A stretch of 42,267 nucleotides of DNA from a virus. Its lineage: Duplodnaviria > Heunggongvirae > Uroviricota > Caudoviricetes. The position numbers and the translations under genes were made by a program. This document shows positions 1 to 42,267 of the stretch, piece by piece. The notes beneath the pieces are model-generated. The model worked only from the letters and a program-made list of their open reading frames with translations. It was not told the origin of the DNA and did not search any database. Where the stretch lies: IMG/VR virus record IMGVR_UViG_2541047698_000018; one strand, written 5' to 3'. Position 1 is the first letter of the stretch; each line of letters opens with the position of its first letter.

Positions 1-267
1 ATGCGCAGAAAAGAATCAAACGTTAGCAGTTTGCCGGAACTCACCAATTTTGAGGTAAGCTATTCCCTAGTTACCAATGAAGTTTACTTGTCTGCATCCT
101 TCACTGATAACATGGCCTGTATACCAAACTGGCCCTTACAAGAATTTCCGGATCAACTAATATGCATTTCTCGAGCAAAAGCTATTGCCCTAATCGAAGA
201 GCTCCAGAAAACCATCGACTATATGGACGCAGGAATCGATCGACAATCAGGTAGCCTGCTCCAGTAG
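1..267 (+). CDS. C-terminal fragment of hypothetical protein (5' end outside window)
   Basis: ORF open to window start (88 codons); AT-rich; no motif recognised. Confidence 0.3.
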   Translation: MRRKESNVSSLPELTNFEVSYSLVTNEVYLSASFTDNMACIPNWPLQEFPDQLICISRAKAIALIEELQKTIDYMDAGIDRQSGSLLQ

Positions 268-401
268 CTGGCGAGTTTTATACTCGTTCCCTGCAACAAT
301 GGGCTTTTGGTAAGGCACTCACAAATAAGGAATTCGTTAAGGTTTTTGTTCTGGAGACTCTGAAAGATACAAGGAATCAGTTGATGGCTGGTTTGATCAT
401 A

Positions 402-440
402 CTAATTAATATATTGTCAGACTCACAATATATTAATTAG
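402..440. repeat. Perfect 16-bp inverted repeat with 7-bp spacer; candidate operator upstream of cargo gene
   Basis: ctaattaatatattgt-cagactc-acaatatattaattag; arms are exact reverse complements. Confidence 0.5.
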
Positions 441-568
441 TGGTAGAACATAAAACCGAGTTCTTGACTTTCAATAGCTATTATATGCGATCAACAACCT
501 TAACCACCTTCTTATATTTTATGAGATACTCAAACAATTTAAATTTATGAGCAAAGGAAAATAATAAA

Positions 569-1414
569 GTGAATAAAAATCCCTGGGATATTCCAGCATG
601 GCACGCTCTGGGCCGAGAAGCATCTTTAGTTACACAGCTCATTGGTTCTGGGGCAACAGCCATAGGTAAAGCCAATTATGCAGACAAAATAGGTGAATAT
701 TACACAGCATTTTTTGGGCTTTCTGTAGGTTTTGAGAGACTTGCTAAACTAATACTTGTTGCACACTATGCCATTGAACACAAAGGGAAAATGCCTGACG
801 AGAATATTGTAAGAAAATTTGGACATAAGCTCATTGAATTAACCAACGAGGTTGATAGTATTTCTAAAAAAATGCAACTATCTCTGAGATATTCACGTCC
901 TACACATAAAATTACCTACAAAATACTTGAATGTTTAGATTCCTTTGCTGATGCCCGACGGGGACGTTACGCAAATTTCTCCTCATTAAGCAGCCCCAAT
1001 TTAACCGATAATGAACCTATTAATAAATGGTGGGGAGAAGTAGCCGAGAGTATCCTTGAAAAACATTATTATTATACAGTTGAACAAAGACGTGTTGAAG
1101 AAAATGCTAGGTTTATCAATGCCACTCTTTCACCGTATACAACGGTCATGTATATGAATGAAAGTACCAACATTATGCAAGACCTTATATCAGCCTCCAT
1201 CCGTACTGGACAAAATACCATTGTTCAAAAGTGGGGAAGATTCTATTCTCTTAGCATCGCTCGTTGGCTTGCCACAGTATTAGCAGAACTGTCTGATATA
1301 GCTTCTCATAAATATGGAATAATTAGTTTTTATGGCCTTAGTGAACATTGTTGCAGTTATATAGTTGAAGATAGTTTTTTAAAAAACAGAAAAATATGGC
1401 CACTTCGCCAATAG
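569..1414 (+). CDS. Hypothetical AT-rich cargo protein (281 aa)
   Basis: Intact ORF, GTG start with AAGGA Shine-Dalgarno upstream; AT-rich unlike neighbouring tail genes; sits where e14 carries mcrA next to pin. Confidence 0.5.
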   Translation: MNKNPWDIPAWHALGREASLVTQLIGSGATAIGKANYADKIGEYYTAFFGLSVGFERLAKLILVAHYAIEHKGKMPDENIVRKFGHKLIELTNEVDSISKKMQLSLRYSRPTHKITYKILECLDSFADARRGRYANFSSLSSPNLTDNEPINKWWGEVAESILEKHYYYTVEQRRVEENARFINATLSPYTTVMYMNESTNIMQDLISASIRTGQNTIVQKWGRFYSLSIARWLATVLAELSDIASHKYGIISFYGLSEHCCSYIVEDSFLKNRKIWPLRQ

Positions 1415-1418
1415 TTAA

Positions 1419-1733
1419 CTAGAAAATCTTCATAAGGGGGAGAAATCCCCCACCTGTAATAACATCACTACTAAAATTAACACCTTGTTCGCACAACTCC
1501 TCCACCAGCACGACAAGATGCCGCACACTGCGCCCCAGCCGATCCAGCTTCCAGACAACCAGAGTGTCACCTGCCGATAATGTCCTGAGCAGTTTTTTCA
1601 GTCCCGGCCTTTCGGACTTTGTACCGCTTATCTTGTCTTCAAAAATCAGCTCGCATCCTGCACAGTTCAACGCATTACGTTGTAGATCGGTATTCTGGTC
1701 ATTTGTTGATACGCGTACATAGCCAATAAGCAT
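1419..1733 (-). pseudogene. pin: DNA invertase (Pin/Gin/Hin serine recombinase), 3'-truncated
   Basis: MLIGYVRVSTNDQNTDLQRN...LVVWKLDRLGRS matches Pin/Gin N-terminus including catalytic Ser motif; similarity ends near residue 88, ORF stops at about 105 aa vs about 185 aa expected; C-terminal DNA-binding domain absent. Confidence 0.75.
1436..1451. other. GC hairpin (ggggga-gaaa-tccccc) at cargo/invertase junction
   Basis: 6-bp G/C stem with GAAA loop 22 nt after the cargo stop; coincides with the point where invertase homology is lost. Confidence 0.4.
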
Positions 1734-1789
1734 GGTAGATCTCCCTGACAAAAGCAGGAATGATGCCATTTGCTCGTTATTTCTGCATT

Positions 1790-1813
1790 TTCATAAACGT
1801 TGGTTTGGGAGAA
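1790..1813. repeat. gix/hix-like inversion site (left)
   Basis: ttcataaacgttggtttgggagaa; inverted copy at 3656-3680; encodes N-V-G-L-G-E in frame in the alternate fibre cassette. Confidence 0.6.
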
Positions 1814-2152
1814 GCGGCAAAAAGGAATGTGGGGACAGGGACGAATCAGATACCTGATATGGGTAGCTTCACGCTTTCTGTTTCAGGTACTGGATATCAA
1901 AAATTACCATCTGGTTTTATTCTTCAGTGGGGCTCAATCGGCGCATCAGGCATTGCACAGGATGTGGTAACCCATTTTCCGATTGCATTTCCAAACCGAT
2001 GTCTGCGTGTTTTGGTCTCACAAGACTACACACCAGATAGCGGGGCTGTTGGTTATATTGCCTGTGCAGGTTTTAGTCCCGACCCGGTTAAATTTATATC
2101 CAGAGCCAGTACTCCTGGCCTCGGCGCTTCATTTTTAGCGTTAGGCTGTTAA
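1790..2152 (+). CDS. Alternate tail-fibre C-terminal cassette (promoterless, inside invertible segment)
   Basis: Open frame from the gix-like site; ...[24 protein letters not shown]... parallels ...[11 protein letters not shown]... in the expressed fibre. Confidence 0.6.
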
Positions 2153-2173
2153 TTTAGCTATATGGAGTGAAAA

Positions 2174-2614
2174 ATGAATTACATATATTCCGCGACTACA
2201 AACTCTTTCTATCCGCTGGAGATGAAAGAGGATTACACTCAAGCTGACTCATGGCCAGATGATGCTGTTGAAGTTGATGAGCAAGTGTATATTGAGTTTT
2301 CCGGATTACCGCCGGAAGGAAAAATCCGTATCGCTGGAGAAAATGGTTTTCCTGCATGGTCTGAAATTCCACCACCAACACATGAGGAACAGATTGCTGC
2401 AGCCGAACTGGAAAAGCAGCAACTGATTAATCAGGCCAACGATTATATGAACAGTAAACAATGGCCTGGTAAAGCGGCTATTGGTCGTCTGAAAGGTGAG
2501 GAACTGGCGCAATATAATCTGTGGCTGGATTATCTGGACGCACTGGAGCTGGTCGATACTTCCAGTGCGCCAGATATTGAATGGCCTACGCCTCCGGCAG
2601 TTCAGGCCAGATGA
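2174..2614 (+). CDS. Tail fibre assembly protein (alternate copy)
   Basis: 146 aa directly after alternate fibre cassette; C-terminal ...LDYLDALELVDTSSAPDIEWPTPP shared with the minus-strand Tfa. Confidence 0.7.
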   Translation: MNYIYSATTNSFYPLEMKEDYTQADSWPDDAVEVDEQVYIEFSGLPPEGKIRIAGENGFPAWSEIPPPTHEEQIAAAELEKQQLINQANDYMNSKQWPGKAAIGRLKGEELAQYNLWLDYLDALELVDTSSAPDIEWPTPPAVQAR

Positions 2615-3188
2615 CATCCGGCGCGGTGCTGGTATCTGTTGCCGTCACCGCGTCAATGTAATCCAGCACAGCGTTAAGCCGGGTTGTTTCTGCCTGCGTC
2701 AGTTTCCGCCCGGCCTGTAATTTCAGCTGAATCAGACTAATGGAAGCCATTGCTGCATCAATCAGTGACTGGCGCTGTGCTTCTGCCGCTTCTACTGCGG
2801 CACCGTGTTGTGCCTCAGAATCTGTCACCCATTTCTCACCATCCCATTTATCATATGGCGTTAACGGGACGATAGTGGTTGTATTTTCAGGGTAATCACC
2901 CGGAGCTGTGATTTCTTTTGCTTCTCCTGTTTCGGTGCTATAGATAATTTCACCGCGATGGTCTGGCATATATTCCCATGAGTTTAAATCTACTGAACGG
3001 CAGATTGCATAACCAGCCTTATATGTGCCAGGAGCATCTAAACAGGAATATGCCGGGATACCGACACCAACGGCAAGATATTCATTTGAAGTGGAAATAT
3101 ATTCCCGTGTTTCACCATCATAGTTATAGACGGTAATATTCCCCGCCTTCGTGGCAATAAGTTCGCTATTTAATACGGCTTTATCCAT
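2586..3188 (-). CDS. Tail fibre assembly protein
   Basis: 200 aa immediately after fibre gene; C-terminal ...LDYIDAVTATDTSTAPDVIWPELP. Confidence 0.7.
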   Translation of the reverse strand: MDKAVLNSELIATKAGNITVYNYDGETREYISTSNEYLAVGVGIPAYSCLDAPGTYKAGYAICRSVDLNSWEYMPDHRGEIIYSTETGEAKEITAPGDYPENTTTIVPLTPYDKWDGEKWVTDSEAQHGAAVEAAEAQRQSLIDAAMASISLIQLKLQAGRKLTQAETTRLNAVLDYIDAVTATDTSTAPDVIWPELPEA

Positions 3189-4024
3189 TATGCAGCTCTC
3201 ACGATATAGTTAAATGCAATATTTCGTGGACGGGTTTCGCTCCCACCTGTGTTACCAATACTCCCTCGTGTATGTAGCGTTGGTGATGGAATCAGGGTTC
3301 CTCCGGCATCGGCAGCATCAAGCCCCCGGCCTTGCGTATATGCTCTTCTGAAGATTGTCGCCAGTTCCCATTCCTCTTTTGAATCATACCCATCGTTGGC
3401 AACAACAATATGGCGGTGTTTTTCCAGCATCCCAGTCTGAATGCTCAATAAAGCACGTCCTGCATCAATACCACGCCCGTCATCCCATCCACGAATAAAC
3501 TCACCACGGAGATCAGGTAGTTTCCCTGATGGATATGCTGTAGCAAGATGGGGATATTTCACCTTATCAAAGGCAGCGCCGTTGCATTTCAGCCAGCCCG
3601 TTGGCGGGGTTGCGGAGGGCCACGGAACAGGCACACCAACAGGTAATGCAGAGCCTTCTCCCAAACCAAGGTTTTTGAGAGCCGTTTTCACCGTGCCATC
3701 CGATTTGATATCACCAAACGGATTCTTGCGGCTCAGGTATTCAACAGCAAACCCCGATCCCAGCAATTCAACAAAACCGGGCAGATCACCATTATCAAGC
3801 ACATCCCGTTGCGTTTTATCACTTACAAACTGGGCCAGAGCTGCAGCAATAAAGCTGGCCTGCCGAATAACCTTATTGACTTGCGCACTGGAGGCTTTCC
3901 CTGCTGTAAATCCGGATAAAAGCGCGGGCAACGCTTCCCATTCCTCCTGCGATATAACATTGGCATTTCGATCCGTTGCAAACGCTTTAAAGTCATTTTT
4001 CGCCATCAGAGTAATACTCCCCAT
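3188..4024 (-). CDS. Tail fibre protein (currently expressed orientation)
   Basis: 278 aa; constant N-terminus, variable C-terminus beginning at the gix-like site; followed by Tfa. Confidence 0.75.
3656..3680. repeat. gix/hix-like inversion site (right), inside fibre gene
   Basis: ttctcccaaaccaaggtttttgaga is the near-exact reverse complement of 1790-1813. Confidence 0.6.
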
Positions 4025-4686
4025 GCTCCTACATCAAAACCACTGATGAATTCGTTATCCATATCAAAACCAAAAAATTTTGAGCCTTCCGATGGGGTTT
4101 CCACCGAAGGTGTTTCAATGCCACCCGCCCATACCCCGGCGGCTTTTACTGTGAGATACCCCTGTTTAATTGCCGCAATTAACTCACGCGATACATCTGA
4201 AATATCAGTATCAGGAAAGACCCAGACCGATATCGTCATGTCCTGGTTATCGACTATCTGCATTCGCAGCCCGGATCCTGCTGTTGCAGCGTCAAGAATT
4301 GCCGGAAGCGAATCATTCCGTCCATCCCAGTTATTAATCGCAATCTTCGCTTTAAGAATGACACGATAAGTTTCATCGCTGAGATACATGTATCCTGAAT
4401 CAGGATCGTATGGTCCCTGCCATACCCCCTGATCATATCCAAGCCCGTCGGTATCCCAGCTGAAATAGACACCTGAGATAGGCTGGCTGACAACACGGCT
4501 ACGTCCGATCCACAATCCAAGAATGTCAAGTTGCACACCAACCGCAGAGTCAATATCAAATGCAGTAATCAGCCCTCTGGTGGCAGCCGCAACATCAATA
4601 AGTGGCCGGGTCATCAGATCAACATGCGCAAGAAATTTAGGTTTGGTGGCGTGGTAGTTCGTGATTAGTTCGGTGTATTTGCTCAT
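4006..4686 (-). CDS. Baseplate/tail protein (YmfQ / Mu gp48-like position)
   Basis: 226 aa between J-like baseplate gene and fibre gene. Confidence 0.5.
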
Positions 4687-5882
4687 GACTCCACCGTTAT
4701 AACGATATTTCCCGGGGTACAGGACGCAGATTCGTTGTATCTGATATCAATGTTTGATGACGACAAAGCCCCCGGGGATTTCCCAATCGTCAGTTCCTGA
4801 ATATCGTAATAGCGTGCATTCCCGCTACTCACCACGCCAAGATTCGCCGGTGAGTAAATGCGACTTAAAAGGACCGAATCACCAATCATCAGACTATTGA
4901 TATAGTCGGAAATAGCCTGCTGGATCTGCTGCCCTATCTGTGAGGTATAACCCGTAAAAACTTTTAATTTAATCCGGGCGTAAACAGGCACATCACTGGA
5001 ACGCGAGAATTTGATTACATGGGGATTGCCGTATTTATCCGGAACCGTAACGGATGTTGTACCGTGAGTGGCTGTCCCCTGGCCTTTATTTCCTCTGATA
5101 GCCTGAGCAATATCCGTCACATCACCGCCATCCACAATTACAGCAACAGAGTGTGGCGGTAACCCGTTACCGTCCTCCGAACCAGTATCGTTTTCATAGA
5201 GTTTGTGGCGGGTTACACCGGTAACATTAGAAACAGCACCATCCAGTGCTTCAAATGGGGTTATTGATGGCAACGCAACACTTTGCGACTGGCGGATACG
5301 TAACTCCGCATCAGTTTCTGCTGGAGTGCCTACAGTAGCTGCAGCAGGATTGGTTACCGAAACCCAGCCACGGGTTGGCGTATTAATTTCAGTGATAGTT
5401 CCAGCCAGCGCCGCCACTGCACCACTGACGGAACATTTTGCGGTCACCATCACTGTACCATCCACGCCGACCACCACTGAAGCAGGCAAACGCCATATCA
5501 CATTATTACTGTCTTTCACGCTGCCATTAATGATGGTTGTTCCGGCAGTTCCTGTAAGAAGCAAATCAACCGTAGAATTCGTCGCGCCTTTACGTGAAAT
5601 ACCATTTATTTTCACGTTACTGGTCAGTGCAGCCCCATAGCCGGTTGCCGGTGAAAAACAGTTGTAGACAGTTATCGCCATATTATTGGCATCATGAATC
5701 GCCAGCGCCATCAGAGCCACCATCTGGCCGTCTTTGCTGTCCGGTTCGAGGTAGGCATCACTGCCATAAATCTGCTGAAAATAGCTAATCAGGGTGCTGA
5801 GTATCGTCTGATAATCAGGCGCACTGATCCCCTCCGCGGTTACCTTTGCAGATAAACCGAGAGAATCAAGGTTCAGAGCCAT
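4683..5882 (-). CDS. Baseplate J-like protein
   Basis: 399 aa; size and position match Mu gp47 / P2 J family. Confidence 0.6.
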   Translation of the reverse strand: MALNLDSLGLSAKVTAEGISAPDYQTILSTLISYFQQIYGSDAYLEPDSKDGQMVALMALAIHDANNMAITVYNCFSPATGYGAALTSNVKINGISRKGATNSTVDLLLTGTAGTTIINGSVKDSNNVIWRLPASVVVGVDGTVMVTAKCSVSGAVAALAGTITEINTPTRGWVSVTNPAAATVGTPAETDAELRIRQSQSVALPSITPFEALDGAVSNVTGVTRHKLYENDTGSEDGNGLPPHSVAVIVDGGDVTDIAQAIRGNKGQGTATHGTTSVTVPDKYGNPHVIKFSRSSDVPVYARIKLKVFTGYTSQIGQQIQQAISDYINSLMIGDSVLLSRIYSPANLGVVSSGNARYYDIQELTIGKSPGALSSSNIDIRYNESASCTPGNIVITVES

Positions 5883-6235
5883 TACGCCTCCGATGTAACA
5901 GTCGTTATTCCATAAAGAGTGTCGATTTCAGCGGAAAACATGACACGTCGGGTCGTGGTATCCACCGTCGTATTGAAAGAGAGGATTGATTTAACGCCCC
6001 GCGTTTCGAGGATGCGCTTACGGATCGCCAGGTTGTAGGTTTCCGGCTTCTGCTTACCGAGCACAGACTGGATCCACGGAGTCCCTTCGGTGATATCGAG
6101 AAACCATTGCCCATACCACAATTCGAATCGCGTTTTTACCGCTTGCGCCACGGCCTCCGGTGAGTTAATCAGCCAGGTGTCATCACCGCTGCCAAAGGTG
6201 TAATCGCCATCGGCGTCTTCACGTCTGTATCGCAT
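5882..6235 (-). CDS. Baseplate protein (Mu gp46-like)
   Basis: 117 aa between spike and J-like genes, translationally coupled. Confidence 0.5.
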   Translation of the reverse strand: MRYRREDADGDYTFGSGDDTWLINSPEAVAQAVKTRFELWYGQWFLDITEGTPWIQSVLGKQKPETYNLAIRKRILETRGVKSILSFNTTVDTTTRRVMFSAEIDTLYGITTVTSEA

Positions 6236-6987
6236 CAGTTTACCCCGTCGGTACTGCTTCCACCGCGCTGAACACCGCCATGAGTGTGCGTATCATCGAT
6301 TGGCTTGCCGTTAGCCTTCACGCTACCCAAAAACTCAACAGCACCAGTGATTTTTGAAGCCACACCAGAAACAACAGACCCCACCATGCCCCCCATCCAG
6401 GTTAACAGGCCATGAATGGTTACTTTCTCAGAAAAATCAGCCAGAGGGGCAACCACATCAAGACCACCCGGGGCGACAATTTTAATTTTCCGGGTATCAG
6501 GATTAAGATCAAAATAGGTGCTGCCGTCGTCACTACGCAACTGTGTGGCACTGGTATTAATACCGCTAATCTTCCTCGCCTGCGACTGGGGACCGACAAT
6601 ACAAAACGCATCCGATAAATCATGCATTCTGTCATCGACCGGCTCCTGTATCCCACCGCTCTGCCACCAGAAATCAATACAACGATCGGCAAAAACGACA
6701 AGACACTCATCCCCGGCTTTAACCGGAAAAGTCAACGTACAGCCTCCGCCGCGCGGAAATACCACAGGCACATCCACCAGCAACGGGTAATTTTTGGTAA
6801 TGCGGTTACCGTCGTTATCCTTTTCAACCGAACGGATAGCTGGCTGCACAACCGCCGTCACCGCGTCGGGATCGAATGACTGAACAATGCCAGGCAAGGC
6901 GACACGGATCTGGTTCTTTGTTGTTTCCCGTTCAGATTTGAATGTTTCGGCAAGGTCGCCGCTGCGGGTCTGGTCAGATACTGCCAT
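6235..6987 (-). CDS. Baseplate spike/assembly protein (V-like)
   Basis: 250 aa, Gly-rich C-terminus; position matches Mu gp45. Confidence 0.5.
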   Translation of the reverse strand: MAVSDQTRSGDLAETFKSERETTKNQIRVALPGIVQSFDPDAVTAVVQPAIRSVEKDNDGNRITKNYPLLVDVPVVFPRGGGCTLTFPVKAGDECLVVFADRCIDFWWQSGGIQEPVDDRMHDLSDAFCIVGPQSQARKISGINTSATQLRSDDGSTYFDLNPDTRKIKIVAPGGLDVVAPLADFSEKVTIHGLLTWMGGMVGSVVSGVASKITGAVEFLGSVKANGKPIDDTHTHGGVQRGGSSTDGVN

Positions 6988-7004
6988 TTAGTAGGCTCCA
7001 GAAA

Positions 7005-7028
7005 GCAAAAAACCCGCCGGGTGGCGGG
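7005..7028 (-). terminator. Rho-independent terminator after membrane-protein moron
   Basis: Stem cccgcc-gggt-ggcggg followed by a U-run on the minus-strand transcript; 19 nt downstream of 7047 stop. Confidence 0.6.
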
Positions 7029-7046
7029 TTCATTATTGAAGTTTCA

Positions 7047-7286
7047 TTACTGCTTGTTTGCTTCTAACGCTTCAGCTATTCGGCGAAGATACTCATTGTT
7101 TTTAAATGAAACCATGATGCACTCAAAGAATATTCGGCAAAATACAGCACATAACAAAAGCACTAAAGCGCCAGCAGCCTTCCCATTAACAAACGTTATA
7201 ATGGCGGCAACAACCAGAAGTAACATTGTGATGCCATACAGAACGTTGATGATTTTTGGAGTTATTAATTTATCAAATCCGAACAT
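7047..7286 (-). CDS. Small inner-membrane protein (moron)
   Basis: 79 aa, two hydrophobic helices; AT-rich; own terminator; inserted between baseplate hub and spike genes. Confidence 0.5.
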   Translation of the reverse strand: MFGFDKLITPKIINVLYGITMLLLVVAAIITFVNGKAAGALVLLLCAVFCRIFFECIMVSFKNNEYLRRIAEALEANKQ

Positions 7287-7339
7287 GCGACAAATTCCTT
7301 ATCGTGAAAGTAGAAGTATCACATTATAATTACGAGTGA

Positions 7340-7681
7340 TTAATCAACAATCTTTTTGCATGGAAAGGAACCGATGATTTTCGGCGCATCCATGCTGTTC
7401 TGCAGCAGTTGGACATTCAGGAATCGCGTTTCGGTACCAGGGCGACGAATGTATTCAAAGCCGTAGTTGTTACCGTCTTTGGCAGGCATAAGCCCCATGT
7501 CTACTTTCAAACCATTGGTACCCAGTTCGGTGATTTTTTGAGAGGTAACTCTTTCACCGTTGATTGTCGATAACTCGCCCTGGTTTGCAACCATAGTGTA
7601 GCCACCGCATTTAACCGTGAAGCCATCCGCCCACGCGCTGCACGCAGAAAAGACAGCTAACAGAAAAATAATACCCCTCAT
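7340..7681 (-). CDS. Secreted/periplasmic protein with signal peptide (moron)
   Basis: 113 aa; N-terminal MRGIIFLLAVFSACSAWA signal-like segment; two Cys (positions 25 and 109). Confidence 0.5.
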   Translation of the reverse strand: MRGIIFLLAVFSACSAWADGFTVKCGGYTMVANQGELSTINGERVTSQKITELGTNGLKVDMGLMPAKDGNNYGFEYIRRPGTETRFLNVQLLQNSMDAPKIIGSFPCKKIVD

Positions 7682-7684
7682 TGC

Positions 7685-8746
7685 TCATCCCCTTTGCAAA
7701 GCCGATTGCGTATACAGATCCGCCGCGCCACGCGCTTCGCACATCATATCCATGTACCACGCCTGGCCCCTTGTGTCGCCAGTGTACATAATCCCGCGTA
7801 CAATATAAACGCCATCCGTTGCGATGCTGGCAGGCTGCGCGGCGGTACCGCTGAGCGTGATATTTCCGTCCGTGTTCTGGTCGGTGATCTGACCACCAGC
7901 CATCGCAATATCGTTGTTCGACAACGCGGTACGATAGACGGAAGCCTGATCCAGCTGAATGAGCCCGTTAACCCGGATGTTCGGATTAATAAGCGCGCGG
8001 ACGTTTACGCCGTTGCCGATGGTCTGCTGCGGCATGCCAATAAGCCCGGTAGCACTGTTGAGCACAATCGCTTCGTGAACATATTCATTAGTCGCCACCA
8101 TCTGGCGCTGACCGTCCACGAATTGCCATGTTGCGCCACATTGCCCGGCTACGTTATCCATTAGATGCCGCGTCATGCCAAAGAGCACCCGCCCCCGGGG
8201 GAATACAGTAGCAGGCATTTCAGGCGTCAGGCCTTCGGTCGCGCCTTTGGCTTCAAAGTCTTTCATCAGCGCACGGTTTACATCAGCGACCGTGTAACCG
8301 GCAGCCAGCGTCTGTGAGGTTATACTGGTGGCAAAAGCCAGATCTGTATCGGCTGCCTGAATCAGGACGTAGGAATCAACCGGACTGTCTTTTCCTGTGA
8401 CCGAGTAGCGAATTTCACCGCTGAAAATCAGTCCGTAGTTGCGACCATCACTCTGGCCCACGTCCGCCGCGTCAACTTCCCGCACTGTCCCGACGTCGCT
8501 TGCCGACACCTCCGGCGCGATACCGTCGTAACCCGCAATCAGACGCACTTTCGAAAACTCCCGCCCGGTGATTCGGTTCACAGTATCTGCCGAGAGGTTA
8601 TAAATTTTGATAGTCCCTACCCGGGACGCGCTGCTGATGTTGAACCAGTCGATCGTAAAGGTGACTTTAAAATCACTTAGCTCAATTCCCTGACCGTTCT
8701 CGTCCACAAGCTGCAGCTCGAAATGTCTCATCCAGTTCTGTGACAT
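7685..8746 (-). CDS. Baseplate hub protein (Mu gp44-like position)
   Basis: 353 aa downstream of tape measure cluster. Confidence 0.5.
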   Translation of the reverse strand: MSQNWMRHFELQLVDENGQGIELSDFKVTFTIDWFNISSASRVGTIKIYNLSADTVNRITGREFSKVRLIAGYDGIAPEVSASDVGTVREVDAADVGQSDGRNYGLIFSGEIRYSVTGKDSPVDSYVLIQAADTDLAFATSITSQTLAAGYTVADVNRALMKDFEAKGATEGLTPEMPATVFPRGRVLFGMTRHLMDNVAGQCGATWQFVDGQRQMVATNEYVHEAIVLNSATGLIGMPQQTIGNGVNVRALINPNIRVNGLIQLDQASVYRTALSNNDIAMAGGQITDQNTDGNITLSGTAAQPASIATDGVYIVRGIMYTGDTRGQAWYMDMMCEARGAADLYTQSALQRG

Positions 8747-8748
8747 AC

Positions 8749-9051
8749 TTACTCCGTTGATACCAGTAAATGGCTGCGACTGCCCAGGTCAGTTTTCGTG
8801 GGATAATCCTGTGTGTTGTCATCGCAGACCACCAACAGCTTAAAACCAAGCCCCATACAGGCGTACTGCGCCAGCAGGTCAGCGCCAGTGACGAGAGGAA
8901 TACCGGAGATTACCGGCTCCCCTCTGTCATTCTGCAGGTCCATAATCCAGTAAAGATCGCGCCATATGATGCTAATCCGCCAAGTGACACCACCCAGGAC
9001 GATGCTGAACTGCTGATTGTCCGCTGTCAGCGGAATTTCCTGAATTGTCAT
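8749..9051 (-). CDS. Tail protein (small)
   Basis: 100 aa, translationally coupled within tail operon. Confidence 0.4.
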   Translation of the reverse strand: MTIQEIPLTADNQQFSIVLGGVTWRISIIWRDLYWIMDLQNDRGEPVISGIPLVTGADLLAQYACMGLGFKLLVVCDDNTQDYPTKTDLGSRSHLLVSTE

Positions 9052-9638
9052 TATCCGCCTCCCAGTAATGACTCCACGTTACCCGTGATGCTTTTCAGCA
9101 GTGAAGTATCTGGAGGCTTTGTGGTTTTGTTGCCGCTATTCTGTACCGCCGACGTGCTGACCCCTTCCTTCATGTTGGTTTTATCCGCGACGGTAATCTG
9201 CTGTGTCCGGGAGATAAGGACCTCCCTCAGGGTGAGGACGGCGGACAGGACGTTTTCGGTTGTCTTGTCCGTCGTCACTTCCAGCGCCCGGATCAACATG
9301 TTGCTGTACAGTCGTTTACCGGTTACCACATCGAAGGGGATACGGCTTTCCTGCAGATCCAGTAGCTCCTGATACGTCTGCTGAGGACTCAGGCCGAGCA
9401 GGCTGGTAGCCGTCAGATTACTGGCAAAATCCAGCAATGCGCCGCCACCGGCGAAACCAACCTCCATCACCACTTCTGACGGTTTTTTATAGGCATGATC
9501 AGCGACAGCGGCCCCAACCTCTACCGGATGCTCTGTTATTTCAAGCATATCTGTATGCTTCTCTGAAATAACAACACTGGGAACAATCATTCCTATTTTT
9601 CTGCTCTGCTGATGAAAAAGTGTAGAGAGAATATCCAC
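9051..9638 (-). CDS. Tail protein (DNA-circulation/gp43-like position)
   Basis: 195 aa directly after tape measure gene. Confidence 0.4.
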   Translation of the reverse strand: MDILSTLFHQQSRKIGMIVPSVVISEKHTDMLEITEHPVEVGAAVADHAYKKPSEVVMEVGFAGGGALLDFASNLTATSLLGLSPQQTYQELLDLQESRIPFDVVTGKRLYSNMLIRALEVTTDKTTENVLSAVLTLREVLISRTQQITVADKTNMKEGVSTSAVQNSGNKTTKPPDTSLLKSITGNVESLLGGG

Positions 9639-11626
9639 TAACCCACCCTCACCTGATTACTTCGCATGACCTGAGCATTTGCAGACTGTTGCCGACGTGC
9701 AACCTCATTACCGACAGCGTGCGGATCTCCGCCACCGTAAATGTGGTAGGTATTTTGCTGGTTAACCTCTGTCACTTTGCCACTAATTCCCGCCACGGCA
9801 GCCTTATTAATCAGCTCTCGGGAATAGATATTTCTTCCATTCTCATGCTGGATAATGCTGCTCATCAATGCTGACATGGTTTGCAGATCGCTCATATTCA
9901 GGGCAGCCCGGGGATCCACTCCCAGTCGTTGCGATACAGCATTGATATACGCAGTTGTGTTGTTATTATCAGAGGCAGGTGCCCAGGTAGAGATAATTTT
10001 TTCCACACTGTTTATTCCTCGCCCGGCGTACAACATTAACTGACGAGCAAGAGCCCGTAATCCATCAAAGGCAGTTTCAAATCTGGCAAATCGCCCGCCC
10101 GGGTGTTCAAGAGAAGCCCCCGCCTGACCAGCAAAATTAAGGTTTCCCGGATTGTTATTCCGCTCTCCTCGTTTCGTAGCCTGTGCATGTTGTTCCGGCT
10201 CATCATCACCAAACCAGCCGCGTACCGTCCGGCCCACACTGCGGGGATCGAATCCCCAGTGCTCTTTAATCCAGTCGGCAGTACTGTTAGCGCTGTCTGT
10301 AACCATCGGCATCGCTGACGGATTTTCGCTGCCCTGATTAAGTATCTGTTTGCCGATGCTGACGGCATCAGCCCAGCGTCCATCTTTGATAGCGTTGAGC
10401 AGGTCGGCGATCATGTTCAGCATTTTGCTGAATTCGCCCATCTGGTCGATGAAGTTGCTGAAATCCCACTTCAGGGACCATGATTTGGGGTCAATATTGA
10501 GTAGTTTCGCCAGCGCTTTCGCCAGGTCGTTAACGGTCGTTTTAAGGTCACGAACCATCTTCAGCGCGGCATCGACCTCCGGTTTCCACTTGCCCCAGTC
10601 AATCAGGCTGTCGCCGCCTTCCTTCCAGGTCTGATAGTCCTCCCACAGGAGGGCAATCCCCGCCGCCAGCGCGGTAATGAGGCCAACCGGCGACATCCAG
10701 AACGTACTGTTCAGAATGCGCAGCGCAATCGTCAGTGCGCCAAACAGCGAGATCAACTCCCGCGTTTGCTTATCCAGCGATTGCCACCAGGTGATAAGGC
10801 CTGATGTCCCCTCAATCAGTCTGAAGAACAGCCGCCCGATAATATCCCCGAGCGCCAGAATGCCTTTTATGGCTTTCGTCAGGGTCTGCTCGATACGAGG
10901 GAAGTTGTCCAGGATATGGCGGCGCAGGGTGTCCAGCGAACCTGCAAGCCCACCCGCAAGATTAGAGCCGATTTTGTCACGGGCCATGCCTGCCATCGCG
11001 CTAAACTCACGCAGGGAGGTCATAAATTTGTTGGAGCTTCTGGCCGCCTCGTCAGCATTGAAGCCGATAGCTTTCGCCATTGCGCTGTACTGCCCGGAGA
11101 AGCCACCCACACCCCGGCGCATCGCCATAAGGGTATTTTCGTCAATGCCCAGCATCTGCGCATACTGGTTAGCCCGGTAATACGGCATGCCGCTGAGCTT
11201 CTGGCCTACACCTGTAAAAATAGCGGCCATGTCACGCATGTTACCGCTGGCATCCCGTGTCTGTACCCCCAGACGATTCAGAAATCCCTCAGCCCCGGGG
11301 TTATTACGGATAAACCGGGAGAGGCTTTCCAGAGAAGATTGCGCAGCGTCCACGCTGCCGCCAACCTGCGAAACCGCATAGCCAATAGACTGAATTCCCT
11401 GGGCTGTCGCGCCGGTGCGCTGTGACGCCCAGTAAAGATTATCCAGGCCGGAGGCGATCTTAGCCGTGAAGGCCACCACGGACAGCGCAGCTCCTTCAAC
11501 AGCCAGCCCCATTTTGATGACATTTGCAGTTGTACCGGCGAGGACAGAACCGAACTTTTTCGCTCCTGCATCATCCACACTGAAGCCAAGCGAGACGAGG
11601 AAATCTTTAATAGTTTCAGCGTTCAT
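9638..11626 (-). CDS. Tail tape measure protein
   Basis: About 660 aa, Ala/Gly-rich with hydrophobic central segment; follows chaperone; start MNAETIKDF at 11626 preceded by GAGAGG. Confidence 0.75.
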   Translation of the reverse strand: MNAETIKDFLVSLGFSVDDAGAKKFGSVLAGTTANVIKMGLAVEGAALSVVAFTAKIASGLDNLYWASQRTGATAQGIQSIGYAVSQVGGSVDAAQSSLESLSRFIRNNPGAEGFLNRLGVQTRDASGNMRDMAAIFTGVGQKLSGMPYYRANQYAQMLGIDENTLMAMRRGVGGFSGQYSAMAKAIGFNADEAARSSNKFMTSLREFSAMAGMARDKIGSNLAGGLAGSLDTLRRHILDNFPRIEQTLTKAIKGILALGDIIGRLFFRLIEGTSGLITWWQSLDKQTRELISLFGALTIALRILNSTFWMSPVGLITALAAGIALLWEDYQTWKEGGDSLIDWGKWKPEVDAALKMVRDLKTTVNDLAKALAKLLNIDPKSWSLKWDFSNFIDQMGEFSKMLNMIADLLNAIKDGRWADAVSIGKQILNQGSENPSAMPMVTDSANSTADWIKEHWGFDPRSVGRTVRGWFGDDEPEQHAQATKRGERNNNPGNLNFAGQAGASLEHPGGRFARFETAFDGLRALARQLMLYAGRGINSVEKIISTWAPASDNNNTTAYINAVSQRLGVDPRAALNMSDLQTMSALMSSIIQHENGRNIYSRELINKAAVAGISGKVTEVNQQNTYHIYGGGDPHAVGNEVARRQQSANAQVMRSNQVRVG

Positions 11627-11649
11627 TATCCTCTCTCCATTTCTCAATG

Positions 11650-11803
11650 CGCCGCTGGTTATCCGCTTTTACCGCCAGATGGTCATTCAAGATAGCAATG
11701 TCATACAAATCGACAGAGCCATCTTTAAGTGCTGTATAGGGAATTAACCCGGCGTCAACCGGATTGAGAAGGTAGGACAGCCCGTCCGGCAGGCTGTTAA
11801 ACG
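11650..11803 (-). other. Putative -1 frameshift extension of tail assembly chaperone
   Basis: About 52 sense codons in the -1 frame fill the gap between chaperone stop and tape-measure start, ending ATGAACGCTGA overlapping that start. Confidence 0.35.
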
Positions 11804-12256
11804 TCAGCCCTGTTGCAGGCTCTGTGTCGTGCTGGTAAGGGGTGTAGGCAAAAAATTTCCCAGCGAATCGGCGACCACCCGCGCCACCAGATGAAGCATG
11901 ACCAGCAAGTCAATATCATCAAACATCAGTTCGCCCTGGGTAAATACCGGCACCCATCCATCCATATGACGCCGCGACACCACCGCAAGACAGGGATGAA
12001 TAATCGCATCGGTGTCATCTTCGGTCAGGGAAGACAGTTCCTCAGCGATACGCGGGAGCATGGTTTCAAACACCGGTTTTAACTGCTCGAATTTCACGGT
12101 GTCGATTTTGCCGTCAGCAGGCAAACGGGAGCGAATGCTCCCGAAATCTGACATCATTCCTGCCAGTACCGGCAGAAGTTTGCGGGTCACTTTCAGCTGG
12201 TCAAAAACGCTGAGTTTTGCCACGCGATATTTCACGCCTTTGATTTCGAATTCCAT
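11804..12256 (-). CDS. Tail assembly chaperone
   Basis: 150 aa between tube and tape measure genes. Confidence 0.55.
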   Translation of the reverse strand: MEFEIKGVKYRVAKLSVFDQLKVTRKLLPVLAGMMSDFGSIRSRLPADGKIDTVKFEQLKPVFETMLPRIAEELSSLTEDDTDAIIHPCLAVVSRRHMDGWVPVFTQGELMFDDIDLLVMLHLVARVVADSLGNFLPTPLTSTTQSLQQG

Positions 12257-12259
12257 GTA

Positions 12260-12700
12260 TTAAAACTCCCCGAGAACCTGGTCAATCTTGCCGCAGTCAA
12301 ACACCCACGGCATCGTATTACCGGTTTTAGCGTTGGCGTTATCCGGTTGTTTCTGGAACGCAACACTGCGTGCCGTGATGATGTCGCCGCTGACCTTGTT
12401 GCGGATCACGATAACGTTATTCCCCCATGTGGCAGAAGACTGGCTCTGTGCGTTATACGCCAGCGACAATTTTTTATTTGTCGGTGATGTCTTCAGAAGG
12501 TTAACGGTAATCGTCCCGCTTTTATCTGCATGGAGACTGTGCATCACTTCGCCATCAGCACCGATGGTCATGGTGTTTTTAGGACCGCCCATCGCAACCA
12601 CAATCCCCTCTTCAGAACTTGCCGAACCGTACCCGAGGTCAATCGAACCGGTCGGCCCGGTCAGCGTCGCAGTGACATCCATAAAAGAATAGGTAGACAT
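12260..12700 (-). CDS. Tail tube protein
   Basis: 146 aa immediately after sheath gene. Confidence 0.65.
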   Translation of the reverse strand: MSTYSFMDVTATLTGPTGSIDLGYGSASSEEGIVVAMGGPKNTMTIGADGEVMHSLHADKSGTITVNLLKTSPTNKKLSLAYNAQSQSSATWGNNVIVIRNKVSGDIITARSVAFQKQPDNANAKTGNTMPWVFDCGKIDQVLGEF

Positions 12701-12710
12701 TCACTTCCCC

Positions 12711-13856
12711 TTAGCGAACAACGTTAATCTGTACGTCAGCGTAATGAACCGCGCCTGCAAGTTTTATTGCAGCCTGAATCACCGGAGCCTTACGGGCTTC
12801 ACGTTCTGATTGTGCCTGTTCATCCAGCGGCTGGGCGTATACGTAATAACCTTTGGGTAGTGTGTCACCTGATGACAACTGACCAAGGTCGCCCCCGTTC
12901 CATACGCCCGGAGCAATCAGTCCATTCTGAACGGCCTGATCCAGTGATTTTTCAACATTTGATAACAGTCGGGTAATACCGGCTTCAGTCTGGGGAACTT
13001 TCGTGGTGCTGGTATAAAGCAGGTTATAGAGGTTGGTCTGCACATAATTCTGTAACCAGTCCAGGCCGTGGCGTTCATCAAAGAAATCGCCGTTAGCCAT
13101 CACTCCCTGCTGGAGGATAGCTGTATCATTCTGGTAGTACACGAACACATTGCAGTTTTTTGCATCAAGTGCCGATGCCTGGCTGACTGTCAGTGTTTCA
13201 TACCCGACACCCGGCTCCTGCTTAAACTTGAGCGTAATCGCGGTATTACTGCCATTGAAATTAACCGTGAATGCCCGGCCAAATGCAGATAACGCAGCGT
13301 ATTTATTACCCGATGAATACTGAATAAAACTGCGTGAATATCCGGCGGTTTTCAGTTTTGATGCCAAATCATCGCTGGATGCAGTCTGCAGGCATTTCTC
13401 ATCGCTTGTCGTAATCGCCAGAATACGGCTTACAGAAGAGGATTCGATCGCCGCAGCCACTTTCAGCCAGTCTGCATCCGGAATATCTTCATCGTCTGCA
13501 ATCCCCAGCCCATACCATGAAGTATAATCAAGCATGGCATTCACAGCCTGCTCCAGCGTCTCAGGCGTGGCCTGTTCGCTGTCTCCCTTCGTTTTCACCC
13601 AACGACCAACAAAAACCTCCTGAGGTTTCGGTGATTGTGAGAAAAACACCTGCGCAGCTTTATATTCTGGTGATTCCACGCCAAAATCTTTTCCAATATC
13701 TTCCGCGGCAGAATAACGACGAATGCGCTCACTTACCGGAATGATTGTGGACGGGCCGAGAATGAGTAATGCACCAAAATTTCGCCCTGATGCTGCACGC
13801 GGCGACATGATCACATCAACATTAACAACGTTTGATACAGGCAAGCCCTGTGCCAT
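12711..13856 (-). CDS. Tail sheath protein
   Basis: 381 aa upstream of tube gene. Confidence 0.65.
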
Positions 13857-13859
13857 AGC

Positions 13860-14426
13860 TTAATCTCCGAAAAAGATGACTGGTGCTTCCACCAGCGATT
13901 TAATACCGTACTCGCGCACAACCTTCCGGCGCAGGCGCACCGTCATATCGTAGCGGCGGACCCATTGCTGATTAATAAGTTCAGGGAAGGGAGTCAGACC
14001 TGTGTAATCGCCAAGAGACAGCCCCAGCGCATTCAGTGCTGCGTTGTTCTGCGGCACAGATATACCGTCACGAAACCGGGACGCATACACCATCCCCGCC
14101 GGTCCATAAAACGAAGCCATACACTCAATCGTTTCATGCCGCCAGAGCTGAGAGCCATCATCGGTCTGTCTGGTGAATGCCGGACTGTCATCACCTGACC
14201 ATCCGATAACCCCAAACGCACACCAGTTCGTTTCAACCGGTAGCAGTGGCGGCTGCTCTTTCTGCCAGCGCGGGCGAACCATCCCGGCAGACAGACCGGA
14301 AACGTTACGCATCCACTGGCTTAACAGCCTGTCGAGCGCTTCGTCATAATCCGGATCGCCACTGGTTGGTATTAACCATCCGCGCTCTGTACTGGTGTTA
14401 TTGCTCAACCGGAGTTCCCCCATCAA
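13860..14426 (-). CDS. Tail/neck completion protein
   Basis: 188 aa between head-tail joining genes and sheath. Confidence 0.4.
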   Translation of the reverse strand: MMGELRLSNNTSTERGWLIPTSGDPDYDEALDRLLSQWMRNVSGLSAGMVRPRWQKEQPPLLPVETNWCAFGVIGWSGDDSPAFTRQTDDGSQLWRHETIECMASFYGPAGMVYASRFRDGISVPQNNAALNALGLSLGDYTGLTPFPELINQQWVRRYDMTVRLRRKVVREYGIKSLVEAPVIFFGD

Positions 14427-14787
14427 ACGGCATCAACTCACAATGCGCCTGAACGAATCCGGCCCCATAAGCTGTATACGGGTCGACGAAGGTCACACGA
14501 TAATCACGGCCCTGATACGTCACGATATCGGCATCACGGCCAGTCTGTCCCTGCGTCAGTCGCTCAGTCGTCACAATCAGAATTGCACCGCTGATTACCT
14601 GCCCTGCCTGCATACGGCGGTTTTCCAGAGAGCGATCAACAGTTACGACTCCGGCAAACTGCTTTTTAACTTCACTGTCGCTGCCGATCCCGTCCTCATC
14701 CACCGTTTGCACTCGGCGTGTTACCCACAAATTGAAGTCGCAAAAATCGGGGTCAAAAAGCACATCTGTTACATCAAGAGTCGGCAT
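14398..14787 (-). CDS. Head-tail joining protein
   Basis: 129 aa in neck region, overlapping neighbours. Confidence 0.4.
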   Translation of the reverse strand: MPTLDVTDVLFDPDFCDFNLWVTRRVQTVDEDGIGSDSEVKKQFAGVVTVDRSLENRRMQAGQVISGAILIVTTERLTQGQTGRDADIVTYQGRDYRVTFVDPYTAYGAGFVQAHCELMPFDGGTPVEQ

Positions 14788-15328
14788 CTTTATCCCTCAC
14801 TACATGGGTAATAGCTCTGCGATATTGCCCGGTGTCAATTAATGGTTTCGCCAGATCGGTTCCGGGAGATTCGCCAGCAACACGCCGGGCAAGTTCCAGT
14901 GTTGCCCCCTTGCGCCCCCGACGAGCCCGGGCTTCAACAGTGCTGTCAGCAAGCGGCGTAAAGCCGGTAATAGTCATGTAACGCCTGACGCCATTAGCGG
15001 CCAGCGTTCCGGCACGGTTGAGTGCGCGTTCTGCTCCCGCAGCATTACCATCAAGAGCAGCCTGCGCCGCGGTTTTGAGCTGCGGCACCGTCTGCTCTTC
15101 TGCCGATTTTACGCCGGGGACCAGGTGAGGTCGTGGCGGGATGTTCTGCTCTGGTGAGCCGTATTCGTTGAGGTAACCGATGCCCGCATTACCAAACGGA
15201 ACATCATCCCGCTCGCTGTCTTCCGAAGGGATGCCGACCAGCACATCTTTTTTGGTTAACGACCTGAGCGCATCCAGAATGGCCTTAGCGTTATCCACCC
15301 TCGTTGTTACACCGCTTTTGAAACTCAT
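14774..15328 (-). CDS. Head completion/neck protein
   Basis: 184 aa in neck region. Confidence 0.4.
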
Positions 15329-15732
15329 AGCTGGCGACCGCCTGCACCGAACATCGTGATCAACTGATAAAATTCAGCGCCATATCGGGTGTTATTCCAG
15401 AAACCTGCATCAGGATTCAGCGTCGCACTGGTGTCATAACTGACGCTTACCTTATCCACGGACTTTGAGGACTGAACGCCATTGGTTGAACCGCCAGAAC
15501 CACCAGCCAGCATCGCCCGGCTGTCTGCCGCCCAGAGCGTCATGTAGTGCGCAACGAACAACCCGGCAAAGTACGGAAACAACTTTTTGCCGGTGACGTT
15601 TTCGCTCAGCAGTTCATCGGCCAGATTCAGACGAAACTGGATTTGCGCTTCGGAATATTTGGCAGGGTCAGCAAACTGCGGGAAGTCGCGGCGAAAATCA
15701 CTTACCGCTGGCAGACTTTGATTCTTTGGCAT
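15325..15732 (-). CDS. Head-tail connector/adaptor protein
   Basis: 135 aa following capsid cluster. Confidence 0.4.
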
Positions 15733-15919
15733 TTTTTACCTCGTTACACGCGTCTGTGGCTTTGCCAACGGATACTTCCGCGTGCGCACGAGTGAACCAG
15801 TGCGTGGCAACGTCTTCCTCCACAGCATGACGGCCTTTAACAAACTCGCGCCGAGAACCGTCGGGAAGCGTGAGCACAAACGGGGTATGTACGTGTATTA
15901 CTGCATCATTTTTTGCCAT
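15698..15919 (-). CDS. Small head-associated protein
   Basis: 73 aa directly after major capsid gene. Confidence 0.3.
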
Positions 15920-15961
15920 CGGGTCATCCTTAATGGCCCCGCCAGGGGGGCCATGTGGCTG

Positions 15962-16903
15962 TTAAATGCCATCAACGTACGAAATGGTTTCTTTGTACAC
16001 TGGCTCGACTGCACCCAGCTTGCCGTAGTAAGTGACGATCTGATACAGACCGCGATACTGCACCGGCACGCTCTGAAGCGGAACCAGCGGGTAGCGGACG
16101 TATTTTTTATCGTTGGTGTACGCAACCATGCGATCCTTTTTCCCCACACCACGGCCTTTCAGCCATTTAACCGCGCGGATATTCAGCGGAACACCGTTCT
16201 GGTGATAGCTGATGGTGTTGGTCTGAAGATACGTCAACAGGGACTGGTTACCCGCAGATGAAACGATGATGCTGGACAACAGAGCAAACTGCTCAGGCGG
16301 GATCAGCAAATCACGCGGAACCACAGAGTAACCGGAAGCGGCCCACGCATCAGACAGTACCTGGTTAATGCTTGCGCGGATTTCGTCCGGTGTTGAGGTT
16401 GCCCACGTTTTGGCAGCGTTGTTGACAGGCACGCCGTCCAGGGTAACAAGGCCTTTCAGGTTTAATGCGGAATCGCCAACATATACCTGTTCATCGTTAT
16501 CCATCTGCCATTTCAGTTGCATACCGTCATACTTCTGCGTATCAATCGGGCGGCCGACCTGCTGAGCAGCCTGCAATTCTATGACCGTCCAGCCAAGTTC
16601 CATCCCCCACAGGTTCAGCGGGTTACCAGATTTGCCGATATCCACGTTCACGCCAGCAATAGCGGTTGAGTCTTTGCCTACCCAGTTTTTGCCATTCGGA
16701 TTTGCACCAGTACCCGCAGCGGCGAAGCTGGTATTCGTCCAGCTGGAAATGTCATCTGCGATGGAGACATCTTCACGCAGTTGGATATCGCGGGTCCAGG
16801 TGTACCCCACCAGTGGCAGGTTCAGCGTCTGGTCGAGTCGCTCCAGCTCCCCGATGAGAAAGGCACCAGAGCTGTCAACGGTTGCCTGATCAAAAGTAAT
16901 CAT
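15962..16903 (-). CDS. Major capsid protein
   Basis: 313 aa downstream of scaffold-like gene. Confidence 0.65.
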   Translation of the reverse strand: MITFDQATVDSSGAFLIGELERLDQTLNLPLVGYTWTRDIQLREDVSIADDISSWTNTSFAAAGTGANPNGKNWVGKDSTAIAGVNVDIGKSGNPLNLWGMELGWTVIELQAAQQVGRPIDTQKYDGMQLKWQMDNDEQVYVGDSALNLKGLVTLDGVPVNNAAKTWATSTPDEIRASINQVLSDAWAASGYSVVPRDLLIPPEQFALLSSIIVSSAGNQSLLTYLQTNTISYHQNGVPLNIRAVKWLKGRGVGKKDRMVAYTNDKKYVRYPLVPLQSVPVQYRGLYQIVTYYGKLGAVEPVYKETISYVDGI

Positions 16904-16914
16904 TCGTCTGTTCC

Positions 16915-17421
16915 TTAAATCTTCCAGGAAATTTCTGCATTGCCGTCAGCATCACCGGCACCTGTGAATTCAGCGTTGGTCAGCACCACGTTTTTGCCAC
17001 TGACTGACGTGGCCATGAATCCACCCAGCGGCACTTTGATGGATTCATCAGTGGAGACGACAACGTATACCGGGTCGCCTTTTTTGATGGTGCTGGCATC
17101 AAAATCAGAACCGAGATTAACGGTCACGTAGCCACGCTTCATTGCGTCGCCCGGGAAGTTCTTGCCTGTTCCCACCTGGCGAACCATGTCCGGCTGCGAC
17201 GTGGTCGGATAAGGGCGCACGTAGATCCCCTTCACCTTGTCTGCGGTATCACCATCTGCCAGCGGCACGAAAAAACCGTCATCATCGTATTTACCAGCCA
17301 GGCCATAGGCAGCGAAGGCGTTATCGGATTTAAGGACCACCGGTTCGACGGTTAAGTCCTGCGGGCGAGAGACAGCCCCGGCAATGCCAACAGGCATCCG
17401 GTACAGAAATACATTATTCAT
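16915..17421 (-). CDS. Capsid-associated structural protein
   Basis: 168 aa between scaffold-like and capsid genes. Confidence 0.45.
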   Translation of the reverse strand: MNNVFLYRMPVGIAGAVSRPQDLTVEPVVLKSDNAFAAYGLAGKYDDDGFFVPLADGDTADKVKGIYVRPYPTTSQPDMVRQVGTGKNFPGDAMKRGYVTVNLGSDFDASTIKKGDPVYVVVSTDESIKVPLGGFMATSVSGKNVVLTNAEFTGAGDADGNAEISWKI

Positions 17422-17424
17422 TTT

Positions 17425-18645
17425 TTACCCTTTACGGTTTGCCCAGAATTCAGCGTTTTGTTTGTTCAGGGAAGCGATACTGGTCATGCCCATGTTTAGG
17501 CGCTGTGCATCGCCGGTGGTGGCGCGGGTGTTTCGCCCTTTGGCAATCTCAGACACGGCATTAAACGCCATGTCGACCGATTGTTTCGGCAATTTGCGGA
17601 TATCCGCATCACCGACGATCTGGCGAACCAGCGTTTTATCTGCGGAAGCCAGAACCTCGCGTTTGAACGCGGTCGGTTTCATCTTACGGCTCAGATCGAT
17701 ACCCGGAACGATAACTTCGGCACGCCAGGCTGAGTCACCAGTAATCGTGGTTTCCTCTTCATCGTCCTCGCCGTCACCGGTCGGATTATCGTCAGGCTTA
17801 TTATCGTTATCGCCCGTGGCATTTCCTTCCAGCTTAGCCAGCAGGGCTTTCAGTAATGTTTTGAGGTCATCATCACTGTCGCCGGTTGGACCTCCACCCA
17901 TCTCTGGTGCTTTGTCCGGTAGTGGTTGCTGCGGGGACAGGTTGATGTTGAGATTAACGCCCTGCGGCAAATCCCCCTCATCTCCTGTAACCGATGCGGG
18001 AGCCGACTCCACCAGTTCGTTCATGGTGTCAGCGTCACCCGTTTTGATGGCCGTGCGCATGCGGGTCCACCAGCTTTTCTTTTGATTTGCCATTGTGTCT
18101 CTGTCTCCAATTGCACAACGATTTCCGGCTCTGCCTTTAGGGACAAGAGCCACATGGTTTCCGGTAATATCAACCTGCTCAGCCTTACCCGGCTCAGTCT
18201 GCTTATATTCCGCGTCATAGCCACACGACACTTCGCGCAGGCCATCTTCGATCAGCTGAATGGCGTTTTCGTCTTTGACGATAAGGTCAGCCAGCATCAA
18301 ATCAGACTGCATACCCGTCCCGCGCCGGACATTCTGAAGATGCCCGACCGCGAGCTCTTTCCAGTTCTCTGGATTCACCAGCCGCACATCCCCGTTTTCA
18401 TCCTCGGGATGCAACACCGTGATACTCATTCCTTCGAATGAGGCAAGCGTGGCGGGATGGAATACCTGCTCAGGAGAACGCGTGACGACTATTTCACCGA
18501 ACTTATCGGGTTTCAGTTTTGGCAGGTCATCAGCACCATAGAGCTGCTTACCTGTTCGTCCTATCGGCACGTCTTTGCACAGCAACGAGCCGTCAGCCAG
18601 CTGATAGCGGGTTTCCCCCAGCCGGGTATTGAAAAAATATTTCAT
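17425..18645 (-). CDS. Scaffold/prohead protein
   Basis: 406 aa with acidic low-complexity stretch (GDSDDD...DDEEE). Confidence 0.5.
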   Translation of the reverse strand: MKYFFNTRLGETRYQLADGSLLCKDVPIGRTGKQLYGADDLPKLKPDKFGEIVVTRSPEQVFHPATLASFEGMSITVLHPEDENGDVRLVNPENWKELAVGHLQNVRRGTGMQSDLMLADLIVKDENAIQLIEDGLREVSCGYDAEYKQTEPGKAEQVDITGNHVALVPKGRAGNRCAIGDRDTMANQKKSWWTRMRTAIKTGDADTMNELVESAPASVTGDEGDLPQGVNLNINLSPQQPLPDKAPEMGGGPTGDSDDDLKTLLKALLAKLEGNATGDNDNKPDDNPTGDGEDDEEETTITGDSAWRAEVIVPGIDLSRKMKPTAFKREVLASADKTLVRQIVGDADIRKLPKQSVDMAFNAVSEIAKGRNTRATTGDAQRLNMGMTSIASLNKQNAEFWANRKG

Positions 18646-18659
18646 GTGTTACCTGCGAT

Positions 18660-19433
18660 TCAGGCGGGATAAGAATGGGAGGTGGGAAAAACGATTTCTT
18701 TATAACAGCGACAATTCGGGAGCTCGCCAGCGTGACCGGTCATGCCATCAAGCGTTGGAGGTTTGCCCCATTCGACAAATTTACCTTCCATTTCCCGATG
18801 AGAATGCCTGACGTCACCATCTTCGGCTGTACGCCAGATATAACCATTCGAACCAATTGCCAGCGCACGCGCCTGATCCAGCGCGCCGGTTGCACGTCCA
18901 AGTTCAGTACGGGCAATCAGGTCAGCTCTGGACTTTGCTATATCACCCGATGCGGCTATTTCTTTAGCAAAATGTTCCGCTCTCCCACCGGTCACAACAG
19001 CTTCAATCGCCCGATTCCGGATGTCGTACACCCTGTCAGCCGCCTCGAGGGGTAGCGATTTAATGTACTTAACCTGTTCAGCAACGATGGATTTCATCAC
19101 CTGCCCTGGCGGGGCACTGTTTACCAGATTGCGTAGCTCACGGCTGATGGTTTTGCTGTGTTTACGCCACTGCTCATCATTCTTGCGCACAATATCGGCG
19201 GTAAAGTTTTCCGCGACCTTTGTCGCCCAGGGGGTGATGATTTCACTGTAGCGTTCCAGCGCCTCAATAATTTCCGTGATACTGTCATTTGAACCATCGT
19301 AGTGACCATTTACGATGTCCCCGACCGCCCGCGCTATCCTGCGTAGGCTGGTTCGATACCGGATTTCCGCCTGACGGTTCCTGCGGTTCGTCATCAGGTT
19401 CGCCGATGCCGGGCGGCGCTTCATCTTCGGCAT
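18660..19433 (-). CDS. Head morphogenesis protein (Mu F / SPP1 gp7-like)
   Basis: 257 aa after portal; real start probably internal because the annotated frame overlaps the portal 3' end by 149 nt. Confidence 0.6.
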   Translation of the reverse strand: MPKMKRRPASANLMTNRRNRQAEIRYRTSLRRIARAVGDIVNGHYDGSNDSITEIIEALERYSEIITPWATKVAENFTADIVRKNDEQWRKHSKTISRELRNLVNSAPPGQVMKSIVAEQVKYIKSLPLEAADRVYDIRNRAIEAVVTGGRAEHFAKEIAASGDIAKSRADLIARTELGRATGALDQARALAIGSNGYIWRTAEDGDVRHSHREMEGKFVEWGKPPTLDGMTGHAGELPNCRCYKEIVFPTSHSYPA

Positions 19434-20751
19434 TCTCGATGTCCTCGTCGGTAATGGATGCCCCGATGCCGGTTACGTCAGAATTTTCTCGCAAATCAGT
19501 CATAGCGGCTTTCAGTGTCATCAGACCATCACCCAGCGCTGTACTGATTGCGTTGGTAGTGTTTAACGCCACCGTTGAGCGATCGACATCAGACATTTGC
19601 CAGAGCGGGTTAAACTCAAACGTGAAATCGTCCGGCAGCGGCTTGCCAAGCTCCGAACGATGCATGATGTCCAGTATCCGCCGCACCGGAAGACGTAAAC
19701 GCCTCTCCTGCAACGAGCTTACCCGGTCGTAATAGTTGGCAAGGTCTGCATCGCCGGTAGAAAATCCCTTCGGGGACTGTCCGAACAACCGCACCAGTGG
19801 GATACCAACAGCGCCACTAATCTGTTCTGCAAACTGTGAAAGGATGTCATCCAGACCACTGAAGCTGTACTGATGGGTTTCAAACTTATCCCGCGAGTCC
19901 ATGAGAGTCATGCCTTCATTGCTCTGGAACTGTCGAATCAGGTCAATATTCTTCAGCAACGCTTCATACGCAGGACCACCAAGTGCGATAAGCTCACGTA
20001 GCTTCTCCACGCTGTAGGTACGCAAATGCGCTTTGTAGACCAGCTGCGCCGCGCCGACAGTAGCGCTGTCGAACGCGGTAAGACGATCCCAGATACGCTC
20101 TACAACCGACATTCCCCATTCGTTCTCGGTCATCTTCTGCTGAAATGGCAGCGTGACGCCATCAAAGCGAATCAGGCGACTGTGATGAATGCGCCAGGCA
20201 GGAATTCCCGTTGCTGTGGTCACCACATCGTAAAACTCAGGTTTACCCAGGTCCGGCCCCATATCTTTAATGCGGCGGGTCAGTACCGGGTCAATCATCC
20301 AGCGGTCGAGCGGGAGAATCCCCTTAAACTTGCCTTTACCGATGGTTTCGGGTCGCAGCGGGGTCATTGGTGCCTGCCCCTCAATCATGATGAAACCCAC
20401 CGCGCCGCCGTAGAGGCGCGACCATTTCAGCACGTCATTCAGCGCATCCCAGATTTGCAACTCATCCAGTTGTGATTCTAGAATGCCACGATCTTTTGCA
20501 TCAATTTCCGAAGTAATGCGAATGCCTTTGCGGGTCATATCATCCGGGATAGCATCGACTGCTTCGCCGATAATCCAGGATGAACGATAGGACCATTCCA
20601 CCAGCATGCGGTTACGACTGGTGAAATTAGCCCGATAGGTGGATGCTGAGTGCTGGTTAGGTGTCTGCATCCCTACGCGGGCAATAAAATTCTCATAACC
20701 ATCAGCTGTGGCCTGCGCAGTTCGCCGCAGGGCTTGTTTGTTTCGTGCCAT
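19285..20751 (-). CDS. Portal protein
   Basis: 488 aa immediately after TerL; acidic C-terminal tail. Confidence 0.65.
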   Translation of the reverse strand: MARNKQALRRTAQATADGYENFIARVGMQTPNQHSASTYRANFTSRNRMLVEWSYRSSWIIGEAVDAIPDDMTRKGIRITSEIDAKDRGILESQLDELQIWDALNDVLKWSRLYGGAVGFIMIEGQAPMTPLRPETIGKGKFKGILPLDRWMIDPVLTRRIKDMGPDLGKPEFYDVVTTATGIPAWRIHHSRLIRFDGVTLPFQQKMTENEWGMSVVERIWDRLTAFDSATVGAAQLVYKAHLRTYSVEKLRELIALGGPAYEALLKNIDLIRQFQSNEGMTLMDSRDKFETHQYSFSGLDDILSQFAEQISGAVGIPLVRLFGQSPKGFSTGDADLANYYDRVSSLQERRLRLPVRRILDIMHRSELGKPLPDDFTFEFNPLWQMSDVDRSTVALNTTNAISTALGDGLMTLKAAMTDLRENSDVTGIGASITDEDIENAEDEAPPGIGEPDDEPQEPSGGNPVSNQPTQDSAGGRGHRKWSLRWFK

Positions 20752-22373
20752 CAGGCCTGTCTCCCTAGCAGCTCCCAGATGTTCAGGGCTGAATTCATTG
20801 GGGCATAGTTGATCATCACCGAGTCGGCAAGGTTTGGCGACCGGGTTCCATCAGGCTGTTTATCAATAACGATTTTTCCCACACCATTAATGGAATAGGT
20901 CGGCTGCGAAAGCTCGATGATGAGTTTATCTTTGAGCGCCATGCTACTGCTGATTGAGATGATTTCGTCCGGGTTGTAAGCCATACCTTCAACCACGGCG
21001 CGCCAGGTATTCTGAAAAAGTTTACGTAACCGCCACCAGCTCTGGGCTTTGGCGTTAGCGAAGAAGTCCTTGTTCAGACGTGCGGCTTGCCCGTTGTCCC
21101 CGCGAACAGCTTCATCATCCGGATCAAATACCGCGCCACTACCTCGAAACGGTGTGGCGAGTATTGACGGTCGGCGCGCAGCGTTACGCAGTTCGTTGAT
21201 AGCGCGCGCATCGCCGCGAACGCCAGCGCCCAGCCCGTCCTCGTCAAAGCGAAACTCTTCGAGGTTGTCCTGTTCGCAAAAACCGAAGACCTTCTCGACG
21301 GACTGATAAATGTCGCTGCCCACACCAGACCATTCCCGCACATTTTCCAGGAGGAAGCCATGACGGGTGGAAAAGGCATTTTTGTCCCTGCCTTCGTCGG
21401 CGACATCCATCGCGCCAAGTCGTTTGCCTGTTGGCTGGATACCCAGTTTGATATGCGCATCAACGGCAGCCTGTACCCATTCTGATGGAATCAGAACGCC
21501 TTCCGCTGATGCGCTGTAGTTCAGATCAAGTTCCTGTGCCACCACCACCGGATTATCGATTTTCTCGCATTCCCTGCGATACCACTCTTCATCCTTGCGA
21601 GGATCATCCCGCCAGTGGAATGTGAATACCGGTATCTTCCCGCCATGACGCTTCTGAGCGAACGGGTTAGCCATGCCGTTAACTGAACTCAGGTCGATAC
21701 GGCAACGCGTCGTTTGTGACAACGCCGCATCAATCAGCAGAGGACGCTGAAGGAATGCAGCCTCATCAACCAGATAAAGCGTGGTACGGTCACCACGACC
21801 AATATTATCGCCAGCCTCGCCTTTGATAACGGCACCAGTTTCAGGAAACTCAACACGCATATATGGCGCGTGCTTCTTCTCGCTCCACGAACCACGAAAC
21901 TCTACAGGCAGTGTTTCCACGAACTTGCGCGCCTTCCAGAACAATGCTTTCGGGTCACCGGTGCTGTCGACGTATTCCTCTTTACGGGAGCCGAAACCGA
22001 TAACCATTTCTTTGTTGAAGAGACAAAGCGAGCAGGCCAGTCCGATCGCGGTCCAACTGAGCCCCATTTCACGGGATTTTTCGGTAATACCATTCTCCCG
22101 ATTGCCCCAGCGTTCCATAATCCAGTGGATCCACTCCTCCTGCTTAGGGAAGAGTAAAAACGGAATGGTCACCGGCAGGCCATAATCAATATTACGCGGG
22201 TCCGTTGTCATGCCCCAGTCGATGATGAACTGAGCCGGATTGGTTCGGTAAAACTGCTTCAATACGGGCAATATTTCAGGATTCTGGCGAATGCGCTGTA
22301 GGCGTTCCATCCGCCATTCAAAAACCATCTGGTAATCAGGATGTTTAAAATCGAAGGGGAATGGTAACGGCAT
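20751..22373 (-). CDS. Terminase large subunit
   Basis: 540 aa; Walker B-like [11 protein letters not shown]; coupled to TerS (ATGA overlap). Confidence 0.85.
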
Positions 22374-22375
22374 AC

Positions 22376-22948
22376 TTAGCCCATCATTTTTCTATACGCC
22401 TCTGCAGCCTGCTCCGGCGTTAAGTTGGTAATTTCTGTTCTTACGGGTCCTCCATCAGCGCCAGTCACTTCATTTTTGACGTTGTCTTTAAACGCCTGAA
22501 CAGAAACATGACGCCCAAGCAACTCAAGGTTTTTAACCTTATCAGGCCACTTAATCTTTTTAAGGATCCCGACCATTTCTCTGTCATCTCCTCGCCCCTC
22601 AAACATTTCAGCGAGGTTAAATCCACTCAGGTACCGACGCCACGATTCCGGCCACGCAGACAGAGGCTTAATACTTAAATCGTCCTCCAGGATGTCAGCC
22701 ACATCGAGCCTGTCGATCTCAACCAGTCGCATCAGCACATAATTCGCATCAATGCCCAGTTGATCAATACGCTCCTGCTTTAGCTCGTTAATACGGGCGC
22801 GTATCTCAGGTTTACCGTATAGTTCAGCCCCCGTAACATGTGCTCGCCTGGAGACGTAGCCTGCGCGAATAGCTGCTTGTGTAGCATTCAGATCGACAAG
22901 AAACTCGCGACAAAACACCTCGTGTTTTGCTTTCAGCTTCTTAGTCAT
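22376..22948 (-). CDS. Terminase small subunit
   Basis: 190 aa; N-terminal [22 protein letters not shown] helix-turn-helix typical of terminase small subunits. Confidence 0.8.
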
Positions 22949-23009
22949 TTTATTTTCCAGTTATCAGGTCATTATCGAAGCCCCTCCTGGAAGAGCTTCT
23001 GTAATGCTA

Positions 23010-23534
23010 TTACCGGGACTGTTCTATTTGTCGGACACCAGCCAACTGGTTATTCGCCTTCTCGATGGCTGCCAACAGTGGGTTAATCCACAGAACAGCC
23101 TGGCAATATGTCAACGTTCTGGTGGTAGTGGCACGATCACCGGCTGAGTCAATGTCCCCGGAATCGGCGTGCAATGCGCTGGCGCGTAAACGGTTCGCGT
23201 AGTTGAGCAACCCGACAGCAATATCAACAGGAACAGGAAAATCACAGTTCTTTTCACGGAGCAGAACCTCACGGTATTTGATGACTGTCTTCTCGTGACC
23301 GATGTCGACCAGAGAATTTAATCGGCTTGCGTTTTCTGCTATCTGGTTAAAACGATTGAAGTTTAATGCCTGATTAGCTATCACTTTCCCTTGATATTCA
23401 GCTTCACCTTCCGCTTTATCAGCCCGCAACTTTTCTGCCTGATACTTGCTGTGGTAATGGTTTGCAGACCAGACGAGCGCCCCAAAGGCAGAGAAGAAAA
23501 ATGCCGCGATGACAATCTTATAAGTCAGCTTCAT
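23010..23534 (-). CDS. Rz: Rz-like i-spanin
   Basis: 174 aa; N-terminal TM helix then WSANHY (lambda Rz has WAVNHY) and coiled-coil; last gene of lysis cassette. Confidence 0.7.
   Translation of the reverse strand: MKLTYKIVIAAFFFSAFGALVWSANHYHSKYQAEKLRADKAEGEAEYQGKVIANQALNFNRFNQIAENASRLNSLVDIGHEKTVIKYREVLLREKNCDFPVPVDIAVGLLNYANRLRASALHADSGDIDSAGDRATTTRTLTYCQAVLWINPLLAAIEKANNQLAGVRQIEQSR
23111..23257 (-). CDS. Rz1: Rz1-like o-spanin lipoprotein embedded in +1 frame of Rz
   Basis: GTG-initiated 48 codons: VKRTVIFLFLLILLSGC lipobox then Pro-rich STTRTVYAPAHCTPIPGTLTQPVIVPLPPER; GAGG 9 nt upstream. Confidence 0.5.
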   Translation of the reverse strand: MKRTVIFLFLLILLSGCSTTRTVYAPAHCTPIPGTLTQPVIVPLPPER

Positions 23535-23994
23535 TTACCACCCCACCAGCATCTTTAAACCTGGAAATCAGGTCACCGATTTTATGTTCATACTGACCGT
23601 AACCTGCACCAGGTAACGACGCCCAGATATTGCTGCAACGGTCGATTGCCTGACGAATATCGCCACGGTCAATCATCGGTAAAGCGCCACGCTCTTTAAT
23701 CTGCTGCAGCGCCACAGCGTCCTGACTTTCTGGCGAAAAATCTTTCAGGCCAAGCTGCTTGCGGTAGGCATCCCACCAGCGTGAAAGAAGCTGATACCGG
23801 CCTGCGGCTGTTGATTTAAGCTTCGGGTTTAGCGTGACAAGTCTGCGAGGGTGATCGGAGTAATCAGTGAACAGTTCACCACCGACAATAACATCATAAC
23901 CGTGGTTACGTGTCGGTTGTCGCCCGTTATCCGTTCCTTCTGACCATGCCACCATATCCAGGAAAGCTTTACGTTGGGAATTTAGTGTCTGCAT
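23518..23994 (-). CDS. R: Endolysin (lambda R-type lytic transglycosylase)
   Basis: 158 aa, nearly collinear with lambda R as recalled (NSQRKAFLDMVAWSEGTDNGRQ...). Confidence 0.9.
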   Translation of the reverse strand: MQTLNSQRKAFLDMVAWSEGTDNGRQPTRNHGYDVIVGGELFTDYSDHPRRLVTLNPKLKSTAAGRYQLLSRWWDAYRKQLGLKDFSPESQDAVALQQIKERGALPMIDRGDIRQAIDRCSNIWASLPGAGYGQYEHKIGDLISRFKDAGGVVNEADL

Positions 23995-23997
23995 GAA

Positions 23998-24357
23998 TTA
24001 CTCCTTAGAGCCACCAAACTTGTTACCGATTACTCGCATTGCAGCCCCACGAATAGCATCGACACCGATCAGCCCAACACCACCACCAATGGCAACAGAA
24101 AGCGATTTAGGCCATCCAACATACTCAAGAGCGGATGCAAAGGTCAGCGTCAGAGCACCACAGAGCAAAATCTCAAGCGTTTTTCGTTTCCAGCCGCCGC
24201 CACCGCCAAAATAGGCAATGCGCAAGCCAGCCATAACAATTGACATAACCACTGCGCCCAACGGCGTATCTCCACGCCACCAACTTTGTAAGAGTTCCAG
24301 TAAGTCAGGCCAGGAATGAGGAGCATTGTGCATTTTCATACTTCCCACCTCCGCCAT
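23998..24357 (-). CDS. Holin (dual-start motif)
   Basis: 119 aa, three predicted TM helices; N-terminal MAEVGSMKM suggests antiholin/holin dual start; directly before endolysin. Confidence 0.7.
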   Translation of the reverse strand: MAEVGSMKMHNAPHSWPDLLELLQSWWRGDTPLGAVVMSIVMAGLRIAYFGGGGGWKRKTLEILLCGALTLTFASALEYVGWPKSLSVAIGGGVGLIGVDAIRGAAMRVIGNKFGGSKE

Positions 24358-24440
24358 TACGGGGTGTTGTTGAAAGGCGGGCCCTGCGTATACGCCCGTA
24401 GGATTGGGTTATGAGCCGTCCTTCGGTGGGCCCTGAATAC

Positions 24441-24463
24441 AAAAAAAGTTCGCCATAGCGAAC
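24441..24463 (-). terminator. Rho-independent terminator upstream of holin (tR'-like)
   Basis: Minus-strand RNA gttcgc-uaug-gcgaac followed by U7; about 85 nt before holin start. Confidence 0.6.
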
Positions 24464-24504
24464 CTTGTTAAATTTGTTAAAAAAGGAGGTTATTTAACAT
24501 AATG

Positions 24505-24540
24505 TGCGTTATAGGAACCACACGATCACCGCTCGCAATA
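24505..24540 (-). promoter_or_regulatory. Candidate late promoter (pR'-like)
   Basis: Minus strand TTGCGA, 19-nt spacer, TATAAC; lies about 45 nt upstream of the tR'-like terminator. Confidence 0.3.
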
Positions 24541-24783
24541 GATTTGCGATGAAAGGCCTATTTAATCAACTTAAGTGGTCCAGAATGACGAAATTCGAGT
24601 GAATAAAAGGTGCATAAAAAAGGGCAAAAACTGCATAGCGTTTTTTCGCAGCGAAAGCCCTGTTTTATTAACTTTTCCCCAGAATAGGACAATAAAAAGG
24701 CCCCCTTGCGGAAGCCTCTTCGTGATGAACTGTTTTCAACAGATATCAGGCTAATCGGCTTTTTGGAATTCCACAACTATTTT

Positions 24784-25125
24784 TTATCTTACCTTGATGC
24801 CTGATGCCGTCAGATGTTTACGACAGTCCTGAATACCTTCGTTATAACCCGCATCGTAGAAGCTATCCGGCTTTGCCTTCAGCGCAGGAAGCGTAACGCT
24901 GGTAGCTCTTCGTTCGGCCAGAACACCTGCCTGAAAGAGTGTCCACATCAACTGAACTGCTGAATCACAGTAAGTAACATCTTCACTGTACAATTCTCGT
25001 TCAATCCTGATGCCAAGTTGAGCCTTCATTGATGCGCCAATATTACCTTTGACCTGCAACGACAGGTCTGGGTACCTCTGTTCCATGAAGCTTTCAAATC
25101 TGTTGCGAACGCTGATCAGAGCCAT
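24784..25125 (-). CDS. Hypothetical protein between Q and lysis cassette
   Basis: 113 aa intact ORF directly after Q; no motif recognised. Confidence 0.4.
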   Translation of the reverse strand: MALISVRNRFESFMEQRYPDLSLQVKGNIGASMKAQLGIRIERELYSEDVTYCDSAVQLMWTLFQAGVLAERRATSVTLPALKAKPDSFYDAGYNEGIQDCRKHLTASGIKVR

Positions 25126-25156
25126 CTGGTTCCCTTACGTGATTGATTGCTGGATA

Positions 25157-25579
25157 TTATGCCGCCGAGCAGCTCCTACGCAAAGTCCTGATAGTCTGAG
25201 GCTTTGACTGAACCGACTGATCCATTTCGAGCACCACATCCAGCATGGCTAAGCAACCGTCAATAAATCCCTCTGCCGCCTGAAGCCTCTTCAGAACGTG
25301 GGTGTGAGATACGCCGAGCTTCTCACCCATCGCCCGCACGGGCATGGCCTGGACGTAATGCCACTCAAGGAGCGTGCACAGATACGGATCTTTTTTCTTC
25401 AGGCAGCTCATAGCGGAGTTGATGATAAGACCGTCATTGTCACTGCATTTCAGCCTTCCAGACTGCGTCGCGGGTAGCAGATTCTTAAACCCGGCTGCAA
25501 CAGGAGGAAAGTAGACGCTACCACCTTCACTCGCAGCCCAGCCCCCCCAGCGCTCTAAAACCTGTTGAATATTACGCAT
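25157..25579 (-). CDS. Late antiterminator Q (QuuD-like)
   Basis: 140 aa; MRNIQQVLERWGGWAA...AAGFKNL...KRLQAAEGFIDGCLAMLDVVLEMD matches DLP12 QuuD as recalled. Confidence 0.8.
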   Translation of the reverse strand: MRNIQQVLERWGGWAASEGGSVYFPPVAAGFKNLLPATQSGRLKCSDNDGLIINSAMSCLKKKDPYLCTLLEWHYVQAMPVRAMGEKLGVSHTHVLKRLQAAEGFIDGCLAMLDVVLEMDQSVQSKPQTIRTLRRSCSAA

Positions 25580-25624
25580 AGCTCTGACCTCTACGTTTTG
25601 CTACGTTTGGAAATTTTCTACTAC

Positions 25625-25855
25625 TCAATACTCGTTGAATGTCAGGTGGCCGCTAACACTGACGTTTGGCCCGTCAGATAACACAAGCTGGAAATTGTCG
25701 TCGCAAACAGAGCAGCCGAGGTCAATAACTACCGTTTTGTCGTGTTTATGCGCTCGCATGGCGACATCGCGAATAAACACGCTGTTACTAGCGCAACGTG
25801 GGCAGGTAATTTCGTTATTTCCGTCGATATGATTTTTTAATCCTGAAACTTTCAT
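25625..25855 (-). CDS. Small zinc-ribbon protein
   Basis: 76 aa with CPRC ... CSVC pairs; between origin region and Q. Confidence 0.4.
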   Translation of the reverse strand: MKVSGLKNHIDGNNEITCPRCASNSVFIRDVAMRAHKHDKTVVIDLGCSVCDDNFQLVLSDGPNVSVSGHLTFNEY

Positions 25856-25904
25856 GTTGTTTACTCCAGCTAGTTATTTGCAAATATTTGCAAGTTAATT
25901 TCCG

Positions 25905-26170
25905 GGTGACGGCTAGGTGACGCGTAATTACATATCCGTCACCTGCTGCAAATCGCGCCATATAAGGCCTGAAGATGTTTTAGGTGACAGGTGACGGTTG
26001 ATTTTAGTTCTATATATATATAAGCGATCGTATAATACCTAAAATACACACTCTCGCGTATATAGTTTTAAATTCTGCCGTCACCTGTCACCTTTAGCAC
26101 ATTTCCCATTGTTTTATATATAATTTTTAAGGTGACGCTTAAGCATTTTGCCGTCACCTAGCCGTCACCT
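25905..26170. repeat. Iteron cluster with AT-rich core; putative origin of replication
   Basis: At least 9 copies of GGTGAC(G/A) / CCGTCACC in both orientations (e.g. 25905, 25936, 25983, 25990, 26078, 26131, 26151, 26162) flanking tatatatatata and GATC. Confidence 0.5.
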
Positions 26171-26172
26171 TT

Positions 26173-28434
26173 TTACAATCCAGATTGCAAAATTTCGCAA
26201 GATTTATATATTTCGCGCAATTCTTCGTTGCTGAAATCGTTATTTTTTACAAGAATCCAAATCCTATATACAAACCCGTCAATTTTTACGCGTACGGGTT
26301 CCCGCTTTGTTCTTTCTTTCAAAATGCGAGTAATATGCTTCTGGTTAATTTCTACATCCATTCCTGCTTCTGCCAGTATTGCGTTAACAATTTGTTGATA
26401 AGTCATTGCTGGCACAGGCGGATTATCCAGGATTTCAATAAGAGCAGCCTCCACATCGCTCTTATTGCTTTCAATCATCAGAAGGCGTTCTTTCGTCTCG
26501 GGGGCGCGCTGCCAGTTAAAGCGAGACAGGTCAACGCCCATCAGATACCAGTACACCTGGGCGATAAAGTCGCTGTCGCTTAGCGCACCGTACAGGCTGG
26601 CGTAATGCTCTTCAGTTGCGGCGAAGTCAGGGCCCCCCAGCACAGCGATACGTCGGTCTTCCTCTGGCAGCGCCAGCGCATCAAAGTGGTTGGTGTAGAA
26701 CAGAAAGCCGGTGTATATATCCATCGTTTTTTTGCTGCCATATTTGCGGTTCACTTCAAACCGTGGTTCTGTCAGCACATCGCGGATCTTATCGTTCACC
26801 TCATACCGCTTATCGTTTTCGCGCACCTCGTCAATGGTGCATAGAAGCGTATTGTACAGATAGTCATGGAACTGGTTATCGCACAGGATCTTCATGCGAG
26901 TACGAGCACAGTTCCACGGGCCGAGCACGCGCTCCATTAACTGGCTGACCCATCCTCTGCCCGTACCATGTGCGGTAGCCACATGCAGAATAGAAATCGG
27001 GCATCGACGCTCCGGATGCTGAACCATCCACCCCAGACGGGCGATGAAAAACTCGCGCTGCCAGGCATCAGGTACCAGATACGCCATATGATTAAGGAAC
27101 GTGGACACCTTACTTGTATCCGCTGTACGTGGATGCTCAGGCATATAAAATTCGTTTATCTCAAACCGCCCGTCGAAACGCTCGATAATACGTCCCGCAC
27201 CGGGCTTATAGCCTGTCGTCTCAGCAATCTTCTTATGCCGATGCTCTATCCACCGTTTGGTTGCGGGAGTTGGTTGCCCTTTCCCTTCTGGCGGGAACTG
27301 GTAAGGCGCCATCAGGTTTTTGAACGACTTCATATCCATCATGCACTGATATGGCGGTCGGCTAAGATCACATACCTGGTCACCCTCGATGACGTAGATA
27401 AAGCGTTCCAGAAAATGAGCTGTCATATCTGTATTAATATCGGTAAATTCAGGCTTATCGCCATCTTCAACCACCGTGAGATCTTCGAACAGGGATTGCG
27501 TATAGCCGTAGCCTTCCAGCCAGTCGGCATCAGTAAGCCCCGCATCGGTGTTGTGCATGCTTTTAAAATGTCCCTGTTCAAATCCCCCCGTCCCTTTTGG
27601 GAAATACTTAATGGATGTTTCGCTGCAACCGTTGCTGTATTCTGACTCATCCCGAAACGGTTTCAGATTGCGGGAACCATCAGAGCTGACTGACAGAGTC
27701 CACCCGTTCGCGTCAAGCCAGTCAGCGACATCATCTGTCGCGGAAGGATCAACACAGGAAAGGTCACGCTGACGTCCCGCACCTGCGGTATAGCTGTCTT
27801 TCACGGGTAAGTTATCCGCTAGACGCTGCCACAGGCTTTCGAGCTGTTCAGATGTAATTTTCAGAGGTTCGCTGGGCAAACCGCAGTCCCACTGAATACG
27901 TTCGCCTGCCGGATGGGTACCACAAGCCACAAACTGCTGGCCCTTAGCGAGCAGCTCTATTTGTTTGTTTTCGCCTTCCAGGCGGTGACCACGTTTACGG
28001 TAGTCGCCATCAACAGCAATCAGGTATAGGCATTTATGACTGTCAGCCCGCCAGCGACGTGGCGGAAGTTCCCCCAAGCATGACAGGATAATATTGCGTA
28101 CGATCTCCTGCATCCCGGCGTCATTGATATCGCAGTCCAGAGCCACCACCCCGTCGCCAGTACGAACGCAAATACCGTAATCGGGTTCGTTCGACCACCG
28201 GGCAAAATCGTTTTCCGTAACAACATAGTTAGCCCAGTCGGGGATACCAACAACCTTACGTTGGCCATTGTAGCGACTGGGAGTTTTGCCGAAATTATGA
28301 GACAGCTTGCTATTAGGCGACAGTTCTGCACAGGGATTGGACACCACAGGTAAAAGCCTGTCTGTCATCCCCAACACCAGATCGAAGTGGAACCACTCAT
28401 CGGGCGTAGCTCCCCATGGTTTGTTATCAGACAT
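26173..28434 (-). CDS. DNA primase/replication protein (Prim-Pol domain plus C-terminal domain)
   Basis: 753 aa; GDGVVALDCDIND and KGQQFVACGTHPAG resemble Prim-Pol; no canonical Walker A seen in C-terminal half. Confidence 0.7.
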   Translation of the reverse strand: MSDNKPWGATPDEWFHFDLVLGMTDRLLPVVSNPCAELSPNSKLSHNFGKTPSRYNGQRKVVGIPDWANYVVTENDFARWSNEPDYGICVRTGDGVVALDCDINDAGMQEIVRNIILSCLGELPPRRWRADSHKCLYLIAVDGDYRKRGHRLEGENKQIELLAKGQQFVACGTHPAGERIQWDCGLPSEPLKITSEQLESLWQRLADNLPVKDSYTAGAGRQRDLSCVDPSATDDVADWLDANGWTLSVSSDGSRNLKPFRDESEYSNGCSETSIKYFPKGTGGFEQGHFKSMHNTDAGLTDADWLEGYGYTQSLFEDLTVVEDGDKPEFTDINTDMTAHFLERFIYVIEGDQVCDLSRPPYQCMMDMKSFKNLMAPYQFPPEGKGQPTPATKRWIEHRHKKIAETTGYKPGAGRIIERFDGRFEINEFYMPEHPRTADTSKVSTFLNHMAYLVPDAWQREFFIARLGWMVQHPERRCPISILHVATAHGTGRGWVSQLMERVLGPWNCARTRMKILCDNQFHDYLYNTLLCTIDEVRENDKRYEVNDKIRDVLTEPRFEVNRKYGSKKTMDIYTGFLFYTNHFDALALPEEDRRIAVLGGPDFAATEEHYASLYGALSDSDFIAQVYWYLMGVDLSRFNWQRAPETKERLLMIESNKSDVEAALIEILDNPPVPAMTYQQIVNAILAEAGMDVEINQKHITRILKERTKREPVRVKIDGFVYRIWILVKNNDFSNEELREIYKSCEILQSGL

Positions 28435-28437
28435 GGG

Positions 28438-28638
28438 TTACGCCTTTTGTCTAGCTGTCACTTCCTGAAAAAGCTTTTCTATCGCACGTACTGTAGAAAA
28501 GCGAGGGTCAGAATGAACCCCGGTAAGAAGCCGACTAATAGAAGACTGCTTCACGCCTGCAATTTCGGCAATTTGGTTTTGGGTATACCCTGAATCAATC
28601 AAGCTTTTGACCATCTCTTGTGGTGTTAGTCCGGACAT
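28438..28638 (-). CDS. Cro-like HTH regulator
   Basis: 66 aa; YTQNQIAEIAGVKQSSISRLLTG helix-turn-helix; divergent from cI; GGAG Shine-Dalgarno. Confidence 0.65.
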   Translation of the reverse strand: MSGLTPQEMVKSLIDSGYTQNQIAEIAGVKQSSISRLLTGVHSDPRFSTVRAIEKLFQEVTARQKA

Positions 28639-28779
28639 ATTTAAGTCTCCACTTTCGTCTATAGCGCAAATTTATACGAAAACGGATTATTCAGCAATAC
28701 AGCAATTCTATGCCATCCTGGATTAAAATATCCGATAACGCATAATCACCGTCCCTGTATACAACATGGATGAATCCAA
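28639..28779. promoter_or_regulatory. Divergent cI/cro promoter-operator region (OR-like)
   Basis: 141-bp gap between divergent genes; minus-strand TTGCTG...TATAAA before cro; motif AACGCATAAT at 28737-28746 recurs beyond cI. Confidence 0.45.
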
Positions 28780-29454
28780 ATGATTGATACTACCGATATC
28801 CTTTCTCAAAACATCAAGTACCTGATGGACAAAGCCAAGATAAGCTCGATAACTGAGCTGGCACGTCGGTTACAGCTGAACCAACCAACGCTACACAGGC
28901 TGGTATCAGGAGAGGTGAAAGATCCGAAATACGCAACGTTAAAGCAGATCGCCGACTACTTCCACGTGTCACCAATAGACCTGGCAGAAAGGAGCCTTCA
29001 AGAAATGGAGAAAGAGGACGCGACAGGTATAAAAACGTATATTTCTCTTAGGTTTAATAAAGTACCTGTTTTGGGAAACACTCAGCTAGGCGTTGGAGGA
29101 CTTTGGAGCGACACCCAATATTCAGTAGGTAGCAGTGATGGTTTCATATACTGGCCGACAAAGGATGAAGATGCATACGCCCTGAAATGTGTTGGTGATT
29201 CAATGATGCCTAGAATCAAAGAGGGTGAGTTCGTAATCGTCGAACCCAACCACGACTACACTCCTGGTGATGAAGTACTTGTGGTTACCCAGGACGGTGA
29301 GGTCATGGTTAAAACCTTCTTGTTCGAACGCGATGGCCTGTTCCATCTAATGTCTGTAAATGAAGATCATCCACCAGTCAGAGTACCACGCGAAAACATT
29401 GAAAAAATCCATTACGTGGCGGGGATCGCCAAATCCGCGCTACGCATGTACTAA
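28780..29454 (+). CDS. cI: CI-type repressor (HTH plus S24 LexA-like peptidase)
   Basis: 224 aa; N-terminal HTH; C-terminal GDSM (Ser nucleophile) and downstream Lys (VMVKTF). Confidence 0.85.
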   Translation: MIDTTDILSQNIKYLMDKAKISSITELARRLQLNQPTLHRLVSGEVKDPKYATLKQIADYFHVSPIDLAERSLQEMEKEDATGIKTYISLRFNKVPVLGNTQLGVGGLWSDTQYSVGSSDGFIYWPTKDEDAYALKCVGDSMMPRIKEGEFVIVEPNHDYTPGDEVLVVTQDGEVMVKTFLFERDGLFHLMSVNEDHPPVRVPRENIEKIHYVAGIAKSALRMY

Positions 29455-29486
29455 CCTTTACAGTCTGATAACTTACTTCTGATCAA

Positions 29487-29517
29487 ACCGCTCTCCACAA
29501 GGGCGGTTTTCTTATTT
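29487..29517 (+). terminator. Terminator after cI
   Basis: accgctc-tccacaa-gggcggt (one G-U pair) followed by tttcttattt. Confidence 0.5.
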
Positions 29518-29538
29518 GCAAAATAATTCATTTTCGCA

Positions 29539-29567
29539 TTGACACAAAATCCCATAACGCATATAAA
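29539..29567 (+). promoter_or_regulatory. Consensus sigma70 promoter (PL-like) with operator motif in spacer
   Basis: TTGACA, 17 nt, TATAAA; spacer contains ATAACGCATA; followed by CGCAT-N5-ATGCG palindrome. Confidence 0.55.
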
Positions 29568-29603
29568 TACGATATCGCATAATTAATGCGTTTTTTAATA
29601 CCA

Positions 29604-29615
29604 GCTCTTTAACAA
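29604..29615 (+). promoter_or_regulatory. boxA-like antitermination element
   Basis: GCTCTTTAACAA matches rrn/lambdoid boxA core, about 35 nt downstream of the PL-like promoter. Confidence 0.4.
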
Positions 29616-29760
29616 ACTGAACCGCGTGACAGGTAAGCCGCAGTACTCCTGGCAAAATGAAATGGCACCCGATGGGATCGAGGTAAGCGCCGAGTCCGTA
29701 TGCGTACGGTAAGCGTAGAGGACAACACCGCGACGAACTGATAAGTCACGCAAGTTGAAA

Positions 29761-29778
29761 CGCCCCGACGATGGGGCG
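29761..29778. other. GC hairpin downstream of the 189-aa gene
   Basis: cgcccc-gacgat-ggggcg perfect 6-bp stem. Confidence 0.35.
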
Positions 29779-29829
29779 CTTAGTTCCTTTAACTCTGGGT
29801 GGCCGGAAAGGTACCCATGCTTAAAGAAA

Positions 29830-30399
29830 TTACTGGTTGTAAGGATCGTAATCCGTGATTGCCTTCCCCGGATTTTCATCTTCAGCAGGCAGTCTGGCCT
29901 CTAAAGCATTTCGGTTGAACAGATAGGAAGCCCTACAGTGCGAACAAACCATATTAACGGCTCGCCCAAGGCCTGGCTTAATAACCAGACCTTCCGCTTG
30001 CAATATAGATTTTCTCTTTTGCTCGTAGCAATTGGGACAAATATAAACCGGAGATTGGTCAGTATCTGCAGAAAGCTTGCTGCGATAGACCAGAGTACCC
30101 CGCATAGGCTGGTAAAGTTCATAGCTCGCCGCTTCAGCGGCCCAGTTCTCTTGCTTTACTTTCTCATTTTCCAGTTCAACAATTTTCTCCTTAGCCGCAA
30201 TCAGCAGCTCCTGAAGCGACATTTGCTGCATCTGAACATCCATTAGCTTATCGAGTAAGGTGTGCGTCTTCTCTTTAACTGCATAGTCGACAGTCAGATT
30301 CTGAATCTCTCTTGCTGCTCCAACCGCGCCTTTAATTGCTCCTCCCACGCCGGATAACGATTCAGTTATCCGGGAAAGAATTCCTTTTTCTTCAGACAT
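29830..30399 (-). CDS. Hypothetical coiled-coil/zinc-ribbon protein, convergent with PL
   Basis: 189 aa; central heptad-like region; C-terminal CPNC...CSHC; sits at the rex-equivalent position next to cI. Confidence 0.55.
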   Translation of the reverse strand: MSEEKGILSRITESLSGVGGAIKGAVGAAREIQNLTVDYAVKEKTHTLLDKLMDVQMQQMSLQELLIAAKEKIVELENEKVKQENWAAEAASYELYQPMRGTLVYRSKLSADTDQSPVYICPNCYEQKRKSILQAEGLVIKPGLGRAVNMVCSHCRASYLFNRNALEARLPAEDENPGKAITDYDPYNQ

Positions 30400-30415
30400 A
30401 TCTAATCTCTCTCAA

Positions 30416-30461
30416 ACTGTAGGGGTGAAGAGATATTAGACGATTTCTCACTGTAGGGGTA
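30416..30461. repeat. Two 11-bp direct repeats upstream of the 189-aa gene
   Basis: actgtaggggt at 30416-30426 and 30451-30461, 35 bp apart, 17-60 nt before the gene start. Confidence 0.5.
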
Positions 30462-30538
30462 CAAGGAGAACCACCTCGCCTGATGTGGTTAAAAGCAGGC
30501 ACTCGATGATATCCATGTAATTGCTGTGTGTAGTCTTT

Positions 30539-30564
30539 GCCCGCCGCAAATGACGGGCTTTTTT
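30539..30564 (+). terminator. Hairpin plus T-run before early-left operon (tL-like)
   Basis: gcccg-ccgcaaatga-cgggc followed by tttttt. Confidence 0.4.
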
Positions 30565-30623
30565 ATGTCTGAAAGCGCACTCGCAACAGCGCGCTCCCCG
30601 ATATGAAAAAAGGAATACAACCG

Positions 30624-30773
30624 ATGAAACCTGAACACCTCTATCGACTGACGGGGCGCGATGTTCTCCGTTATCGCCGTAAAAACTTCGATTTGATGAC
30701 CGGTCTGGCCGTTGCCACTGCGCTCGGTCTGATCATCACTTTCATTCTCCTTGTTGCGAGGACCACAGTATGA
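30624..30773 (+). CDS. Small membrane protein (49 aa), first gene of early-left operon
   Basis: Not in ORF track (<60 aa); AAGGA Shine-Dalgarno; C-terminal hydrophobic helix; stop overlaps next start (ATGA). Confidence 0.3.
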   Translation: MKPEHLYRLTGRDVLRYRRKNFDLMTGLAVATALGLIITFILLVARTTV

Positions 30774-31672
30774 GTTTAGAAACCAGTCTCGAACTTAATA
30801 ATCAACTTCTGGCACAACATAATGCGCTGCTTGAACGTCTTATCCGCACAATGGCATCAGGTATTGTTATGCATCCTGACACGATTTCACGAGTGCAGGA
30901 ATGTCGGGATACAGCAACTGAAACTGAAAATATGTCAGCGGCAATGACACTGGATGATCTGGAGTTCAGCGACGTTATCGCACTGGCTGGTTTCTACCCG
31001 GTAGCCACCCCTATCACAGAAGACATGCTGCAACGTGCTGTTGCCTACCGTGATGCTGAAGGCGATAAACGAGTAGTTCAGATTGATGCTCTCGACAGCG
31101 CATTGCAGGGCGTCAAACGAGCCAGGGCACTGCATAAACCCGCTCTTCTGGACCTGTCCCGTAACATTCTTAAGTTCTGGGACGACCTGCCAACCATCGG
31201 CGAGCGACGTGCTTTTGCCGAGCAACTACTTGATGCACCTGCAGATGGGCGTGATGAAGTTAAGCCGAAAAAGGCCAGTAACAAAGATGGAGAACGCACG
31301 GGGCCGTTTTACGTCAAAAATGTATCCGGCACAGCAGCCAGTGAACTCCACACCTTACGCAAGTTGAACGAGATGCTTAAAAAAGGCCATATCGAGATCA
31401 ACCGTGTTGAGTACCTTCAGCTGCAGGAAGAATTTGCACGCAGAGACGCAGCAAATTCCAGCCAGAATAATGACGCCAAAGATGACCATACAATTGATTT
31501 CGCGGCACTACGCAAACAAGCTGAAGGGTTGATCCTCCAGTTAGCAAAAGGGGGTTACCGGGCAGAAGCTATTGCAATTCTGGAAAAACAGGGAGCCAGG
31601 AAACTTGGTGAAGTAACGGATGAAAATCTCGCTGAAGTAATCACCCTGGCTGAAAAAGCACTGGAGGGTTAA
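30770..31672 (+). CDS. Hypothetical early protein
   Basis: 300 aa, coupled to flanking genes; no motif recognised. Confidence 0.5.
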
Positions 31673-31674
31673 TC

Positions 31675-32976
31675 ATGCCAGACGTTCATGCACAACTTTC
31701 TCCATCATCAGCGCATCGATGGATGCGCTGCCCAGGAAGTCTGGCGCTGGAGGCCACACAACCGGATAAAGAAACAACTTTTGCAATCGAGGGCACTGCA
31801 GCGCACGCGCTTGCTGAAAAAGTTCTACGAAACAGGCAAAGCCACCCGGAACACTACGCCGGATGCAATGTTTCTATGTTTCTCGGCTCATACCCCCTTC
31901 GCGAAAATCCTGATGATACATCTGGCCCACAGGTGGATGATGAAATGGTCGAAGCCGTTGGCCGGTATGTTGATACGGTCTGGACTCTTGCACAGAATAA
32001 TGAACTATTGGTTGAACAACGTGTTGATTTCTCACATATAACGGGGGTGGAAGAATCTTTCGGAACTGCCGACGGCATAATCATCGCTGGTAACGAATTA
32101 CAAATCCACGACCTGAAATATGGCAAAGGCGTCCGCATTGATGCAGAACAAAATGAGCAACTACAACTGTATGCTCTGGGTGCGCTCGAACAATTCAGCA
32201 TGCTGTATGACTTTGAGACTGTAAGATTATTTATTCACCAGCCAAGGCTCAACCACGTTTCAGAATGGTCGTTAACCGTACAGGAACTTCAGTCTTTCGG
32301 TGAACGGGCACAGGAGGCCGCAACCAGTGCGATCCTTGTTCTCAATATTGCTGAATGCGAAGGCATTGAGACACTACCGCTGGAAAACTTCATACCTGGA
32401 GAAAAACAGTGCCGCTTCTGTAAAGCAAAAGCTATTTGCACTGCCCAGAAAATGCAGCATTTACAAACAGCGGCCAGCGATTTTGAAGATCTGACAAAGC
32501 CTGTCAGCGAAATAATCACCAATGCCAGCGCACGTGTACCTCTGTTAACCATTGAGCAGCTTGCGGAGATCTATAGCCAGGCCGACTTTATTGAATCCTG
32601 GCTAAAGGCAGTACGGGACCGGGTTCACAATGAACTCAATGCCGGACATCCGGTACCGGGGTTTAAACTGGTAACAGGAAAACAAGGTAACCGGGTCTGG
32701 AGTGATGAAGAGGCAGCTCGCGCACTTCTGAAGGACCAGTTCAGGTACAAAACTGAAGAAGTATTCGACTTTAAACTTATTAGTCCCACAAAAGCCGAAA
32801 AACTTATCAAAAAGGCCAGTCCGCGCCGTTGGTCAAAAGTCGAGGCACTGATAACACGAGCTGATGGTAAACCAACCGTCGTTCCCGAGTCAGACCCACG
32901 CCCCGCACTCAATATCAACCCTATAAATGATTTCGACGACGTATCCGACGATACGCTAACCGCAGACCTCATCTGA
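31675..32976 (+). CDS. PD-(D/E)XK nuclease, Cas4/DUF2800-like
   Basis: 433 aa; N-terminal Cys (RWMRCPGS), IHDLKYGKG nuclease core, C-terminal [10 protein letters not shown] cluster. Confidence 0.7.
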
Positions 32977-32991
32977 TTTAAGGAAATCCCC

Positions 32992-33540
32992 ATGAAACTG
33001 AAGCTGAACAATGTTCGTCTGGCCTTCCCGTCTCTGTTTGAAGCTAAAACTGTAAACGGCGAAGGCGATCCACGTTTCTCCGCAGTATTTTTAATGTCAC
33101 CCAAACACCCACAACTGGAAGAAATCCGTAAAGCTATGAAGCAGGTAGCGAAGGAAAAATGGGGAGAGAAGTGGGAGCCCATTTATAACCAGCTGGAGAA
33201 AAAACTCAATCTGTGCCTGCATGATGGTGATGAAAAAGCAGAGTATGAAGGCTTCCCCGGTAATTTCTTCCTGAATGCTGCTAACAAAGCGCGCCCAGCT
33301 GTTCTTGATCGCGATCGTTCGCCACTTATTCAGGCTGACGGACGTCCCTATGCAGGGTGCTATGTAAACGCCGTTATCGATATCTGGGCACAGGACAATA
33401 ATTTCGGTAAACGCATTAATGCCTCACTCGGCGGAGTCCAGTTCCTGCGAGACGGCGATGCATTCGCTGGCGGCGGAGTGGCAAGCGCTGACGATTTCGA
33501 CGATATCAGCGAAGGTGCTGATGCTGAAGCACTAATTTAA
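32992..33540 (+). CDS. DUF2815-like ssDNA-binding protein
   Basis: 182 aa with acidic C-terminal tail (DDFDDISEGADAEALI); sits between nuclease and polymerase. Confidence 0.6.
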   Translation: MKLKLNNVRLAFPSLFEAKTVNGEGDPRFSAVFLMSPKHPQLEEIRKAMKQVAKEKWGEKWEPIYNQLEKKLNLCLHDGDEKAEYEGFPGNFFLNAANKARPAVLDRDRSPLIQADGRPYAGCYVNAVIDIWAQDNNFGKRINASLGGVQFLRDGDAFAGGGVASADDFDDISEGADAEALI

Positions 33541-33555
33541 CCCTACTTCATAGAC

Positions 33556-33574
33556 GCCCGGTTAAACACCGGGC
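33556..33574. other. Hairpin between convergent genes
   Basis: gcccggt-taaac-accgggc perfect 7-bp stem. Confidence 0.4.
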
Positions 33575-33592
33575 TACTGATTAGGCGTATAA

Positions 33593-34222
33593 TCACTCAG
33601 GAATCTTAATCTTTCTCAATTCTTTATTTAGTTCACAGATCTTTTTCTTAGACGGGAAAGTATCATACATCCAAAAACCAACAGTCTCTAAAACTATTAT
33701 CATAACCATATACACAAGATAATTTAAAAGGCCTTCATTTTGCCCTATGGAAATAATGCAGATAATAGAAAAAAGGGTAAACAGCACAAAACACAGAAAG
33801 GAAAACAGACGACTAACAATAAATAAAAAACCTGAAAAATCAACATTAATAAAAAACACTCCGTTATCTTTCTCTATATAATTCTGAAGCTTAATCAACT
33901 GATTTATATACTGTCTTTTTTCTAATCTATTGCAAATGTAAATAACATCTCTTCGGTTATAAGAGGATTGCAATTTCAGCGCATCACGAATAATTTTATC
34001 ATTTATTCTTTTTTCTATGGCACTCTTATCCTCCTCATCCAGATAACGTTCATACTTAACTAAATATAAAATTAACTTCTTGACATATTTAGGCTCTTTA
34101 TACTTATAATTAAAAATGATCTTTCTTATCCAGACTCCCATAACAATCAAACATGAAAAAATATATCCAGCTATTTTCTCCAGATGCTCTGTATGGTCAA
34201 TCAAGTATTGGATCATATGCAT
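33593..34222 (-). CDS. AT-rich multi-pass membrane protein (moron, opposite strand)
   Basis: 209 aa; Lys/Ile/Tyr-rich; N-terminal and C-terminal hydrophobic helices; antisense to replication operon. Confidence 0.5.
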   Translation of the reverse strand: MHMIQYLIDHTEHLEKIAGYIFSCLIVMGVWIRKIIFNYKYKEPKYVKKLILYLVKYERYLDEEDKSAIEKRINDKIIRDALKLQSSYNRRDVIYICNRLEKRQYINQLIKLQNYIEKDNGVFFINVDFSGFLFIVSRLFSFLCFVLFTLFSIICIISIGQNEGLLNYLVYMVMIIVLETVGFWMYDTFPSKKKICELNKELRKIKIPE

Positions 34223-34268
34223 AATTAATCTTTTAATCAGTTAATATAATAAAAACCAAGGTAAACAC

Positions 34269-36332
34269 ATGTCCAATATACTATGGGGCGACCTGGAAAC
34301 CTATTGCGAAATCCCTATTACGAACGGTACCCATGCGTATGCCGAAGGCGTTGAAGTGATGCTTTTCGCATGGGCTATCAACGACGGGCCAGTAAACGTG
34401 TGGGATATCACTGCCGGTGGTGGTATTCCACACGGCTTATACGAAGCAATCGCAGACCCTGAAACCCTGCTTTATTTCCATAACTCTCACTTCGACCGCA
34501 CCGTTCTGCGTTATGCAATGCCGCGCCTGGCACCGCCAGTCGAACGTTGGCGCGACACAATGGTGCAGGCGCTGGCGCACGGTCTCCCGGGGTCTCTGGG
34601 GGAACTCTGCGAAGTACTAGGCGTCCCGCAAGACAAAGCGAAGGACAAAGAAGGTAAAGCGCTGATCCAGCTGTTCTGTAAGCCACGCCCGAAAAACAGC
34701 AAACTGCGCCGGGCCACCAGCAAAACCCACCCGGAAGAATGGCGGCGCTTTGTTGCTTACGCCGGACTGGATATCGAGGCAATGCGCGAAGTCTATAAAC
34801 GTCTGCCGAAGTGGAATTATCAGGGGACAGAACTGGCGCTCTGGCATCGTGATCAGCAGATCAATGACCGGGGCGTCTGCATGGACGTGGAACTCGCACG
34901 CGCTGCGATCGACGCGGTAGACCAGGAACAAAAGCGCCTGGCAAAGCGTACACAGGAAATGACTGATGGCGAAGTGCAGGCAGCCACACAACGAGACGCG
35001 TTGATTAAGCACATTGTTGAATCCTACGGTGTGGAGCTACCAGACATGCAACGCAGTACTCTGGAACGTCGTATTGCCGACCCCGATTTACCATCTGCCG
35101 TGAAAGAACTGCTGGCTATCCGCCTGCAGGCCAGTACTACCAGCACCAGTAAATACAAGGCACTGATGAAAGGCGTAAGCCACGACGGGCGCTTACGCGG
35201 TACGCTACAGTTCTGCGGGGCGTCACGTACCGGTCGTTGGGCCGGACGGCTATTCCAGCCCCAGAACCTTCCCCGCCCTTCACTAAAACAGGAACAAATA
35301 GACGAAAGCATCGAAGCACTGAAAGCCGGATGTGCAGACCTGCTGTTTGACAATATCATGGAACTAACCAGTTCAGCGTTACGTGGCTGCATTATCGCGC
35401 CAACAGGCAAAAAGCTGGTGGTAAGTGACTTGTCGAACATTGAAGGCCGTATGCTGGCATGGCTGGCGGGAGAAGAATGGAAACTGAATGCATTCAGAGA
35501 GTACGACGCCGGAACGGGTCCGGACTTATATAAACTGGCGTATGCAAAAGCTTTCGATATTGCACCAGATGATGTTGATAAACACATGCGTCAGATCGGT
35601 AAAGTCATGGAACTCGGTCTGGGTTATGGTGGTGGTGTGTCGGCCTTCATCACTTTTGCACTGGTTTACGGTCTCGATCTCGACGAGCTGGCGAACGCCG
35701 CACTACCAAACATTCCCCGCGATGTTATCCGCGAGGCGAAAAGCTGGTACGACGAATCGGTTAAACGCAAGTCAACCTACGGGCTTTCTGAACGGGTATT
35801 TATCGCCTGCGACTCACTTAAACGTCTCTGGCGCCGGGCGCATCCCGCGACCTGTGATTTCTGGTACGAACTGGAGCGCACCGTCCGCACTGCAATCGCC
35901 ACACCGCAAAAAACATTGTATTGCGGTTATCTTAAAATCCGCCGCGATGGCGCGTGGCTGCGCATACAGCTACCATCCGGACGCGCTGTATGCTACCCGT
36001 CTCCGGTTATCGAAAAAGGGAATATCACCTACATGGGGGTTAACTCTTATTCGCGTAAATGGCAACGACTCAAAACCTACGGCGGAAAGCTGGTGGAGAA
36101 CATCACCCAGGCGGCCGCCCGCGACATTCTGGCCGGAAACATGCCGCTTATCGAAGATGCCGGTTACAGCATTGTGCTGACGGTACACGACGAGGTGATC
36201 ACCGAAGCACCTGACACAGAAGATTTCAACGATAAAGCGCTTTCCGCGCTTCTCTCCACTGACCCCGAATGGGCGCCCGATATCCCACTGAACGCTGGCG
36301 GTTTTGAGGCGTACCACTACAAAAAAGATTGA
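34269..36332 (+). CDS. DNA polymerase, family A, with 3'-5' exonuclease
   Basis: 687 aa; exo motif DLETY; motif [18 protein letters not shown]; motif [17 protein letters not shown]; motif C VHDEV. Confidence 0.85.
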
Positions 36333-36396
36333 TATAACTCACCTTATCGAGCTATGGCGACATGCTGAATTCGAGTAAATTAAAGGAACAATACTT

Positions 36397-37158
36397 ATGC
36401 AGGAACTAACTGAAATGCCGATCACCTATCCATACCCGAGAGAATCTTTTCCTGACTTTTTGAGGGAGTGTGGGTTCACCAATTTTTCCCACGAACAGCG
36501 TGAGACTTGTGACTGCTATCGTTTAACGAATGGCGTAATTGTTAACCTTTACACCACCCGGACCATTCAGTTTCAAGGTAACCCTCAAGAACGTCCCAAT
36601 GTTGAAACTGCAATAATGACCCATTTAGGAACGCCGCCCACGGCAACACCACTAGCCGTAGAACAGCCATCTGAGCTCCCCAAAAAGATATTCATTGTTC
36701 ACGGCCATGACCATACTGCAAAGGAGCAACTTGAGCTAATCCTTCATAAACTTGGATTACCAGACCATTTCATTTTGCAGAATACGGGAGGGACTGGACT
36801 CACCATTATTGAAGAGCTTGAACGTGAAATTGGGCAAGGACAAACTGCTACCCGTTTCGGGATTGTTCTTTTGACACCTGATGATATGGGATACTCAAAG
36901 CGCGCCGGTGAAGCAGAAATCCAACCCCGCGCAAGACAGAACGTTGTACTCGAGATGGGTATGCTTCTTTCGTCCTTAGGGCGCAGCAATGTAGCAATCC
37001 TTCAGAAACAGCACCTAGAACAGCCTTCTGATGCTAACGGGATTTTGTATCTGAATTTCAACGACCATGTACGTGAAACAGTTCCTCGTCTAGTGCAACG
37101 GTTACAAAATTCTGGTTTCGAATTTACACAAGCTCAAATAGCTAACGCTTCCTCGTAA
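36397..37158 (+). CDS. TIR-like (COG4271/PF10137-type) nucleotide-binding domain protein with unknown N-terminal domain
   Basis: 253 aa; KKIFIVHGHD, VLLTPDD, ARQNVVLEMGMLLSSLGR resemble the TIR-like family as recalled. Confidence 0.5.
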   Translation: MQELTEMPITYPYPRESFPDFLRECGFTNFSHEQRETCDCYRLTNGVIVNLYTTRTIQFQGNPQERPNVETAIMTHLGTPPTATPLAVEQPSELPKKIFIVHGHDHTAKEQLELILHKLGLPDHFILQNTGGTGLTIIEELEREIGQGQTATRFGIVLLTPDDMGYSKRAGEAEIQPRARQNVVLEMGMLLSSLGRSNVAILQKQHLEQPSDANGILYLNFNDHVRETVPRLVQRLQNSGFEFTQAQIANASS

Positions 37159-37181
37159 TTACCCCTTATTGTTGATTACAA

Positions 37182-37202
37182 CCCTGCATCGCGGGGTTTT
37201 TT
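37182..37202 (+). terminator. Terminator after TIR-like gene
   Basis: ccctgc-atc-gcgggg followed by tttttt. Confidence 0.5.
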
Positions 37203-37392
37203 ATTTGGGAATAAAAAACCTATGTCATTTAAATACCGGGACAGTCCGCTTTATTACCGGACTGTGCGGGAGGCTTTGCACCTTGAACAGTCCGGCGGGT
37301 ACGACCGGGCGATGCAGGTCTGGGCCAAAGCGAACGTCGGTTTGATTTTTGTCTGATGCAGAACATGCGCGAAAAGCGTAAGGAGGTGGACG

Positions 37393-37587
37393 ATGTCTAA
37401 TATCGATAATAAGGGTTGGGGGTTCCCCGCTCTGTCAAAAAAAGCACATTTCTTTAATTCGGGGGAAGCCATATCACTATGCGGAAAATGGATGTTCATA
37501 GGTATCAGGATTGATGAATGGCATGACCATCCTGAGAACTGCGCTATCTGCATGAAGAAACGCAAAAAGCAGGAAGGCGAAAGCTAA
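37393..37587 (+). CDS. Small Cys/His-rich protein
   Basis: 64 aa; C...H-x-H...C-x2-C; stop overlaps VRR-NUC start. Confidence 0.35.
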   Translation: MSNIDNKGWGFPALSKKAHFFNSGEAISLCGKWMFIGIRIDEWHDHPENCAICMKKRKKQEGES

Positions 37588-37856
37588 TGGCCTATGAACG
37601 TGAAAACCTAATCGAAAAGCACCTCGTCGCTGAAGTGAAAAAAGCTGGCGGGGTTGCCTTTAAGTTCGTATCTCCCGGTCGCCGCTCGGTACCAGATCGC
37701 ATTGTTCTGCTACCCGGCGGTCGCATCGTCTTTGTCGAATGCAAAGCACCAAGCAAACCTCCACGACCTGATCAGTTGCGCGAACATGAACGACTGCGCG
37801 CACTGGGCTTTAGCGTGGTGGTACTAGATAGCAAAAATCTAGAGAGGATATTGTAG
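37587..37856 (+). CDS. VRR-NUC domain nuclease
   Basis: 89 aa; PDRIVLL...IVFVECKAP matches VRR-NUC D...ExK core. Confidence 0.7.
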   Translation: MAYERENLIEKHLVAEVKKAGGVAFKFVSPGRRSVPDRIVLLPGGRIVFVECKAPSKPPRPDQLREHERLRALGFSVVVLDSKNLERIL

Positions 37857-37879
37857 CGTGAGAATTCTTCACGCTACAA
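37851..37879. terminator. Bidirectional hairpin between convergent units
   Basis: Perfect 11-bp stem ttgtagcgtga / tcacgctacaa with 7-nt loop, overlapping VRR-NUC stop. Confidence 0.55.
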
Positions 37880-37885
37880 TTATAA

Positions 37886-38146
37886 TTAGGGTTTTTTAGG
37901 GGGAGGAGCTACAGGACGAGTTTGTGACGGAGGCTGGTAACCATCACGCTTCTCTGACTCTAACGAACTTGGGCATTGCTGCATAGTTATAGGTGAACTA
38001 AAAAAGCCCATACTTCCATTATTTTGTGGTTGGTAACCATTGATAGCAAGACGTTCATTAGAAACTTTTGGTTGATACCCTTCCATAATTGCTTGATAGT
38101 TATTTACGTCCAATGCGTCATTACTCATCTTTTTATTAATAGTCAA
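37886..38146 (-). CDS. Small protein with three GYQP repeats and Pro-rich tail
   Basis: 86 aa; EGYQPK, NGYQPQ, DGYQPP; second gene of AT-rich minus-strand cassette. Confidence 0.4.
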   Translation of the reverse strand: MTINKKMSNDALDVNNYQAIMEGYQPKVSNERLAINGYQPQNNGSMGFFSSPITMQQCPSSLESEKRDGYQPPSQTRPVAPPPKKP

Positions 38147-38169
38147 TTTATACCACCTTTATTTTTAAC

Positions 38170-38772
38170 TTAAATTGAATAAAACTCTACGGTAAGAACA
38201 TCTGTAGTCAGAACCAACACACCTAAAGTTCGTTCTTTAGGTCTATCAAACCCACCGTCATCATTGATGTGCCAACTTTCAATCAAATAAATTTGCTCAG
38301 GTTCTGGGCTGCTTGAGGCAAAGGCATTACCTGCGTACAGCCCCCCTATTTTTTTACCATCTTTTAGGGTGATAATAACCCAACAAGCAGGAGCATTCCT
38401 GAAGAAAAAATCCCATGGACGCCCCACTGGATGCGGCAATTTATTTCTAAAAAACTGCGATTCTCTTAATTTATACAGAGCTACAGGAAGCAACGATGGA
38501 GATATAAAAAACGCTAAGAAGTACATTAGATAATATAAAAACAATGAATAATCAAATAAGTTATTCCGCTCTGCGAAATAAATCGGGAAAAACCAAATAG
38601 CATAATTAATGCAGCTATAAGCAACAGCATCAATAATTATTTTGGATGACTCTTTTTTAACCGAAGGATGAAGTGCTTCGTACACTTTTATACTAATAAA
38701 TCCAGGAACCACAAAAATAATAAAAATAAATAGTTTATCAAAGCTCCAAATATCCATACTTCTCTCCACCAT
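38170..38772 (-). CDS. AT-rich membrane protein with C-terminal soluble domain
   Basis: 200 aa; about 3 hydrophobic helices in the first 110 aa; opposite strand to flanking replication genes. Confidence 0.5.
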   Translation of the reverse strand: MVERSMDIWSFDKLFIFIIFVVPGFISIKVYEALHPSVKKESSKIIIDAVAYSCINYAIWFFPIYFAERNNLFDYSLFLYYLMYFLAFFISPSLLPVALYKLRESQFFRNKLPHPVGRPWDFFFRNAPACWVIITLKDGKKIGGLYAGNAFASSSPEPEQIYLIESWHINDDGGFDRPKERTLGVLVLTTDVLTVEFYSI

Positions 38773-38809
38773 CGCTTCTCCAGAACATTATACACATACA
38801 GGTTTCGAA

Positions 38810-40201
38810 ATGATCAATTTTTCTCCTCGCCTCTATCAAGACCTGATTATTAATCACCAAATCGAAACCCTGCGCGGCAACATCTGGGCGGGTATGGGAA
38901 TGGGTAAAACCGTAGCGACACTCACTACGCTGGAAGACCTCTTCATGGCGGGTGCAGAAACACAACCTGCGCTGGTTCTCGCGCCGCTGCGCGTGGCTGC
39001 CAGCACATGGCCGGATGAAGCACTGAAGTGGGGGCATTTGCGCAATATCGAGGTACAACCAATTGTTGGTAACGCCAAAGCGCGCTCTGCAGCGCTGGCG
39101 AACAGCAACGCGAGCGTGTTCACCATCAACTACGATAACCTTGTCTGGCTGGTTGAGGAATTGGGAGAACGATGGCCGTTCGGTACTGTCATTCCAGATG
39201 AAAGCACCCGGCTAAAATCCTTCCGGCTGCGAGGTGGTGGTAAGCGCGCGGCGGCGCTGGGCAAAGTGGCGCATAAGTATGTCCGGCGCTGGATAAATCT
39301 CACCGGTACTCCAGCACCGAACGGCCTGGTAGATTTGTGGGGACAAGCGTGGTTTGTGGACCAGGGGCAACGTCTCGGACGCACTTACGGCGCGTTTACC
39401 TCACGCTGGTTCAACTCGATACAGTTTCCGGGGCAGAGCTGGACCAAACTGGAGCCGTTTGCTCACTCACAGGGTGAAATACAGCGAGCGTTAGCCGATG
39501 TGACCCTATCGCTGGATGCGGCCGACTGGTTCGATATCAAAGACCCCATCCATAACGTAATCCGCGTGGATATGCCGGCGAAGGCCCGTCAGCAGTATCG
39601 TGAAATGGAAAAGGAAATGTTCCTCGAGCTGAATGGCGAAGGCATCGAAGCACCGAACGCCGCGGCAAAGACACTGAAGTGTCTGCAAATCGCCAGCGGC
39701 GCAGTATACACAGATGACACCGGAAGTTGGTCAGAACTGCATGACACCAAACTACAGGCGCTGGACAGCATACTGACCGAAGCAGCTGGCGCACCTGTGC
39801 TGGTTGCTTATCACTGGAAACACGATCTTGAACGCTTGCTTAAAGCATTTCCTCGCGGTCGTCACCTCGACCAGGATCCACAGACACTACGTGACTGGAA
39901 TTCCGGAAAGATTCCTGTTCTCTTTGCACACCCAGCCAGCGCGGGCCACGGTCTGAACATGCAGGACGGCGGAAACATACTGGTATTTTTCTCACATTGG
40001 TGGGACCTGGAGCAGTATCAGCAAATTATTGAACGTATCGGCCCAACCAGACAGATACAGGCCGGACACAATCGTCCGGTATTTATTCACCACATTATTG
40101 CTGCCGACACTATGGACGAAATGGTGATGGAGCGGCGCAACTCAAAACGAACAGTGCAGGACATCCTGCTCGATGCCATGAAAAAGAGAGGTATAGCATG
40201 A
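38810..40201 (+). CDS. SNF2-family helicase
   Basis: 463 aa; Walker A GMGMGKT; DExx box VIPDESTRL; C-terminal helicase domain. Confidence 0.8.
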   Translation: MINFSPRLYQDLIINHQIETLRGNIWAGMGMGKTVATLTTLEDLFMAGAETQPALVLAPLRVAASTWPDEALKWGHLRNIEVQPIVGNAKARSAALANSNASVFTINYDNLVWLVEELGERWPFGTVIPDESTRLKSFRLRGGGKRAAALGKVAHKYVRRWINLTGTPAPNGLVDLWGQAWFVDQGQRLGRTYGAFTSRWFNSIQFPGQSWTKLEPFAHSQGEIQRALADVTLSLDAADWFDIKDPIHNVIRVDMPAKARQQYREMEKEMFLELNGEGIEAPNAAAKTLKCLQIASGAVYTDDTGSWSELHDTKLQALDSILTEAAGAPVLVAYHWKHDLERLLKAFPRGRHLDQDPQTLRDWNSGKIPVLFAHPASAGHGLNMQDGGNILVFFSHWWDLEQYQQIIERIGPTRQIQAGHNRPVFIHHIIAADTMDEMVMERRNSKRTVQDILLDAMKKRGIA

Positions 40202-40398
40202 GCGAGAAACCCGACGATTTACTCACCCCAGATGAAGTATGCCAAAAGTTAGGTATTACACAGAAAACGCTATGTGAGTGGAATATTAAGCATCGTCATC
40301 GGGCTATCCTGGCACCAATTCGTTTCAGTGCAAAAGTAGTTCGTTATGAGCGCCGAAATGTCGACGCTTTTATTCAAAAGTGTCGCAGCCAGTATTAA
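40198..40398 (+). CDS. AlpA/excisionase-like DNA-binding protein
   Basis: 66 aa; LTPDEVCQKLGITQKTLCEW helix-turn-helix; adjacent to integrase. Confidence 0.5.
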   Translation: MSEKPDDLLTPDEVCQKLGITQKTLCEWNIKHRHRAILAPIRFSAKVVRYERRNVDAFIQKCRSQY

Positions 40399-41798
40399 CC
40401 TCGCCGCCGTAGCAATGCAACCTGCGCAAGTATGCTCCGCTCGTGAGCCTCGAAAGCTTCGCGCTTTAACGCAATCTCTTCCTGTAAAATCTCATCAGAA
40501 AAGTCGTAATGTTCTGCCATCGGGTCATCTGACTTGCTGGAGTGGTGAAGGCAAAGGAGGCTGATTTCCCTTCGGTCTGATCGGGAATAGCCTCTTTCCT
40601 TCATCAAGGCAATAACATTGCTCTTAAGGAATTTACGGCACATCGTATTAAATGCACCGTCTTTCCCTTTAACAGTCCCATCATGTTTTATTCCTTTTAC
40701 AGCCCCGTCCGGGCTGTATGTTTTCACCAGCTTATCCAGTGATCGTTTTGAAAATGGCTGCATTGGATCACGTGGCTGCAAAAATACATAATCCCTGTTG
40801 CACTCAGGAACTGAATCACGCCAGGCTTTCTGCTCGTCGATAATCCGCCGGATCTCAGGCGTTATCGGCAGGCGGAAAGCCTTTTGTGTTTTCATAGCCC
40901 CTCGCATGCCGATAACGCCTTCCGGATAAACAATTTCACCAGCCTCCTCGTGAACGTAGTCCCAGCGTAGGTTATGGACATTAATCGGACGAACGCCAGT
41001 GATGATCATGAAGCGAACAGCATTCTTCTGGTGTACAGAGGTGCAGGCAGCAACATTGAGCCAGAGTCGGGCGATTGATTCAATATCGGTAAAAAGCCGT
41101 GTGGGGGTAGGTTTCTGTACGCGGGAGGAAACATAATCATCTGGCAGACTGGCGGCAACATTGCGGCCGTTGCAAAGAGTAGGTGCGCAGAACTTCCAGA
41201 ACCGACGGAGCTCGGCAAACAACTCCAGGGCGTTATTGTTCGAGCGAGTGGCGATCCACTCGTCCAGCACTTCCACCAGCCGATTGTATGTTACGTCGCT
41301 GAACACCTCACGCTCGCCGAACGTTGCTTTAATCCGGTCGATACGCACCCCGTAGGTTGTGAAACTGTCCGGGCTCAGCTTCTGCCGGGCGACTTTGGCT
41401 TTGAGGTCATCCCGGTACATTTCCAGCGCTGCATGTACTGACTCTGCCCGCAAGCCACAGTCAGCCATACCTAGCGCTTTTTCGCGCGCCAGCTGGATAG
41501 CGAGCTCCGGCCACTCGCCGAGCTTTTTACCCTTGAGGCCCATCTTTTTTGGAAACTCGGCGTAAAATGTAACCTTACCGGCTTTGCTGAAATCGATACG
41601 GAGATAGTTCTCTTTTTCGTATTTGGAACGGCGAGCCACGCCGGAAGCAGCGAGGATGATTTTGGCGGCAGCAACACAGATTTTCATGTGTGCGCTGGTA
41701 TAGGGGGGTTTACAGGCGTCCCATTTTTCAGATGCGGCTAAAACATCGTCATTATTGGGGCTATCCGGATTATGTGTTACAGTGCGCGGCATTCTCAA
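40395..41798 (-). CDS. int: Tyrosine integrase (start codon uncertain)
   Basis: 467-aa ORF at prophage edge; ITGVRP (Arg), LHH, C-terminal AEHYDF (Tyr) consistent with a divergent tyrosine recombinase. Confidence 0.7.
   Translation of the reverse strand: MRMPRTVTHNPDSPNNDDVLAASEKWDACKPPYTSAHMKICVAAAKIILAASGVARRSKYEKENYLRIDFSKAGKVTFYAEFPKKMGLKGKKLGEWPELAIQLAREKALGMADCGLRAESVHAALEMYRDDLKAKVARQKLSPDSFTTYGVRIDRIKATFGEREVFSDVTYNRLVEVLDEWIATRSNNNALELFAELRRFWKFCAPTLCNGRNVAASLPDDYVSSRVQKPTPTRLFTDIESIARLWLNVAACTSVHQKNAVRFMIITGVRPINVHNLRWDYVHEEAGEIVYPEGVIGMRGAMKTQKAFRLPITPEIRRIIDEQKAWRDSVPECNRDYVFLQPRDPMQPFSKRSLDKLVKTYSPDGAVKGIKHDGTVKGKDGAFNTMCRKFLKSNVIALMKERGYSRSDRREISLLCLHHSSKSDDPMAEHYDFSDEILQEEIALKREAFEAHERSILAQVALLRRRG

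Positions 41799-42267
<469 letters not shown>

Follow-up and report, generated by a model that had tools for sequence, protein, structure and literature searches.

A TIR-encoding gene, optional cargo of an E. coli prophage, most likely serves in anti-phage defence

The locus

The window, by which we mean the whole 42,267-nucleotide stretch of DNA that was analysed, belongs to a temperate phage integrated beside yfhL in its host, E. coli. Sharing the orientation of its early replication genes is a real gene for a TIR-domain protein (Table 1), a complete and ATG-started ORF of 253 aa (WP_001157067.1) that begins 64 nt downstream of the co-directional DNA polymerase gene. An earlier interpretation of these letters (hereafter the sequence-only reading) had placed it between the polymerase and VRR-NUC genes, which is correct, with an ANR-family pseudogene and a 64-aa ORF intervening on the VRR-NUC side. 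The gene had been annotated as TIR-domain-containing before and its family is already a PADLOC candidate, which makes the bare finding an ordinary one.

The gene is the single ORF of a cassette of ~885 bp that consists of a leader, the ORF and a conserved terminator. The boundary of this cassette was set by alignment to the empty site of E. coli O103:H2 12009, in which the ATG of the ANR gene lies 5 nt past the polymerase stop codon, and the insertion is exact (polymerase stop codon, cassette, ANR start codon). The left junction shows in the last 12 nt of the polymerase gene, which differ from those of cassette-less prophages. The cassette has a GC content of 45-47%, versus 54-59% in the flanks. 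Polymorphic presence at a precise site, deviant GC and a terminator of its own make this cassette moron-type cargo.

The leader contains weak, sub-threshold promoter-like elements, and a promoter search found no consensus sigma-70 promoter in the leader of either of the two alleles described below. Elements of the form xTGxxx, TAxxTT and GGA keep their position across diverged cassettes. As for the terminator that the gene had been credited with, it stands, although not on single-sequence statistics. Since the fold of the single sequence is not significant (dG -14.5 kcal/mol, z -1.9; the hairpin alone is at chance level, with 1 found versus 1.4 expected from shuffles), comparative evidence was needed, and this comes from a position that is conserved across diverged cassettes and from compensatory changes in six of the ten stem pairs. 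This terminator closes the cassette, ~14 nt short of the start codon of the ANR gene (37222/37223), and insulates the TIR gene from the downstream replication genes.

Table 1. Features of the TIR cassette and its flanks (positions in the window)
Feature	Position	Strand	Remarks
DNA polymerase gene	34269..36332	+	upstream flank of the cassette
Cassette leader	36333..36396	+	64 nt; Shine-Dalgarno AAGGAA at 36383-36388
Promoter-like elements in leader	36354-36359; 36376-36381		ATGGCG; TAAATT; weak, sub-threshold, promoter function putative
PDC-S35-type protein	36397..37158	+	TBP-like domain / linker / TIR domain
N-terminal TBP-like domain	36418..36630	+	aa 8-78; beta-alpha-beta4-alpha; putative sensor/regulatory module
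Linker	36631..36684	+	aa 79-96; disordered, Ala/Pro/Ser/Thr-rich
TIR domain, CAP12/Pycsar type, with C-terminal helical extension	36685..37155	+	aa 97-253; predicted NADase effector
E186 codon	36952..36954	+	predicted catalytic glutamate, in R180-x-N182-x-x-x-E186 motif
D212 codon	37030-37032	+	predicted to complete the active site of the neighbouring subunit
Intrinsic terminator	37180..37208	+	hairpin 37180-37198 (8-bp stem, 3-nt loop), T-run
ANR-family regulator	37222..37400	+	downstream flank; frameshifted pseudogene, ~40 nt deleted
VRR-NUC gene	37587-37856		downstream of the TIR gene

The TIR domain and its predicted active site

A TIR-like identity had been proposed from a handful of motifs, all of which are present in the protein (F99-IVHGHD105, L158-LTPDD163 and A179-RQNVVLEMG188, the last followed by L194-GR196), and these three motifs correspond to invariant columns in an alignment of the 52-sequence family. 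Profile and structure searches bear this identity out. The Pfam HMM for the CAP12/Pycsar TIR family (PF10137) matches aa 97-222 over positions 1-118 of its 119 with a score of 108.4 bits (E=2.9e-31), the curated gathering threshold being 24.7 bits. The top Foldseek matches to the predicted structure, the TIR part of which is modelled with moderate confidence (pLDDT 50-84), are the TIR-STING structures 9lmq/9lmr (E=3.8e-5, probability 1.0); PdTIR, SPARTA TIR-APAZ, SARM1 and BtpA come next, so that the fold is the flavodoxin-like one of TIR domains. Neither the HMM nor the structure searches pointed clearly to an ordinary accessory protein of replication.

Upon alignment to 7un8, residues R180, N182, E186 and D212 fall on R78, N80, E84 and D110 of SfSTING, for which roles in NAD contact, in catalysis and as a trans-acting Asp have been described (PMC9402430), and they are invariant or near-invariant across the 52 homologues. 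The catalytic glutamate on helix alphaC, the NAD-contacting Arg/Asn and the trans-acting Asp all have their counterparts in the prophage protein. Conservation of the R-x-N-x-x-x-E motif together with the trans-acting Asp suggests a putative NADase that is activated by oligomerisation, and the encoded TIR-type enzyme is predicted to destroy NAD+.

As judged from sequence divergence, purifying selection on the TIR domain is strong: dN is 0.096, with synonymous sites saturated, and the mean pairwise identity is 73%. Owing to this saturation (pS is about 0.74 between the two alleles), dN/dS ratios are unreliable and the contrast in dN alone was used.

The N-terminal domain

What precedes the TIR domain had been described as an unrecognised Cys-containing domain of ~100 aa. 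It is indeed a separate domain, but a smaller one, its folded part covering ~70 aa (residues 8-78) before a disordered linker of ~17 aa (pLDDT <50 for residues 80-94), which is 8-31 aa long in the family. Nor are its cysteines (C25, C38 and C40) conserved in the family, which rules out a metal-binding Cys-containing domain; the residues that are invariant there are G46, Q60 and G61.

The domain can be named as a TBP-like one of the type known from RNase HIII-N and RnlA. It matches the TBP-like alpha/beta fold (helix, four-stranded antiparallel sheet, helix) and resembles the repeated domain of the anti-phage toxins RnlA/LsoA. The corresponding Pfam family (PF15935) scores WP_001157067.1 at 15.9 bits versus a cut-off of 27, and it matches 10 of 29 family members (best E=8.9e-5), while DUF3378 matches four of the 29. 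In a profile search, RNase HIII came up at E=0.02 and LsoA at E=0.026. The same domain also replaces the N-terminus in variants of dCTP-deaminase defence proteins: P0206, which matches PADLOC dCTPase at E=7e-173, starts with it, as do P0159 and P0221 (PDC-S35 profile positions 3-79).

This domain evolves ~5x faster than the TIR domain and appears sensor-like, a putative sensor/regulatory module. It is mildly acidic (net charge -2, family median -1, pI about 6.1), which does not support an analogy with RNase H3, and binding of RNA/DNA hybrids by the N-domain seems doubtful.

Relationship to known systems

The closest relative is the PADLOC candidate system PDC-S35 (PDLC05003-05007), with which the prophage protein shares a single-gene organisation, a two-domain layout and a full-length match (model PDLC05003, E=7.1e-109, residues 10-253 versus profile 3-245 of 245), and from which it shows no structural difference. 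A second E. coli allele matches PDC-S35 equally well. PDC-S35 is a computational candidate only, and sub-models 05004, 05005 and 05007 have the TIR part alone in common, their N-termini being different. Our literature search found neither PDC-S35 nor WP_001157067 mentioned or experimentally tested in any paper, and nothing relevant on prophage TIR defence alongside DUF2815 and VRR-NUC; single-gene systems are left out of the domain-centric discovery paper.

Among solved structures, the best match in both structure and sequence is Cap12/TIR-STING (SfSTING, PDB 7un8, 9lmq), a CBASS NADase effector with a TIR domain of the same PF10137 subfamily. However, the prophage protein has neither a STING domain nor a CD-NTase neighbour, its TIR domain is C-terminal whereas that of SfSTING is N-terminal, and NCBIfam Cap12 equivalog models, whose cut-off is 450 bits, give it 34.8 and 30.5. 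In the Pycsar effector PycTIR (PDB 8jsj) the PF10137 TIR domain is, as here, C-terminal and follows an N-terminal sensor domain (a putative one in the prophage protein). Unlike PycTIR, which it matches weakly (E=1e-8 in PADLOC, E=0.43 in the PDB), the prophage protein lacks a cyclic-nucleotide-binding sensor and an adjacent cyclase. Membership of CBASS or Pycsar is thus ruled out: there is no STING, SAVED or cNMP sensor, the gene is flanked by a DNA polymerase gene and an ANR pseudogene and not by a CD-NTase or pyrimidine cyclase gene, and the Cap12 scores are far below the cut-off. The search for Thoeris was equally negative, with no PF08937 match at E<=1, no PADLOC Thoeris model and no ThsA-type effector gene in the cassette.

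On the side of the N-domain, the TBP-like domains of RNase HIII and of RnlA/LsoA are attached to a different effector (an RNase H or a HEPN RNase, rather than a TIR). The dCTP-deaminase defence proteins (PADLOC dCTPase, PDLC02373) include variants with the same N-domain, likewise single-gene, nucleotide-depleting effectors, in which a cytidine/dCMP-type deaminase takes the place of the TIR.

In concept, the prophage protein has company among single-protein TIR systems. E. coli systems of this kind provide abortive-type defence that needs the TIR active site (Wang et al. 2024, PMC11350192). [quoted passage not shown] A different sort of likeness is offered by BstA, a prophage-encoded abortive-infection protein that occupies the same ecological niche (phage-excluding prophage cargo) but is an unrelated protein with another mechanism.

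Distribution, alleles and cargo slots

The sequence-only reading had also held that the gene is no core replication function, and its distribution agrees. Among 159 genomes that bear the polymerase, 37 have this cassette and 10 a second allele of it (~30%), and the remaining related E. coli prophages (~70%) have an empty site or other cargo. All 37 genomes have an intact TIR ORF, with an identity of at least 99%. The gene is therefore optional cargo in an E. coli prophage and not a replication protein, and is most likely an anti-phage defence gene.

The two alleles, the second of which is exemplified by WP_127762857.1 of ECZP248, occupy one and the same site, with near-identical TIR domains and far more divergent N-domains. 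They are saturated at synonymous sites while the polymerase genes next to them are ~97% identical, which indicates cassette exchange. In sister prophages, the same interval contains DUF4406 (which we take to be a nucleoside 2-deoxyribosyltransferase-like family), methyltransferases and Nmad5, and in the neighbouring slot, between VRR-NUC and the helicase, the prophage of E. coli O103:H2 12009 encodes BstA (PADLOC E=2.5e-110). The replication module of the lineage that integrates at yfhL has three or more variable slots for cargo, and BstA can occupy one of them.

Within a collection of 50,697 sequenced phage genomes the gene is near-absent, the exceptions being three induced prophages of this lineage, and it is absent from the virulent phages. 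Homologues are found in contexts of the defence type: a type I R-M operon has a full-length one (44% identical) lodged between its hsdS and hsdR genes, and others adjoin genes for integrase, Mrr nuclease and PemK toxin, lie on a Vibrio cholerae integrative element or follow gpD in another type of prophage. The neighbouring genes differ in each context examined, and no conserved partner recurs across five unrelated contexts.

What the protein may do

The explanation that we favour, with a probability of roughly 0.65, is that a temperate E. coli phage carries, on a self-contained cassette of the moron type, the gene for a single-protein anti-phage effector of the abortive-infection type. The protein would consist of a fast-evolving TBP-like sensor/regulatory N-domain, a flexible linker and a highly conserved TIR of the Cap12/PycTIR subfamily, and would be expressed from the repressed prophage in an inactive, resting state. 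Recognition of an infection cue via the N-domain would gather the TIR domains into composite active sites, each made of E186, R180 and N182 of one subunit and D212 of its neighbour, and the ensuing hydrolysis of NAD+ would leave the infected cell unable to support phage growth. We propose that the population of lysogens would thereby be protected and, with it, the resident prophage. A lysogen-protective effector is also the best fit among the three options (this one, an anti-defence factor and a nucleotide-metabolism enzyme) that the sequence-only reading had left side by side, in view of the PDC-S35 match, the homologues in an R-M operon and in non-phage islands and the near-absence from virulent phages.

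Several points speak against defence. In the only systematic E. coli test, 20 of 32 TIR clusters were inactive (PMC11350192), and the moderate confidence of the TIR model and the mild acidity of the N-domain count against it too, as does the position of the gene. Its co-orientation with the early replication genes and its want of a consensus promoter make expression in the lysogen putative, and the Pol-TIR-VRR-NUC order, which is retained in phages with a polymerase diverged to 74-78% identity, could suggest a role in the cycle of the phage itself. The protein might then be co-expressed with the early replication genes and serve lytic growth, either as an anti-defence factor that degrades, for instance, nucleotide or NAD-derived immune signals or as an anti-competitor/anti-satellite factor, rather than protect the lysogen. 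We nevertheless regard this as unlikely, because full-length homologues exist outside phages (in the type I R-M operon, next to Mrr/PemK and on the integrative element), the virulent phages of the 50,697-genome collection do not have the gene, ~70% of related prophages do without it, the conserved terminator separates it from the replication genes downstream, and the literature search found no precedent for an anti-defence TIR in this subfamily. The anti-defence option is thus disfavoured relative to that of a lysogen-protective effector.

It is quite improbable that the protein is an enzyme processing nucleotides or nucleosides (N-glycosidase or deoxyribosyltransferase-like, acting on a substrate other than NAD+) in aid of phage DNA replication or modification. 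The company of DUF4406, methyltransferases and Nmad5 in the same interval of sister prophages would suit such an enzyme, as would the fact that nucleotide N-glycosidases such as MilB have a TIR fold too (PMC9402430). However, the Pfam scan at E<=1 yielded, besides PF10137, just a weak RnlA_toxin match, with no deoxyribosyltransferase, LOG or SLOG family among its hits, so a nucleoside deoxyribosyltransferase/SLOG identity is ruled out and the nucleotide-metabolism option has no HMM support. Moreover, the NAD+-binding residues of SfSTING are conserved, and homologues in defence-type contexts have no replication genes nearby.

About as improbable is a signal-producing TIR of the ThsB kind, whose cyclic-ADPR-type messenger would activate an effector from another locus of the host or the prophage. 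TIR domains can be signal synthases, and an N-terminal sensor followed by a TIR is reminiscent of ThsB logic (preprint 10.64898/2025.12.03.692087). Against this, the cassette has one ORF and its homologues no conserved partner gene, the best matches are effector TIRs of PF10137 (Cap12, PycTIR) and not ThsB PF08937, and the survey in that same preprint treats standalone TIRs as probable NAD+-depleting effectors. Finally, that the gene is an inactive or decaying passenger without current function is very unlikely: the neighbouring ANR gene of this prophage is a pseudogene and most TIR clusters in that systematic E. coli test were inactive (20/32; PMC11350192), but here 37 genomes share an intact ORF with an identity of at least 99%, the low dN of the TIR contrasts with saturated synonymous sites, the catalytic residues are invariant and the terminator has been maintained through compensatory changes.

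Implications

Prophages often carry single-gene TIR defence proteins, and the value of adding one more (if such it is) is modest. What the locus offers beyond this lies (i) in its variable slots, one of which holds BstA, making unannotated low-GC slot genes in the window reasonable candidates for new defence genes, and (ii) in the N-domain, which, being shared with dCTP-deaminase defence proteins, gives a concrete handle on how such effectors are switched on.

A bolder and rather doubtful proposal is that the TBP-like N-domain is a transferable infection-sensing module for one shared cue (e.g. a replication/transcription intermediate or a consequence of host shut-off), which would have been coupled to three unrelated suicide effectors, namely the HEPN RNase of RnlA/LsoA, the dCTP deaminase and the predicted TIR NADase. 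If true, this would unify the triggers of three defence systems that have been studied separately. The two natural alleles, which are found at the same site in near-identical phages, amount to a ready-made experiment on trigger specificity and, should the proposal hold, would be a natural specificity-swap pair for finding that cue.

A TIR gene carried as a cassette

The window holds a whole prophage integrated beside yfhL and matches the chromosome of E. coli BCE049 at 100% identity; there, the TIR gene is annotated as a 'TIR domain-containing protein' (WP_001157067.1). The induced phages vB_EcoM-606R2, -689R2 and -611R5 carry the gene at 98.3% DNA identity, labelled 'TIR-like domain-containing protein'. 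As the sequence-only reading had it, this is a real gene between those for the DNA polymerase and VRR-NUC. Its ORF is intact, starts with ATG and encodes 253 aa. On its 3′ side come, in this order, a frameshifted ANR-regulator pseudogene, a 64-aa ORF and VRR-NUC. The ANR gene, which RefSeq also flags as frameshifted, has a ~40-nt deletion relative to the intact copies of O103:H2 12009 and ECZP248.

Alignment with the sister prophage of E. coli O103:H2 12009, in which 5 nt separate the polymerase stop from the ANR start, shows that about 885 bp is inserted in the window exactly between these two points. The inserted unit comprises a 64-nt leader with a Shine–Dalgarno sequence, the TIR ORF and a terminator, its GC content is 45–47% versus 54–59% for the polymerase and helicase genes, and the final four polymerase codons differ between the two prophages. 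That the gene has its own terminator, another early claim, is borne out by a position kept across cassettes encoding 70–78% identical proteins, with compensatory changes in six of ten stem pairs. No consensus sigma-70 promoter was found in the leader of either E. coli allele; the only elements 5′ of the Shine–Dalgarno sequence are weak ones (xTGxxx / TAxxTT) whose positions are conserved.

Among 5,426 complete E. coli genomes, 159 have the polymerase of this prophage lineage, 37 have TIR allele 1 (that of the window) and ten have allele 2 (as in ECZP248), whose DNA is alignable only over the TIR-coding part. Allele 2, which likewise has a leader and a terminator of its own, is found at the site of allele 1, and the two proteins are 71% identical overall, differing mostly in the N-domain and linker (dN is 0.53 for the N-domain and 0.096 for the TIR domain). 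Because synonymous sites are saturated (pS about 0.74) despite polymerase genes that are about 97% identical, the comparison implies that the alleles would have arisen by cassette replacement, not by divergence in place.

The TIR domain

Residues 97–222 match Pfam PF10137 (CAP12/Pycsar effector TIR) with E = 2.9e-31 and 108 bits, the cut-off being 24.7 bits. A sequence search of solved structures returned Cap12 (TIR-STING; 7un8, 9lmq) and, weakly, PycTIR. The best Foldseek match of the AlphaFold model (mean pLDDT 71; 50–84 in the TIR part) is TIR-STING (E = 3.8e-5, probability 1.0), followed by PdTIR, SPARTA TIR-APAZ, SARM1 and BtpA. In the cryo-EM structure of SfSTING, R78 and N80 contact NAD+, E84 is catalytic and D110 from the opposite TIR completes the active site (PMC9402430). 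With the deposited 7un8 chain numbered as in the paper plus 8, these residues align with R180, N182, E186 and D212, respectively, which are all invariant or near-invariant among 52 homologues, so that the domain looks, from its sequence, catalytically competent; as in Cap12, activity probably needs TIR–TIR packing. The TIR-like identity first proposed is thus upheld by profile, fold and active-site residues, and the motifs quoted for it (FIVHGHD, LLTPDD and ARQNVVLEMG..LGR) are all present, as invariant columns of the 52-homologue alignment.

The N-terminal domain as an apparently exchangeable module

In the model, residues 8–78 form a high-confidence fold (pLDDT about 90) in which a strand and a helix are followed by a four-stranded sheet and then another helix, and residues 80–94 are disordered; the linker is Ala/Pro/Ser/Thr-rich and 8–31 aa long across the family. 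The cysteines picked out earlier in this domain are not conserved in the family. By its fold, the domain is taken to be a TBP-like module akin to those of RNase HIII-N and RnlA, which according to comparative work binds DNA–RNA hybrids in RNase HIII and is also fused to RNase LS HEPN domains (PMC3710099). Hybrid binding is not simply to be assumed here, given a mildly acidic domain with a net charge of −2 (family median −1, pI about 6.1).

Mean pairwise identity is 36% for the N-domain versus 73% for the TIR domain, by which measure the former is evolving much faster. In an exhaustive profile search, the module turned up in 867 representatives, most of them fragments of the TIR protein's own family. 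In the metagenomic proteins P0206, P0159 and P0221, it precedes a dCTP-deaminase defence effector, replacing the usual N-terminal ~140 positions of the dCTPase profile (P0206 matches PADLOC dCTPase with E = 7e-173 from profile position 142 on and has a Pfam dCMP_cyt_deam_1 domain), and in P0212, P0174, P0209, P0224, P0230 and P0264 it is joined to C-termini without a known-family match. Other PDC-S35 sub-models have only the TIR part in common with the window's protein. The picture suggested is one of small N-terminal modules swapped among nucleotide-depleting effectors, with this N-domain behaving like a swappable putative sensor.

Distribution of relatives

Relatives in the protein database number about 2,700; most are about 250 aa long, and their sources include Enterobacterales, Vibrio and Halomonadaceae. 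Viral contigs hold 153 relatives. The order PolA–TIR–VRR-NUC is kept in 39 of the 39 viral-contig loci whose TIR protein is at least 64% identical, persisting where PolA is only 74–78% identical; more distant relatives in viral contigs lie elsewhere. Homologues occur (i) in a type I R-M operon ordered hsdM, unknown ORF, hsdS, TIR gene, hsdR (L059; full length, 44% identical), (ii) between gpD and an HTH regulator in a different type of prophage (L060), (iii) with integrase, Mrr nuclease and PemK toxin genes as neighbours and (iv) on an integrative element of Vibrio cholerae that also has a TrwC relaxase. Among 50,697 sequenced phage genomes, the gene is found only in the three induced prophages and one weak Salmonella fragment. 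In plasmids, 1,144 records, of which 615 are from Klebsiella, 366 are from Escherichia and about half are predicted to be conjugative, encode PF10137-type relatives that match in the TIR part only; these relatives have other N-termini and are usually annotated 'nucleotide-binding protein', the full architecture being rare among plasmids.

Variable slots of the prophage lineage

Eight sampled prophages have six different contents between polymerase and VRR-NUC: TIR allele 1, TIR allele 2, ANR + DUF4406, ANR + DUF7446, a reverse-strand GHKL ATPase, or a small ORF + ANR + SAM methyltransferase. DUF4406 is a nucleoside 2-deoxyribosyltransferase-like family, which places a different nucleotide-related fold in the interval of the TIR cassette. 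The GHKL-type ATPase has a weak PADLOC DrmA match.

The contents of the VRR-NUC-to-helicase slot also vary, which therefore makes it another variable cargo slot: O103:H2 12009 has BstA (PADLOC E = 2.5e-110) and a Dcm methylase there, and other prophages have other unknown ORFs. This BstA homologue sits in the yfhL-integrating lineage; an E. coli survey found bstA, in its own dataset, only in lambda-like prophages at hotspot #32 (tRNA-Arg) (PMC10121019). In the DUF2815-to-polymerase slot, sister prophages have an Nmad5-family gene and a different reverse-strand ORF. The window's 209-aa ORF, without a Pfam or PADLOC match and possibly hydrophobic and membrane-associated (its translation judged by eye), is a candidate cargo or defence gene.

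Coordinates of the TIR gene, its neighbours and the contents of other slots
Feature	Locus	Position	Strand	Context
Recombinase pseudogene, truncated	window	1463–1729	−	
Recombinase pseudogene with tail-fibre and tail-fibre-assembly genes	window	1463–3291		Genes in opposite orientations; looks like remnant of Gin/Cin-type invertible host-range switch
209-aa ORF, GC 29%	window	33593–34222	−	Between DUF2815 and polymerase
DNA polymerase	window	34269–36332		Directly before TIR gene
TIR gene	window	36397–37158	+	
ANR pseudogene	window	37222–37400	+	
DUF6338 protein (200 aa) and 86-aa ORF, GC 33–39%	window	37886–38772	−	VRR-NUC to helicase
DUF4406 gene	L003 (O103:H2 12009); L014	9282–9581; 6782–7081	+; +	Between ANR and VRR-NUC; no TIR cassette
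BstA homologue	L003 (NC_013353.1)	10853–11782	−	
GHKL-type ATPase (HATPase_c)	L004; L016 (E. coli PS1Thumoskin9 and A4)	9072–10100; 6572–7600	−; −	Replaces TIR cassette and ANR gene
Type I R-M operon	L059	866–9837		

Possible functions

These properties fit a prophage cargo gene for a single-protein abortive-infection effector, in which a sensor or regulatory domain would be joined by a linker to a TIR NADase. Precedents are Cap12 and PycTIR, effectors activated by oligomerisation, and the single-protein TIR systems of E. coli, for which 32 of 64 TIR clusters were tested and 12 were active, the TIR active site is needed for defence and some triggers are portal or tail-fibre proteins (PMC11350192). 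Given its abundance, the cluster of the window's protein may well be among those 32.

The most serious rival, though an unlikely one, is a role in the phage's own lytic cycle, for which speak the gene's co-orientation with early genes, the lack of any clear promoter and the fact that its synteny with the polymerase is long-standing. A nucleotide-metabolism enzyme is less probable still; at E ≤ 1, Pfam gave no deoxyribosyltransferase, SLOG or other TIR family in the protein. A Thoeris-like signal producer is slightly more doubtful again, and that the gene is dead is very improbable.

What is already catalogued is the family (PADLOC PDC-S35; phrog_16442, 'unknown function') and the gene's annotation as a TIR protein. 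What appears to have no earlier description in the searchable literature is (i) the identity of the N-domain, (ii) its apparent sharing with both dCTP-deaminase proteins and RnlA/LsoA and (iii) the multi-slot cargo architecture of the prophage replication module, all of which are incremental advances.

What the first reader, a model, noticed from the sequence alone, without database searches (positions are those of the whole stretch)
37851..38809. AT-rich two-gene cassette (membrane protein plus GYQP-repeat protein) inserted antisense in the replication module
Two minus-strand genes (200-aa membrane protein, then an 86-aa protein with three GYQP repeats and a Pro-rich tail) are AT-rich and interrupt the plus-strand VRR-NUC to SNF2 gene order. 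A perfect 11-bp-stem hairpin bounds them. This has the hallmarks of a horizontally acquired moron, possibly a superinfection-exclusion or abortive-infection module.
Basis: partly seen in the sequence, partly recalled or inferred. Interest (0 to 1): 0.6.

Follow-up and report, generated by a model that had tools for sequence, protein, structure and literature searches.

The report
Prophage cargo: membrane Sm-protein plus microprotein
The cassette is a real, rarely carried cargo insert in an E. coli prophage, and it belongs to a two-gene unit found across many bacterial phyla: a membrane protein with an Sm-like domain, almost always followed by a tiny disordered "GYQP...PPxxx" protein that no searched database or paper describes as a family; its position points to anti-phage defence, but that is untested.

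Summary
Window 37850-38825 is an AT-rich block (GC 0.33-0.38, flanks 0.50-0.57) on the minus strand, between VRR-NUC and SNF2. A perfect 12-bp hairpin closes it.

It is cargo, not core. About 155 of 5426 complete E. coli genomes carry the prophage backbone, and only 5 have a DUF6338 gene in this slot. Other relatives carry BstA (a known abortive-infection protein), a Dcm methylase, a weak TIR-like protein or unknown genes there.

- **Gene 2:** not a chance ORF. In about 123 of 125 DUF6338 loci from many phyla and from viral contigs, a 40-85 aa disordered protein follows directly, often overlapping.
- **Gene 2 motifs:** 2-4 G(Y/H/W)xP repeats, then a tail that is PP plus three residues before the stop in 79 of 83 cases.
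- **Gene 2 status:** absent from Pfam, NCBIfam, PHROGs and PADLOC. Related proline-rich peptides were seen by mass spectrometry in P. stutzeri and were called species-specific there.

Function is inferred. The most likely reading is a stand-alone membrane defence or exclusion module regulated by the microprotein. Evidence is the defence-hotspot location, defence-rich neighbours, charge covariation and rare natural fusions. There is no experimental proof.

The parts
38170..38772 (-). DUF6338 gene. It encodes three transmembrane helices (N-terminus out) followed by a cytoplasmic Sm/LSm-like beta domain. The likely true start is the conserved MDIW codon at 38757 (195 aa).
37886..38146 (-). Gene for an 86-aa disordered microprotein with a TTG start. 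It has four G-Y-Q-P-type repeats, the first degenerate, and the tail PPP-KKP-stop. It is a long enterobacterial variant of the partner protein found next to almost every DUF6338 gene.
   Evidence: ORF. Alignment with 69 partners from other loci. The partner is present in 66/76 loci by script and about 75/76 after reading overlapping frames, and in 48/49 viral contigs. pN/pS is 0.25-0.32. No Pfam, NCBIfam, PHROG or PADLOC hit.
38147..38169 (-). 23-nt spacer between the two genes. It carries a Shine-Dalgarno-like AAGGTGG six nt before the TTG start. In many other loci the two ORFs overlap instead, by 3 to about 40 nt or more.
   Evidence: Sequence read directly. Distribution of gaps and overlaps in 66 loci. 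TGATG overlap in L005.
37850..37880 (.). Perfect 12-bp inverted repeat with a 7-nt loop, lying between the convergent VRR-NUC and microprotein genes. It is a likely transcript-end hairpin for both, although it lacks a T-run.
   Evidence: -17.2 kcal/mol, z -8.55. The generic terminator scan does not call it. The divergent cassette in L005 has a different GC hairpin at the same place.
38810..38839 (-). Weak sigma-70-like promoter match for the cassette (TTGATA-18-GATCAT). It overlaps the first codons of the divergent SNF2 gene.
   Evidence: 9 of 12 matches. The scan found 4 sites in the region against 2.8 expected, so this is a weak indication only.
37845..38825 (.). The variable cargo slot as a whole. 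Sequence here is unrelated to that of most related prophages, whose homology stops and restarts at these borders.
   Evidence: blastn breakpoints 37835-37854 and 38810-38834 against L002-L005 and L104-L106. Alternative cargo.

Best explanation
**Shown**
- The cassette is accessory cargo in a recombination-prone slot between VRR-NUC and SNF2 of an E. coli prophage integrated next to yfhL.
- It is one copy of a self-contained two-gene operon found from Enterobacteria to Chloroflexota, and in one archaeal MAG.
- The first gene, DUF6338, encodes an inner-membrane protein with three transmembrane helices and a cytoplasmic Sm/LSm-like domain.
- The second gene is often translationally coupled to the first. 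It encodes a cytoplasmic, intrinsically disordered microprotein with 2-4 Gly-Tyr-Gln-Pro-type repeats.
- The microprotein's C-terminus is almost invariably Pro-Pro plus three polar residues.

**Inferred**
- The Sm-like domains assemble DUF6338 into a ring at the membrane, as Sm proteins generally do.
- The microprotein docks on the cytoplasmic face through its Tyr-containing repeats and its charged PPxxx tip, and holds the membrane protein inactive, in the manner of an antitoxin or gate.
- Phage infection removes or out-competes the microprotein. One possible route is loss of a short-lived, proline-rich protein when host translation is shut off.
- The membrane protein then disturbs the membrane and aborts or excludes the infection.
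- The lysogen thereby gains protection, which would explain why the module travels as prophage, island and plasmid cargo.
For: **Cargo status**
- GC dip, breakpoints, and presence in 2+3 of 5426 genomes against 155 with the backbone.
- Diverged alleles of the same pair occupy the same slot in K. aerogenes and Salmonella prophages.
- The pair also sits antisense in a Klebsiella lambdoid prophage and in a Pseudomonas P2-like tail module.

**Operon conservation**
- A small ORF with at least 2 G[YWFH]xP motifs lies directly downstream in 66/76 genome loci, against 8/5807 background ORFs.
- Nine of the ten apparent exceptions hold the partner, mostly overlapping the DUF6338 3' end in another frame; only L022 lacks it.
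- 48/49 viral contigs have it.
- No third gene is conserved; no family is matched by more than 3 of 98 neighbours.

**Fold and topology**
-.

**Physical link between the two proteins**
- Charge covariation: basic tails (KKP/KKK) go with D/E at window D172, while acidic tails (GDE/DEE/KEE/EDP) go with K/R/N there and K at I133.
- Rare in-frame natural fusions exist: P0141, P0240 and P0174.

**Expression**
- Proline-rich PPPPKK-tailed peptides encoded after a P. stutzeri DUF6338 gene were detected by mass spectrometry (PMC10433244).

**Defence context**
- The same slot holds BstA in E. coli 93_0495 (PADLOC E 1.4e-115) and a weak TIR-like protein in strain 631.
- In the window, the TIR/PDC-S35 gene lies 700 nt upstream.
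- Immediate neighbours in 49 unrelated loci include TIR (3+2), caspase (3), AAA_21 (3), AbiEii (2), AAA_13/PDC-S06 (2) and nSTAND3.
- Individual loci sit next to an Abi_C protein, a CHAT protein and an MmeI-type restriction enzyme.
Against: - There is no experimental phenotype anywhere, and no hit to any of 5027 PADLOC models.
- Neighbourhood enrichment was judged from family counts only, without a matched control.
- The family is nearly absent from sequenced phage isolates (1 of 50,697) and rare on plasmids (15 of 72,556).
- Ring formation, microprotein binding and toxicity are all untested.
- AF2 of a natural fusion left the GY tail disordered, with pLDDT 46-56.
- The charge covariation is largely carried by one clade and has a counter-example, L083.
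- The P. stutzeri peptides were abundant in normally growing cells. That fits an excess inhibitor but fits a housekeeping role equally well.
Confidence: 0.4

Rival explanations
1. Superinfection exclusion at the point of DNA entry. A membrane-anchored Sm-like ring on the cytoplasmic face binds or blocks incoming phage nucleic acid. The microprotein acts as a nucleic-acid-mimicking lid that keeps the ring off host RNA, by analogy with the acidic C-terminal tail of Hfq (from my own knowledge of the Hfq literature).
For: The protein is prophage-encoded, polytopic and in the inner membrane, and is expressed antisense to the lytic genes. The closest structural matches are RNA-binding SmAP and Hfq rings. 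The partner is disordered and carries a charged tip.
Against: The module is equally common outside prophages, in islands next to TIR, caspase and AbiE genes, and it is conserved at 41-50% identity across phyla. That is unusual for phage-specific exclusion proteins. No nucleic-acid-binding residues were tested.
Confidence: 0.15
2. An addiction or toxin-antitoxin-like stabilisation module. A membrane toxin and a labile proline-rich antitoxin serve mainly to keep the mobile element in the cell, with no direct anti-phage role.
For: The unit is two tightly coupled genes, often overlapping. It is found on small Acinetobacter plasmids among other small accessory genes and in integrative islands. The partner is disordered.
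Against: It is very rare on plasmids (15 of 72,556). No DNA-binding or autoregulatory domain is present. It matches no PADLOC model, including those for defence-linked toxin-antitoxin systems such as AbiE and DarTG. Toxicity is untested.
Confidence: 0.15
3. A host-physiology (lysogenic conversion) function unrelated to phages, for example a small stress-gated membrane channel or a device that tethers RNA at the membrane. The microprotein would be a structural or regulatory subunit.
For: Three transmembrane helices followed by an Sm-like beta domain recalls the layout of MscS (my own knowledge of MscS structure). Invariant polar residues S53 and N56 lie within TM2. The P. stutzeri peptides were abundant during ordinary growth. 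The family is spread across phyla and many neighbours are housekeeping genes.
Confidence: 0.15
4. The microprotein is the active agent, a proline-rich antimicrobial or ribosome-targeting peptide, and DUF6338 is its immunity protein or exporter.
For: The authors of PMC10433244 raised an antimicrobial role for such proline-rich peptides. A small peptide next to a polytopic membrane protein resembles bacteriocin-immunity pairs (my own knowledge).
Against: There is no signal or leader peptide and no transporter or processing gene nearby. The peptide is Lys-, Gln- and Gly-rich rather than built of Arg-Pro repeats. It accumulates in the producer's soluble fraction. The membrane gene comes first and the pair is translationally coupled.
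Confidence: 0.05

Closest known systems
P. stutzeri DUF6338 operon (Pstu14405_RS12030) with the proline-rich small proteins SEP1, SEP5 and SEP2 (Anal Chem 2023, PMC10433244)
   Same: A DUF6338 gene followed on the same strand by short proline-rich ORFs ending in PPPP(P)KK. Translation was shown by mass spectrometry. This is the only published relative found.
   Different: That locus has three tandem peptides, and they lack clear GYQP repeats. The authors judged them specific to P. stutzeri and possibly newly evolved genes. Here the pairing is shown to be nearly universal for the family.
BstA, a prophage-encoded abortive-infection protein (PADLOC BstA)
   Same: It occupies exactly the same VRR-NUC/SNF2 slot, antisense, in a related E. 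coli prophage. It is single-locus prophage cargo that protects the lysogen.
   Different: There is no sequence or fold relation. As I recall it, BstA is a soluble DNA-binding protein with a cognate anti-BstA DNA element. Here there is a membrane protein plus a microprotein.
Lambda RexAB and similar two-component prophage membrane abortive-infection systems
   Same: They are prophage-borne and expressed in the lysogen. One polytopic membrane component is controlled by a second protein, and the proposed outcome is loss of membrane potential (my own knowledge).
   Different: There is no homology. The partner here is a 40-85 aa disordered peptide rather than a folded sensor, and the membrane protein carries an Sm-like domain.
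Sm/LSm/Hfq ring proteins, including the autoregulatory acidic tail of Hfq
   Different: The domain is anchored by three transmembrane helices. There is no Pfam LSM hit. RNA binding and ring formation are untested, and the tail is usually a separate gene.
MscS-type mechanosensitive channels
   Same: The general layout is alike: three transmembrane helices followed by a small Sm-like beta domain that oligomerises into a ring (my own knowledge).
   Different: No sequence hit, not among the top structural matches, no alpha-beta domain, and much smaller.

Membership tests
Pfam DUF6338 (PF19865) | Full-length match to the family HMM above the gathering score | tested here: met
   127 bits against a cut-off of 26.5, E 9.5e-37, residues 9-198 on profile positions 3-200 of 205.
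DUF6338 plus GYQP/PPxxx microprotein operon (defined here) | A same-strand ORF of 40-85 aa starts within about 40 nt before to 90 nt after the DUF6338 stop, with at least 2 G[YWFH]xP motifs and a C-terminus of PP plus 3 residues | tested here: met
   In the window the gap is 23 nt, there are 3 motifs plus 1 degenerate, and the tail is PPP-KKP. The rule holds in about 75/76 genome loci, 48/49 viral loci and 79/83 tails.
Sm/LSm fold | An N-terminal helix followed by a strongly bent five-stranded antiparallel sheet | tested here: met
Sm/LSm fold | Sequence membership of the LSM family (Sm1/Sm2 motifs) | tested here: not met
   No Pfam hit other than DUF6338 at E <= 0.1. The PDB profile search found nothing below E = 1.
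Sm/LSm fold | Assembly into hexameric or heptameric rings, and RNA binding | not testable with these tools
Prophage moron / variable cargo slot | Deviant composition, own orientation and transcript end, and presence or absence among otherwise collinear relatives | tested here: met
Prophage moron / variable cargo slot | Transcription from its own promoter in the lysogen | tested here: inconclusive
   Only a 9-of-12 sigma-70-like match at 38839-38810, and the scan is not enriched over shuffles. No expression data are available.
Known anti-phage defence systems (PADLOC-DB v2.0.0) | Match of either protein to a defence-system model | tested here: not met
   No family at E <= 0.1 for either protein. 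The neighbouring TIR gene does match PDC-S35.
Toxin-antitoxin or abortive-infection two-gene module | Two adjacent, co-transcribed and often overlapping genes, with no other conserved partner | tested here: met
   Gap and overlap distribution. No conserved third gene.
Toxin-antitoxin or abortive-infection two-gene module | Toxicity of one product, neutralised by the other; phage-triggered growth arrest | not testable with these tools
   Needs expression and infection experiments.
MscS channel family | Match to the MS_channel models or a structural match to the MscS TM3-beta domain | tested here: not met
Proline-rich antimicrobial peptides | Arg/Pro-rich repeats (PRP-type) and secretion or a leader peptide | tested here: not met
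   Composition is P 16.7%, K 11.4%, R 2.7%, with no hydrophobic leader. Activity was not tested.

The most novel reading that the evidence does not exclude
DUF6338 plus its microprotein is a previously unrecognised, phylum-spanning class of immune or toxin module.
- A membrane-tethered Sm ring is gated by a disordered microprotein.
- The microprotein's strictly positioned Pro-Pro-x-x-x-stop end makes its supply or docking depend on the state of translation, through poly-proline elongation or termination.
- The system would therefore read out phage take-over of the ribosome rather than any particular phage protein.
Probability: 0.12. Interest if true: 0.85.

Novelty: new variant of a known kind. 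Interest (0 to 1): 0.62.

Why it matters
**Defence biology.** If the module protects against phages, it adds a compact two-gene system built from parts not seen in known defence systems, namely a membrane-anchored Sm-like domain and a conserved disordered microprotein. It also marks the VRR-NUC/SNF2 junction of this prophage group as a defence hotspot where further unknown cargo sits: the 265-aa, 236-aa and 106-aa proteins.

**Annotation.** Whatever the function, the microprotein family is a concrete annotation gap. It accompanies about 98% of the 125 DUF6338 loci examined, out of roughly 3000 sequence clusters in the family.
- It is absent from Pfam, NCBIfam, PHROGs and PADLOC.
- It is often not called as a gene, or is hidden under an over-extended DUF6338 ORF.
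- The one paper that detected relatives thought them species-specific.

**An open rule.** The fixed PP-xxx-stop ending is simple, testable and has no present explanation.

Tried and rejected
**Attempts that gave nothing useful**
- A natural fusion, P0141, was predicted instead. Its tail stayed disordered, so nothing can be concluded about docking.
- The afdb50 fold library was not available. The viral fold library gave only uncharacterised proteins.
- A sequence profile against the PDB found nothing, and Rfam found nothing in the cassette.
- Literature searches for DUF6338, PF19865, GYQP, PPPKKP, Sm-like with anti-phage, and the hotspot gave one relevant paper.
- A word-indexed homologue search with the 86-aa protein reached only 9 close relatives, so the family had to be found by position rather than by similarity.

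**Ideas rejected**
- *DUF6338 proteins with C-terminal extensions are fusions.* Most are the other reading frame of the overlapping microprotein gene. Only a few distant ones are true in-frame fusions.
- *Holin or lysis function.* The module is in the wrong place for this and also occurs outside phages.
- *Chance ORF.* Conservation, pN/pS and the mass-spectrometry evidence rule it out.

**Alternative cargo left unexplained**
- The 265-, 236- and 106-aa proteins had no Pfam or PADLOC hits.

Full report
**1. What is in the window**

The stretch holds two minus-strand ORFs. One is 38170..38772 (200 aa) and the other is 37886..38146 (86 aa, TTG start). They lie between the plus-strand VRR-NUC gene (37587..37856) and the SNF2 helicase gene (38810..40201).

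GC falls to 0.33-0.38 across 37800-38800, against 0.50-0.58 on either side. A perfect 12-bp inverted repeat with a 7-nt loop (37850-37861 / 37869-37880) sits between the convergent gene ends. As RNA it folds at -17.2 kcal/mol, z = -8.55, and none of 200 shuffles fold as well. It has no T-run, and the generic terminator scan does not call it.

The only promoter-like match for the cassette is weak, at 38839-38810 on the minus strand. No Rfam family matches. The small protein also has a fourth, degenerate repeat.

**2. It is cargo in a variable slot**

The window is an E. coli prophage integrated next to yfhL. The same region is 99.9% identical in strain BCE049.

The backbone around the cassette is found in 155 of 5426 complete E. 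coli genomes. The cassette itself is in only two, and a diverged allele is in three more. Homology to relatives stops at 37835-37854 and resumes at 38810-38834.

Other relatives carry different cargo in that slot:
- a 265-aa unknown protein (strains C11 and 357900);
- a 305-aa protein with a weak TIR match (strain 631, and phages vB_EcoM-689R2 and relatives);
- a Dcm methylase plus a 106-aa protein (ECE170);
- a 236-aa unknown protein (FDAARGOS_144);
- BstA, a known prophage abortive-infection protein (strain 93_0495; PADLOC E 1.4e-115).

Related prophages of Klebsiella aerogenes and Salmonella, integrated at other sites, carry diverged copies of the same two-gene pair in the same slot.

**3. 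The large protein**

It is a full-length member of Pfam DUF6338 and matches nothing in PADLOC, PHROGs or NCBIfam.

Across the alignment the N-terminus is acidic and the segment after TM3 carries 3.7 Lys+Arg on average. By the positive-inside rule the Sm-like domain is cytoplasmic. Invariant residues include PGF in TM1 and S53 and N56 in TM2.

A profile search of 1.84 billion cluster representatives finds 3080 members at E <= 0.001. Nearly all are 190-215 aa, so this is a stand-alone architecture.

**4. The small protein is the main finding**

A diverged E. coli allele (L005) has a 47-aa ORF overlapping the DUF6338 stop (TGATG). It carries the same GY(Q/T)P repeats and the PPPKKP end. The same holds in a Klebsiella lambdoid prophage and in a Pseudomonas veronii P2-like tail cluster, where the small ORF is not annotated.

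I then fetched 80 DUF6338 loci from species across Pseudomonadota, Bacteroidota, Nitrospirota, Chloroflexota, Synergistota, Planctomycetota and one Methanosarcinales MAG.
- Of 76 usable loci, 66 have a 25-85 aa ORF with at least two G[YWFH]xP motifs starting 40 nt before to 84 nt after the DUF6338 stop.
- The background is 8 of 5807 other small ORFs in the same loci.
- Reading the ten exceptions showed the microprotein ORF in nine, usually overlapping the DUF6338 3' end in another frame. What looked like C-terminal extensions of DUF6338 are mostly that overlap.
- In IMG/VR viral contigs, 48 of 49 loci have it.

The aligned family reads M-(S/T)-x-K ... (E/D)GYQP ... KGYQP ... GGYQPT(T/S)S ... 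PP-x-x-x-stop.

The last Pro-Pro is followed by exactly three residues in 79 of 83 proteins. Those residues range from KKP and KKK to GDE and DEE. The last GYQP-type motif lies 13-17 residues before the Pro-Pro. I have no explanation for this fixed ending.

The protein is 17% Pro, 11% Lys and 11% Gly, with only 11% hydrophobic residues, so it is disordered and cytoplasmic. Against close relatives the small ORF has pN/pS of 0.25-0.32 and a conserved start position.

It matches no Pfam, NCBIfam, PHROG or PADLOC model. Some loci have two or three tandem copies: an Acinetobacter plasmid, L043, L069 and P. stutzeri.

**5. Published knowledge**

Full-text search finds DUF6338 in one paper, a P. stutzeri proteogenomics study (PMC10433244). 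It detected three novel proline-rich peptides by mass spectrometry. These are encoded directly after a DUF6338 gene and end in PPPPKK, PPPPPKRDSK and PPPPPKKGG. The authors stated that they were not conserved beyond P. stutzeri.

That paper supplies experimental evidence that partners of this kind are translated and abundant. The generality of the pairing appears not to have been described.

**6. Do the two proteins touch?**

Three indirect lines suggest that they do.
- The genes are adjacent, often overlapping, and no third gene is conserved.
- Tail charge covaries with the Sm-like domain. Basic tails go with Asp or Glu at the position of window D172, in the NDDGGF hairpin loop. Acidic tails go with Lys, Arg or Asn there, Lys at I133 and Arg at Y198. 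Most of this signal comes from one clade, with a few extra switches (L071, L077) and one counter-example (L083). It is suggestive only.
- A few distant family members are in-frame fusions of DUF6338 with a GY-motif, PP-ended tail: P0141, P0240 and P0174.

A direct test by structure prediction failed.

**7. What it probably does**

The context points to defence.
- The slot itself holds BstA in a relative.
- A TIR/PDC-S35 gene lies just upstream in the window.
- Among 98 immediate neighbours in 49 unrelated loci there are TIR (3+2), caspase (3), AAA_21 (3), AbiEii (2), AAA_13/PDC-S06 (2) and nSTAND3 domains.
- Single loci sit beside Abi_C, CHAT and MmeI-type restriction genes.
- The module recurs antisense in three unrelated prophage types.

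Against this, nothing matches a known defence model. The family is almost absent from sequenced phage isolates and is rare on plasmids. The neighbourhood counts lack a matched control.

My best reading, at about 40%, is a stand-alone membrane defence or abortive-infection module. An Sm-ring membrane protein is held in check by the microprotein and released on infection. The rivals are:
- exclusion at DNA entry (15%);
- an addiction module (15%);
- a non-phage membrane or RNA function (15%);
- a peptide-plus-immunity pair (5%).

**8. Verdict**

The moron interpretation is supported, and the defence function is plausible but unproven.

The new element is the near-obligate DUF6338-microprotein operon, with an Sm-like cytoplasmic domain and a fixed PP-xxx-stop ending. 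In composition it is an uncharacterised variant of the familiar class of two-gene accessory modules carried by prophages.

Noticed in passing
window 36397-37158 (+): A 253-aa protein with a CAP12/Pycsar-type TIR domain (Pfam E 2.9e-31) matches the PADLOC candidate defence family PDC-S35 over its full length (E 7e-109). It sits between the DNA polymerase and the ANR/VRR-NUC genes. Relatives have DUF4406, a methyltransferase or Nmad5 in that region instead, so the replication module seems to hold a second cargo slot.
   Followed up: partly
window 37222-37400 (+): RefSeq annotates the identical region of E. coli BCE049 as a frameshifted ANR-family transcriptional regulator. The gene is intact in some relatives (L004, L005).
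   Followed up: no
L105 565-1497 (E. coli 93_0495); L003 1988-2905; L002 1988-2785; L104 576-1286; L004 2792-3112: Alternative cargo occupies the same VRR-NUC/SNF2 slot: BstA (PADLOC E 1.4e-115), a 305-aa protein with a weak TIR-effector match (E 1.1e-6), and three proteins (265, 236 and 106 aa) with no Pfam or PADLOC hit. The three unknowns are further untested defence candidates.
   Followed up: partly
83 microproteins from L005-L162, e.g. window 37886-37903: The last Pro-Pro is followed by exactly three residues and then the stop codon in 79 of 83 partners. Those residues vary from KKP to GDE. The last GYQP-type motif lies 13-17 residues upstream of the Pro-Pro. This is unexplained.
   Followed up: partly
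L018, L024, L026, L034, L044, L048, L061 (3' ends of DUF6338 ORFs): In many genomes the microprotein gene overlaps the end of the DUF6338 ORF in another frame. Gene callers report a lengthened DUF6338 protein (219-239 aa) and miss the microprotein. In P. veronii (L010 4603-4734) it is simply not called.
   Followed up: yes
L095 3121-3432; L043; L069; P. stutzeri CP036186 2666728-2667116: Some loci carry two or three tandem microprotein genes after a single DUF6338 gene.
   Followed up: partly
L094 2129-5168 (Streptomyces plasmid); L093 (Rhodococcus plasmid): Distant actinobacterial DUF6338 genes are followed by a 48-aa ORF with a single RGYTPK motif and then a CHAT (caspase-like) protein. The pairing may extend to Actinomycetota in a more diverged form.
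   Followed up: partly
window 40395-41798 (-) and 42007-42267 (+): A tyrosine integrase lies at the prophage end, next to the host yfhL ferredoxin gene. Related prophages in Klebsiella and Salmonella use other integration sites (near sbcB and near proA) with the same replication-module layout.
   Followed up: no
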